A stretch of DNA of 64,000 bases from Dendrobates tinctorius (Eukaryota). Where the stretch lies: contig NW_027361682.1 in the NCBI RefSeq assembly GCF_039654945.1, positions 16,430,001 through 16,494,000 of the forward strand, read 5' to 3'. Shown piece after piece: positions 1 through 64,000 of this stretch. How positions within the stretch are numbered: the first letter of the stretch is position 1; each line of letters starts with the position of its first letter. A program made the position numbers and the translations under genes. The notes under the pieces are model-generated. The model did no database searches. It saw nothing but the letters and a program-made list of their open reading frames with translations, and was not told where the DNA came from.

Positions 1-170
1 TATCTTTAGAGACTTTCCCATGATGCTACACAAAGAAGCAGTGTGTTTAAAATACATTCACTGTTGTGCCTCTAACTCAGATGTTGCCACAAAAACCTAT
101 CAGAAGCTTCCAAATACATGTCACCATCATATGGGAAGTCCAGAATTGTTATGTATGTACATATACTTAC
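1..170 (-). mobile_element. Degenerate Sleeping Beauty-like Tc1 5' fragment
   Basis: ttcccatgatg...aaagaagca...aaatacattca...cctatcagaagcttc...tgtatgta resembles the recalled reverse complement of the SB/Tc1 5' UTR and start (minus strand reads ATG GGA AAG TCT = MGKS). Highly decayed. Confidence 0.45.
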
Positions 171-826
171 AGACCTGAAATGCAAGACGAGCTGTATGAC
201 AATCACCGAGAGCGAATATCACAAATCACACGTAGTCACAGAATGTCGAGTTAATACAGCCCTGCCAGACTACATCTCCCGGGAGGTTACTCATTCAGCC
301 TTATCTTATATTGTTTTCATTATTGATTTTGTAGTTTTAGGTTCTCACAGACTTTAATGGACAAGTAACAAAAAAGTAAATTAAAATTTAGTTTTTAAGT
401 ATATAAAGAAAAAACAAAAATACAAAACACCAGTGGGAAGCGTGATGATGACACGTGGGTATTAGGTCGCATACTGGGATTATGCACATCAGAATGGAAA
501 CAGTATCTGTCACTCAAAATATTTGTTTACCCTCCTGCTTCCCTCACCCTCCCATGGTCAGCAGTCACAAAAATATTTGGTGAGAGGACAGAAGGGCTCG
601 TCCTACAGAAAATGCAAGAACAAAAACAATCCTCTCTGGTTACAAAAGGAGCCTTCTCCAAGAATATCAAAGAGGAAAAAGGAAACACAACAAAAAAAGA
701 AACCAAAACACCTAAACACCACGCTGATCCCCAGAAAAAAAAAAAAAAAAAAGCTAACATGCCACTTATGACTAAAGTGGCCTTGTAGCACCTACAGGTC
801 ATATAGAAGACATGCTAACAACTATG

Positions 827-1050
827 TAGAAAAATATTCAGAATTGAGAGTCCTCAGTGGTTGATACCTTTTAATGGCTAACTGAAAAGATGGTAACAAA
901 ATGCAAGCTTTCGAGACTACTCAGGTCTCTTCATCAGGCATTGACTAATACAACATCTGAAGACCATCTTTTCAGTTAGCCATTAAAAGGTATCAACCAC
1001 TGAGGACTCTCAATTCTGAATATTTTTCTATCTACTGGCTAACACGGTAC
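827..1050. mobile_element. Penelope-like element remnant (inverted pLTR palindrome)
   Basis: Perfect 68-bp inverted arms at 827-894 and 963-1030, followed by ggctaacacggtac. The spacer holds a hammerhead core. Inverted pLTR ends are typical of PLE insertions. Confidence 0.7.
900..942 (-). ncRNA. Minimal type I hammerhead ribozyme (PLE type)
   Basis: Minus strand reads AAUGC CUGAUGA A GAGAC cugagua GUCUC GAAA GC UU GCAUU. Stem I is AAUGC/GCAUU, stem II is GAGAC/GUCUC, the core is CUGAUGA...GAAA, and stem III is the palindrome AAGCUU. Confidence 0.75.
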
Positions 1051-1059
1051 AAAGATAGA

Positions 1060-1061
<2 letters not shown>

Positions 1062-1110
<49 letters not shown>
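1062..1110. repeat. (TA)n microsatellite
   Basis: Direct dinucleotide run. Confidence 0.95.
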
Positions 1111-1114
<4 letters not shown>

Positions 1115-1574
1115 CTTTCCAGACAACTATGTAGGCACCAGTGAGGTTCCACAGAGTATCAAGCTGACAATATGGCCACCATGGGTGCAATACGCCCAGG
1201 TGTGGCACATTGGCTGTAAGTTTGAAGCCAATATTTGTTGGAGGAGTTGATAATTCACAACAGAAACCCCAAAAATCAGGTGGAAGATGGATATGAAGTA
1301 GACAAGGAGTCAGCATTTGGACCCTGTGGTTGGAGGGAGAAGTGTTTTGGAGAAGGTTCTGCAGTCTGGCGCCAAACAGTGGGGTCTTGTAAGTGAGGTG
1401 GAAAAATCCGAAGACCCCGATGTCTAGTCTGAGGGTGACGTAATGGCAGATCTGTCAGCACAAAGGCTTTGAACACAAAGTAGTCTGCCCACTACCAACA
1501 CCAAAGAACCTACAATGAAGGCTCCTAACAGGGCATGTGGTGCCAGGATCTATGTGACCTGTAAGCGGAATCTA

Positions 1575-3845
1575 CAGCTGTAACCTACAGCAACATGCCA
1601 CGGCAGGATCTGCCCGAGCGCAACGTAACCCACAGCAACATACGACAGCACGGGGGCAAACGTAACCCACAGCAACATACGACAGCACGGGGGCAAACGT
1701 AACCCACAGCAACATACGACAGCACGGGGGCAAACGTAACCCACAGCAACATACGACAGCACGGGGGCAAACGTAACCCACAGCAACATACGACAGCACG
1801 AGGGCAAACGTAACCCACAGCAACATACGACAGCACAAGCGCAAAGTAACTCACAGCAACCAAGCCACCACAGGATCTGCCCAAGCACAATGTAATCCAC
1901 AGCAACATACCAACGCAGTATCTGCCCGAGCGCAATGTAATCCACGGCAACATGCCACCGGAGTATCTGCCAGAGCGCAATGTAACCCACAGCAACATAC
2001 TACGGCAACACGAGCGCAACGTAACCCACAGCAACATGCCACCGCAGGATCTGCCTGAGCACAAAGTAACCCATAGCAACATACTATAGCAGGATCCACG
2101 AGAGGAATGTAACCCACAGCAACATATTATGACAGGATCTGCACAAGTGCAACGTAACCTACAGCAACATACTATGGCAGCACGGGAGCAATGTAACCCA
2201 CAGCAACATGCCACTACAGGATCTGCCCGAGCGCAACGTAACCCACAGAAACATAGTACAGCAGGATCCACGGGAGCAACGTAACCCACAGCAACATGCC
2301 ACTACAGGATCAGCCCATGCGCAACTTAACTCATAGCAACATTACATACTACACCAGAATGCACATAAGAGCAATGTAAATCAATGCAACATGGCACCAC
2401 AGGATATGCACACGCACAACGTAACCCATAGCAACATACTACTGTTAGGCCGGCTAACCAAGAGAAGAACCAAGGATGCTGGCAAGTCGGAGGCCGCTCG
2501 TAGTGCTCTGGTCCAGCAGCCACAGACTACTAATCTGGTCATGGGTCCTGTGAATTTGCTGTAACCCATAGCAAAGTACTACATGAGTGTAACGTAACTC
2601 ATAGTAATCAAATGTAGCCTGTCAGCAACATATCACAGAAGTGCCACCTGCCTGCAAAACCCACAGTATCATACTACAGCAAAACCAACTTGGGAGCGGC
2701 GTAACCCATAGCAACAAAATGTAACATCAGCAACATCTCACGGAGGCTAGGCACGCACCGTAACCCACAGCAACATCTCACGGAGGATAGGCACGCACCA
2801 CAACCCACAGCAACATCTCACGGAGGAGGCTATGCCCAAATCGTAACCCATAGAAACATCTCACTGAGGCTAGGCACGCACCGTAACCCACAGCAACATC
2901 TCACGGAGGATAGGCACGCACCACAACCCACAGCAACATCTCACGGAGGAGGCTATGCCCAAATCGTAACCCATAGAAACATCTCACTGAGGCTAAGCAC
3001 GCACCGCAACATCTCACTGAGGCTAGGCACGCACCGCAACCCACAGCAACATCTCACTGAGGCTAGGCACGAATCGTAACCCATAGAAACATCTCACTGA
3101 GGCTAGGCACGCACCGCAACATCTCACGGAGGAGGCTATGCACAAATCGTAACCTATAGAAACATTTCACTGAGGCTAGGCACGCACCGCAACATCTCAC
3201 TGAAGCTAGGCACGCACCGCAACATCTCACTGAAGCTAGGCACGCACCGCAACATCTCACTGAAGCTAGGCACGCACCGCAACATCTCACTGAAGCTAGG
3301 CACGCACCGCAACATCTCACTGAAGCTAGGCACGCACCGCAACATCTCACTGAAGCTAGGCACGCACCGCAACATCTCACTGAAGCTAGGCACGCACCGC
3401 AACATCTCACTGAAGCTAGGCACGCACCGCAACATCTCACTGAAGCTAGGCACGCACCGCAACATCTCACTGAAGCTAGGCACGCACCGCAACATCTCAC
3501 TGAAGCTAGGCACGCACCGCAACATCTCACTGAAGCTAGGCACGCACCGCAACATCTCACTGAAGCTAGGCACGCACCGCAACATCTCACTGAAGCTAGG
3601 CACGCACCGCAACATCTCACTGAAGCTAGGCACGCACCGCAACATCTCACGGAGGCTAGGCACGCACCGCAACATCTCACGGAGGCTATGCACGAACCGT
3701 AACCCATAGAAACATCTCACTGATGCTAGGCACGCACTGCAACATCTCACTGAGGCTAGGCACGCACCGCAACATCTCACTGAGGCTAGGCACGCACCGC
3801 AACATCTCACACAGAGGCTAGGCAGGCACCGTAACCCATAGAAAC
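1575..3845. repeat. Compound minisatellite (39/45-bp gtaacccacagcaacat units evolving into a 30-bp cacgcaccgcaacatctcactgaagctagg unit)
   Basis: 39-bp units at about 1620-1850 and 45-bp variants to about 2450. A near-perfect 30-bp array runs about 3170-3690. Lies in an intron downstream of NARF coding exon 1. Confidence 0.95.
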
Positions 3846-4237
3846 CAAATAAGTAGCATATCATGGAAGCTATACACATGCACCCTAACCCATAGAAAAC
3901 AAGTGTAACACGTACTCCGCACGCTACAGCAGAAGCGACACCTGTCCACTGTATCCCATAGCAACAATTTACAGCAGAATCTACCATCCACGTGAGCTGT
4001 ATCTCATAGCAACCAAAAAACACTTACAACAAGGAAACGTGCAGCAAAAGCAGGAAGCAAACAGGGAACGCGCATCAGAAATCATCGGTCGAAGAACACA
4101 TTGCCTGCAATATCCTAGAAAAGGTCCTAGAGAGCTGCAGAAGAGCACAAAGCCTATCGGGAGGTGGCCCCAATGGCATTTCTGGTTGCCCTGATCTTCC
4201 AAAGATGTCGTAACGAAAAACACATGCATTGTGTGAT

Positions 4238-4238
<1 letters not shown>

Positions 4239-4286
<48 letters not shown>
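4239..4286. repeat. (TA)n(CA)n microsatellite
   Basis: Direct. Confidence 0.9.
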
Positions 4287-4554
4287 GTATAGAAGGCAAA
4301 ATAATTAGAAATATTAGCAAAAATACAGAAGACATTAAGGTAATGCCAGCAGGTAAAAATATTATTGGAAAAAAATTGTATATAACTAGAAAATAATTGA
4401 TAATAGTCGGCATTTAAAGGGCCAGGCCGTGTATGAGAGGCGCTGGGGTCTCAGGGGTTAATCCTGTGTCCTGCAGTGCAGGGATATAGTGTATCCAGCA
4501 CACTGGCTGATAAGGGGTTAAGCGTCAGCCATTTCTGTGGCGGGGGTCGCTCAC

Positions 4555-4581
4555 CGCCTTGGTGCAGTTCTCACACTTCAT
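4555..4581 (-). CDS. NARF: Nuclear prelamin A recognition factor, coding exon 1 (MKCENCTKA)
   Basis: ATG AAG TGT GAG AAC TGC ACC AAG GCG|GTGAG matches the human NARF start MKCEHCTRK with the same 27-nt coding length. Head-to-head synteny with CYBC1. No further NARF exons were found in the window. Confidence 0.85.
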
Positions 4582-5070
4582 GTCTGGCCGGTCAGGGTCG
4601 TCCCTGGTCCGGGGGTCGCACGGCTCCGCACGGCACAGGCTGCTGCCCCTCCGCTGTCACCCCGAGCTTTGTTACCCCTCGTCTCTTGCCTCTTACTTTG
4701 CTCACGTTTAATTGATAGCTCCTCAACCAATGAGAAGCAAGGGAAGGTGGATTTCCTCACGTAACCCCGCCCAGGACACGCCCACCTGATCATATTTTCC
4801 TAATACACTGTCCTCACTGTGGCTGCCATGTTTTTGAAGACCGCTCCGAAGACTTAAATAGGCGCCACTTCGGCAAAATGCCTCCTGCTAAGGGGTACAG
4901 TATAATCGAGTCGAGTTTTTCCTCTAGTGCTGTGAGGTTAGAACGAAGCGAATAGTGGTCATGTGACGACTGTAAACTATAGGGATACACGAGAGACTAG
5001 AGGGGGCGCTGCGGAGCTGATGCAGTATTTCCTCCGCAATGTACTCCGCGCATTGAAAATGTAAATGAAT
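4582..5070. promoter_or_regulatory. CpG-rich divergent promoter region, NARF/CYBC1
   Basis: CpG-rich stretch upstream of the NARF ATG, with GCCATGTT (YY1-like, about 4825) and GTCATGTGAC (E-box/M-box, 4958-4967). Confidence 0.55.
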
Positions 5071-5615
5071 AGTGCGCCCTCTAGTAGACTTAGAAGATGC
5101 GGCGCCATCTAGTGTTCAGCGCCAGTATATATGTTGTTTGTGGTGACCTCAACAGAACCCGGTTATAACGATGAACTGTAGAAAGTCATCACCACCTACT
5201 GGCAAGTATTGGGATGACACGTTAGTGCCACCTAGTGCATAGCATTGCTATAGCAAAGTCGTCATCATGCGCAATAAACAATGAACGCCACTTCGTGGTA
5301 AAAAATGTGGAATAACACAAGTTTGCAGCGCCACCTTGTGGCCTATATAGGGATAACAGCATGAAATGAACTGATAAAGAGCCATCTAGTGGTAATTGCA
5401 GGAATATTATTATGAAGTAAGTTTATGCCGAGCCATCTAGTGGTCATTGCTGGAATAACACTGTGAAATAAACTGATGCAGAGCCATCTAGTGGTCATTA
5501 CCGGTATAGCACTGTGAAGTGAACTGATGCAGAGCCATCTAGTGGTCATTGCTGGTATAGCACTATGAAATGAACAGATGCAGAGCCATCTAGTGATCAA
5601 TGCTGGTATAAGTTT
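5070..5615 (-). promoter_or_regulatory. Tandem array of CTCF motifs (51-bp period)
   Basis: gccatctagtgg/gccaccttgtgg (rc CCACTAGATGGC / CCACAAGGTGGC) at 5330, 5381, 5432, 5483, 5534 and 5585, with degenerate copies near 5076, 5104, 5191, 5227 and 5287. Most carry an upstream U-motif-like TGYTATWCC. Confidence 0.7.
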
Positions 5616-6409
5616 ATGAATGTGAAGCCTGGGTGGGTCCATGCCATATCCCAGCATGCTCTGGGGTGCAGCGTGTACTGAGGAAGTGCAGAGCTGCTGT
5701 GAGGAGAGGTCCAGGTGCAGACAGGACGGTATGTGTGCAGTTCTGTGTCGCTATAGAGGGGGGTGGCGGAAACTTCTCTGTCCTGTGCAGTTACAAAGGC
5801 AGGGAGGGGACAGCCTTGTCATGTGGCACTTTTTCTGCCCTGCTGACATTATTGCTGTATGGTCCTAATGTAACTTTCATGGATTATCTCTGTTATGTAG
5901 CTTGTCTAGATGGTAGGACTACAACTCCCAGCACACAGTACTTCCATTGTGGGGTCTTCTTGTCACCACTTATCCCTGTTTTTTTTGTCTCTTCCTGGGT
6001 GTCTCATTTACACGTCAGATTTATTGTTCTTGGAGAAACAGACTTTAGTGAATCGGTGGGGGCGCCATTATTATTGCACGTCACACTTTGCCCACCAGCG
6101 CTGAGACGATCGTGTGTCGTCGCCCCCCACTCCTCTGTGAGGAGCCGCTGCACTGACACTTCCCTTATTCTCTCTTCTTCCCCATTCTCCAAACTGCAAG
6201 GCCGGTTTTCAGTAAAACCGGAGTTGTCATCGCCCCTTCCCCCATTATTTACCACGAAGAAGCCTCCATGATGACTGTTTCCGTTCCTGTACTCATGCTC
6301 TTGAGGTTTAGGACTATCCTACATAGACTCCCCAAGGAAGGCCCAATCTGATGTAACCCGTCCTCTTCCTCTCCAGGCTCTGATCTCCTCTTCTAGGACT
6401 GACCCCGCC

Positions 6410-6494
6410 ATGTATATGCAGGTAGAAAACCGCACCGGGACCTTCCTTCATCTGAAAAGGAATCCCAGCATCCGCTCGTGGTCGCTGTTAGTTG
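6410..6494 (+). CDS. CYBC1: Cytochrome b-245 chaperone 1 (EROS/C17orf62), coding exon 1
   Basis: MYMQVENRTGTFLHLKRNPSIRSWSLLVG|gtgagt. Full model: join(6410-6494,6948-6989,7097-7170,10373-10469,10545-10689,10769-10892) = 567 nt, 188 aa. Confidence 0.95.
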
Positions 6495-6947
6495 GTGAGT
6501 TGCAGTTTATATGCTACATTACAATATCAATTTTTTTTTTCTTCTGGAAACCATCAACAAGTAGGTTGTAGCAGGGGGCTCTGTGTGTCAAAACCATTGC
6601 ACCACAAATTTGGATTATATCAATGCTGCTGTCAGGGACTGACATTGGTTCTTAGGACTTGTTCACATGCTGCGTTTTTTTGCTGCATTTTTTTCTTCAA
6701 TACGATTTTGCTGTGAAAATTCCCCCAGTGTTTTACAGTACATGCAAAGTGAGTGAACCGCACCCGACATGACAGCCGACCCAGGGTAGGACGTCCTGGT
6801 GGACTCGACATGCTAAATGTATGCGCATAGAAAGAATAATGATCTGTAAGCGGCAGCTTGCTGATGGTTTCCACTTCTCATTTTTAATACTGCCTTTGGT
6901 GTAAATGCGTTGTGTGATGTTACATCTACCCGTCCTGTTTCCTGTAG

Positions 6948-6989
6948 GAATCTCCTCGATCGGCCTGGCCGCAGCCTATTACAGTACAG
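6948..6989 (+). CDS. CYBC1: CYBC1 coding exon 2
   Basis: ISSIGLAAAYYST, AG/GT boundaries, 42 nt. Confidence 0.95.
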
Positions 6990-7096
6990 GTAGGTACCGA
7001 GGAGAAGGGCGGCCCTCCCCGGACCCTGGTGCACGTTTTTGGGTCCTTCACCAAGTCCTATAATCCTGTGTCCGGCGTGTTTCCTTTCCATACTAG

Positions 7097-7170
7097 ATTC
7101 CTGGGCGTGGAAGCTGTTTTACATGGCCGGGTGTCTTTTTGTGGCCCTTCAGAATCTGGAAGATTGGGAG
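7097..7170 (+). CDS. CYBC1: CYBC1 coding exon 3
   Basis: DSWAWKLFYMAGCLFVALQNLEDWE, 74 nt. Confidence 0.95.
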
Positions 7171-7436
7171 GTGAGCGCAGAACGATCTTGGGGTATCTCC
7201 AGGTTATCAGACTCGTGAGATTTCTGGGTTTCAACAAAGTCTGAAGAACTGAGGGTCCTTTTCATGTTAGGACACCCGTTCCTGATTGTCGACCCGTGCA
7301 AACATGGCAGCGATCAGCCGACAAAAATCATCGCTGTCAGCGGCTGATCTGCTCTTCTAATTGTCAGATTGGTACTTAACCAGTCCAGCACATCAAGTCC
7401 AAAAATACCGCCACACAATGACCACATATTACCACC

Positions 7437-7664
7437 GTAGTGATCGCTATCCATCAATAAACAAAACCACTGTACCAAGACTAACGTTGTCCTAAATATC
7501 AGAGACTAATAATACCGCCAGACCATAACCATATAATACCAGCACAGTAGTGATCGCTAGCCATCAATAAACAAAACCACTGTACCAAGACTAACGTTGT
7601 CCTAAATATCACAGACTAATAATACCGCCAGACCATAACCATATATTACCAGCACAGTAGTGAT
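7437..7664. repeat. 110-bp tandem duplication
   Basis: tgatcgct... starts at both 7441 and 7551; the two copies are near-identical. Confidence 0.85.
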
Positions 7665-8177
7665 AAATGACCGTATATTGGTAGATATCAGTTATACACC
7701 AGTGCTCTGTAGACCATATAGTTGTATACTGTACAGATAAATCCAGGGACTCACCGCTGAGGTTCTCTGTGACTGGTCGTTCATTTTGCATTTTATTCTC
7801 CATTCGGCCCAGACCGTCTTTACCAATTTCACTATCCAGATCTCGTCTCTGCAGAATTTAACACGCATACATATTAGGCTCATGGCTTTCCAGCTTCATC
7901 CTCGCTTCACATTTCTAACTATCCAAGGTGTCTTCGGCAGTAATAATAATCCTCCTGCCTCCTCGCACAGTAATGGTGCCATCTATATGGTAATAATGCC
8001 CCTATTGTGCCTCCATTTCCTCTATCGATAGTCACGCACTAACAATGTTCACTCTGAGCCTCCTCTATAGTACGTGCCCCATATAGTAATAGTTCCCCCC
8101 CATAGTGCCATCACCTACTTATATTGCCCCCTATGTATCTCCACACAGTAATGGTGCCCTCTTCTCTGCCTGCACAC

Positions 8178-9925
8178 AGGAATAGTGCCCCCTCCGTTCC
8201 TCCACATAGGAATAGTGCCCCCTCTGTCCCTCCATATAGTGATTAGTGCCCCCTCTGTCCCTCCATATAGGAATAGTGCCCCCTCTGTCCCTCCATATAG
8301 GAATAGTGCCCCCTCTGTCCCTCCATATAGGAATAGTGCCCCCTCTGTCCCTCCATATAGGAATAGTGCCCCCTCTGTCCCTCCATATAGGAATAGTGCC
8401 CCCTCTGTCCCTCCATATAGGAATAGTGGCCCCTCTGTCCCTCCATATAGGAATAGTGGCCCCTCTGTCCCTCCATATAGGAATAGTGGCCCCTCTGTCC
8501 CTCCATATAGGAATAGTGCCCCCTCTGTCCCTCCATATAGGAATAGTGCCCCCTCTGTCCCTCCATATAGGAATAGTGCCCCCTCTGTCCCTCCATATAG
8601 GAATAGTGCCCCCTCTGTCCCTCCATATAGGAATAGTGCCCCCTCTGTCCCTCCATATAGGAATAGTGCCCCCTCTGTCCCTCCATATAGGAATAGTGCC
8701 CCCTCTGTCCCTCCATATAGGAATAGTGCCCCCTCTGTCCCTCCATATAGGAATAGTGCCCCCTCTGTCCCTCCATGTAGTGATTAGTGCCTCCTCTGTC
8801 CCTCCATATAGGAATAGTGCCTCCTCTGTCCCTCCATGTAGTGATTAGTGCCTCCTCTGTCCCTCCATGTAGTGATTAGTGCCTCCTCTGTCCCTCCATA
8901 TAGGAATAGTGCCTCCTCTGTCCCTCCATGTAGTGATTAGTGCCTCCTCTGTCCCTCCATGTAGTGATTAGTGCCTCCTCTGTCCCTCCATATAGGAATA
9001 GTGCCTCCTCTGTCCCTCCATGTAGTGATTAGTGCCTCCTCTGTCCCTCCATGTAGTGATTAGTGCCTCCTCTGTCCCTCCATGTAGTGATTAGTGCCCC
9101 CTCTGTCCCTCCATGTAGTGATTAGTGCCTCCTCTGTCCCTCCATATAGGAATAGTGCCTCCTCTGTCCCTCCATGTAGTGATTAGTGCCTCCTCTGTCC
9201 CTCCATGTAGTGATTAGTGCCTCCTCTGTCCCTCCATATAGGAATAGTGCCTCCTCTGTCCCTCCATGTAGTGATTAGTGCCTCCTCTGTCCCTCCATGT
9301 AGTGATTAGTGCCTCCTCTGTCCCTCCATGTAGTGATTAGTGCCTCCTCTGTCCCTCCATGTAGTGATTAGTGCCTCCTCTGTCCCTCCATGTAGTGATT
9401 AGTGCCTCCTCTGTCCCTCCATGTAGTGATTAGTGCCTCCTCTGTCCCTCCATGTAGTGATTAGTGCCTCCTCTGTCCCTCCATGTAGTGATTAGTGCCT
9501 CCTCTGTCCCTCCATGTAGTGATTAGTGCCTCCTCTGTCCCTCCATATAGTGATTAGTGCCTCCTCTGTCCCTCCATGTAGTGATTAGTGCCTCCTCTGT
9601 CCCTCCATGTAGTGATTAGTGCCTCCTCTGTCCCTCCATGTAGTGATTAGTGCCCCCTCTGTCCCTCCATGTAGTGATTAGTGCCCCCTCTGTCCCTCCA
9701 TGTAGTGATTAGTGCCCCCTCTGTCCCTCCATGTAGTGATTAGTGCCTCCTCTGTCCCTCCATGTAGTGATTAGTGCCTCCTCTGTCCCTCCATGTAGTG
9801 ATTAGTGCCCCCTCTGTCCCTCCATATAGTGATTAGTGCCCCCTCTGTCCCTCCATGTAGTGATTAGTGCCCCCTCTGTCCCTCCATGTAGTGATTAGTG
9901 CCCCCTTTGTTCCTCCATATAGTAA
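8178..9925. repeat. 30/31-bp minisatellite in CYBC1 intron 3
   Basis: ggaatagtgccccctctgtccctccatata (30 bp) switches to gtgattagtgcctcctctgtccctccatgta (31 bp). Confidence 0.97.
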
Positions 9926-10372
9926 TGGTGCCTCAGTATAGTGATCGTGCCCTGGTCAACTGCCAGGCCAGCTCATCAAGCATTTGCCAGACAGGCTGTC
10001 TACCCGTGATTGATGTCTCGTAAAGGGATGTATCCATCTCCTCCTATCTGCCATACATTTATTATTGGTGATGAGCCCACCGCAGGGACCCACATTGACC
10101 TCAAGAATGGGTTCCTGTTGCACACAGCCAGTGGAGAGGTGGCTGTGTATGCGCTTCTCTTCATTCATTTGTATGGGATTTCCAAAAAGTTGCCAATTTG
10201 GCACGTGCATGTCTTCTTTTCCACAATCTGTGCCACTCCAATACCCGTCCAATCCTGTTATCAGTGGTATGGCCATCTTGGCTCTAACATGTAAGGGCAC
10301 CTATAGGCGGCATAGTCTAGATTCATGGCTGTGCGCATTCGGCCTCTAGGCTGATGTTCTTCTCTCTTCCAG

Positions 10373-10469
10373 GAAGCCATATTTGATAAAAAGGTGGGGA
10401 AGGTTGTCCTGAAGACCTTCAACTTGTACAAGAAAATACTCACGTTTTGTAAAGGAGGTCAGGAGGAAG
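10373..10469 (+). CDS. CYBC1: CYBC1 coding exon 4
   Basis: EAIFDKKVGKVVLKTFNLYKKILTFCKGGQEE, 97 nt. Confidence 0.95.
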
Positions 10470-10544
10470 GTAGGCGAAAAAGACAAGTAGGGTTTTGTGG
10501 AAATTCACACAACTGGTGTGTCTGAACTATGTTCTGTCTCCTAG

Positions 10545-10689
10545 TGGTGGTCCTACTGAAAGAGATCCGAGACGTCAATGTTGAGGAGGAGAAAGTCCGA
10601 TATTTCGGGAAGGGCTACCTCATAGTCCTGCGTCTTGTGACGGGTATCTCCCACCCTCTTACACAGAGTGCCGTCTTGGGAGGTAGAAG
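10545..10689 (+). CDS. CYBC1: CYBC1 coding exon 5
   Basis: VVLLKEIRDVNVEEEKVRYFGKGYLIVLRLVTGISHPLTQSAVLGGR, 145 nt. Confidence 0.95.
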
Positions 10690-10768
10690 GTAAGTTCTTC
10701 AAGGTTTTCTCTGCCGAACTTTTAACCGTTGAGGGTCCTCATTGGATTTATTTTTCTTTCTCCAACAG

Positions 10769-10892
10769 TGATGTGGAAGCGGTGGCCAAGCTTCTCACCA
10801 CCTTCTTGGATCTCGACCTGGCGGGATTTCGCTCCCGAATCGAGGAGGAGAGCAGTGACAGCGAAGAGATTTTAGATAAGGAGGATGAATAA
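10769..10892 (+). CDS. CYBC1: CYBC1 last coding exon
   Basis: SDVEAVAKLLTTFLDL...EDE*, TAA stop. Confidence 0.93.
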
Positions 10893-10967
10893 GTGACCCA
10901 TAATATGGACCACCAACGTAATCCAGGCAATCGGGACGACCAAAGCCAAAAAGGTGGAATTTTTTTT

Positions 10968-11000
<33 letters not shown>

Positions 11001-11527
11001 CTGCATTTTAATCTTGCACTATTCCTAGAGCTCCATCTTTGGTGCCGTAGTTGCCTCCAAATATTTATTCTACTAAATCCAAATGCGGTTCAGTGTTAAT
11101 TGTCCACTAGGGGGAGCTCAACGTATTTCATTTTCTGGGTCTACGACACATCCTGAAAATCCCGAATATTCTAAAAAAAAAATAATCCTCCAATCTTGGA
11201 TACTGTTTTTAAGATATTTTTTTTTTTTTTTGTAGAATATTTAGGAAGGTTCAATGAAACCTACAGTGTGCTATCCTAGCTTAGAAGGAAAAAAAAGAAT
11301 AAATATATATTTGCCTGAAACAGCACCACTCTTATCCACAGGTAGTGTCATGTATTGCAGCTTAGCCCATACACTTGGTACGATCAATCTGTTATTTTTG
11401 TTAGGGGTACAGAATTCTGTAAAAGAGTTAAAATAGAAATTCCCATTTTTAAATGGGTTGAAAAATGTTTTTTTTTTTTTTTTTTTTTAAGAGGTCTGGG
11501 CTCCACAATCTTCTACATAGAATAAAT

Positions 11528-11652
11528 TGATAAAATTCTGCATGCCCGTAGCCACCACTAGGGGGAGCTCACTACATACATTGAGCTCAATAATAAAATA
11601 GAGTGCAGTGAGCTCCCTCTAGTGGTGGCTGCAGGCAGACAGAATTCTATCA
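11528..11652. mobile_element. Palindromic MITE core (T2/Kolobok-type)
   Basis: tgataaaattctg..gccaccactagggggagctcact is inverted against agtgagctccctctagtggtggc..cagaattctatca. Confidence 0.6.
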
Positions 11653-13283
11653 CCTGTGCAGGGGATTTGGCGCTCTGTGTCAGAAATTTTCACCCTGATT
11701 AAAATATTTAAAAAAAAAAAAAATTAAAGGTGTGCATCCACTTTTAAGTTAGAAGCAGGTGCCTCTCCTGCCACGTAGTACTCACACATCCATTGTGTGG
11801 CTTCGTGCATTCTCAAGGCGAGGAACACTCAATTAGGTCTGCCCACCGACTCATTTGGCCTGTTGTGTCGCTGTAGAATATTTATTGTTGTAACTGTATT
11901 TTCTGCTGAAGATAAAAGCAATGTAAAAAGGTACTTAAAGGGGATGTCCACTTCTGACCAAGCACTGTTTCATCGGATACTACTTGACCTCTAGATGATG
12001 TCTTGGTGGCTGGAACATGGGTCTAGTGTCTAAATTCCACTATACGGTAAATAACGCTGTGTCTATGAAGGAGCTGCTGGTAATCTAAGGAGCATTAGGG
12101 GGAGTGGCCATCTGAGACACACCCCTAGTTGTTAAAGTGACAGTAACACCATATGAAATACTTGCTACAGTTTTTATGCTTAATTGAAATAATTATGTAT
12201 CGTATCTTTACAGTCTCCCTTTGACTGCTGTAAAATAGAATATACCTTTTAACATGGAGGGTACAATAAATTACAGCTGCTTTTAGTTAATCTTCGGGCA
12301 CATGTCCCCAAACTATCGCTCCCTAGCTGTTGTATAACTTCAAGTCACAGCATGTCAGACTGCACCTGTCAGAGCATGCTGGGAACTGTAGTTTTGTAAA
12401 GAAAAAGTGACATATAGGAAGAAAATTAATTTTTCTGATTGCCTCAAAAGATTTTTTTTATGACAAGCAGTAAAGCAAAAAACTTCCTATTGTGATGTCA
12501 GCTGGGGGTGTGGTTTCTATTAAAGTGATAGTGTGCCTTGTGTTGAAGTAGAGTAGCCGCTCATTGTTTTATAACGGACTATTGGATATTCTGGACAATC
12601 AGAAGCCCGTTTACCGGAAACTGCAGAAGATCCTGGATAGGCTGAGGCCTAAGGCCACTCTGGAGGACCATCCCTCATTGTACAAGATGTGGGAATGTTA
12701 CATTTTATGTATTATGGAACGTGAATACTTGAAATCCCCGCTCTGTGTGTATGTGACTTCTGTTTTTTTTATACCATGAATAAAGTATAAGTTGGTGAAA
12801 CTTACTGTTTTCTTCATATTGTGATATTTACAGGCCTCCTCAGAGAAAAAACCCAAATTGATGTACCATTAGCTCTAGTGCAAAGTCAGGGGTGGAGCCT
12901 GACAGATTCATGTCCCGCCCCCACGGAACCGATATTGCACATATTGGGATACATTGTATCAGCTTGGCCTGGAATGTACCAATTTAGCTTTTTAAAGGAG
13001 CTTCCTGAATCTACAATATTTAATAGCTTAGCCTTAATCTTGGTTATCAATGTGCGGCGTTTCTTTCCGGACTATTAGTTGCTGAATTAAAGAAATGATG
13101 GTAAATTGCGCATTTTGTTTGGCAGAAAGTAAAAAAATTAGTTTTAATCTATACAGTAAAATATTTGATTTACAAACAATGGCATTGACCATCTTATCCT
13201 CCATTCACATCCAAAGCTGCACCAAGAATTTTAATGGGTCCATTGTGGCTAAATTAGATCAGATTCCCTAGGCGGCCCTCTAA

Positions 13284-13637
13284 GGCTGTGTGCACACGCT
13301 GCGGATTAGGTGCGGATTAATCCGCGCGGATTTTGTAAAATCCGCAGGTGAAACCGCAGGTCAAAAGACCTGCGGTTTTACCTGCGGTTTTTCATCTCCT
13401 CAATAGAGGAGATGGCAAACCGCAGGAGAATCCGCAGAAAGAATTGACATGTCAATTCTTTCTGCGGATTGAAAACCGCAGATAATCCGCGCGGAAAATT
13501 CCGCACCGTCTGCACTGCGGTTTTTGATTCCCATAGGGAATCATGGTACTGTACACCGCAGCAAAAACTGCTGCAGGTCCGCAGCGGCCAAAACCGCTGC
13601 GGAACCGCAGCAAAATCCGCAGCGTGTGCACACAGCC
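13284..13637. mobile_element. PIF/Harbinger-type MITE
   Basis: TIRs ggctgtgtgcacacgctgcggat / atccgcagcgtgtgcacacagcc, TAA target duplication (13281-13283 and 13638-13640), internal ccgcag/tgcgg repeats. Confidence 0.85.
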
Positions 13638-14154
13638 TAAAGGTTAGATGCATTGCCACATTTGTGCCGGTTTGTTGTTTTTGTGCCTTTTTTGCACCAT
13701 ATTAATCTTTCCATTTCAGAGACTTACTGCTAGAAAAAGTAACCAAACCGTTGAACAGGAAATAAAGAGCATTTCTGATTTTGCACTCAATTCCTGAACC
13801 GCGTGTGCCATTGGCATAAAAACAGTCAGCGAGCACCGCGTGTGCCACTGGCATAAAAACAGTCAGCGAGCACCGCAAGAAAAGTGAAATAACAAAAATC
13901 ATGAATGATGAATCAAGCCCTAAACGTCTGCATTGAGTACACTGCATTAGATGTGAGTCAGCACAGTGTGGATGGATTTCAAGTGTCAGCCAGCAGAATT
14001 GTGAATGCAGCTCTGGATGTAACTAGAGTACAGTATATTACTATGTAATTCAAGATGAGAGAAATTGGAAAGGACTGAGCCTGAAATAAAAACTTCAACA
14101 GATAGAAAGTCATAACTGAGGCTCAGAAGCAGATGATTCATGGTGAGGACCCAT

Positions 14155-14323
14155 TTATGTCTGGTTCTCCAGGGCAGTATTAAGATCTTGCACTAGTTGT
14201 TGAAGTTGGACGTAATATGGCATTAAATGTTCCTCCATCCATTCATCCACAGCAACATCAGGAAAGATCTTGAGCAAAGCTGCTTGAAGATCTCCCAGTA
14301 ATAAAGTCCAATTAGACAGGAGA
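14155..14323 (-). CDS. HEXD: Hexosaminidase D, exon 13 (last)
   Basis: LLSNWTLLLGDLQAALLKIFPDVAVDEWMEEHLMPYYVQLQQLVQDLNTALENQT*. Confidence 0.9.
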
Positions 14324-14351
14324 CTAATATCAGAGAAAAGACATTACTAAA

Positions 14352-14950
14352 TATGTACAAGAATATAACTACTATAATACTGCTCCCTATGTACAAGAAT
14401 ATAACTACTATAATACTGCCTCTATATACAAGAATATAACTACTATAATACTGCCCCTATATACAAGAATATAACTACTATAACACTGTCACTATGTACA
14501 AGAATATAACTACTATAATACTGCCCCTATATACAAGAATATAACTACTATAATTCTGCCCCTATATACAAGAATATAACTACTATAACACTGTCACTAT
14601 GTACAAGAATATAACTACTATAATACTGCTCCTATATACAACAATATATCTACTATAATACTGCCCCCTATGTACAAGAATATAACTACTATAATACTGC
14701 TCCCTATGTACAGGAATATAACTACTATAATACTGCCTCTATGTACAAGAATATAACTACTATAACACTGTCACTATGTACAAGAATATATCTACTATAA
14801 TACTGCTCCTTTATACAACAATATATCTACTATAATACTGCCCCCTATGTACAAGAATATAACTACTATAATACTGCCCCATATGTACAAGAATATAACT
14901 ACTATAATACTGCCCCATGTACAAGAATATAACTACTATACTGCCTCTAT
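14352..14950 (+). repeat. 35-37-bp minisatellite (tatgtacaagaatataactactataatactgcccc)
   Basis: Tandem array in HEXD intron 12; reverse complement of the 28395-29875 array. Confidence 0.95.
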
Positions 14951-15208
14951 GAAGTAAATATTTGTATGTTGCCTGTACGCTATCAAGATATTAGTCCGAG
15001 GCTGGATTCACAAATTTGTGTTTCATGGTCAGAGCACAGACTGGCTGCGAATCTCATGACCCGACCGCCCAATAGATTCATATGAGGCTGATGTGTTAGG
15101 GTCCAGAGACCTGCAGCCAGTCTGTGTACTGCTGTGTGTATTCTGCCAGGGAATCACGGATGTGTGAATCTGACCTTAGACACAATATGACTGCTGTGCA
15201 TCACTTAC

Positions 15209-15298
15209 CTCACTGCTTCTGGTTCTATCTGCTGCACCATTATGGGATGGATCATTTTTCTCTTTCTGTGAAACGAGCTGAACCAACCCATGACAAAT
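15209..15298 (-). CDS. HEXD: HEXD exon 12
   Basis: FVMGWFSSFHRKRKMIHPIMVQQIEPEAV, 90 nt. Confidence 0.93.
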
Positions 15299-15359
15299 CT
15301 GTAAGAAGATAATGGACACAGTGTACCGATATATGAATCTTTCATCATGTTTTCTCATT

Positions 15360-18295
15360 CTATACTAAATCCTCGCACCTCCATCTCCTGCTGTATACTA
15401 TACTAGATCCCCCACCTCCAACTCCTGCTGTGTACTATACTAGATCCCCACATCTCCATCTCCTGCTGTATACAATACTAGATCCACGCACCTCCATCTC
15501 CTGCTGTATGGTACACTAGATCCTCGCACCTCCACCACCTCCTGTATAATATACTAGATCCTCGCACCTACATCTCCTGCTGTATACATTATTAGATCTC
15601 CACATCTCCATCTCCTGCTGTATACAATACTAGATCCACGCACCTCCATCTCTTGCTGTATGGTATACTAGATCCTCGCACCTACACCACCTTCTGTATA
15701 ATATACTAGATCCTCGCACCTACATCTGCTGTATACAATACTAGATCCACGCACCTCCATCTCCTGCTGTATGGTACACTAGATCCTCGCACCTCCACCA
15801 CCTCCTGTATAATATACTAGATCCTCGCACCTCCATCTCCTGCTGTATACAATATAAGATCCCCGCACCTCCATCTCCTGCTGTATTCAATACTAGATCC
15901 ATGCACCTCCATCTCCTGCTGTATGGTACACTAGATCCTCGCACCTCCACCACCTCCTGTATAATATACTAGATCCTCGCACCTACATCTGCTGTATACA
16001 ATATTAGATCCCCACATCTCCATCTCCTGCTGTATGGTATACTAGATCCACGCACCTCCATCTCCTGCTGTATACAATATTAGATCCCCGCACCTCCATC
16101 TCCTGCTGTATGGTACACTAGATCCTCGCACCTCCATCTCCTGCTGTATGGTACACTAGATCCTCGCACCTCCATCTCCTGCTGTATACAATATTAGATC
16201 CCCGCACCTCCATCTCCTGCTGTATACAATACTAGATCCATGCACCTCCATCTCCTGCTGTATACAATACTAGATCCATGCACCTCCATCTCCTGCTGTA
16301 TACAATACTAGATCCATGCACCTCCATCTCCTGCTGTATACAATACTAGATCCATGCACCTCCATCTCCTGCTGTATACAATATTAGATCCCCGCACCTC
16401 CATCTCCTGCTGTATACAATACTAGATCCATGCACCTCCATCTCCTGCTGTATGGTACACTAGATCCTCGCACCTCCATCTCCTGCTGTATGGTACACTA
16501 GATCCTCGCACCTCCACCACCTCCTGTATAATATACTAGATCCTCGCACCTACATCTCCTGCTGTATACAATATTAGATCCCCACATCTCCATCTCCTGC
16601 TGTATACAATACTAGATCCATGCACCTCCATCTCCTGCTGTATGGTACACTAGATCCTCGCACCTCCACCACCTCCTGTATAATATACTAGATCCTCGCA
16701 CCTACATCTGCTGTATACATTATTAGATCCCCACATCTCCATCTCCTGCTGTATGGTATACTAGATCCACGCACCTCCATCTCCTGCTGTATACAATATT
16801 AGATCCCCGCACCTCCATCTCCTGCTGTATGGTACACTAGATCCTCGCACCTCCATCTCCTGCTGTATACAATATTAGATCCCCGCACCTCCATCTCCTG
16901 CTGTATACAATACTAGATCCATGCACCTCCATCTCCTGCTGTATACAATACTAGATCCATGCACCTCCATCTCCTGCTGTATACAATACTAGATCCATGC
17001 ACCTCCATCTCCTGCTGTATACAATATTAGATCCCTGCACCTCCATCTCCTGCTGTATACAATACTAGATCCATGCACCTCCATCTCCTGCTGTATGGTA
17101 CACTAGATCCTCGCACCTCCATCTCCTGCTGTATGGTACACTAGATCCTCGCACCTCCACCACCTCCTGTATAATATACTAGATCCTCGCACCTACATCT
17201 CCTGCTGTATACAATATTAGATCCCCACATCTCCATCTCCTGCTGTATACAATACTAGATCCATGCACCTCCATCTCCTGCTGTATGGTACACTAGATCC
17301 TCGCACCTCCACCACCTCCTGTATAATATACTAGATCCTCGCACCTACATCTGCTGTATACATTATTAGATCTCCATCTCCTGCTGTATACAATACTAGA
17401 TCCACGCACCTCCATCTCTTGCTGTATGGTATACTAAATCCTCGCACCTACACCACCTTCTGTATAATATACTAGATCCTCGCACCTACATCTGCTGTAT
17501 ACAATATTAGATCCCCGCACCTCCATCTCCTGCTGTATAGTATACTAAATCCCTGCACCTCCATCTGCTGTATACTACACTAGATCTCCGCACCTCTGTC
17601 TTCTTGTGTACTACACTAGATCCCCTCACCTCTTTGCCCTCCTGTACACCACACTAAATCCCAGCCCCTCTTTGCTCTCCAATATACTACACTAGATCCC
17701 TGCCTCTTTCTCCCTCTGTATACTATACTAGATCCCTGCCCCTCTTTCTCCCTCTGTATACTATACTAGATCCCTGCCCCTCTCCTCTCCCTCTGTATAC
17801 TATACTATATCCCTGCACCTCCTCCTGAATACTATACTTGATCCGCGCACCATCTTCTGTGTTCTACTGTAGATCCCTGCGCCTTTCTCCCCCTGTATAC
17901 TATACTAGATCCCTGCACCTCCTCCTGTATACTACACTTGATCTGCACACCATTCTCTGTGTACTACTGTAGATCCCTGCGCCTCTTTGTCCTCCTGTAT
18001 ACTACACTAAATCCCCTTGCCTTTTTGTCCTCCGGTGTACTATAATAGATCCCCGCACCACCTCCTGTATACTACACTAAATCCCCTTGACTCTTTGGCC
18101 TCCTGTATCCTATAATAGATCCATGCACCACCTCCTATATACTATGCTTGATCCTCACACCATCTGTGTACTACTGTAGATCCCTGCGCCTCTTTGTCCT
18201 CCTGTATACTATAATAGAACTCCGCACCACATCCTGTATACTACACTAGATCCCCTCGCCTCTTTATTCTCCTGTATACTACATTAGATCCCCAC
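15360..18295. repeat. ~38-bp minisatellite (tactagatccacgcacctccatctcctgctgtatacaa)
   Basis: Fills almost all of HEXD intron 11; decays after about 17550. Confidence 0.95.
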
Positions 18296-18315
18296 ACTTT
18301 TTGGTTTGCACTCAC

Positions 18316-18417
18316 CGGTTTCTCTCTAGGAACTCTTGTGTGGGAGCCTTCAGGAAGAACAGGATTTGGGTTATGAGTATGAGAACGTCACTGCCGGGGA
18401 AGGAGCCAGAAGCTTCA
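18316..18417 (-). CDS. HEXD: HEXD exon 11
   Basis: EASGSFPGSDVLILITQILFFLKAPTQEFLERN, 102 nt. Confidence 0.92.
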
Positions 18418-18655
18418 CTGCCGCAAAATAAAACATGATATTAAGACTGCCCAAGTGTTCTGTTCCTGGGAAAGATGGGTGACAACCAATGTGGCTCCCA
18501 TAGCGTACGGGAAAGACATGCCTGTGCCTCTATATTCAGGAGTATGGGAAAGCTGGGGGTGAAAACGGCTGTAGTGGAGGCCATATTGAACAATGAGCAG
18601 AACTGAATCCATTTTATGGATAATTGCATAACAACACACAGTCTCCTCCATTTAC

Positions 18656-18734
18656 CAAGTGTAGTTTTCTGTATCCAATGAAGACATTCCTAAGACATTC
18701 TGGACCGAGGCGGCCACCTGCTCAGAGTATGCAC
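18656..18734 (-). CDS. HEXD: HEXD exon 10
   Basis: AYSEQVAASVQNVLGMSSLDTENYT, 79 nt; phases fit both neighbours. Confidence 0.85.
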
Positions 18735-19005
18735 CTAGGGGTGGGAGTGAAAAGTGAGAAATTGATCAAGGTTACAAATGGCAGCTCCACCCGTCTTCTG
18801 ATTTTGGGAGGCTGAGCTGCAATACTAGACACAACCAGAGAACATCAGGTGCCACTATTTCGGGAAGAAAACAGCCATATTTTAGTAATACTGGATGGCA
18901 CCTTTAAAAAACTTGCATTGATAAAGCTTTAGCCAAGAAAGGGTAGAACACACCCCCTGCAAAGTAACAAGATTGGGGGGTCCGATCTCTGGGATCCCAC
19001 AATTA

Positions 19006-19801
19006 CGATGACGTTTCTGGAGCGGACAACGTCCAGGAGTGGACCCTCTGGATCGCGGATCTGGAGCCCCTGGGCCGAGCGCGCCAAGTGATAACCGACC
19101 CCTATACAGGGATCATTAGGGGCAGGACCACAAGGGTCAGAACCGCGACAGTCGGAACCAAGAGGGACGGCTCAAGGACAGATAAGGATACAGGCGGACT
19201 GGAATGCAGGACAGAGACTAGGGTACCTGAGCAGAGGGTACCGGAGGAGGAGGGTTACCAAAAGGGCAGCAGGAGGAAGGCACGGAAGGTGAGGAAAGGC
19301 AGGCGTAGAGAACCCAGAAGCAGGAATAACAACGGGCGGACAGAGGACGGGAACCAGCAAGACAGGGACCAGGCAAGGGACTATAACACCAGACGATAGA
19401 CAGGAGGTAGCAGGGACTGGACTAGGAGAGGACAGACCGGAGGGATGGCAAGGAACGGAGACAGGAACAAGGCAGACAGGGACCAGGAAAAGACATGGCT
19501 AGAGAACTATAGAAGCACTATAGCGGCCAGAATAGTGCAGGAGCACCACACAATTACCAGGCGTCTTCCCCTTAAGGAAGACGCCTGAAATACCTTATAC
19601 CCGGAAGTAGATCAGCACGGCCCTGCCCCTCAGCGACGCCCCCGGCCGCGTGAAGAGAGCGGTCGGGCGCGCGCCCGCGGCCTAAGGGTGGCGCACGGGA
19701 CCCCAGCAGCACGGGGGCAAGGACGGGAGAGCGAGCGGGAGGAGAAGCGCAGGTGAGACGGAGCTGATGGAATTTCGGCAGGCACAGCCGCCGATGTTAC
19801 A
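19006..19801 (-). mobile_element. Solo LTR (Gypsy-type)
   Basis: Minus strand begins TGTAACA. 4-bp TSD atta at 19002-19005 and 19802-19805. GC-rich U3-like part, TATA-like tataag at about 19594-19599, then a hairpin and pyrimidine-rich repeats. The other terminus is degenerate. Confidence 0.6.
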
Positions 19802-19967
19802 ATTACTAGGGGCTGCAGAATGCATGCGGAGGTGCAGCCCCTGCCCAGTACTAGGCTAATTTTCTTCACTAGCGCTGTGGCTCCTTTTTTCTAGAGAACA
19901 GCAAGGAGGTCTAGTTGCCGGACCCCCTCTTTCCAGCAAGTTTAGAGGTTTACCAACATATATCTAT

Positions 19968-20772
19968 CTGTGTAAAAGTTTTAGGCAGTTGTGGAAAAAA
20001 TCTGCAAAGTAAGAATAGTTTATAAAATAGAAGTGATGATAGTTTATTTTAACAACTAACAAAATGCAAAGTGAATGAACTAAACCCCATGAGTATTTGG
20101 TGACCGCCATTTACGTCCCAAACATCTTGGAGAACTGACCGCAGATCTTCTGTGGATGTCACTTGTGCAGATCCCTCTGTCTCTTCATGTGATCCCAGAC
20201 AGACGGGATGATGTGAGATCAGGGCTCTGTGGGGCCAGATCATCACTTCCAGGACTCCTCGCTCTTAATGACATTGGCTGGATGTTTGGGATTGTTGTTC
20301 TGCTGCAGAATAAAATTGTAATTTGTAATAAATCATTTAACACCATCAGGGAGGCGTCTGATTGGCTCCAATTTTATTCTATAGCAGAACAACGACCCCA
20401 ATGTCATTAAGATCGAGGAGTCCTGGAAGTGATGATCCGGCCCCACAGAGCCCTGATCTCACATCATCTGGTCTGTCTGGAATCACATGAAGAGACAGAG
20501 GGATCTGCACAAGTGACATCCAGAGAAGATCTGCGGTCAGTTCTCCAAGATGTTTGGGACAACCTCCTGCCGAGCTCCATCATAACCTGTGTACAAATGA
20601 TAAGTATGGAGAAGAAGTGAGGGAGGCAAAGGACGATCATCAAATACTGATGGGGTTTAGATTTCTCTTTCGTTCATTAACTTTGCATTTTGTTAATTGA
20701 TAAAAATAAATAATCTATTCACACTTGCATATTTGGAAGCTTCTTACTCTGCAGAATTTTTTCCTACAGTGC
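19968..20772. mobile_element. Tc1-derived foldback (palindromic) element
   Basis: Arms about 19988-20317 and 20369-20770 are reverse complements and include a decayed transposase C-terminus (DLRSVLQDVWDNL). Confidence 0.75.
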
Positions 20773-20791
20773 TGTGTATGGTGGACCATAC

Positions 20792-20874
20792 CATTCTTCA
20801 GTGTCACCAGACACACGGCCAGAGAAGGTATCCCCACCGGCAGGAGCTCACACAGAACTGAGAAGTGGTCGTAC
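20792..20874 (-). CDS. HEXD: HEXD exon 9
   Basis: [27 protein letters not shown], 83 nt. Confidence 0.95.
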
Positions 20875-20971
20875 CTGAAAAGTATTGAGCAGTGATTAAT
20901 TCCTAATGTAAATACAAAGGGAACCCCCAAACGAGATGGGGGTGCTAACATTACACTAGTGAGGAAAGTAC

Positions 20972-21167
20972 CTCTGCCAGCCAGTGATGGCCACTCCCTG
21001 CAGAATATCATGGGATATCTTCTGGACCACCTCTAGCCAACGTTTGTGGTTTTCCAAGTGATGTCCGATAAGGGTGAGCTGCTGGGAGGTCCCGGTGGCC
21101 CCCTTAAAGGCACTGGCCAGCCAGATCTTCTGGAAGCCGCTCTGTGAGTATTTTTCGATCAGTGCGA
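20972..21167 (-). CDS. HEXD: HEXD exon 8
   Basis: [25 protein letters not shown]...GVAITGWQ, 196 nt. Confidence 0.95.
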
Positions 21168-21263
21168 CTGCAAGAAATCCGCATCATCACAGCACAGTGG
21201 TGCCTCCCGTAGGCGGTGGCATGTATTGCTAGGTACCCTGTAGTAGATAATTATTTATGGTAC

Positions 21264-21335
21264 CTCTATTGTCAACATCTAGGTTTGGGGTGTAGTCCCA
21301 GATCATCGGCTCCACCAGTTTGGTCACTCCAGAGT
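21264..21335 (-). CDS. HEXD: HEXD exon 7
   Basis: SGVTKLVEPMIWDYTPNLDVDNR, 72 nt. Confidence 0.95.
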
Positions 21336-21434
21336 CTACCCAAGACAGAAAGCAGCAGAAGTGAGAAATGCCATGCATCCAGGTCTCTGAAGATACATCA
21401 CTATCAAAATTGTGAAGTCACCCTCTCTTCCCAC

Positions 21435-21618
21435 CTGTCAATTTCTGGGCAGATGCCCCTCTCAGCATATCATCCCAGGAGATGAGCTTGACACCTGGAT
21501 ATGTGGAAACCACATGTGAGGCTACTTTCTTCAGGTGGCAAATAAAGAGGTCTTCAACAGTCTGCCCGTTTTCAGAAAAAAAATTCTTGGACTCTTCTCC
21601 CTCCCCAAGATAGTAGAC
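21435..21618 (-). CDS. HEXD: HEXD exon 6
   Basis: VYYLGEGEESK...KLISWDDMLRGASAQKLT, 184 nt. Confidence 0.95.
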
Positions 21619-22016
21619 CTAGGTAAAAAGTGTGTATTTATATACAGTTCTGACCACTGATTCCTTTATACTTCGGTGACATATAAAGCTGCAGCAAAAC
21701 ATGGATTTTTGTGAGTACTCACCGTAAAATCCTTTTCTCCGAGACGCTCATTGGGGGACACAGAGACTGTGGGTGTGTGCTACTGCCGTCTGGAGGCTGA
21801 CACTAGGCATACAAAAAACAAGTTAGCTCCTCCTCCGCCGCATACACCCTCGCCCCGATAGCGGGCGGAAACCAGTTTAGTGCAAAAGCAGTAGGAGAAC
21901 ATCCAAAAATTAGCCTTAACGCAGAAAATCATATGTCTGAAAAAGGACCACCCTACATTAAATAAGGAATTATACTAATTAAATAAACAAGAGCCAACTG
22001 GCTATCAGGGTGGGTG

Positions 22017-22119
22017 CTGTGTCCCCCAATGAGCGTCTCGGAGAAAAGGATTTTACGGTGAGTACTCACAAAAATCCATGTTTCTCCTTCGTCTCATTGG
22101 GGGACACAGAGACTGTGGG
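22017..22119. repeat. DIRS internal complementary region (ICR)
   Basis: ...cacaaaaatccatg|ttt|ctccttcgtctcattgggggacacag... joins the element's 3' and 5' terminal sequences, as in the circular junction. Confidence 0.9.
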
Positions 22120-22182
22120 ACGTCCTAAAGCAGTCCCTGGGTGGGAGCACAACTCACCGATCCAAGCCGCATGCCCTCCTGT

Positions 22183-25020
22183 CTAAAGGTGTGCCACTGC
22201 TGCTTGGAGAATTTTCCTACCCAGACTCGCATCCGACGAGGCCTGAGTATGCACATTGTAATGCTTACAAAAAGTGTGCAGGCTGGACCAGGTTGCTGCT
22301 TTGCATACCTGCTCTGCCGAAGCCTGGTGCCGAAGCGCCCAAGAGGCGCCCACTGCCCGAGTTGAGTGCGCCCCTATCCCTGTTGGAATCGGTGCGCCTC
22401 TAATACGGTAAGCCTCCTGAATAGTTAGGCGAATCCATCTGGCTATGGTTGATCGTGAGGCTGCGAGACCCTTCCTGCGCCCTTCCGGAATCACAAACAA
22501 CGAGTCCGTCTGGCGAAAAGGTGCTGTCCTTGACACGTACCTCCTGAGAGCTCTTACCAGATCTAAAGAGTGGAGCGCCCTTTCCACTCTGTGTACTGGC
22601 GCTGGTCAAAACAAAGGCAGAACAATGTCCTCATTAATATGGAAAGAGGACACGACCTTCGGCAGAAAAGGTGGCGGTGGTCTAAGGACTACTTTATCCT
22701 TAAAAAAAGTCAGAAAAGGAGCTCTGCAAGATAATGCTCCTAACTCCGAGACCCGCCTAACGGAAGTTATCGCTACTAAGAATACAACCTTCCTGGAGAG
22801 ATATGACAATGAAATTTCCTGTAATGGTTCAAACGGGGCTTCCTGTAGGACACCCAGGACCAGGTTAAGGTCCCAGGCGTCTATGGGTGCTTTATAGGGG
22901 GGCACCAAATGAGAGACCCCCTGAATGAACGTCCTGACCTGCATATTGGTAGCGATCTTTCGCTGAAAAAGGGCCGACAAGGCCGAAATCTGCCTCCTAA
23001 GGGAACTTGGCGCCAACCCTGCGTCCAGGCCGGACTGCAGAAAAGCCAGGATGTTGGGGACTGAAAAGGATAATGGCGCAACCCTGTGTTCTCGACACCA
23101 ATGAAAGAAAACCTTCCAAGTGTTATGATAAATTTTCGCCGAGGCCAGCTTCCGGGCGCTAACCATTGTCGCAACCACTTCACGCCCAAATCCCGCCTGG
23201 GTCAGAATCCAAGATTCAACGGCCATGCCGTCAAACACAGGGCCCCTAAGTTCGGGTGGCAGATCGGCCCCTGAGACAGTAAGTCTGGCCGTTCCGGTAG
23301 ACGCCAAGGCACGTCTGCGAGGAGCTGCACTAGATCCGCGTACCATACTCGACGGGGCCAGTCCGGGGCCAGCAGAATTGCCGGGACCCCCTCTGTCTTG
23401 ATCTTCCTGATGACCCTTGGGAGAAGCGGCAGTGGGGGAAACAGGTATGGGAGCCGAAACTGGCTCCACGGTAGGACCAACGCATCCACCGCGATCGCTC
23501 GCGGGTCCTGAGACCGAGCGACAAACGTGCTCACCTTGGCGTTCTCCCTGGACGCCATCAGATCCACGTCTGGAGTCCCCCACCGTTGGCAAATCTGCTG
23601 GAAGAACTCGGGGTGAAGGGGCCATTCCCCGGCCGCAACGCCCTGTCGGCTTAGGAAATCTGCTGCCCAATTTTCCACACCTGGTATGTGAACTGCTGAG
23701 ATTGCCGAGTGGTGCCTCTCGGCCCAACGGAGCACATGCTCTATCTTGCGCATGGTTGCCCAGCTGCGCGTGCCTCCCTGGAGATTCACGTACGCCACTG
23801 CCGTGGCGTTGTCTGACTGAACTCGGACTGGGCGTCCTGCTAGCAAGTGCTGAAAACGCTGCAGCGCCAACCGCACCGCTCGAATCTCCAACAGGTTGAT
23901 CGGAAGACGAGCCTCCTGAGGCGACCATTGCCCCTGGGCCGTGTGGTGCCGGAAGATTGCCCCCCAGCCGAAAAGACTTGTATCGGTCGTGATCACCAAC
24001 CAATGATCTGGGGGAAAAGGCTTCCCCTGACGAAGAGAGGAGTCGTGTGTCCACCATTGAAGCGCCCGTCGAACCTGAGAGGGCAACCTGCACTGATGAT
24101 CGAGGGAGAACGGACTCCCGTCCCAAGCCGCTAAGAGAGCATGCTGCAGGGGACGGAGATGAAATTGAGCAAACGGAATTGCTTCCATCGCCGCCACCAT
24201 CCTTCCTAGAACCCTCATCCCGAACCGGATAGTGTGAGGGTCCGGTTGTTGAAGACTTCGGACTCCCTGCCGGAGCGCCCGAGCCTTGTCCTGAGGGAGA
24301 ATTACCAACCCTCGGGAAGTGTCGAAAATCATCCCCAGGAATAAAATCCTCTGAGCTGGGGTAAGGGAAGATTTCTTCCCGTTGATCAACCATCCTAGGC
24401 GAGATAGGGTATCCAGTGTGATGCTCACATTCTCCTCGCATGCCCGAAAGGACGGCCCCTTTACTAAGAGGTCGTCTAAGTACGGCAAAACCACTATGCC
24501 CCGAGAATGTAGAACGGCCATGACGACCGCCATCACTTTCGTGAATATCCTGGGGGCCGTGGCCAACCCGAAAGGTAGGGCCACAAACTGAAAATGCCGG
24601 CCCTCGATTGCAAACCGAAGGAACCTTTGATGCGGGGGAAAAATAGGGATGTGCAGGTAGGCATTCTGGACATCGATCGAGGCCAAATATTCTCCGTGCT
24701 CCATGGACGATATGACCGACCGGAGAGATTCCATGCGAAAACGCCTGACCCTGATGAACCTGTTCAGGAGCTTTAAGTCCAGAACCGGCCTTACTGTTCC
24801 GTCCTTCTTGGGAACTGCGAACAGATTGGAATAAAATCCTTGGGTCTTCTCGCACTCTGGTACAGAGACAATGACCCCGTTGCGCCGCAACACCTCGATG
24901 GCCCCTAGCAATGCCTCTGCCCGGGATTCTGTTTTGGGACGCCGGGAAAGAAAAAATCGTCTTGGCGGATCTTTGACAAACTCTATTTTGTACCCGGAAC
25001 ACACTAATTCTGCCACCCAT
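22183..25020 (-). pseudogene. DIRS tyrosine recombinase ORF, one in-frame nonsense codon
   Basis: ORFs 22606-25020 and 22183-22587 are in the same frame, separated by TGA at 22606-22608 (DIVLPLF*PAPVHRVERALHSLD). Catalytic motifs RRVSEL, HSTR and ATWSS...HY are present. Overlaps the RT ORF. Confidence 0.85.
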
Positions 25021-25034
25021 GCGTCGCGTGCCAC
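23202..25034 (-). CDS. DIRS reverse transcriptase-RNase H-adenine methyltransferase-like ORF (uninterrupted)
   Basis: RT motifs LPFGL and YLDD; RNase H motifs TTDTS, INLLE, SDN and HIPGVENWAADFLSR; C-terminal MT-like DLMAS...AVDAL...YLFPP. Confidence 0.9.
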   Translation of the reverse strand: MARDAWVAELVCSGYKIEFVKDPPRRFFLSRRPKTESRAEALLGAIEVLRRNGVIVSVPECEKTQGFYSNLFAVPKKDGTVRPVLDLKLLNRFIRVRRFRMESLRSVISSMEHGEYLASIDVQNAYLHIPIFPPHQRFLRFAIEGRHFQFVALPFGLATAPRIFTKVMAVVMAVLHSRGIVVLPYLDDLLVKGPSFRACEENVSITLDTLSRLGWLINGKKSSLTPAQRILFLGMIFDTSRGLVILPQDKARALRQGVRSLQQPDPHTIRFGMRVLGRMVAAMEAIPFAQFHLRPLQHALLAAWDGSPFSLDHQCRLPSQVRRALQWWTHDSSLRQGKPFPPDHWLVITTDTSLFGWGAIFRHHTAQGQWSPQEARLPINLLEIRAVRLALQRFQHLLAGRPVRVQSDNATAVAYVNLQGGTRSWATMRKIEHVLRWAERHHSAISAVHIPGVENWAADFLSRQGVAAGEWPLHPEFFQQICQRWGTPDVDLMASRENAKVSTFVARSQDPRAIAVDALVLPWSQFRLPYLFPPLPLLPRVIRKIKTEGVPAILLAPDWPRRVWYADLVQLLADVPWRLPERPDLLSQGPICHPNLGALCLTAWPLNLGF

Positions 25035-25107
25035 CGTGACCCAGACGCGGCAGAACCTGCGCAGACGTCCGCCTACTCTGCTGTCCTCGGGTACTGGATG
25101 CCTCGAG

Positions 25108-26478
25108 TCATTTCGCTGAGGGCTTCTGGAACCTGGCCCCCCTTGATCTGGGCGGGCGGCCCCGCATCCTACCCAGCGGGTTGGTTCTATACGTGACCTG
25201 ACGCTCCTTGTCTTGGTTATAGCGAGCTGGGGTGGAGGTACTGGCCGCTACCATCCACCCGGGGGTGCGAAATGCTCGAAAGCGCGCCTGAGGTTGACGA
25301 AAAGGCGGCATAACCTTTTGCTGTGGAAGGAAGCTGTTTTTTCCCCCTGTAGCATCTGAAATGAGCTTGTCTAATTTCTCCCCAAATAGCCGATTACCCT
25401 GAAAAGGCAGGGAAGTCAAAGACTTCTTAGAAATAGAATCAGCCCGCCATAACCTTAATCACAAGGCTCTCCTAATGGCGATTGCATTTGCTGCCGCTAC
25501 AGCCGCGCCATTAGCCGCATCCAAGGATGCATTAATTAAATAGTCACCCGCCATCGCGATCTGACTTGCTATCTCCGCCACTTCCGTCGGCAAATCTCTA
25601 TCCTGTAGGACCTTGTTTAAAGAATCTGACCATGACATCATGGCTTTGGCTACCCATGTTGCCGCAAAAGGAAAGAGCGCTGATCCCGATGCTTCATACA
25701 CCGAGTGAGCTAAACCTTCTATGAGTCGATCCGTGGGGTCCTTAATGGAAGAACCGCTAGGTACTGACAACAAGGACCTTGAAGCTAGGCATGACACTGG
25801 GGGATCCACTACCGGAGATTCCGCCCATTTTTTACAAAGTTCCGATGCGAACGGATATCTCGTTTCCAGCGTTTTTTGTCCTGAAAAACGTTTGTCTGGA
25901 TGTTCGCTATGCCGCTGCACTATATCCTCGAACTCAGGATGAGTGCTAAATACTCTATGTTGTCTCCTGGTCTTCTTAAAGGATACCTTATGACCTGCGG
26001 TTCAATAAGACTGTCTACCGTCTCCCGGTACCCCGGGGTATCCAGGTCCAAGGACTATTCCCAGTCATCACCTGAACTCTGCTCGCTCCCAGAAAATGGT
26101 GACGGTGAGCGAGATGCCGCACTCACGGATGCTGAGGCACCGGAGGGGCCAGGAGACGCAGTACGGGCTCTTTTCCTGTGCGTCTGCCTAGAGAGTGTGC
26201 GGCCCCTGCAGGCCGGAGGCTCTTGTGAGGTGGATGACCCCTCCCAAACAGGCGAGCTGTCATCTCTACCCCTATCCGGGGCCTGAAGGGTCTCAATCGC
26301 CTTCGTGAGCGAAACCATGGACCGAGAGAGTGATAACGCCCATTCTGGGGGATCCAGACCCCTGGGCTCTGTCGCCGGGGAGGGCTCCTGGGCGCGTTCG
26401 GAGTCGCAGGCTTCACATAACTTAATAGTTTGCGCTCGTGGGAACATCACCCCACTGCGTTTTTCCTTTCCCAGACAT
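25108..26478 (-). pseudogene. DIRS gag-like ORF1, disrupted
   Basis: Fragments 26055-26501, 25459-25920 (SPVVDPPV, IKDPTDR, AIRRAL*) and 25108-25419 (LPFQGNRLFG). Two stops and at least one frameshift. Confidence 0.8.
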
Positions 26479-28014
26479 ACTGCTGGCGTCGGCCCACACA
26501 CAAAAAATCCCTTAAAGGCTTGGGGGGGGGGGGGTAGGCGGAGGGGGAGGAGGGTACTGTGTAGTGCCTTAGTATGGCTCCGGGACGGGGTGGCACTTAC
26601 CCGCTCCTGCGCGTCTCTCCCCGTGCTTCAGTTCGCGCCTCACTCCTGGTAGGCTGCGATTCCTCTGTGATCGCGGCCTACCCTGCCTTGCCGCCGGGGC
26701 CTCAATTTAATCCGGCGCCCGCCCCCCATCTCCAAGGCGCAAGGCGGCGCTTCCGCCCGAGGCCCAGGCCGAAGCCGCGGGCTAAATTTAGAAGCGGTCC
26801 GCCCGACCGCTACCCCGGCCGCCCGCCTCCCCATGCCCGGCTGACGACGGGGGGGGCGGCGCCGGAGATGACATGCGCCCAGTGCGGCGCTTCCGCCCGC
26901 GGCCCACGCGGGCTAAATTAGAGCCAGTCCGCCCGCCTGCGGCAGACCGCTACCTCGGCCATCCGGCTGCAGCTCCCCACAGGCTCCCGGACCGCGCCAA
27001 TACCCGGAGGGAGGCGAACCAGGTTAGAGGAGCGGAGGGAAAGGTGTGTGGGGGGGGGAGAGAAAGGGGAAAGCGTGCCTTTCCGAAAACGCTGCCCAGG
27101 GCCCTCCACTCGCTCCAGCACATACCTGAGGTACTCTGGTTAAGACGGTGCAGGCACCCTAACTCCAACCGCCTTGCCGGGGCGAGGAGAGGGACCGTCT
27201 GCCGCCATGCAGCACCGCCGTCATGCGTTGGTGGAGTCATGGGGGCCGCACAGACTAGTCTTGTGCCTCTGTGCAAGCCCATGGTTTCAATACCTAGGGG
27301 TGGACAGGGCTAAGTCTGGCCTAATGTCCCACGTCGTGGGAGAGGAAACGTGGAGGGACACTCGCACGTGGTCGCCCGTTGCTGGTTTGGGGAAATCGGA
27401 TCCTTTCAATAGGATGCGTTGCCCCTGTCTTATCTTCATAAAACAAAAAAACAAAGAAAAAAATAGATGTCTGGGGAAAAGTCCCAGATATGTCCCTCGG
27501 TGCGGGAAAGGATACGCGGAGGCGATACTCAACGCGTGCTCGCCCGTTGTTGGTTTGGGGAGATCGGACCCTTTCTATAGGATCCGTCGCCCCTGTCTCA
27601 TCTTCATGGTAAACTAGAAAAAAAAAAAAAAAAATAGTCTGGAGAGATCCAGACTGCGTGTGCCTCCATAAGACACTAAGCAAAAACTGGTTTCCGCCCG
27701 CTATCGAGGCGAGGGTGTATGCGGCGGAGGAGGAGCTAACTTGTTTTTTGTATGCCTAGTGTCAGCCTCCAGACGGCAGTAGCACACACCCACAGTCTCT
27801 GTGTCCCCCAATGAGACGAAGGAGAAATAATGTTCTCTCTTCCTGGTGGCTCTGGGGCAACAGAAAGTCAAATCTTCTACCAGCTTCTGATGGTTCAGTG
27901 TCTGGTCTTGGACCCCTAATGATGGGCCAGTTGTAGAGTACCCTCCCCCCTAATAAACAGATGTGGACCTGTGGACCCCCTCTACTATTAGTGCATATGT
28001 ATAAGATATTGTAC

Positions 28015-28179
28015 CTCATCTGAGCCGATATGAAGCCAGCGTAGACCAGGATGGAGCTCCATCATTTGTCTTATCATGGCATGGAGAAGCTGGTGTGACT
28101 CCTTCCTATGAGGGTTTAGGCTGTTCGGGTACATCGGGATCTCTCTCAGGTGGGCAAACTCCTTATGCTTCAGGACAAA
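28015..28179 (-). CDS. HEXD: HEXD exon 5 (catalytic HIGSDE)
   Basis: [13 protein letters not shown]...[16 protein letters not shown]20 DE pair, 165 nt. Confidence 0.96.
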
Positions 28180-28256
28180 CTATAAAAAGAAAGAACACAG
28201 AAATTAGGACCATGAGATCAGGAGGAAAAGCCCATCACCATCCATATGGTACATAC

Positions 28257-28344
28257 CTCCATGTGTCCAAACGTCTGAATGAGAGGAATGACTTCTAAAT
28301 GGTTAATTTGTGCCAGTCTCAGAATCTCACGGATTTCTTGAGGA
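28257..28344 (-). CDS. HEXD: HEXD exon 4
   Basis: [29 protein letters not shown], 88 nt. Confidence 0.96.
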
Positions 28345-28394
28345 CTGCAAAAATATCAGCAATTTAAAGGGGGAAACAAACTGGTATGTCAGTA

Positions 28395-29875
28395 TTGTAG
28401 TAGTTATATTCTTGTACATAGGGGCAGTATTATAGTAGTTATATTCTTATACATGGGGGCAGTATTATAGTAGTTATATTCTTGTACATAGGGGCAGTAT
28501 TATAGTAGTTATATTCTTGTACATAGGGGCAGTATTATAGTAGTTATATTCTTATACATGGGTGCAGTATTATAGTAGTTATATTCTTGTACATAGGGGC
28601 AGTATTATAGTAGCTATATTCTTATACATGGGGGCAGTATTATAGTTATATTCTTGTACATAGGGGCAGTATTATAGTAGTTATATTCTTGTGTACGGAG
28701 CAGTATTATAGTAGTTATATTCTTATACATGGGTGCAGTATTATAGTAGTTATATTCTTGTACATAGGGGCAGTATTACAGTAGCTATATTCTTATACAT
28801 GGGGGCAGTATTATAGTAGTTATATTCTTGTACATAGGGGCAGTATTATAGTAGTTATATTCTTATACATAAGGGTCAGTATTATTTTAGTTATATTCTT
28901 GTACATAGGTGCAGTATTATAGTAGTTATATTCTTGTACATAGGAGCAGTATTATAGTAGTTATATTCTTGTACATAGGAGCAGAATTATAGTAGTTATA
29001 TTCTTGTACATAGGAGCAGTGTTATAGTAGTTATATTCTTGCACATAGGGGGCAGTATTATAGAAGTTATATTCTTGTACATAGGAGGCAGTATTATAGT
29101 AGTTATATTCTTGTACATAGGAGCAGTATTATAGTAGTTATATTCTTGCACATAGGGGCAGTATTATAGTAGTTATATTCTTGTACATAGGGGGCAGTAT
29201 TATAGTAGTTATATTCTTGTACATAGGGGACAGTATTATAGTAGTTATATTCTTGTACATAGGAGGCAGTATTATAGTAGTTATATTCTTGTACATGGGG
29301 CAGTATTATAGTAGTTACATTCTTGTACATAAGGGGCAGTATTATATTAGTTATATTCTTGTACATAGGGGACAGTATTATAGTAGTTATATTCTTGTAC
29401 ATAGGGGCAGTATTATAGTAGTTATATTCTTGTACATAGGGGACAGTATTATAGTAGATATATTCTTGTACACAGGAGCAGTATTATAATAGTTATATTC
29501 TTGTACATAGGGGGCAGTATGATTGTAGTTATACTCTTGTACATAGAGGCAGTATTATAGTAGTTATATTCTTGTACATAGAGGCAGTATTATAGTAGTT
29601 ATATTCTTGTACATAGGGGCAGTATTATAGTAGTTATATTCTTGTACATAGGGGGCAGTATTATAGTAGGTATATTCTTGTACATAGGGGTCAGTATTAT
29701 AGTAGTTATATTCTTGTACATAGGGGGCAGTATTATAGTAGTTATATTCTTGTACATAGGAGCAGTATTATAGTAGTTAAATTTTTGTACATAGGGGCAG
29801 TATTATAGTAGTTATATTCTTGTACATGGGGCAGTATTATAGTAGTTATATTCTTGCACAGGGTCAGTATTATGA
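28395..29875 (-). repeat. 35-37-bp minisatellite (ggggcagtattatagtagttatattcttgtacata)
   Basis: Tandem array filling HEXD intron 3; same family as 14352-14950, opposite orientation. Confidence 0.95.
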
Positions 29876-29987
29876 TAGTTAAATGTCATAGCCTTGTCTC
29901 TTGTTACTGATTACTGCACCACTGATGGGTACAGTTTTCCTTTTATCGTGTTGCACAATGACCAATTACTATAGGGGCTGTGACCAC

Positions 29988-30097
29988 CTGTAGGCGTGAG
30001 CAGCTCGCAGCGGGAGGAGTTCTTCGTAATATGGAAAAGTGTCTTCATATTCTATCAGCAGCCCGGTGGCTCCGAGGGAAGAGAAGAGGGGCAAAAC
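29988..30097 (-). CDS. HEXD: HEXD exon 3
   Basis: [23 protein letters not shown]...AHAY, 110 nt. Confidence 0.95.
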
Positions 30098-30254
30098 CTA
30101 GAAAGAAAAAAATGTCCCAAACTTTGAAAAACTATTGAGAAACATCCACTGTTCCCTGTTATCATCAGAGTATGATTTCCTACTGGATGCCAGATTTAAT
30201 GAATTTTACGTCAAGCTAAACAATATATTACAGACAGTAGGCTATGTCTGTTAC

Positions 30255-30372
30255 CTCAGCCAGGTAGGAGACTTTTGGAGGAGCCCCTTTAAGGTCTAGA
30301 TGGACAATGATCATCTTGACACTTGCTCTTTTCTCCGCGGTGAACTCGCCATTGTTGGTGTCGTTATGTTGC
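30255..30372 (-). CDS. HEXD: HEXD exon 2
   Basis: QHNDTNNGEFTAEKRASVKMIIVHLDLKGAPPKVSYLAE; the HLDLKGAPP motif is conserved. Confidence 0.92.
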
Positions 30373-31417
30373 CTGAGGTGAGAGGGAAAATGGCGCAAAA
30401 GTTAGTGATGGGACTTCTTACTCTTGACTAATGGGGTCTGTGATTTCCTTGAGAGGTTGGCATTGGTTATTAACCCTATAAGTGTTCGAGATCTCAGCTT
30501 GCTGTTATTAAATAGAAATTGGCATGCACTGATTTCACACAGAAAATCTGTAACAAAGATATGGCTTAGGCCTGTCTTGGTGCGGGATCAGGAGCTGAGC
30601 CTGTTACGGAGCAGTTGACAGCTGCCTCTAACAGCAGCGACTGGAGTCTCCTGTTGTAATTGCTGTTTATCCAATTGAAATGCTGCTGTCAATCACTGAC
30701 AGCAGCATTTAAGTATCGTCGTCCCAGCTTCGCCTCTCTTTGGTCGCCGATGCTCCCCCCCGATCCACTGCCTGCGATCTCAGGGTGCGGATAGTAGCCA
30801 CGCCAGCCCGGGGGCCAGCTTTAGACTCCTATAGGAGACCAAGATACTGAACAACTGTAGTATACAGTCACTGATGGACTAAAGGATATAATTTGAGGGG
30901 TAAAAATTGCTTAAAAAAAAAATCTAAAAAGAAAAATTAAAGTTAAAACCATGCTTCCCCCTTTCTATCCAAAAAAAAGAAAAGAAAAATAGGCAAAACA
31001 AAAACTTTTTCGATATTGCTTCAACCATAAACGTTCACCCTACAAAAATATATAATTACTTCACCTCACCACCAAAAAAATGCAATAAAAACTTCATATG
31101 TACTAACAAAACAATAGCGGAATTGCTTTTTTTTAACCATTTCCTCGCACGTGGAGATTCCTTTTATCGTTTTTCCGTACACTATATGGTGAAATAAAAA
31201 CTACAACTCTCTCCACAGGAAAGAAAAAATGCCACCATACGGCTATGATGACGGAAAAACAGGTCGTGGGTCTTGTGAGAAAAAGAGAAGCGAAAGCGCA
31301 AAAATGACAGCTGGCTGATTAAGGGGCCGTCCAGAGGTAACATGGGGGGGATACTGCTGTATTATGGGGTCTTGTGAGGGTCCCTCTCAGAAGCCGGACC
31401 CCGCCACGCGTCATTGA

Positions 31418-31778
31418 GGCCATATGCACACGATGCAGATTTCCAATGGATCCGCAGCGGATTTTACCGCCCAGAAACGCTGCATATCCGCATTGTGATG
31501 TACAGTAGCATGTAAGTCAATAGAAAAAAAACCGCTGTGCAGACGCTGCGGATTTTTCCGCGCGGTTTTCTTGTGGTTCAAAATATGCAGCATGTCACTA
31601 CTTTTGTGAGGTTTTCCACCTGCTCCATTCTCCAAATCCGCAGGGGGAAATCCACAGGGGAAAACCGCACAAAAACCGCAAGAAAAAAGGAAGAAATCCG
31701 CAGGAAAAATGACCTGCGGATTTCTTCAATTCTGCGTGGAAAAATCCACTGGGCAAAAAAGTACGCCTGCACTCAGCC
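31418..31778. mobile_element. Degenerate Harbinger-type MITE
   Basis: ggccatatgcacacg...cctgcactcagcc ends and ccgca/tgcgg internal repeats; related to 13284-13637. Confidence 0.6.
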
Positions 31779-32167
31779 TTATAGCACTGCCGTCCTCTTA
31801 TTTCCAACCTGCAGCATTTAAGTGGTTGCAGAACTACAACTCCCAGCGTGCCCACGCAGGGTCTGGTTGTCAGGGCATGCTGGGAGTCTGGGCTTGCAGT
31901 CAGAGAGCCACATGTTCTAGGTGAGTGAGAGAAGGGTCCTATGCCACAGCTGTGCCCTCTGTACCCCCAGAGCTGCCCGATTATTGGCCACAGCTTGTCA
32001 GTAATTCCTGAAAGCAGTTATCAACATGGCTACATTTGCTGGTTGTTATAGTCCCTGAAGGGATGATGACTCCCAGGGATAGAGAAGGCATGCTGAGACT
32101 TTTAGTCCCCCTGGTGGGCGCTGTACAGGGCAGGGGGATGTGCGCAGTGTAACAGGGAAGCGCTCAC

Positions 32168-32175
32168 CCATCCAT
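32168..32175 (-). CDS. HEXD: HEXD putative coding exon 1 (ATG GAT GG)
   Basis: gcagacATGGATGG|GTGAGCG. Phase 2 joins exon 2 in frame, giving 1464 nt and 487 aa in total. The alternative start is the ATG inside exon 2. Confidence 0.65.
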
Positions 32176-32272
32176 GTCTGCGGTGCTCTGGCCTCCGTTA
32201 CTCTGGCCTGGCTCAGCACTGGCCAATGTGCAGGCTCCACGTCTGAGCGCCGATCTGCAGTCAGCTCTCACT
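32176..32272. promoter_or_regulatory. Bidirectional promoter/5'UTR zone, HEXD-OGFOD3
   Basis: 97 bp between the divergent ATGs; CCAAT at 32223-32227; GC/CpG-rich. Confidence 0.7.
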
Positions 32273-32364
32273 ATGGCAACGAAACACCGGCGGCGGCCGA
32301 GAGTGACCGGAGAGAACGGGGAGGCGGCGGGGCCTGGTCGTGGGGCTCAGGGAGGGAAGGCCGG
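32273..32364 (+). CDS. OGFOD3: 2-oxoglutarate and iron-dependent oxygenase domain-containing 3, exon 1
   Basis: MATKHRRRPRVTGENGEAAG...GKA|gtgagt. Phase 2 matches exon 2; basic N-terminus resembles human. Confidence 0.8.
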
Positions 32365-32470
32365 GTGAGTCTGGGCGGGAAACTGGGGCATAAAGGGGTT
32401 AAAGTAAGCATCTGTTATCATAAATGGCTGCAAGGAGAAGGATACATGTGGGCATGAGAGGGGAAGTGGG

Positions 32471-35400
32471 CGCAGACGGTGCCCCCAGAACACTGCCGTC
32501 CGCAGATGGTGCCCCCAGACTTATGCGGGCCGCAGACGGTGCCCCCAGACTTGTGCGGGCCGCAGACGGTGCCCCCAGAACACTACCGTCCGTAGACGGT
32601 GCCCCCAGAACACTGCCGTCCGCAGACGGTGCCCCCAGAACACTGCCGTCCGCAGATGGTGCCCCCAGACTTATGCGGGCCGCAGACGGTGCCCCCAGAC
32701 TTGTGCGGGCCGCAGACGGTGCCCCCAGAACACTACCGTCCGTAGACGGTGCCCCCAGAACACTGCCGTCCGCAGACGGTGCCCCCAGAACACTGCCGTC
32801 CGCAGACGGTGCCCCCAGACTTATGCGGGCCGCAGACGGTGCCCCCAGAACACTGCCGTCCGCAGACGGTGCCCCCAGAACACTGCCGTCCGCAGACGGT
32901 GCCCCCAGAACACTGCCGTCCGCAGACGGTGCCCCCAGAACACTGCCGTCCGCAGACGGTGCCCCCAGAACACTGTCGGCCACAGACTGTGACCCAGAAC
33001 ACTGCCGGCCACAGACGGTGCCCCCAGAACACTGCTGGCGCCCAGATGGTGCCTCTAATACACTGCCTATCTCAGACGAAGCTCCCAGAACACTGCCGGC
33101 CACAGACGATGCCGCCAGATCACTGCTGGCCGCAGATGGTGCTCCCAGAACACCGTTGGCTGCACACGGTGCCCCCAGAACACTGCCAGACGCAGACGAT
33201 GCCGCCAGAACACTGTCGGCCACAGATGGTGCTCCCAGAACACTGTTGGCTGCACACGGTGCCCCCAGAACACTGCTAGACGCAGACGGTGCCCCCAATA
33301 CTCTGCCAGACGCAGACGGTGCTCCCAAAACACTGCCGGACGCAAAAGGTGCCCCCCAGAAAAGTTCTTGCTGCAGACGGTGTCCCCAGAACACTGCCGG
33401 CAGCAGAGGGTGCCCCCAGAACACTGTCGGCCGTAGACAGTGCCCCCAGAATACTGCCGGCCGCAGATGGTGCTCCCAGAACACTGTTAGCTGCACACGG
33501 TGCCCCCAGAACACTGCCGGACGCAGACGGTGCCCCCAAAACATTGCCGAACGCAAAAGGTGCCCCCCAGAAAAGTTCTTGCTGCAGACGGTGTCCCCAG
33601 AACACTGCCGGCAGCAGAGGGTGCCCCCAGAACACTGCCGTAGACGGTGCCCCCAGAACGCTGTCGGCCGCAGACGGTGCCCCCAGAACGCTGTCGGCCG
33701 CAGACGGTGCCCCCAGAACACTGTCGGCCGCAGAGGGTGCCCCCAGAACACTGCCGGCCACAGATGGTGCTCCCAGAACACTGTTGGCTGCACACGGTGC
33801 CCCCAGAACACTGCCGGACGCAGACGGTGCCCTCAATACTCTGCTGGACGCAGACGGTGCCCCCAAAACACTGCCGGACGCAAAAGGTGCCCCCCAGAAA
33901 AGTTCTTGCTGCAGACGGTGTCCCCAGAACACTGCCGGCAGCAGAGGGTGCCCCCAGAACACTGTCTGCCGTAGACGGTGCCCCCAAAACACTGTCGGCG
34001 GCAGACGTTGCCCCCAGAACAGCGTCGGCCGCAGAGGGTGCCCCCAGAACACTGTCGGCCGCAGAGGGTGCCCCCAGAACAGTGCCGGCCGCAGACGGTG
34101 CCCCCAGTACAGTGCCGGCCGCAGACGGAGCCCTGCAGACGGTGCCCCCAGAAAACTGTCGGCCGAAGGCGGTGCCCCCAGAAAGCTGCCGGCCGCAGAC
34201 GATGCCCCAGAACGCTCCCGGCCGCAGACAGTGCCCCAGAACACTGCCGGCCGCAGGCGGTGCCCCCAGAACACTGCTGGCCGCAGTTGGTGTCTCCAGT
34301 ACACTGCCTATCTCAGATGGTGTCCCCAGAAAGCTGCTGGCCGCAAACGATGCCCCCATAACAGTGCCCACCGCAGACGGTGCCCCCAGAACACTGCTGG
34401 CCGCAGACGGTGCCCCCAGAACAGTGCCGGCCGCAGAAGGTGCCCCCAGAAAAGTGCCGGCTGCAGACGGTGCCCCCAGAGCACTGCCGGCCGTAGAGGG
34501 TGCCCCCAGACCACTGTCGGCCGCAGACGGTGCCCCCAGACCACTGTCGGCCGCAGACGGTGCCCCCAGACCACTGCCGGACGCAGACTGTGCCCCCAGA
34601 CCACTGCCGGCCGCAGGCGGTGCCCCCAGAACATTGTCAGCTGCAGACGGTGCCCCCAGGCCAGTGCGGGCCGTAGCCGATGCCCCCAGAACACTGCCGG
34701 CCACAGACTGTGACCCAGAACACTGCCGGTTGCAGACGGTGCCCCCAGAATGCTGTCGGCCGCAGACGGTGCCCCCAGAATGCTGTCGGCCACAGACGGT
34801 GCCCCCAGAATGCTGTCGGCCGCAGACGGTGCCCCCAGAATGCTGTCGGCCGCAGACGGTGCCCCCAGAATGCTGTCGGCCGCAGACGGTGCCCCCAGAA
34901 TGCTGTCGGCCGCAGACGGTGCCCCCAGAACGCTGTCGGCCGCAGACGGTGCCTCCAGAATGCTGTCGGCCGCAGACGGTGCCCCCAGAATGCTGTCGGC
35001 CGCAGACGGTGCCCCCAGAATGCTGTCGGCCGCAGACGGTGCCCCCAGAATGCTGCCGGCCGCAGACGGTGCCCCCTGAACGCTGCCGGCCGCAGACGAT
35101 GCCCCCAGAACACTGCTGGCTGCAGATGGTGCCTCCAATACACTGCCTATCTCAGATGGTGTCCCCAGAACACTGCTGGCTGTAGACGATGCCCCCAGAA
35201 CGCTGCCGGCCGCAGACGATGGCGCCAGAACACTGCTGGCCGCAAACGGTGCCCCCAATACACTGCCGGACGCAGCGGTGCCCCCAAAACACTGTCGGAT
35301 GCAAAAGGTGCCCCCCAGAAAAGTGCTTGCTGCAGACGGTGCCCCCAGAACACTGTCGGCCGCAGACGGTGCCCCCAGAACACTGTCGGCCGCAGACGGT

Positions 35401-38400
35401 GCCCCCAGAACACTGTCGGCCGCAGACGGTGCCCCCAGAACACTATCGGCCGCTGACTGTGCCCCCAGAACATTGTCAGCCGCAGATGGTGCCCCCAGAC
35501 CAGTGCGGGCTGTAGCCGATGCCCCACAGAACACTGCCGGCCGCAGACTGTGACCCAGAACACTGCCGGTCGCAGACGATGCCCCCAGAACGCTGTCGGC
35601 CGCAGACTGTGCCCCTAGAACGCTGTCGGCCACAGACGGTACCCCCAGAATGCTGTCGGCCGCAGACGGTGCCCCCAGAACGCTGTCGGCCGCAGACAGT
35701 GCCCCCAGAACTCTGCCGGCCGCAGACGGTGCCCCCTGAATGCTGCCGGCCGCAGACGGTGCCCCCAGAATGCTGCAGGCCGCAGACGGTGCCCCCAGAA
35801 TGCTGCCGGCCGCAGACGGTGCCCCCAGAAAGCTGCCGGCCGCAGACGGTGCCCCCAGAACGCTGCCGGCCGCAGACGGTGCCCCCAGAACGCTGCCGGC
35901 CGCAGACGGTGCCCCCAGAACACTGCCGTCCGCAGACGGTGCCCCTAGACTTATGCGGGCCGCAGACGGTGCCCCCAGAACACTGCCGTCCGCAGACGGT
36001 GCCCCCAGAACACTGTCGGCCACAGACTGTGACCCAGAACACTGCCGGCCACAGACGATGCCCCCAGAACACTGCTGGCGCCCAGATGGTGCCTCTAATA
36101 CACTGCCTATCTCAGACGAAGCTCCCAGAACACTGCCGGCCACAGACGATGCCGCCAGATCACTGCTGGCCGCAGATGGTGCTCCCAGAACACCGTTGGC
36201 TGCACACGGTGCCCCCAGAACACTGCCAGACGCAGACGATGCCGCCAGAACACTGTCGGCCACAGATGGTGCTCCCAGAACACTGTTGGCTGCACACGGT
36301 GCCCCCAGAACACTGCCAGACGCAGACGGTGCCCCCAATACTCTGCCAGACGCAGACGGTGCTCCCAAAACACTGCCGGACGCAAAAGGTGCCCCCCAGA
36401 AAAGTTCTTGCTGCAGACGGTGTCCCCAGAACACTGCCGGCAGCAGAGGGTGCCCCCAGAACACTGTCGGCCGTAGACAGTGCCCCCAGAATACTGCCGG
36501 CCGCAGATGGTGCTCCCAGAACACTGTTAGCTGCACACGGTGCCCCCAGAACACTGCCGGACGCAGACGGTGCCCCCAAAACATTGCCGAACGCAAAAGG
36601 TGCCCCCCAGAAAAGTTCTTGCTGCAGACGGTGTCCCCAGAACACTGCCGGCAGCAGAGGGTGCCCCCAGAACACTGCCGTAGACGGTGCCCCCAGAACG
36701 CTGTCGGCCGCAGACGGTGCCCCCAGAACGCTGTCGGCCGCAGACGGTGCCCCCAGAACACTGTCGGCCGCAGAGGGTGCCCCCAGAACACTGTCGGCCG
36801 CAGACGGTGCCCCCAGAACACTGCCGGCCACAGATGGTGCTCCCAGAACACTGTTGGCTGCACACGGTGCCCCCAGAACACTGCCGGACGCAGACGGTGC
36901 CCTCAATACTCTGCTGGACGCAGACGGTGCCCCCAAAACACTGCCGGACGCAAAAGGTGCCCCCCAGAAAAGTTCTTGCTGCAGACGGTGTCCCCAGAAC
37001 ACTGCCGGCAGCAGAGGGTGCCCCCAGAACACTGTCTGCCGTAGACGGTGCCCCCAAAACACTGTCGGCGGCAGACGTTGCCCCCAGAACATTGTCGGCC
37101 GCAGAGGGTGCCCCCAGAACATTGTCGGCCGCAGAGGGTGCCCCCAGAACAGTGCCGGCCGCAGACGGTGCCCCCAGTACAGTGCCGGCCGCAGACGGAG
37201 CCCTGCAGACGGTGCCCCCAGAAAACTGTCGGCCGAAGGCGGTGCCCCCAGAAAGCTGCCGGCCGCAGACGATGCCTCAGAACGCTCCCGGCCGCAGACA
37301 GTGCCCCAGAACACTGCCGGCCGCAGGCGGTGCCCCCAGAACACTGCTGGCCGCAGATGGTGTCTCCAGTACACTGCCTATCTCAGATGGTGTCCCCAGA
37401 AAGCTGCTGGCCGCAAACGATGCCCCCATAACAGTGCCCACCGCAGACGGTGCCCCCAGAACACTGCTGGCCGCAGACGGTGCCCCCAGAACAGTGCCGG
37501 CCGCAGAAGGTGCCCCCAGAAAAGTGCCGGCTGCAGACGGTGCCCCCAGAGCACTGCCGGCCGTAGAGGGTGCCCCCAGACCACTGTCGGCCGCAGACGG
37601 TGCCCCCAGACCACTGTCGGCCGCAGACGGTGCCCCCAGACCACTGCCGGACGCAGACTGTGCCCCCAGACCACTGCCGGCCGCAGGCGGTGCCCCCAGA
37701 ACATTGTCAGCTGCAGACGGTGCCCCCAGGCCAGTGCGGGCCGTAGCCGATGCCCCCAGAACACTGCCGGCCACAGACTGTGACCCAGAACACTGCCGGT
37801 TGCAGACGGTGCCCCCAGAACGCTGTTGGCCGCAGACGGTGCCCCCAGAATGCTGTCGGCCGCAGACGGTGCCCCCAGAATGCTGTCGGCCGCAGACGGT
37901 GCCCCCAGAATGCTGTCGGCCGCAGACGGTGCCCCCAGAATGCTGTCGGCCGCAGACGGTGCCCCCAGAATGCTGTCGGCCGCAGACGGTGCCCCCAGAA
38001 TGCTGTCGGCCGCAGACGGTGCCCCCAGAATGCTGTCGGCCGCAGACGGTGCCCCCAGAATGCTGTCGGCCGCAGACGGTGCCCCCAGAATGCTGTCGGC
38101 CGCAGACGGTGCCCCCAGAATGCTGCCGGCCGCAGACGGTGCCCCCAGAACGCTGCCGGCCGCAGACGATGCCCCCAGAACACTGCTGGCTGCAGATGGT
38201 GCCTCCAATACACTGCCTATCTCAGATGGTGTCCCCAGAACACTGCTGGCTGTAGACGATGCCCCCAGAACGCTGCCGGCCGCAGACGATGGCGCCAGAA
38301 CACTGCTGGCCGCAGACGGTGCCCCCAATACACTGCCGGACGCAGCGGTGCCCCCAAAACACTGCCGGATGCAAAAGGTGCCCCCCAGAAAAGTGCTTGC

Positions 38401-40493
38401 TGCAGACGGTGCCCCCAGAACACTGTCGGCTGCAGACGGTGCCCCCAGAACACTGTCGGCCGCAGACGGTGCCCCCAGAACACTGTCGGCCGCAGACGGT
38501 GCCCCCAGAACACTATCGGCCGCTGACTGTGCCCCCAGAACATTGTCAGCCGCAGATGGTGCCCCCAGACCAGTGCGGGCTGTAGCCGATGCCCCACAGA
38601 ACACTGCCGGCCGCAGACTGTGACCCAGAACACTGCCGGTCGCAGACGATGCCCCCAGAACGCTGTCGGCCGCAGACTGTGCCCCTAGAACGCTGTCGGC
38701 CACAGACGGTACCCCCAGAATGCTGTCGGCCGCAGACGGTGCCCCCAGAACGCTGTCGGCCGCAGACAGTGCCCCCAGAACTCTGCTGGCCGCAGACGGT
38801 GCCCCCTGAATGCTGCCGGCCGCAGACGGTGCCCCCAGAATGCTGCCGGCCGCAGACGGTGCCCCCAGAACGCTGCCGGCCGCAGACGGTGCCCCCAGAA
38901 CGCTGCCGGCCGCAGACGGTGCCCCCAGAACACTGCCGGCCGCAGACGGTGCCCCCAGAACACTGCCGGCCGCAGACGGTGCCCCCAGAACACTGCCGGC
39001 CGCAGATGGTGCCTCCAATACACTGCCTATCTCAGATGGTGTCCCCAGAACACTGCCGGCTGCAGACGGTGCCCCCAGAATGCTGCCGGCTGCAGACGGT
39101 GCCCCCAGAATGCTGCCGGCTGCAGACGGTGCCCCCAGAACGCTGCCGGCCGCAGACGGTGGCCCCAGAACACTGCTGGCCGCAGATGGTGCCTCCAATA
39201 CACTGCCTATCTCAGATGGTGTCCCCAGAACGCTGCCGGCCGCAGACGATGGCGCCAGAACACTGCCGACCGCAGACGGTGCCCCCAATACACTGCCGGA
39301 CGCAGCAGTGCCCCCAAAACACTGCCGGACGCAAAAGGTGCCCCCCAGAAAAGTGCTTGCTGCAGACGGTGACCCTAGAACACTGCCGGCAGCAGAGGGT
39401 GCCCCCAGAAAAGTACCCCCAGAACACTGCTGGCCGCAGACTGTGCCCCCAGAATACTGCTGGCCGCAGATGGTGCCTCCAATACACTGCGTATCTCAGA
39501 TGGTGTCACCAGAACACTGCCGGCCGCAGACGATGCCGCCAGAACACTGCCGGCCGCAGATGGTGCCCCCGAAACACTGCCTGACGCAAAAAGTGCCCCC
39601 CTGAAAAGTGCTTGCTGCAGACGGTGTCCCCAGAACATGGTCAGCCGTAGACGGTGCCCCCAGAACACTGTCGGCCATAGACGGTGCCCCCAGAACACTG
39701 TCGGCCATAGACGGTGCCCCCAGAACGCTGCCGGCCGCAGACAGTGCCCCCAGTACACTGCCGGCCGCAGACAGTGCCCCCAGAACGCTGCCGGCCGCAG
39801 ATGGTGCCCCCAGAACCCTGCCGGCCGCAGCCTGTGCCCCCAGAACGCTGTCGGCCGCAGACGGTGCCCCCAGAACGCTGTCGGCCACAGACGGTGCCCC
39901 CAGAACGCGGTCGGCCACAGACGGTGCCCCCAAAACACTGCCCGACGCAAAAAGTGCTCCCCAGAAAAGTGCTTGCTGCAGACGGTGTCCCCAGAACATG
40001 GTCGGCCGTAGACGGTGCCCCCAGAACACTGTCGGCCATAGACGGTTCCCCCAGAACAGTGCCGGCCGCAGACGGTGCCCCCAGAACAGTTCCGGCCGAA
40101 GACTGGCCCCCAGTACAGTTCTTGCTGCAGATTGTTCCCCCAGTACAGTGCTTGCTGCAGACTGTGCCCCCAATACAATGCTTGCCGTAGATTGTGCCCC
40201 CAGTACAGCGCTTGCCGCATACTGTGCCCCAAGTAAAGTGCTTGCTGCAGACTGTGCTTCCAATGCAGTGCTTGCTGCAGAGTGTGCCCCGAGTACATTG
40301 CTTGCTGCAGAGTGTGCCCCCAGTACAGTGCTTGCCGCAAATTGTTCCCCCAGTACAGTGCTTGCCGCAGACTGTGCCCCCAATACAATGCTTGCCGCAG
40401 ATTCTGCCCCCAGTACAATGCTTGCCACAGACTGTGCCCCCAAAACAGTACTTTCCGTAGATTGTGCTCCAAGTACAGTGCCGGCTGCAGACA
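32471..40493. repeat. 8-kb GC-rich 30-bp minisatellite (gcagacggtgcccccagaacactgccggcc)
   Basis: Roughly 265 units filling OGFOD3 intron 1, with an internal ~3.04-3.07 kb higher-order duplication. Confidence 0.97.
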
Positions 40494-40521
40494 GTAAATT
40501 ATTCTATATTTTTTCTTGCAG

Positions 40522-40736
40522 CTTCAAGAGAAGCCGGGTGCCAGGACGGTCATGGCGGAGTCCTCTGTTGTTGGGGGTCCTCACTGTGCTTATGACGGTC
40601 CTTGGTATTTTCCTTCTTTGTGGTTACCCCGGTGGGGAGATGATGGAAGTCCTGGCTGCTCAGCACGAGACCCTGCAACACAAGTTCTTGCCGGTGCCAT
40701 GCTCCCAGGATTATGGGAGCCACAAGCAGTTCACAG
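40522..40736 (+). CDS. OGFOD3: OGFOD3 exon 2 (TM anchor, VPCSQDY)
   Basis: ...LLLGVLTVLMTVLGIFLLC...EVLA...FLPVPCSQDYGSHKQFT; compare human FIEVPCSEDYDSHRRFE. 215 nt. Confidence 0.93.
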
Positions 40737-40864
40737 GTAACGTCTGATGCATGCCGAGCTGCGGTCACGGGAACTCTCAGCATTTTGCTGCATGCGTTCT
40801 CTGCCGTAGGGCATTGTGGGAGATGCAGTGCTCTGCACAGCACTTTTAGGTCGCTAACGCTACA

Positions 40865-41810
40865 TGTCAGGTGTCAGAAAATGCAGTGCATCGCAGCTAT
40901 GATAGAAAGTTGTCAAATCACTTAGAGCATTGCCGCTATGAAAGAAATGTGCCAGGACACAAATAGCATCTCAGCTATGATAGAAAGGTGTCAGGATACA
41001 CAGAGCATCTCAGCTATGATAGAAAGGTGTCAGGATACACAGAGCATCTGAGCTATGATAGAAAGGTGTCAGGATACACAGAGCATCTGAGCTATGATAG
41101 AAAGGTGTCAGGATACACAGAGCATCTCAGCTATGATAGAAAGGTGTCAGGATACACAGAGCATCTCAGCTATCATAGAAAGGTGTCAGGATACACAGAG
41201 CATCTCAGCTATGATAGAAAGGTGTCAGGATACACAGAGCATCTCAGCTATCATAGAAAGGTGTCAGGATACACAGAGCATCTCAGCTATGATAGAAAGG
41301 TGTCAGGATACACAGAGCATCTCAGCTATGATAGAAAGGTGTCAGGATACACAGAGCATCTCAGCTATCATAGAAAGGTGTCAGGATACACAGAGCATCT
41401 CAGCTATCATAGAAAGGTGTCAGGATATACAGAGCATCTCAGATATAGAAAGGTGTCAGGATACACAGAGCATCTCAGCTATCATAGAAAGGTGTTAGGA
41501 TACACAGAGCATCTCAGCTATGATAGAAAGGTGTCAGGATACACAGAGCATCTCAGCTATGATAGAAAGGTGTCAGGATACATAGAGCATCTCAGCTATG
41601 ATAGGTGTGAGGATACACAGAGCATCTCAGCTATGATAGAAAGGTGTCAGGACACACAGAGCATCGCAGCTATGATGGAAAGGTCAGAACATGCAGATAT
41701 CACAGCAATGATAGAAAGGTGTCCAGACATGCAGAGCATCGCAGCTATGATAGAAAGGTGTCAGGACACAGAGCATTACAGCTACGATAGAAAGGTGCCA
41801 GATTACACAG
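40865..41810. repeat. 39-bp minisatellite (gagcatctcagctatgatagaaaggtgtcaggatacaca)
   Basis: Tandem array. Confidence 0.95.
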
Positions 41811-42769
41811 AGTGTTTTGCTCATTATTCGGGTGACCCGCAGCCTCGTATACACTTCTTAAGGACGCTAGTTGACAATAATCTTTCGGTGTGAATGCAGC
41901 TACAGTCAGGAATTGGAGCGGCACAGTCATCGGTGTGTACAACTCCTGGGGGGCATCTTAATGAGCAGTGAAGATGAGAGGCAGATGTGGGGGAGGAACC
42001 CCCGGATCACTGCGCCCAGCACATTATAACGTGTTTATCCGGCTGGGACCCTACAAGGTGTCCTCCTTCCCTCATGCTGCGCAGGTGACAGATGCTGCGC
42101 TGAATGCTATGCACCCCTGTGGCCTGTGATGATCGTCACACATTGGGGAGTTCACAGGAAATTAGGTACCCTCCACCGTGATATCTGCAGTGTATGTGGT
42201 TGGCACTGTGCCCCTGCCAATCTGAATAACCCGATGCAGTCACATCCCCCATCATCCTCATACAACTAATTCCTTAGTAAATACGAGATCTTGAGACTTT
42301 TCTCTCCAACTTATAAATCAGTTCTTCATTTTTTGGTAAGCTGGCAGCCAGACCCAAGCATCCCGTACTCCTCACTTCGCCCTGGCCTCCATACACCTAT
42401 CAGCCATAACAGTAAGCCACCTGCCTAATATTGTGTGGGGGCCAGTCATGCCATCAGAACAACCCTGGTTTGCTGCATGTCACATCCATATGGCGAGGAC
42501 TTGAGGTTTCCAGCAGAGCATTGCCCCATCACTCAGCCTCAGCTGCTTGTCTTCTCTGGTGCCATCTCCTCCCCAGTAAGTGACGTGCTTGACTCTCCAC
42601 ATTAGAGATGACTGTATCGATTAGCGAGACTCTGGTTCAGTGTCCACACCTGTGGTACCCGGCAATTAGGAGAATCTCTAACCTTCCAGCGTCCCCGGTG
42701 CGCCATTTTATTTTTTGAGCTGGTGCATCTTCTTCAATTGCTCCATAGTCTATTTGTAATGATCATGTG

Positions 42770-45700
42770 TCCACACAAGACCTCCTGCATAACGGGAACA
42801 CCCCACAAGACCTACTGCATAACGGGAACACCCCACAGGATCTACTGCATAACGGGAACACTCCACAAGACCTACTGCATAACGGGAACACCCCACAAGA
42901 CCTACTGCATAACGGGAACACCCCACATGATCTGCATAAAGGGAACACCCCACAAGACCTACTGCATAACGGGAACACCCCACAAGACCTAGTGTATAAT
43001 GGGAACACCCCACAAGACCTATTGTATAACGGGAACACTCCACAAGACCTACTGCATAATGGGAACATCACACAAGACCTATTGTATAACGGGAACATCC
43101 CACAAGATCTACTGCATAACGGGAACACCCCATAAGACCTACTGCATAACGGGAACACCCCACAAGATCTGCATAAAGGGAACACCCCACAAGACCTAGT
43201 GTATAATGGGAACACCCCACAAGACCTATTGTATAACGGGAACACTCCACAAGACCTACTGTATAACGGGAACATCCCACAAGATCTACTGCATAACGGG
43301 AACACCCCATAAGACCTACTGCATAACGGGAACACCCCACAAGATCTGCATAAATGGAACACCCCACAAGACCTACTGTATAACGGGAACACCCAACAAG
43401 ACCTAGTGCATAACGGGAACACTCCACAAGACCTATTGCATAACGGGAACACCCCACAAGACCTATTGTATAATGGGAACACTCCACAAGACCTACTGCA
43501 TAATGGGAACATCCCACAAGACCTACTGTATAACGGGAACATCCCACAAGATCTACTGCATAACGGGAACACTCCACAAGACCTACTGCATAATGGGAAC
43601 ATCCCACAAGACCTACTGCATAATGGGAACACCCCACAAGATCTACTGCATAACGGGAACACCCCACAAGATTTACTGCATAACGGGAACACCCCACAAG
43701 ACCTACTGCATAACGGGAACACCCCACAAGACCTACTGCATAACGGGAACACCCCACAAGACCTACTGCATAACGGGAACACCCCACAAGACCTACTGCA
43801 TAACGGGAACACACCACAAGACCTAGTGTATAACGGGAACACCCCACAAGACCTACTGCATAACGGGAACACCCCACAAGACCTACTGCATAACGGGAAC
43901 ACACCACAAGACCTAGTGTATAACGGGAACACTCCACAAGACCTATTGTATAACGGGAACACTCCACAAGACCTACTGTATAACGGGAACATCCCACAAG
44001 ATCTACTGCATAACGGGAACACCCCACAAGACCTACTACATAATGGGAACACTCCACAAGACCTAGTGTATAACAGGAACACCCCACAAGACCTAGCGCA
44101 TAACAGGAACACCCCACAAGACCTATCGTATAACAGGAACACCCCACAAGACCTGCTATATACAGTGAACACCCCACAAGACCTACTGCATAACGGGAAC
44201 ACCCCACAAGACCTGCCGTATACCGGGAACACCCCACAAGACCTGCCGTATATAGTGGTCACCCCACAAGACCTACTGCATACGGGAACACCCCTCAAAA
44301 GACCTGCCATATACAGTGAACACTCCACAAGACTTGCCATATACGGGAGCAACCCACAAGACCTGCCGTATACGGGAATACCCCATAAGACCTGCCATAT
44401 ACAGGAACACCCCACAAGACCTGCCATATGCAGAGAAAACCCCACAAGACCTGCCATATACATTGAACACCCTCAAGACCTGCCGTATATGGGAACACCC
44501 CACAAGACCTGCCATATACAGTGATCACCCCACAAGACCTGATGTATACAGTGTGCACCCCACAAGACCTGCAGTGTGTGGGAACACCCCACAAGACCTC
44601 CCTGTATACAGGAACACCCCACAAGACCTGCCGTATACAGGAACACCCCACAAGACCTGCCGTATACGGGGACATCCCACAAGACCTGCCGTATACGGGA
44701 ACATCCCACAAGACCTGCAGTATGTGGGAACACCCCACAAGACCTGCAGTATGTGGGAACACCCCACAAGACCTGCCGTATACGGGAACATCCCACAAGA
44801 CCTGCCGTATACGGGAACATCCCACAAGACCTGCCGTATACGGGAACATCCCACAAGACCTGCCGTATACGGGTACATCCCACAAGACCTGCCGTATATG
44901 GGAACACCCCACAAGACCTGCCATATACGAGAACACCTCACAAGACCCTCCGCATACCGTGAACACCCCATAAAACCTGCCGTATACGGGAACACCCCAC
45001 AAGACCTATTGTATAATGGGAACACCCCACAAGACCTACTGCATAATGGGAACATCCCACAAGACCTACTGTATAACGGGAACATCCCACAAGATCTACT
45101 GCATAACGGGAACACTCCACAAGACCTACTGCATAATGGGAACATCCCACAAGACCTACTGCATAATGGGAACATCCCACAAGACCTACTGCATAATGGG
45201 AACACCTCACAAGATGTACTGCATAACGGGAACACCCCACAAGATTTACTGCATAACGGGAACACCCCACAAGACCTACTGCATAACGGGAACACACCAC
45301 AAGACCTAGTGTATAACGGGAACACCCCACAAGACCTATTGTATAACGGGAACACTCCACAAGACCTGCTGCATAATGGAAACATCCCACAAGACCTACT
45401 GTATAACGGGAACATCCCACAAGATCTACTGCATAACGGGAACACCCCACAAGACCTACTACATAATGGGAACACTCCACAAGACCTAGTGTATAACAGG
45501 AACACCCCACAAGACCTAGCGCATAACAGGAACACCCCACAAGACCTACTGTATACCGGGAACACCCCACAAGACCTGCTATATACAGTGAACACCCCAC
45601 AAGACCTGCTGCATACGGGAACACCCCACAAGACCTACTGCATAACGGGAACATCCCACAAGACCTGCCGTATACCGGGAACACCCCACAAGACCTGCCG

Positions 45701-46803
45701 TATATAGTGGTCACCCCACCAGACCTACTGCATACGGGAACACCCCACAAGACCAGCCGTAGACCGGAACCCCTCAAAAGACCTGCCATATACAGTGAAC
45801 ACTCCACAAGACTTGCCATATACGGGAGCAACCCACAAGACCTGCCGTATACGGGAATACCCCATAAGACCTGCCATATACAGGAACACCCCACAAGACC
45901 TGCCATATGTAGAGAAAACCCCACAAGACCTGCCATATACATTGAACACCCTCAAGACCTTCCGTATATGGGAACACCCCACAAGACCTGCCATATACAG
46001 TGAACACCCCACAAGACCTGATGTATACAGTGTGCACCCCACAAGACCTGCAGTATGTGGGAACACCCCACAAGACCTGCTGTATACAGGAACACCCCAC
46101 AAGACCTGCCGTATACGGGAACATCCCACAAGACTTGCCGTATACGGGAACATCCCACAAGACCTGCAGTATGTGGGAACACCCCACAAGACCTGCAGTA
46201 TGTGGGAACACCCCACAAGACCTGCAGTATGTGGGAACACCCCACAAGACCTGCAGTATGTAGGAACACCCCACAAGACCTGCTGTATACGGGAACATCC
46301 CACAAGACCTGCCGTATACGGGAACATCCCACAAGACCTGCCGTATACGGGAACATCCCACAAGACCTGCCGTATACGGGTACATCCCACATGACCTGCC
46401 GTATATGGGAACACCCCACAAGACCTGCCGTATACGAGAACACCTCACAAGACCTGCCGTATACGGGAACATCCCACAAGACCTGCCGTATACGGGAACA
46501 TCCCACAAGACCTGCCGTATACGGGTACATCCCACAAGACCTGCCGTATATGGGAACACCCCACAAGACCTGCCGTATACGAGAACACCTCACAAGACCT
46601 GCCGTATACGAGAACACCTCACAAGACCTGCCGTATACGGGAACATCCCACAAGACCTGCCGTATACGGGTACATCCCACAAGACCTGCCGTATATGGGA
46701 ACACCCCACAAGACCTGCCATATACGAGAACACCTCACAAGACCCTCCGCATACTGTGAACACCCCATAAAACCTGCCGTATACGGGAACACCCCACAAG
46801 ACC
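42770..46803. repeat. 29/30-bp minisatellite (ccccacaagacctactgcataacgggaaca / ...ctgccgtatacgggaaca)
   Basis: Two unit subtypes in alternating blocks, with a ~1.48-kb higher-order duplication (44291 vs 45770). Confidence 0.95.
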
Positions 46804-47589
46804 TTGTTAGTCATTTTTTTCTTTACATTTGCCCATTTTTCCTTCTTCCAACACATGAACTATGAGAACTGACTGCTCACTTGCCCCTGATCCGTCTCAC
46901 CCTCGGCAGCCGCCATTGTCCCCAGATGATCCGTTCTATTCCCCTCACCTGTCAGTGGTATTAATGTTCTGGCGGATGGGTGTATGCACCACTATGTGAG
47001 CAGAGGATGGGCGATTAGGCTGGACTTGGGGTTGTGTGGGTGACTACCCCGGCAGATCTCTATTCGTGGTCTCCCAGCTTTCCCCGTGGTTGATTTGATA
47101 TGGCTTTTGGAGAAGTTGAGTGTGTGATGTTTGGTGGTCACTTTCCCACTAATAGATATTGGTTTTTGGATTTTCCATGGAGGCCCCCTTTAATGTCCAC
47201 CCTTCATTTTCTGCAGCTTATGATGTGTTCCCCCCGTGCCTGTTTTTCTCTTTCATGACGCCGACGTCCACCTTTCTTTACAGTCGCTTCCCCTGCTGTT
47301 GATATCCCAGATGAAAGCCGCAGCGTAAGCTTTGCTGGGAATAGACGGGAAGGATCTTCTGATCTGTGACATTTCTATTCTGCGCGTTCGCTGTGTTGAT
47401 CCCCCTCAGGCTGTTCTTTATTGAAGCATAGGATTTCAGCTCTGGAGGGAATCAATGACTGTGTGCACACTGCAGCTTGCATCATCCTTTTATCACTGGC
47501 AGGAGGACTCAATGATGTCCTTTCCTTAGGATGGGAGATCAGTGGGGGTCCGATCTCCGATATACCTACAGATCAGACTGTTAAAGGAA

Positions 47590-48265
47590 CAGTGTCTAAA
47601 AGCAGCACAGATGATTTCAGGAGAGGAATGTGCTGAACTTGCAGCTGTTCAGGGTCTAGAAGCAGCACAGAGTGTTTCAGGAGATGATTTTGCCAAGCGG
47701 AAAGTGACATAGTAGGGCGAGATTGGCGTAAAAGCAGCACAGAGTATTTCAGAAGTGTGCCAGACTGAGAACTGCACATTGGATGTAGAAGGGTCATCAG
47801 CAGCACAGAATATTTAAGAAGAGGGTTGTGCTAATCTTGTGGATTTTCACAACCTGGGGTTTACATGATGGGACGAATTGGGCTCCCCAGCAGCACAGAG
47901 TATTTCAGCAGAAGAGTGTACTGAGCTTGAGGGGGTTTATAAACTGGGAGTAGTGGTAGGAGCAGGGTCTGATAGCAGTACAGAGGATTTCAGTAGAGGA
48001 GTGTGCTGAACTTGCAGCTGTTCAGGGACTAGAAGCAGCACAGAGCATTTCAGTAGAGGAGTGTGACAGCCTGATAGTTACTTAGTGGACAGAGTTGGGT
48101 TTGTTGACAGCACAGAGTATTTCAGAAGAGTGATAACCTTGAGGCAGGTTATCATCGAAGAGTTACAAGACAAAAGGATCATGGTCACTCAGCAGCACAG
48201 AGGACTCCGAAGCGAAGTGTGCAAAGAGCAGTGTCTCTCAGCAGCACAGAGTATTTTCAGATTAT
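47590..48265. repeat. Degenerate tandem repeat (agcagcacagagtatttcag core)
   Basis: The core recurs about 9 times at roughly 65-85 bp spacing. Confidence 0.7.
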
Positions 48266-49299
48266 GCTGATGATATGGAGGGTCACAGACTAAAAGTTAC
48301 CTGGTAGAAAAAGGAGAAGACCGGAGTAGCTGAAGCTGCTCCCCACATAGGGGGCGAGTTACCCCACTTACTTGGTGCTTGATATCTGCATGGCCATACA
48401 CACTTGCTCCACTAGGGGGAGCTGGGGCCTCAGCAGTGCAGGCACACTGAGCAGCGCAGACCTCATTATTGATCAGGTGTCAGCTCTTGGGGTCTCAGTG
48501 GAGCTGCTTGTCCCGGCCGCCGCCACTATTCATCCTCCGCAGTGATTCAATGCAGAACAGGAGACAAACATTTTGTTCTGGGAGGGAAATACCTCTGTGC
48601 TAAAACTTCACACCTTCAGATATGACGGCGCCAATTTACAGGAAGGGCGATAGCAAACATCTGAGGCTCAATGCTGCATTCACTGCTCTACTTAATATTC
48701 CACACGTCACCGAGGCGAAGGGGGAGCTAAAATGGAGAAAAGCCATCATTATGGTTATATCTGAGAACATTCAGCTTCAGAGACCATAGATTTGTGGAGA
48801 AACGCAGCATCACATGTGCACAATGACTGCACCAGCAGAATAGTGAGTGCAGCTCTGGAGTAAAAAACAGGATGTAACTCAGGATCAGTACAGGATAAGT
48901 AATGTAATGTATGTACACAGTGACTGCACCAGCAGAATAGTGAGTGCAGCTCTGGGGTATAATACAGGATGTAACTCAGGATCAGTACAGGATAAGTAAT
49001 GTAATGTATGTACACAGTGACTGCACCAGCAGAATAGTGAGTGCAGCTCTGGGGTATAATACAGGATGTAACTCAGGGTCAGTACAGGATAAGTAATGTA
49101 ATGTATGTACACAGTGACTGCACCAGCAGAATTGTGAGTGCAGCTCTGGAGTATAATACAGGATGTAACTCAGGATCAGTATAGGATAAGTATTGTAATG
49201 TATGTACACAGTGACTCCACCAGCAGAATAGTGAGTGCAGCTCTGGAGTATAATACAGGATGTAACTCAGGATCAGTACAGGATAAGTAATGTAATGTA

Positions 49300-50905
49300 C
49301 AGTGGGGAAAAAAAGTATTTAGTCAGTCAGCAATAGTGCAAGTTCCACCACTTAAAAAGATGAGAGGCGTCTGTAATTTACATCATAGGTAGACCTCAAC
49401 TATGGGAGACAAACTGAGAAAAAAAAATCCAGAAAATCACATTGTCTGTTTTTTTTTCATTTTATTTGCATATTATGGTGGAAAATAAGTATTTGGTAAG
49501 AAACAAGCAATCAAGATTTCTGGCTCTCACAGACCTGTAACTTCTTCTTTAAGAGTCTCCTCTTTCCTCCACTCATTACCTGTAGTAATGGCACCTGTTT
49601 AAACTTGTTATCAGTATAAAAAGACACCTGTGCACACCCTCAAACAGTCTGACTCCAAACTCCACTATGGTGAAGACCAAAGAGCTGTCAAAGGACACCA
49701 GAAACAAAATTGTAGCCCTGCACCAGGCTGGGAAGACTGAATCTGCAATAGCCAACCAGCTTGGAGTGAGGAAATCAACTGTGGGAGCAATAATTAGAAA
49801 ATGGAAGACATACAAGACCACTGATAATCTCCCTCGATCTGGTGCTCCACACAAAATCCCACCCCGTGGGGTCAGAATGATCACAAGAACGGTGAGCAAA
49901 AATCCCAGAACCACGCGGGGGGACCTAGTGAATGAACTGCAGAGAGCTGGGACCAATGTAACAAGGCCTACCATAAGTAACACACTACGCCACCATGGAC
50001 TCAGATCCTGCAGTGCTAGACGTGTCCCACTGCTTAAGCCTGTACATGTCCGGGCCCGTCTGAAGTTTGCTAGAGAGCATTTGGATGATCCAGAGGAGTT
50101 TTGGGAGAATGTCCTATGGTCTGATGAAACCAAACTGGAACTGTTTGGTAGAAACACAACTTGTCGTGTTTGGAGGAAAAAGAATACTGAGTTGCATCCA
50201 TCAAACACCATACCTACTGTAAAGCATGGTGGTGGAAACATCATGCTTTGGGGCTGTTTCTCTGCAAAGGGGCCAGGACGACTGATCCGGGTACATGAAA
50301 GAATGAATGGGGCCATGTATCGTGAGATTTTGAGTGCAAACCTCCTTCCATCAGCAAGGGCATTGAAGATGAAACGTGGCTGGGTCTTTCAACATGACAA
50401 TGATCCAAAGCACACCGCCAGGGCAACGAAGGAGTGGCTTCGTAAGAAGCATTTCAAGGTCCTGGAGTGGCCTAGCCAGTTTCCAGATCTCAACCCTATA
50501 GAAAACCTTTGGAGGGAGTTGAAAGTCCGTGTTGCCAAGCGAAAAGCCAAAAACATCACTGCTCTAGAGGAGATCTGCATGGAGGAATGGGCCAACATAC
50601 CAACAACAGTGTGTGGCAACCTTGTGAAGACTTACAGAAAACGTTTGACCTCTGTCATTGCCAACAAAGGATATATCACAAAGTATTGAGATGAAATTTT
50701 GTTTCTGACCAAATACTTATTTTCCACCATAATATGCAAATAAAATGAAAAAAAAACAGACAATGTGATTTTCTGGATTTTTTTTTCTCAGTTTGTCTCC
50801 CATAGTTGAGGTCTACCTATGATGTAAATTACAGACGCCTCTCATCTTTTTAAGTGGTGGAACTTGCACTATTGCTGACTGACTAAATACTTTTTTTCCC
50901 CACTG
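49300..50905 (+). mobile_element. Full-length Tc1 transposon (long-TIR, ZB-like), 1606 bp
   Basis: TA|CAGTGGGG...CCCCACTG|TA; 207-bp TIRs (49300-49506 and 50699-50905) that are nearly identical. Confidence 0.97.
49667..50689 (+). CDS. Tc1 transposase, 340 aa, DD34E
   Basis: Uninterrupted ORF with paired-like HTH, WSDETK, HDNDPKH and PDLNPIE (D-34-E counted). Confidence 0.95.
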
Positions 50906-51189
50906 TATATACACAGAGACTGCACCAGCAGAATAGTTAGTGCAGCTCTGGAGTATAATACAGGATATAACTCAGGGTCAGTACAGGATAAGTAATGTAA
51001 TGTATGTACACAGTGACTGCACCAGCAGAATAGTGAGTGCAGCTCTGGAGTAAAATACGGGATGTAACTCAAGATCAGTACTGGATAGATAAGTAATGTA
51101 ATGTATATACACAGTGGCTGCACCAGCAGAATAATGAGTGCAGCTCTGGAGTAAAATACGGGATGTAACTGAGGATCAGTACAGGATCA

Positions 51190-52350
51190 ATTCCATTGAT
51201 ATGTTCAATGAGATTTAGATCCGGACTCATTTCTGGGCACTTCAAAACTCTCCAGCTTTTTGTTTCCATTTCTGGGTGCTTATTGACCTATGTGTGGGGG
51301 TCATTGTCCTGCTAGAAGACCCATGACATTGGACGCTAACCCACCTTTCTGACACTGGGCACTACATTGCAACCCAAAATCCTTTGGTAATCTTCAGATT
51401 TTCATGATGCCTTGTACACAGTCAATGCACCCAGTGCCAGAGGCAAACATCCCAAAACATCTTTGTACCTCCATCATATATGACTGTAGGTACTGTGTCC
51501 TTTTCTTTGTAAGCCTCATTCCATTTTCAGTAAACAGTATAATGATGTGCTTTACCAAAAAGCTCTATCTTGGTGTCATCTGTCTGCAAGACGCTTTCGC
51601 AGAGGGATTTTGGATTAAGTACATTTTGGCAAGCTGCAGTTTTGCTTTTCATGTCTCTGTGTTAGCAGCAGGGTCCTCATTGGTCTACTGCCATAGTGTT
51701 AAATTTTATGCAAAACATTGACAGATAATTTGCACTGACACTGACACACCCGGAGCCTACCGGACAGCTTGAATTTCTTTGGAATTTGATTGGGGCTGCT
51801 TATCCACCATCCGGACTATCCTGCGTTGCAACCTTTCATTAATTTTTCTCTGCCGTCCACATCCAGTGATATTAGCTATAGTGCCATGGGTTGTAATTTT
51901 CTTGATTATATTGTGCACCATGGACAAAAGGAACATCAAGATTTCTGGAGATGGACTTGTAATCTTGAGATTGTTGATATTGTTCAACAATTTTTGTTCT
52001 CAAGTCCTCAGACAATTCTCTTCTCTTTCCATTCTCCATGCTCAGTGTGGTACACACAGACACAGAATGCAAAGATTGAGCCAACTTTTCCCCTTTTTAT
52101 CTTGTTTCAGGTGTGATTTTCATTTTGCCCACACCTGTCACTTGCCACAGGTGAGTTTGAACGAGCATCACATGCTTGAAACAAAGTTGTTTACTTACAA
52201 TTTTGGAAAGTGCCAACAATGTCGTTCGGACCATTTTTGTGAGAAATTATGTCTAATTTTCCTTTTTTTATATATGTTTTTTTTTGTTGTTCCCATACAT
52301 ACAATGGAAATAAACATGTGTATAACAAAACAAGTGTGATTGCAGTAATT
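51190..52350 (-). mobile_element. Decayed Tc1 element (different family)
   Basis: Fragments KRRELSEDLRTKIVEQYQ, THGTIANITGCGRQRKI and PEMSPDLNLIEH with frameshifts. The 3' end is lost at the satellite junction. Confidence 0.8.
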
Positions 52351-54804
52351 TTCTGGCATTTTCTGCACATTACAGGATATTGCGGGGTGGATTTGGCAAT
52401 GGACATATTTTAGTTGTTGGTCTCGTCGCCCCTTACTGATGCTGCAGTGAATCTCTCTGATACTCCTCTGTCCTCTCGCTTTATCGCTTTACCTTTTATT
52501 ACACATGTTACTACAATAACGAGCTCCAAGATTATCCCCTTTTATTTTTGGCATCCAGATGGTGGATAGTTAAGGTGAGTGTCATTGTGGGGGCGCTGGC
52601 GGTGCAGTAGCAGATTTTTCACGGCCCCTCCTCGCTGGCTGTGTGACAGATTTGCTTTCTCAGGCGAGGAATATTGCTGCGTATTTCTCCGTGTCACGTT
52701 TATTGGGATTGTACCGCTGGGTGCGGATTATTATTAGTCGGGATCTGGTGAGATTAATGAGAGGAGACTACAAACTGTTATTTCTGGAAAGAAAACAGCG
52801 CTTAATAATAGAAGCGTGATGGATCACGTCGGGATGTTCATTCACCGTCTCAAGCACATCTCCTATCCTCTGCAGTGCCATAGAGGTGAATGGGAAAGTG
52901 CCGGCTGCCACCACTAGGGGGAGCGCACTGCATACATCAGGGTGACGCAGCCTCCTTCTCCCGAAAGGTGGTTTACAGGTTGTCACCCAGCTTTCCTAAT
53001 GTTCTTAATGGCTCAGCTACTAGATATCCTATAGAAAGGTGATATATCACATAACTAGGGAAGGAACCAGGTTTGGGAAAGCTGTGTGGTGTGATGGATA
53101 TATTAAAGATCCTATATGGCATGTCATCCAACTTTCCTATATCCTGGAATTACAGATTTATCATGGATTAGAGTATTTATCATTTAAATAAGGCATTGCA
53201 GTCTGGAACTTGGGGAAGATACAGTAGATCACAACCAGTATGGGTGCTGATTTCACCCAGCTTTCCTAGTTCCTCTGAACAGCCAATCTGCCTTATTATG
53301 GAATCACAACAATGGACATATGACATACGTAAAAATGGTTTAGTACTAAGAAGTTTAGAGAACTGACAACCAATAAAGGTGTATTACAGCTTCCACATGG
53401 GACGTCACCAGCTTTCCTTGAACCCTGAATTACTGATCTATCTCTCTAGTAAAGCAAGAACGGGGGGTTCTATCAAAAGATATTTCCCAGTCTGGAGTTT
53501 GGGATAACTGGCTGACATCCGCAAAAAAAGCCCATTACAGCTTCTGCATGCAATATAACCCAGCTTTCCTAGATCCCTGAATGGCCTGTCTTTCTTAAAA
53601 TGAAAGTAAAACGGGACTTATCACACAACTAAGGAGAGGGCTAGCCTTGGGAAAGCCAGCGGGTATTCTGTATATGCGCATTACGTCTCCTGCAGGGAAA
53701 CCACCCAGCTTTCCCAGTAACCTGAGTGGCTTACTTGAAATGCAATTAAAGCAGAGACGGCAGCACACCACTATGGGGGCTGCCTGACTGAGCCCTCCAG
53801 GAGATGTCACCCGGCTTTACCAGTGCACTGAACGGCCGATCTCTCTAGTTATACGTGGCGGTGGATTTATGCTATAACTAGGGGTTTGGGAAAGCTGATT
53901 GGCAACCAGTACGGGAGCATTACATCTCCTGCATGGGTTGTTGGCCAGCTCTCCTAGTGCCCTGAGTGGCAGGTCCAGTGAAGATGTAACTTAAGGACAC
54001 TGGAACAACTAGCGACAACCAATCTGTCCACAAAGCATAGTCCCAACCAGAGGCCAGAGATAAGCTCCCGATACTCTGATCTCTTTTCATCGTCTTTGCC
54101 GTGTGAAGTTTTGCCGCAGGGGTGCCAAGTGTGGGAACAGAGCTGTCAAGCTGCCGGGCCCGCTGGGGTGTCACGACCTTACACCGGGCTGGTAATTACG
54201 CCCGAGGCTACCTGAGCAGTCATTTCATGCAGTATCCAGCCCCCGCCTGCCGCCTCTGGGGACCGATCGCTCCTGTCTGTCGGAACATTCTTGGCAAGAT
54301 GCTTCCAAAAACATCTCGAAAATTAATTACAGCTGTTCGGATTTATTGCAAATTTGCCCATTTCTTTCATGCCTTCTGGGTGGTTATTAAGCCGCGGTGG
54401 GTCCCTCGGGGGGGGGGGGGTTCAGCTGTTAGGGAGCCCATACACCTGGCCAGAAGGGGTTAAAGCCGTCCGTCGATCATCTGTTTTTTTTTTTCTTTTT
54501 GGGGCAATATTAGCCGCCCACATCCTGAAAAAAAAATGATGCCGGCTGCCAGGAAAGAAAATATCAAAAAGCGGCTGCGAATGCAACTGAGATAAGTGGC
54601 GTCACACCCGAGCTTTGTAATTGGCGATCGGGCGGCTGCACGCCTCGTCGCGGGGGGATGTCATCCCCCCACACCATTAAATCTAATTAAAGGTTATTTT
54701 TAGATAATTGACTCGCCGTACACACTGTACTTTATAGGATTAATCTGTGTTTACATCACCACTGCTTTTCCCATAGAATAACGCTGGCGGTTTTCTCTTT
54801 ACAG

Positions 54805-54880
54805 GGTGCACCCCGCTGAAGTGTGGGCGAGCAGTGACCGATGCTGTGATCACCCAAGAGGAGGCCAGGAGGATGTGGAG
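54805..54880 (+). CDS. OGFOD3: OGFOD3 exon 3
   Basis: CTPLKCGRAVTDAVITQEEARRMW (human CTPRKCGRGVTDVVITREEAERIR), 76 nt. Confidence 0.95.
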
Positions 54881-55529
54881 GTAAAGATCCTAAAGATCCA
54901 GGGGAGAAGTTAGCTAGGGCTGGTGAACTACAGGGCCCAGCAGGTCTTGCTTTTTCTTACTCAACTGTGTGGTTTTATTAAAAGGGGGTCACTTATTGTG
55001 AGTATGAAGGTGTCACGATGGACTGATGACGCCAAATGAATGTAAAGGACAATATGGCCGACAGTAGTAAGTGTCTGACACATGGGGTCAATAGATTGGT
55101 TGCTCACTCAGTATTTCTCCTGACTCCTCCAAAAGCGTGCAGTCTCCTTCAGCTCAGCCATCTCGCCTGACTCAGCAAATACATGCATGCTCAGTTTCAC
55201 TGAGCGAGCATGTGTCCGCTGTGGGAAGAGGAGGAGAAGCTGCTATCAGACACCTCTGGTGTCAATTTATCTCACCAAGACCAAAAGGGTCAGGTAGCTA
55301 AAATTTAACATGCCCGATCTTTATGGGGAAAACTCAAGATGTCCAACACACATACATCAGCAAGTTCATCTGATATATTGTAATATGTATAGTCAGTCTG
55401 GGCTGTCGCCCAACACCTCTGGTAGCACATGATTGGGCATGTTGAAATCCAGCATGTGCCATCCTTCCTTCCCCAATATCGAGCTTAATTAGGAGACTTT
55501 TATAGACTTTTTAGGCCATCACCTGTGAG

Positions 55530-55965
55530 TTATATCATTGAGAAGTGGAAAGAACTGCCTTCTAGTGGAGACCCCTTAGAGTTACAGAGTGGGGTCACCT
55601 AGTGCTGATGGGCAGAGGGCAGAAAAGTCACGAATGCTCCTAGACCTCCTTTGGTATTTCAATCAGCATAAACACTGATCCCCCGCCTGGAGCTTCATGG
55701 CCGAGCAGCTGCGTGCAGCCTTACATCACCAAACGCAATGCCGAGCGTCGGATGGAGTGGTGTAAAGCCGCCACCACTGGACTCTGGCAGAAACGTGTTC
55801 AATGCAGTGACGGATCACACTTCTCCGGTATCTAAGGGACGAGTCTGGGTTTGGTGAATACCAGGAGAATATTACTCGCCTGACTGCACTGTGCCAGTGT
55901 TCAGCCGGGAGGTGATAAAGTTCCTGTAGTGTAATGTGGAGGGGGCACATACTTTTCTCCAAATA
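55530..55965 (+). mobile_element. Decayed Tc1 transposase fragment
   Basis: ELHGRAAA...ITKRNAERRMEWCKA...HWT-like remnants. Confidence 0.6.
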
Positions 55966-56523
55966 CTGTAATCTATATTGGACATCGTTGGCCTCTCTGC
56001 GCTCTAATATCACAGAGGAAAGAGATTAAGAATTAGTTGTCATAATGTTGCAGATTTTCCAGCAGACTCGGCAGGACTGCACGTAATTACAGACCTCGAT
56101 CACCCAGCGGGGGGAGCGCAGCTTACACAGAGCAAATATACCACAAGGTGTGAGGAGACTGTAGAGAGAAGTGATGGCTGTCCACAGACCCCGCTCTCCT
56201 CTGTATATTGCTTTTCTTCTTAGAAGTTTTACATTAAATTCCCTCATTTAGTCACAAGGTCATCCAGGCTTCTCCTAAATGCACCGGTGGGAATAGCCGC
56301 AACATCAAGGGTCCTAAGACTCCGCCACAATGGCCACTGCTTTCATTGGGATCCCAACAGGATTGGTTATTGATGCCTGCTCTGTAGGAATAAGTCCATC
56401 TCTGATGCCCCAATATTGGGAGGCGGACAAATATTAAAGGATTTTCTCACCTAAGTTGTAATATAGGGAGTTGTGCTTATGACCCTTCTTTCTTCAGTGA
56501 CAGTCCTGCCTTAGAATGAAAAT

Positions 56524-56655
56524 TTAAAGGGGTTGTCCACCACTTTGATATTAATGACCAATCTTCAGCATAGGTCATCAGTCTCAGATCGATGGGGATC
56601 CAATATCAGCTGCAACGACAGTCATCAATATCAAAGTAGTGACGAACCCCTTCAA
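56524..56655. mobile_element. Short T2/Kolobok-type MITE
   Basis: ttaa|aggggttgtccaccactttgatatt is inverted against aatatcaaagtagtgacgaacccct. Confidence 0.65.
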
Positions 56656-57758
56656 AGGTTTTTTTTCCCCACAAACAGCCAATTATCATCTATATACAGG
56701 ATGGATGGTAAATGTTTGGGATCCCAGCTAATCGTGAGCACCAAATGTGATCGGAGCGTTAGTGAGCATGTGCGACCATCGCTCCTGTAGACAGTGTATA
56801 GAGCAGTGGTCGCACATACTGACTTCACACAGGGGACTTAGGATCGGTGAAGGTCCCAGCGACCATACATTTATTATCTGTCCTGGGGATAGGCTATATG
56901 TGTTGTCATGGGACAGCCCCAACATCACAGTGACTTAATCTGCTGTCCCCATACAGAATTCATGAACGGTTAAGCATTATTGTGTATGAGGGGGGGTTGC
57001 CCCCCAAAGGCTCAATTGGCCAACCACTGTCTGAGCTGTATGGGCACCTTGGGCCTTGAAAGCCGGAAAATGCAGAAAACGGAGAAAGCAACTTGTTAGT
57101 AGCTAGAACGCTCCCCATCTCAGTCTGCAGTATTAATAAAACTTTTCCTTAAGGAAAAAATAAAAATCATGGGAGCCACTTATAATGGGTCTTGTCTATT
57201 AATGCAACTCAGCTGGATTAAAGTGACTGGAGCTGAGCTGTATTACCGCTCACAACCTGTGAACAAGTGTGGCGCTGTAGAATGCAAAAATCTGTTTAAT
57301 AATGCAAACTTAGACTAGGAAATGCTAATTTTCCGCTCTAGTAGAATGATTTAGTGAGTGCTGTGCACTTAGCTTTTATGAAGACATTTGAATGACAACT
57401 TAATCTAAAAGAGACTCTGTTAAAGTCAGTAAATCTGGCTTCTGTTCTGTCAATGGGAGCCGCCGGCTTCTGTTTCCAGTTATGGTGAAGGCATCTGGGA
57501 AATAGTTTCCAACCTTCTATTTCTTTAAGCCTGAAAGATCAGGACCCTGTATATAGACTGAAGCCTGAGCTCTGAGACCCCCCATTCTCCTGGCCAGCAC
57601 CCCTCCCTCCACCATCTTGCCACTTCTCAGCTCCCGGTATAACCTTACACCCCGGCTCCTGGTAAATACACACAGGCTCGCACGGCAGCAGTACACCGCG
57701 GCCCGCCAGCGCCTGCTTCTCCTTCAGATATGATTACAGCCTCTGTGTTTCCTTACAG

Positions 57759-57801
57759 GATCGCCGAGGCGGGATTGTCCCTCGGAGGCTCTGACGGAGG
57801 G
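57759..57801 (+). CDS. OGFOD3: OGFOD3 exon 4
   Basis: IAEAGLSLGGSDGG|gtgagt (human VAEKGLSLGGSDGG), 43 nt. The gene continues beyond the window. Confidence 0.95.
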
Positions 57802-59313
57802 GTGAGTATTGGATATCAGAGGCTTTTCAGCGCTTTCTCGAGCCCCTTTGGCTGTGAAACAAGTAATCCATCCTGTGCTTTCATAGCGGCGTGCCCATCC
57901 ATCGTAATCCTGAGACCGCATTAACACTTACATATCAATCCTCCAAAAGGGTGAGAGTCAGTAAACATTTATTTTGTTTTTTACCAAATACAGCACCATC
58001 CTTGTCCAAAGGTTGTGAGTAGTATTGCAGCTCTGCGCTATTTACGGAGCTGCAGTACCAGACCCAACCTGTTGATAAGGGTGGCGCTGTGTTTGGAATA
58101 AGGCAGTTTTTTTTTTGAAGCCTGCTTTTTCTATTTTCCTGTCTTCCTTTCGTGGTAATTGATGGTATGGTACTGCAGAAAGTACCTTTCATTACCACCT
58201 GCTTCATTAGGAACCTTTGGACCTTTAAAGAACCCATTTTAACACATGGCTATGTATTTGGAGAGGACTCCATCCAGCCCACTCCATTCAATCCTGACCA
58301 ACGCAAGGTATCCCAGCAATCAGATATTTATCCACAAGATGTTTTATGCGAAAACCTCTTAAGAAGTACTCTCCTTTGGGCAATGCCTTCTTGTGATAAG
58401 GGTCCTTTAATAATGAGCTAATCACAAAGAAACTCCATGATGAGGCCTCCGGCGATCAGTTCTGATCTGTGGGTAAACCTGGCTGTGAGTGTTTTATTTC
58501 TATGCAGCACCACCGCTGGAGAAATGAGGTATTACACAGGGTCCATTCAAATCAATGGGATCTGTAAGGCAGGAGACAGGACAGGTCCTCCGAGGAGAGA
58601 AACAGGTGTGTGATACTGGGTTTTCTAAACTGGACAGCCCCTTTAATTCTCTAGGCCGAAACACTTCTTCACAGCTAAAAGGGAGCAACACCAATATGAA
58701 TGATGTGCATGGATCATATTTATCTGGTTAATTGATGGATTAGCATTAACTAGTAATGGGATCAGGGACCAATTAGAATGGCATCTTGGGCACCGAGCCT
58801 TTACCCCATACCGACGCCATCTTTGTGATGGAGGAGGAGCACGTGAACTGCAGCTGGGGTAATTATGAGCTGCAGTACCTGACACTGACCATAGACTACA
58901 GTGGTGCTATATCTTGGAGAAAAATAAACAGTTCCTTTTTTTTCCTATTAAACAACCCTCATTTTTGTTCTCCTCTCTTCCATATTACAGTGTGACAGTC
59001 ACATCATGTGAGATTAAATCTGCCTGTCCCAGCGTTATCCTGTGCCTCCTAGGGTTAATCAGGCTGCTGCGAACCTGTCATAACATTTCAGGAATCTCCA
59101 CCACAGGAGCTTCTCAGTACTGGTGACACAATGGGCAGCTTTGACACTGCAGTGACAGCCACACAGCAGTGGAAATGCCTCATACCAGTAGTCAGGGAAG
59201 CTCAGAAATACAGGTGGCCCCACCAGTGTTATCATCAGATATGATTTTTTTATTATTATTATTCATTTAAAGAGTTAATCCCTTATTTATAAATGAATAT
59301 TGTCAGATAGATC

Positions 59314-59683
59314 TTGTAAAAGCAAGCAATTTTGCAATTTACTGCTTAACAAAATTTGCAGCCGTACTTGAGATAGTAACACTTTTGTTTACAGCTTGTT
59401 GCCTAGGATACCGACCACTGCTGCTGTCTTAACTGGTAAGCACTGTGCTGTAGTTGGCTGGGATTGGGTGTTAATTGTGCACTCCAGAGATCCTGTTGAG
59501 CTTTAAAACATCTCTTACAAGCTTGATAGAAAAGAGCTTGTACGCACTGCGCATGCACTGCTGTCTTGAATCGGTGTTAAGTCTCCAAGGCAACGAGCTG
59601 TAAACAAAAGTGATGTGTTACTGCCTCAAGAACAGCTGAAAATTTTAATAAGTATTAAATTGAAAATTTGCTTGTTTTTACAA
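59314..59683. mobile_element. Palindromic MITE
   Basis: ttgtaaaagcaagcaatttt...cttttgtttacagcttgttgcc is inverted against ggcaacgagctgtaaacaaaag...aaatttgcttgtttttacaa. Confidence 0.7.
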
Positions 59684-59703
59684 GCATTATCCAAGAGTGA
59701 ATG

Positions 59704-62700
59704 TGTCATGATCCCAGTGCAGGTTTTTGAGCTGCACACCGGGGGTTAATGTCTGGAGCTCTGTGCAGGTTTTGACCTGCACACTTGGGGTTAATGATTG
59801 TGGCCTCTTTCTGGTTCTGGGAGAGCTTCATAAACCCCTGGGTAGCTTCAATCCCTGCCACTTATACTTTTGCCTTTGGCCTAGTGTGCTGACCGCCGTG
59901 TGCCTGTTTGTTGCTATAGCTTGTTTATATGGTTCTGACCCGCCTCTGTTTCCCGTTGTGAGTTTGCCTGTTGATTTTGTACTGCGTTATTATCTGTGTA
60001 TGACTCATTGCCTGTGACCTGACTACTCTCTGCTCGCCCCTCTTGTACCTTGCAACTATCTGTGTATGACTCATTGCCTGTGACCTGACTACTCTCTGCT
60101 CGCCCCTCTGGTACCTTGCAGCTATCTCTGTGTGTGACTCATTGGCTACGTCCTGACTATTCTCACTGTCTATGCCCCCTGGTAACTTTGTCTCGCAGTT
60201 ACCCTGCTAGGAGTTATCTTGCAGCTCCTAGCTCTGTGGAGTTTAGGCCACGCCCCTAGCAGTCACGTGCTTCAGGTCCTGCGGCTCTGAAGTACACATC
60301 TATTCGGTTGCTGCCCGCTCCACAGGTAGCTTTGAGCACTGTTCGCTTTACTCAGGACACGCGCACTGGCTCAGTGAGCAAGTTCAGTGCGGTGTCTCTG
60401 ACATTATAACTGGCCTACCATTTTTTTTTTTCTCTCCTCACTTCTGCAGCATGGACCCAATGTGTGCTTTATCTGAGCAGGTGAAAAGCTTGACTCCGTC
60501 ACTGCAGAAGCTTAGTTTGGAACACCAAGCTCTGGCCCAGTCCCAACGGCGGGTTGAGGACTCAGTTCAGGGGGTACTTTCAGCAGGCTTCCAGCAGGTG
60601 GGGAATAGAGATGTCATTTTAGTCCCACCTGAATCCCCGGTTAAATTGCCAGATATATTTTCTGGTAACAAGGATGAGTTCAGGGCATTTAAGGAGGGCT
60701 ATAAGCTTTTTTTTTTTCTTTGAGACCCCGCTCCTCTGGGGATGAGAAACAAAGGGTGGGGGTGGTGATGTCCCTGCTTAGGGGGTCCCCACAAGCTTGG
60801 GCATTCTCGCTTTCCTCTTCTGCCCCTGAGAGAATGTCTGTGGATGCATTTTTTGAAGCCTTAGGGCTTATTTATGATGAGCCTGATAGAGTGCGGTTGG
60901 CTGAGGACAAAGTAATGAGTGTCTGTCAGGGGGAGCACTCGGCCGAATGGTTCTGTACTGAATTCAGACGTTGGGCAGCGGAGATTTCCTGGAGTGATGC
61001 CGCCCTTCGGGGGCTGTTCCACAGAGGCCTGTGTGAACGTCTGAAGGATGCTTTGGCACTCCATCCTCCGCCTGACTCCCTGGAGGATGCCATGGTCCAA
61101 GCGGTTCGCATGGATCGCAGGCTGCGGGCTAGAGGCATTATGCAACGGGAATCGCCCTTATTCAGTGGAGATGAGACCCAGACTCTTCCTATGGCTATGG
61201 AGGTGAGCGCTGTCACCTGTGCAAATATGGTGCTGCAGGTGGAACTGGAACTTGGTTATGGTCCTGTTCACACTACTGCTTTTATTGACTGCGGTTCTGC
61301 TGTGAACCTGATTGATACCAAGGTTATGACTCTTAATAAGATAGGGACAGTCAGGCTTCATGATCCTGTTAAACTTGTGGCAATTGACTCATCTCCTCTT
61401 ACCCAAGATGGTATCTGTTGCAGGTCTGAACTTTTTTCTCTAAAAGTGGGTTCCACTCATGTGGAGAAACTAAGTTGTCTGGTGCTAGATAACTTGCCTG
61501 CAGGACTGGTACTGGGGATGCCTTGGCTTCAACGCCATAATCCTACCATTGATTGGGTTACAGGGGAAATCACTCAATGGGGATGCAATAATAAATGTGG
61601 TAACCGGGGACATCTTGTTAACGCTGTTAAATCCGTGTCTGTGTCGTCTGTCGATCTGGAAGGTATTCCGGAGTACCTGAAAGATTTCGAAGACGTTTTT
61701 TCCGAAAGTGAGGCTGAGGCGCTGCCACCACATAGACCCTATGATTGTGCCATTGATTTAGTACCCGGAGCCAAGTTACCTAAGGCTCGATTGTTCAATT
61801 TGTCTGGGCCTGAGCGCCAAGCCATGAAGGAGTACATAGCTGAGAGTCTCCGCAAAGGGCATATCAGGCCTTCTGTGTCACCTGTGGCAGCAGGGTTCTT
61901 CTTTGTGAAGAAAAAAGATGGTGGTTTGCGGTCGTGCCTCGACTTTCGGGAACTGAACAAGATAACGGTTAGGAACTCTTACCCGCTTCCCCTCATCCCA
62001 GACATTTGCAACCAGTTAACTGGGGCCCAATGGTTCTCCAAGTTAGATCTGCGGGGGGCCTACAATCTGATAAGGGTTCGGGAGGGGGACGAGTGGAAAA
62101 CGGCATTCCTCACATCAGAAGGACTATTTGAGAACCTGGTAATGCCATTTGGGTTAACTAATGCACCCGCTATTTTCAAAAATTTCATCAATGTTGTGTT
62201 TTCTGATCTGATAGGCCGTTTTGTTATTATTTATTTGGATGATATTTTGGTGTATTCCCCGGACAGTCAATCTCACTTGCAACATCTAAAGACAGTTCTC
62301 CAGAGACACAGGGAGAACCAATTGTTCGCCAAATTGGAAAAATATTCGTTTTTTGTACAGGAGCTGTCTTTTTTGGGGTTGATTGTGTCCTGTGAGGGGT
62401 TTCGTATGGATCCTAAGAAGGTGCTGGCGATCGCTGACTGGGTTCAGCCTCGAGATCTCAAGGGGCTCCAGCACTTCTTAGGATTTGCGAACTATTACCG
62501 GAGATTCATTAAAGGTTTCTCACAAGTGGTGAAACCACTCACGGATCTTACCCAGAAGGGAGCTGATGTAAAAAATTGGTCTGTACTCGCTAAGGAATCC
62601 TTCTCAGCGATTAAGAAATGTTTTATGTCTGCCCCGGTGTTGGTGCAACCTGACCCGTCCAAACCATTCATTGTGGAGGTGGATGCTTCTGAAGTGGGGG

Positions 62701-64000
62701 TGGGGGCTGTGCTGTCCCAGGGTCTGGCCACCCTTACCAATCTCAAACCCTGTGCCTTCTTCTCCAAGAAGTTCTCTTCAGCTGAGAAAAACTATGATGT
62801 AGGCAATAGAGAACTTCTTGCGGTCAAGCTGGCGTTTGAGGAATGGAGGCACTTTTTGGAAGGGTCGGCTCACCCTATCACGGTTGTCACGGATCACAAA
62901 AATTTGGCATACCTTGAATCTGCTAAGAGGCTTACTCCTAGACAGGCCCGTTGGTCACCTTTTTTCACGATTTCAGTTCTCAATTACTTTTCGACCGGGG
63001 TCCAAAAATGTTAAAGCGGATGCCCTGTCCAGAAGTTTTGATCCAGTGTCTCCCCCTGAGCCGCCGTCCTCCATTCTTCCCCCAGGGGTGGTAGTGGCGG
63101 GGGTCTCAACTGAGTTGGAACAAGAAATCCTAAGGGCTCAGGCCCTAGCTCCGGCAACCAGGCCAAGCGATAAACGGTTTGTTCCAGATTCATTGCGGCC
63201 TAGACTTCTGCAGGAGTTTCATGATTCTAGGCTGAGTGCTTATCCAGGTATCACGGCCACTAGAGAGGCAGTAGCCAGGGGTTTTTGGTGGCCTTCATTA
63301 AGGTCCGATGTCAAGGAATTTGTTTCTGCTTGTGACATATGTGCCCGTTCCAAAAGCTCGCATAACCGACCGGCTGGGGAACTCATACCTTTACCGGTTC
63401 CTGATAGGCCATGGACTCATCTTTCCATGAATTTTATTACCGGCCTTCCACCTTCCAGGGGCAATACCGTGATCTGGGTGGTGGTGGATAGGTTTTCTAA
63501 ACAGGCCCATTTCATTCCCTTGGCAGCATTACCTTCAGCAGAAACGTTGTCAAGATTGTTTGTGCAGCATGTGGTCCGATTGCATGGGGTACCCCTGAAT
63601 GTTGTGTCTGATAGAGGTGTGCAGTTTGTGGCCAAATTTTGGAGGGCGTTCTGTATGAAATTGGGCATCTCACTCTCCTTCTCGTCGGCATATCACCCGG
63701 AGAGTAATGGTCAGACAGAACGCACCAATCAATCCCTGGAACAAATTCTCAGGTGTCTGACCTCCGCCAGACAGGAGGATTGGTGTGATGCGTTACCGTT
63801 GGCTGAATTCTCTTTTAACAATCGGGTGAGTCAGTCCACCAACATGTCCCCATTCCTAATTAACTATGGCTTTAATCCGCATTTTGGGGAGTTTTTTCGG
63901 GTGGATTCCGGTTGTCCAGGAGCAGAGGGGTCCGTTCAACGGTTAAAAAACCTCTGGGCTGAAGTCCGGCGTAATATCTCTCGAGCCCAGGGGAGATACA
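59704..64000 (+). mobile_element. Ty3/Gypsy (Tf1/sushi-like) LTR retrotransposon, 3' part beyond the window
   Basis: Putative 5' LTR TG...CA at 59704-60403, then gag, PR (FIDCGS), RT (YLDD), RH (VDAS, ELLA, TDH) and IN in Gypsy order. Confidence 0.95.
60451..64000 (+). pseudogene. Gypsy gag-pol with two homopolymer frameshifts and a mutated integrase
   Basis: Frameshifts in T-runs near 60710 and 62960. The integrase frame is open to the window end but has GHPG->AYPG and SMDF->SMNF. Confidence 0.85.

What the first reader, a model, noticed from the sequence alone, without database searches (positions are those of the whole stretch)
27325..27660. Duplicated structured RNA module with compensatory changes in the DIRS 5' leader
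Seen: two ~116-nt copies (27491-27607 and 27325-27439) lie between the 5' ITR and gag. On the element strand each is preceded by a small hairpin plus a U-tract and starts AUGAAGAURAGACAGGGG. Hairpin 1 reads GGGGC-GA-CG-GAUCCU/AGGGUC-CG-A-UC-U-CCCC in one copy and GGGGC-AA-...-UU-U-CCCC in the other, a G-C to A-U covariation; a G-U wobble in it is valid only on the element strand. After an AAACCARCAAC linker, hairpin 2 reads ACGCG..GAG/CUC..CGCGU versus ACGUG..GAG/CUC..CACGU, a second covariation. Both copies end in GGGACA. Inference: stem-preserving divergence points to a selected RNA element, such as an IRES or translation-control element, a packaging or dimerisation signal, a nuclease block, or a new ribozyme. 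I know of no described structured leader module for vertebrate DIRS.
Basis: partly seen in the sequence, partly recalled or inferred. Interest (0 to 1): 0.75.

Follow-up and report, generated by a model that had tools for sequence, protein, structure and literature searches.

The report
Twin-hairpin RNA module in frog DIRS leaders
A jumping gene of the DIRS type in a poison-frog genome carries, just inside its 5' end, two tandem copies of a ~115-base module whose two hairpins have been kept intact by matching base changes across related elements, so it is probably a working RNA signal of unknown function.

Summary
A 6.1-kb DIRS retrotransposon lies on the minus strand (21697-27827). Its leader holds a 168-nt tandem duplication. 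Each unit is a small hairpin, a U-tract and a 115-117-nt module with two hairpins.

I collected 19 such modules from 10 elements in three dendrobatid genome sources: this window, Dendrobates tinctorius and Ranitomeya imitator.
- All nine intact 5' ends carry two modules, starting 60-110 nt after the 5' ITR.
- 93% of stem cells are standard pairs, against about 50% when partners are slid.
- 8 of 27 pairs show double changes. A phylogeny-aware null gives 2.5 +/- 1.1.
- A structure-blind alignment still gives P = 0.0005 for pairing and P = 0.03 for double-change pairs.
- Single changes give G-U three times as often as A-C, which points to the sense RNA strand.
- Apart from a 26-nt motif, the stretch ending in module 1 is the only part of the ~1.1-kb leader conserved between the Dendrobates-type and Ranitomeya-type elements.

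Limits:
- Rfam has no match.
- More distant frog DIRS lack the module.
- Transcription is not shown.
- Function is untested. My best guess is a cis-acting signal on the genomic RNA, such as Gag recognition or packaging. A DNA-level promoter repeat is the main rival.

The scan noted the same module before on other DNA of this genome (s1-364471, s1-389178).

The parts
21697..27827 (-). Whole DIRS-type retrotransposon that hosts the module
   Evidence: Inverted terminal repeats 27684-27815 versus 21747-21878 are 99% complementary. The internal complementary region 22017-22119 matches the outer 39 nt of the 5' ITR and the outer 67 nt of the 3' end. Pfam finds RVT_1 and RNase H in ORF 23202-25034, a weak Phage_integrase hit in 22183-22587, and a weak LAP2alpha (gag) hit in 25459-25920.
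27684..27827 (-). 5' inverted terminal repeat
27637..27654 (-). Small hairpin A (GUCUGGA/UCCAGAC)
   Evidence: It is present in all four Dendrobates-type elements. L103b and L003 carry a related GGGUCU(G)/(C)AGACCC hairpin. L002, L104 and L105 lack it.
27618..27634 (-). U-tract A (17 T on the element strand)
   Evidence: A U-rich tract precedes every one of the modules inspected.
27491..27607 (-). Module A (position 1), 117 nt
   Evidence: Covariance-model hit of 121.6 bits. Its MFE is -41.3 kcal/mol with z = -2.2.
27557..27593 (-). Module A hairpin 1. It has a lower stem GGGG/CCCC with a C.U mismatch and a bulged A, and a variable apical stem.
27503..27546 (-). Module A hairpin 2. It has an outer stem CGGG/CCCG, then GAG/CUU, a middle stem ACGCG/CGCGU, and a tip GAG/CUC.
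27470..27488 (-). Small hairpin B (UCUGGG/CCCAGA)
27440..27466 (-). U-rich tract B
27325..27439 (-). Module B (position 2), 115 nt
   Evidence: Covariance-model hit of 125.4 bits. The family-majority letters at 27337 and 27371 restore two pairs that are mismatched in this copy.
27389..27425 (-). Module B hairpin 1
27337..27378 (-). Module B hairpin 2
26520..27324 (-). Rest of the leader. It is GC-rich, holds 140-nt repeats, varies in length among copies, and runs down to about where gag homology begins.

Best explanation
The stretch is a tandemly duplicated, about 115-nt twin-hairpin domain at the 5' end of the long leader of one clade of DIRS retrotransposons in dendrobatid frogs. Its base pairing is maintained by selection acting on the sense-strand RNA.

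Shown here:
- The anatomy of the module.
- Its fixed place 60-110 nt inside the 5' ITR.
- Its presence in two copies in every intact element sampled.
- Stem-preserving substitutions above a phylogeny-aware null.
- A sense-strand bias towards G-U wobble pairs.
- An invariant lower stem in hairpin 1 with a C.U mismatch, and a bulged A kept in 18 of 19 modules.

Inferred, not shown:
- The module is part of the genomic RNA. This rests on analogy with Dictyostelium DIRS-1, whose transcript starts at the left terminal repeat.
- It acts in cis on that RNA.

My most likely mechanism, at roughly 30% on its own, is that it is a recognition site for the element's Gag protein. That would make it a packaging-type signal, with the two copies giving two binding sites. 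RNA stability, nuclear export and translation control are other possible RNA-level roles.
For: - Anatomy and repeat.
- Sampling: 19 modules from 10 elements, all downstream of a 5' ITR in sense orientation except one rearranged copy, and 9 of 9 intact 5' ends carry two modules.
- Individual MFE folds recover both hairpins in 17 of 19 modules.
- 93.0% of 485 stem cells are standard pairs, against 39-57% with partners slid. 8 of 27 pairs have changes on both sides.
- Phylogeny-aware null, with the 3'-arm changes re-thrown on the tree: 86.2 +/- 1.6% paired and 2.5 +/- 1.1 double-change pairs. Neither observed value was reached in 2000 simulations.
- Structure-blind MAFFT alignment, using the structure of window module A alone and leaving that module out of the count: 91.3% versus 86.0 +/- 1.7 (P = 0.0005), and 6 versus 3.0 double-change pairs (P = 0.034).
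- The middle stem of hairpin 2 occurs as ACGCG/CGCGU, ACGUG/CACGU, ACGG/CCGU and ACUGG/CCAGU. The last differs by a G-C to U-A transversion pair.
- Single changes give Watson-Crick to G-U 14.7 times and Watson-Crick to A-C 4.9 times. Unpaired columns show no such bias. Pairing is 93.0% on the sense strand and 87.2% on the antisense strand.
- Paired columns change 1.24 times per column, unpaired columns 2.2 times. 21 of 26 invariant columns are paired.
- Between this element and the Ranitomeya elements (RT about 71% identical), the first 1.9 kb aligns only over the ITR plus module 1, and over one 26-nt island.
- In the window and 11 frog loci searched (343 kb), significant matches (E < 0.001) lie only in DIRS leaders, so the module is not a free-standing SINE.
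- The DIRS-1 transcript starts at the left repeat (PMC7192593).
Against: - No RNA evidence. All runs laid were contigs, and none is on record as RNA.
- An all-against-all column test shows that phylogeny alone gives many equally strong associations. The three best stem pairs rank 17, 20 and 33 of 2342, and without APC correction P = 0.12.
- Only about seven independent compensatory events are seen. Almost all are transition pairs, some in CpGs.
- MFE z-scores of single modules are modest and similar on both strands, at -1.56 and -1.49.
- The module is CpG-rich and tandemly repeated, which also fits a promoter.
- It is absent from DIRS with 52-65% RT identity, apart from a hairpin 2 core in L003.
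- No palindromic loop that could form a kissing dimer was seen, and there is no conserved long-range complementarity.
- Gag binding is pure inference.
Confidence: 0.55

Rival explanations
1. The units are DNA-level promoter or enhancer repeats, like the tandem monomers of the mouse LINE-1 5' UTR. The conserved GC-rich arms would be factor-binding sites, and the hairpin potential would be incidental or secondary. This could also hold alongside an RNA role.
For: - The units are tandem repeats at the extreme 5' end, and there are always two of them.
- CpG observed/expected is about 1.0-1.2 in position-1 modules.
- CACGTG E-box palindromes occur in most Dendrobates-type modules.
- Retroelements need promoter elements inside or close to the transcribed part.
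- The ITRs of DIRS-1 have promoter activity (PMC4482531 abstract).
Against: - Compensatory changes and the 3:1 excess of G-U over A-C outcomes are not expected for double-stranded DNA sites.
- The E-boxes are absent from all Ranitomeya modules.
- The apical stems change sequence while keeping their pairing.
Confidence: 0.2
2. The unit is a neutral tandem duplication. The hairpins are inherited palindromes in young, CpG-rich copies, and the apparent covariation comes from shared ancestry plus frequent CpG transitions.
For: - The window's two double changes are transitions, and in hairpin 2 both lie in CpGs.
- The background of phylogenetic covariation is high.
- Few independent events are seen.
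- The ITRs are 99% identical, so this copy is young.
Against: - The null that keeps the tree and the number of changes per column is exceeded.
- There is a transversion double change.
- There is a strand bias.
- Module 1, together with the adjoining ITR and post-ITR stretch, is a conserved island in a leader that otherwise cannot be aligned.
Confidence: 0.15
3. The module is an IRES or another translation-control element for gag.
For: - The leader is about 1.1 kb, GC-rich, strongly folding (z about -5 to -6) and holds upstream AUGs.
- U-rich tracts flank the modules.
Against: - The modules lie about 800 nt upstream of the gag start.
- The upstream AUG is not conserved.
- The sequence between the modules and gag is hypervariable.
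Confidence: 0.07
4. The module is a self-cleaving ribozyme, an exonuclease-resistant RNA, or a captured host RNA or SINE.
For: Read on the opposite strand, each module ends in an A-rich tail, which resembles a retroposed SINE.
Against: - No Rfam family matches at E <= 1 on either strand.
- No copy was found outside DIRS leaders in 343 kb.
- The repeat period includes the hairpin and the tract, so this is a tandem duplication and not two separate insertions.
- No pseudoknot or conserved catalytic core is evident.
Confidence: 0.03

Closest known systems
Retroviral and LTR-retrotransposon leader signals, such as the double-hairpin packaging signals of gammaretroviruses and HIV-1 SL1-SL4 (from general knowledge)
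   Same: Several adjacent stem-loops lie in the 5' leader between the terminal repeat and gag. Their stems are kept by compensatory change, and they have conserved bulges or internal loops.
   Different: There is no sequence or covariance-model similarity to any Rfam family. There is no primer-binding site and no palindromic loop. The element is of the DIRS order, with a tyrosine recombinase and a different replication scheme. Each unit is preceded by a U-tract. Binding and function are untested.
Mouse LINE-1 5' UTR monomers (from general knowledge)
   Same: Both are tandemly repeated, CpG-rich units of 100-200 bp at the 5' end of a retroelement.
   Different: There are only two units here, and they show RNA-type covariation and a wobble bias. 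Promoter activity is not tested.
The twin-hairpin module noted earlier by this scan on other DNA of the same genome (s1-364471, s1-389178)
   Same: The description matches: a module of about 90-115 nt with two adjacent hairpins just inside the 5' end of frog DIRS, tandemly duplicated.
   Different: This is another copy. I tested the claim on sequences fetched independently from D. tinctorius and R. imitator assemblies.
Dictyostelium DIRS-1 (PMC7192593)
   Same: The element architecture is the same: ITRs, an internal complementary region, gag, RT/RNase H and a tyrosine recombinase. Its transcript starts at the left repeat.
   Different: The papers I read describe no leader RNA structure for DIRS-1. 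[quoted passage not shown]

Membership tests
DIRS-order retrotransposon (the host element) | Reverse transcriptase with RNase H | tested here: met
   RVT_1 at E = 6e-19 and RT_RNaseH at 5e-6 in ORF 23202-25034. The closest proteins are frog DIRS-like RTs.
DIRS-order retrotransposon (the host element) | Tyrosine recombinase instead of a DDE integrase | tested here: inconclusive
   Phage_integrase at E = 0.0029, 17.9 bits, which is below the Pfam cut-off, in ORF 22183-22587.
DIRS-order retrotransposon (the host element) | Inverted terminal repeats plus an internal complementary region that matches both outer ends | tested here: met
   (pairs I2, I3, I5)
Any Rfam family (ribozymes, IRES, packaging signals, tRNA-like and others) | Covariance-model match | tested here: not met
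   cmscan of 20000-30000 on both strands, at E <= 1, gave 0 matches.
Evolutionarily conserved structured RNA | Base pairs kept by compensatory and wobble changes above a phylogeny-aware background | tested here: met
   Support is moderate: there are few independent events, and the all-pairs test is weak.
Evolutionarily conserved structured RNA | The stretch is transcribed on the proposed strand | not testable with these tools
   Only contigs of runs of unknown kind were available.
Retroviral-type packaging/dimerisation signal | Self-complementary loop for kissing dimers | tested here: not met
   The loops AUAGAA/AUUGAA and UAUCGC/UGUCC are not palindromic.
Retroviral-type packaging/dimerisation signal | Specific Gag binding and a requirement for packaging | not testable with these tools
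   Needs bench work.
LINE-1-like promoter monomers | Tandem units at the 5' end | tested here: met
   Two units are present in 9 of 9 intact elements.
LINE-1-like promoter monomers | Promoter activity of the unit | not testable with these tools
   Needs reporter assays.
Protein-coding upstream ORF | Reading frame kept across copies | tested here: not met
   The AUG frame of module A stops after 10 codons. The AUG is absent in the Ranitomeya modules and in two D. tinctorius modules. Unit spacing is 118-168 nt with indels that are not multiples of three. ORF 27321-27683 has no Pfam hit.

The most novel reading that the evidence does not exclude
The module is the Gag-recognition (packaging) signal of these elements. 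That would be the first cis-acting RNA signal defined for the DIRS order, and a handle on a replication cycle whose priming and RNA selection steps are still unknown.
Probability: 0.25. Interest if true: 0.7.

Novelty: new variant of a known kind. Interest (0 to 1): 0.5.

Why it matters
DIRS elements make up a large share of some amphibian genomes. How they choose, copy and package their RNA is still largely unknown. The papers I read say the primer for reverse transcription has not been found (PMC7192593).

A short, conserved, structure-constrained domain at the 5' end of the RNA is a concrete candidate for one of these steps. It can be tested directly by probing, binding and reporter assays.

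Its narrow distribution limits the reach of the finding. The scan had also already met it on other DNA of this genome.

Tried and rejected
- Rfam scan: nothing.
- Pattern scans of public collections: viral contigs gave nothing. Metagenome contigs gave 94 hits, listed as loci L008-L087. The covariance model scored none of the 80 loci searched, so they are chance matches.
- Covariance-model searches of more distant frog DIRS:
  - L005 (Anomaloglossus), L006 (Pseudophryne) and L007 (Xenopus laevis) have no module in their leaders.
  - L003 (Ranitomeya, 65% RT identity) keeps only a hairpin 2 core at 3576-3607 (E = 0.0055).
  - A hit at L007:22099-22206 (E = 2.6e-4) lies in a Penelope-like GIY-YIG coding stretch, and I take it for chance.
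- Reads: all four runs laid were Logan contigs. They show that the family is very abundant, but they give no transcription start, strand or splicing.
- My early reading that gag starts at the ATG at 27282, with an intron after 27125, is rejected. That ATG is not conserved, and gag homology starts near 26500.
- Long-range pairing:
  - No complementarity of 11 nt or more between the modules and distant parts of the element is shared between elements.
  - The long helix that closes the window's leader fold is not conserved in relatives.
- Thermodynamics does not tell the strands apart.
- Exact-protein look-up of the window's 804-aa ORF found nothing.

Full report
**What is there**

The finding lies in the leader of a DIRS-type retrotransposon on the minus strand, at 21697-27827.
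- The element has 99% complementary inverted terminal repeats (27684-27815 versus 21747-21878).
- Its internal complementary region (22017-22119) matches the outer 39 nt of the 5' repeat and the outer 67 nt of the 3' end.
- It has an RT/RNase H ORF, a weak tyrosine-recombinase hit and a weak LAP2alpha-like gag hit.
- The nearest RT proteins are from Dendrobates tinctorius (78-90%) and Ranitomeya imitator (about 71%), so the window comes from a dendrobatid frog.

The leader directly after the 5' repeat holds a 168-nt tandem duplication. Each unit has three parts:
- a small hairpin (27637-27654 and 27470-27488);
- a T-rich tract (27618-27634 and 27440-27466);
- a module (A at 27491-27607, B at 27325-27439).

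The two modules are 82-83% identical. The start motif occurs only twice in the window.

RNAfold predicts the same two hairpins in both copies. The two covariations and the U-G wobble are as described. Copy B also has one disruptive change, and both double changes are transitions (in hairpin 2 both lie in CpGs). Two copies alone would therefore not be convincing.

One point needed correction. The ATG at 27282 is not conserved in relatives. The gag of related elements has an N-terminal CxxC...CxxC motif and starts at L004:8671. It aligns to the window only from about 26483-26520 downward. The leader is thus about 1.1 kb long, and the modules sit at its 5' end, roughly 800 nt upstream of gag.

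**Relatives**

I used the RT protein to fetch loci and a covariance model built from the first eight modules. Together they found 19 modules in 10 elements:
- the window;
- three D. tinctorius elements (L001, L004, L102);
- six R. imitator copies (L002, L103a, L103b, L103c, L104, L105).

All modules lie 60-110 nt downstream of a 5' ITR in sense orientation. The exception is L103c, a rearranged copy without an ITR. All nine intact 5' ends have two modules, with start-to-start spacing of 118-168 nt.

A tree of the modules has three groups:
- Ranitomeya position 2;
- Ranitomeya position 1;
- all Dendrobates-type modules mixed together.

In the Dendrobates-type elements the second copy therefore comes from a later duplication or from gene conversion. 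L004's second copy is the exception and sits on a long branch.

No significant module match was found outside DIRS leaders in the 343 kb of frog DNA searched.

More distant frog DIRS do not have the module:
- L003 (65% RT identity) keeps only a hairpin 2 core.
- L005 (Anomaloglossus), L006 (Pseudophryne) and L007 (Xenopus) have nothing in their leaders.

**Is the structure under selection?**

- Pairing. On the model-guided alignment, 93.0% of 485 stem cells are standard pairs, against 39-57% when partners are slid by 1-3 columns. 8 of 27 pairs have changes on both sides.
- Phylogeny-aware null. Relatedness inflates such counts, so I kept the tree and each 3' column's number of changes and re-threw those changes on branches in proportion to branch length. 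This gives 86.2 +/- 1.6% paired and 2.5 +/- 1.1 double-change pairs. Neither observed value was reached in 2000 simulations.
- Alignment bias. I repeated the test on a structure-blind MAFFT alignment, using the MFE structure of window module A alone and leaving that module out of the counts. The result is 91.3% versus 86.0 +/- 1.7 (P = 0.0005), 6 versus 3.0 double-change pairs (P = 0.034), and 20 versus 7.2 cells (P = 0.0035).
- Individual folds. These recover both hairpins in 17 of 19 modules. They show four mutually complementary versions of the hairpin 2 middle stem: ACGCG/CGCGU, ACGUG/CACGU, ACGG/CCGU and ACUGG/CCAGU. The last one involves a transversion pair.
- Conservation. Paired columns change about half as often as unpaired ones. 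21 of 26 invariant columns are paired.
- Invariant lower stem. The lower stem of hairpin 1, with its C.U mismatch, is invariant. Its bulged A is kept in 18 of 19 modules.
- Family majority. The majority letters at 27337 and 27371 restore two pairs that are mismatched in the window's module B.

A weaker result must be stated too. In an all-against-all column association test, many non-structural pairs score as high as the stem pairs. The best three stem pairs rank 17, 20 and 33 of 2342. P is 0.007 with APC correction and 0.12 without.

I count about seven independent compensatory events. The support is real but moderate.

**Which strand, and RNA or DNA?**

Single changes in stems lead from a Watson-Crick pair to G-U 14.7 times and to A-C 4.9 times. 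The reverse steps show the same bias (8.4 versus 2.3). Unpaired columns show no matching mutational bias: 36.7 versus 36.1.

Pairing is 93.0% on the sense strand and 87.2% on the antisense strand. This favours an RNA of the element's sense strand over a double-stranded DNA site or an antisense or cDNA structure.

Folding energies do not separate the strands.

**Conservation island**

Between the window element and the four full-length Ranitomeya elements compared (L002, L103a, L104, L105), the first 1.9 kb aligns in only two places. One is positions 1-335, which cover the ITR, the post-ITR box and module 1. The other is a 26-nt motif at 26764-26789. The rest of the leader is GC-rich, repeat-bearing and variable in length among copies.

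**Function**

Nothing here shows function.
- Transcription is inferred from Dictyostelium DIRS-1, whose RNA starts at the left repeat (PMC7192593). The runs I could lay were contigs of unknown kind.
- Rfam has no match.
- The loops are not palindromic.
- There is no conserved long-range complementarity.
- The upstream AUG and the reading frame are not conserved.
- The distance to gag argues against an IRES acting at the start codon.

I favour a cis-acting signal on the genomic RNA, most likely a Gag recognition or packaging site. The reasons are its place at the 5' end, its invariant bulged lower stem with variable but paired apical stems, and its constant duplication. The main rival is a DNA-level promoter repeat, as in mouse LINE-1 monomers, and it may hold alongside an RNA role. 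The units are CpG-rich, tandem and partly carry E-boxes, but that reading does not explain the compensation or the wobble bias.

**Novelty**

The paper library holds no description of a structured leader in DIRS elements. The scan itself noted the same module earlier on other DNA of this genome (s1-364471, s1-389178). My tests on independently fetched sequences agree with that note.

I file this as a new variant of a known kind: cis-acting leader structures of retroelements. Interest is moderate because the clade is narrow and the function is open.

Ancestral states were used only inside scripts, to count changes in the 115-nt non-coding module.

Noticed in passing
window 26764-26789 (-); L002:16806-16831: A 26-nt motif, AAATTTAGCCCGCGGCTTCGGCCTGG, is the only other leader stretch conserved (92-96%) between this element and three of the four Ranitomeya elements compared (L002, L103a, L104; no hit in L105). 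It contains a GGC-UUCG-GCC tetraloop-type hairpin. A diverged second copy lies 140 nt upstream, at about 26904-26929.
   Followed up: partly
window 26436-27105: This GC-rich part of the leader holds 140-nt direct repeats. Its contig depth is far lower than that of its flanks in four runs, and there are joints of varying length. It is therefore hypervariable or often absent among family copies.
   Followed up: partly
window about 26480-26520 (-): There is no ATG where related elements start gag. The ORF there opens with GTG at 26501. The gag region is also split over at least two frames (26055-26501 and 25459-25920).
   Followed up: partly
window 28316-29478: A 35-bp satellite array (unit CAGTATTATAGTAGTTATATTCTTGTACATAGGGG) starts about 490 bp outside the 5' ITR.
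   Followed up: no
window 20040-20712: A nested palindrome with 163-nt arms that are 96% complementary, plus outer arms. It is probably a foldback or MITE-type element downstream of the DIRS.
   Followed up: no
window 22606-25020 (-): An 804-aa ORF without any Pfam hit overlaps the RT ORF in another frame and runs towards the recombinase ORF. This is the long ORF overlap that other notes of this scan discuss.
   Followed up: no
L007:22099-22206: A weak covariance-model hit (E = 2.6e-4) with a hairpin-1-like GGGUGACGGGUCC...GGACCC stem after a T-run. It lies inside a Penelope-like GIY-YIG coding stretch of Xenopus laevis and is probably chance.
   Followed up: partly
L103:19512-19627: A lone position-2-type module without an ITR, next to a short satellite. 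It is a rearranged or 5'-truncated copy.
   Followed up: partly
window 27655-27683 (-) and the same place in the other frog DIRS loci: A post-ITR box, CAGTTT..TTAGTGTC..GGAGGCACAC, is recognisable in all nine module-bearing elements. Diverged forms occur in L003, L005, L006 and L007. In the window it folds as a small GUGUCU/AGGCAC hairpin.
   Followed up: partly
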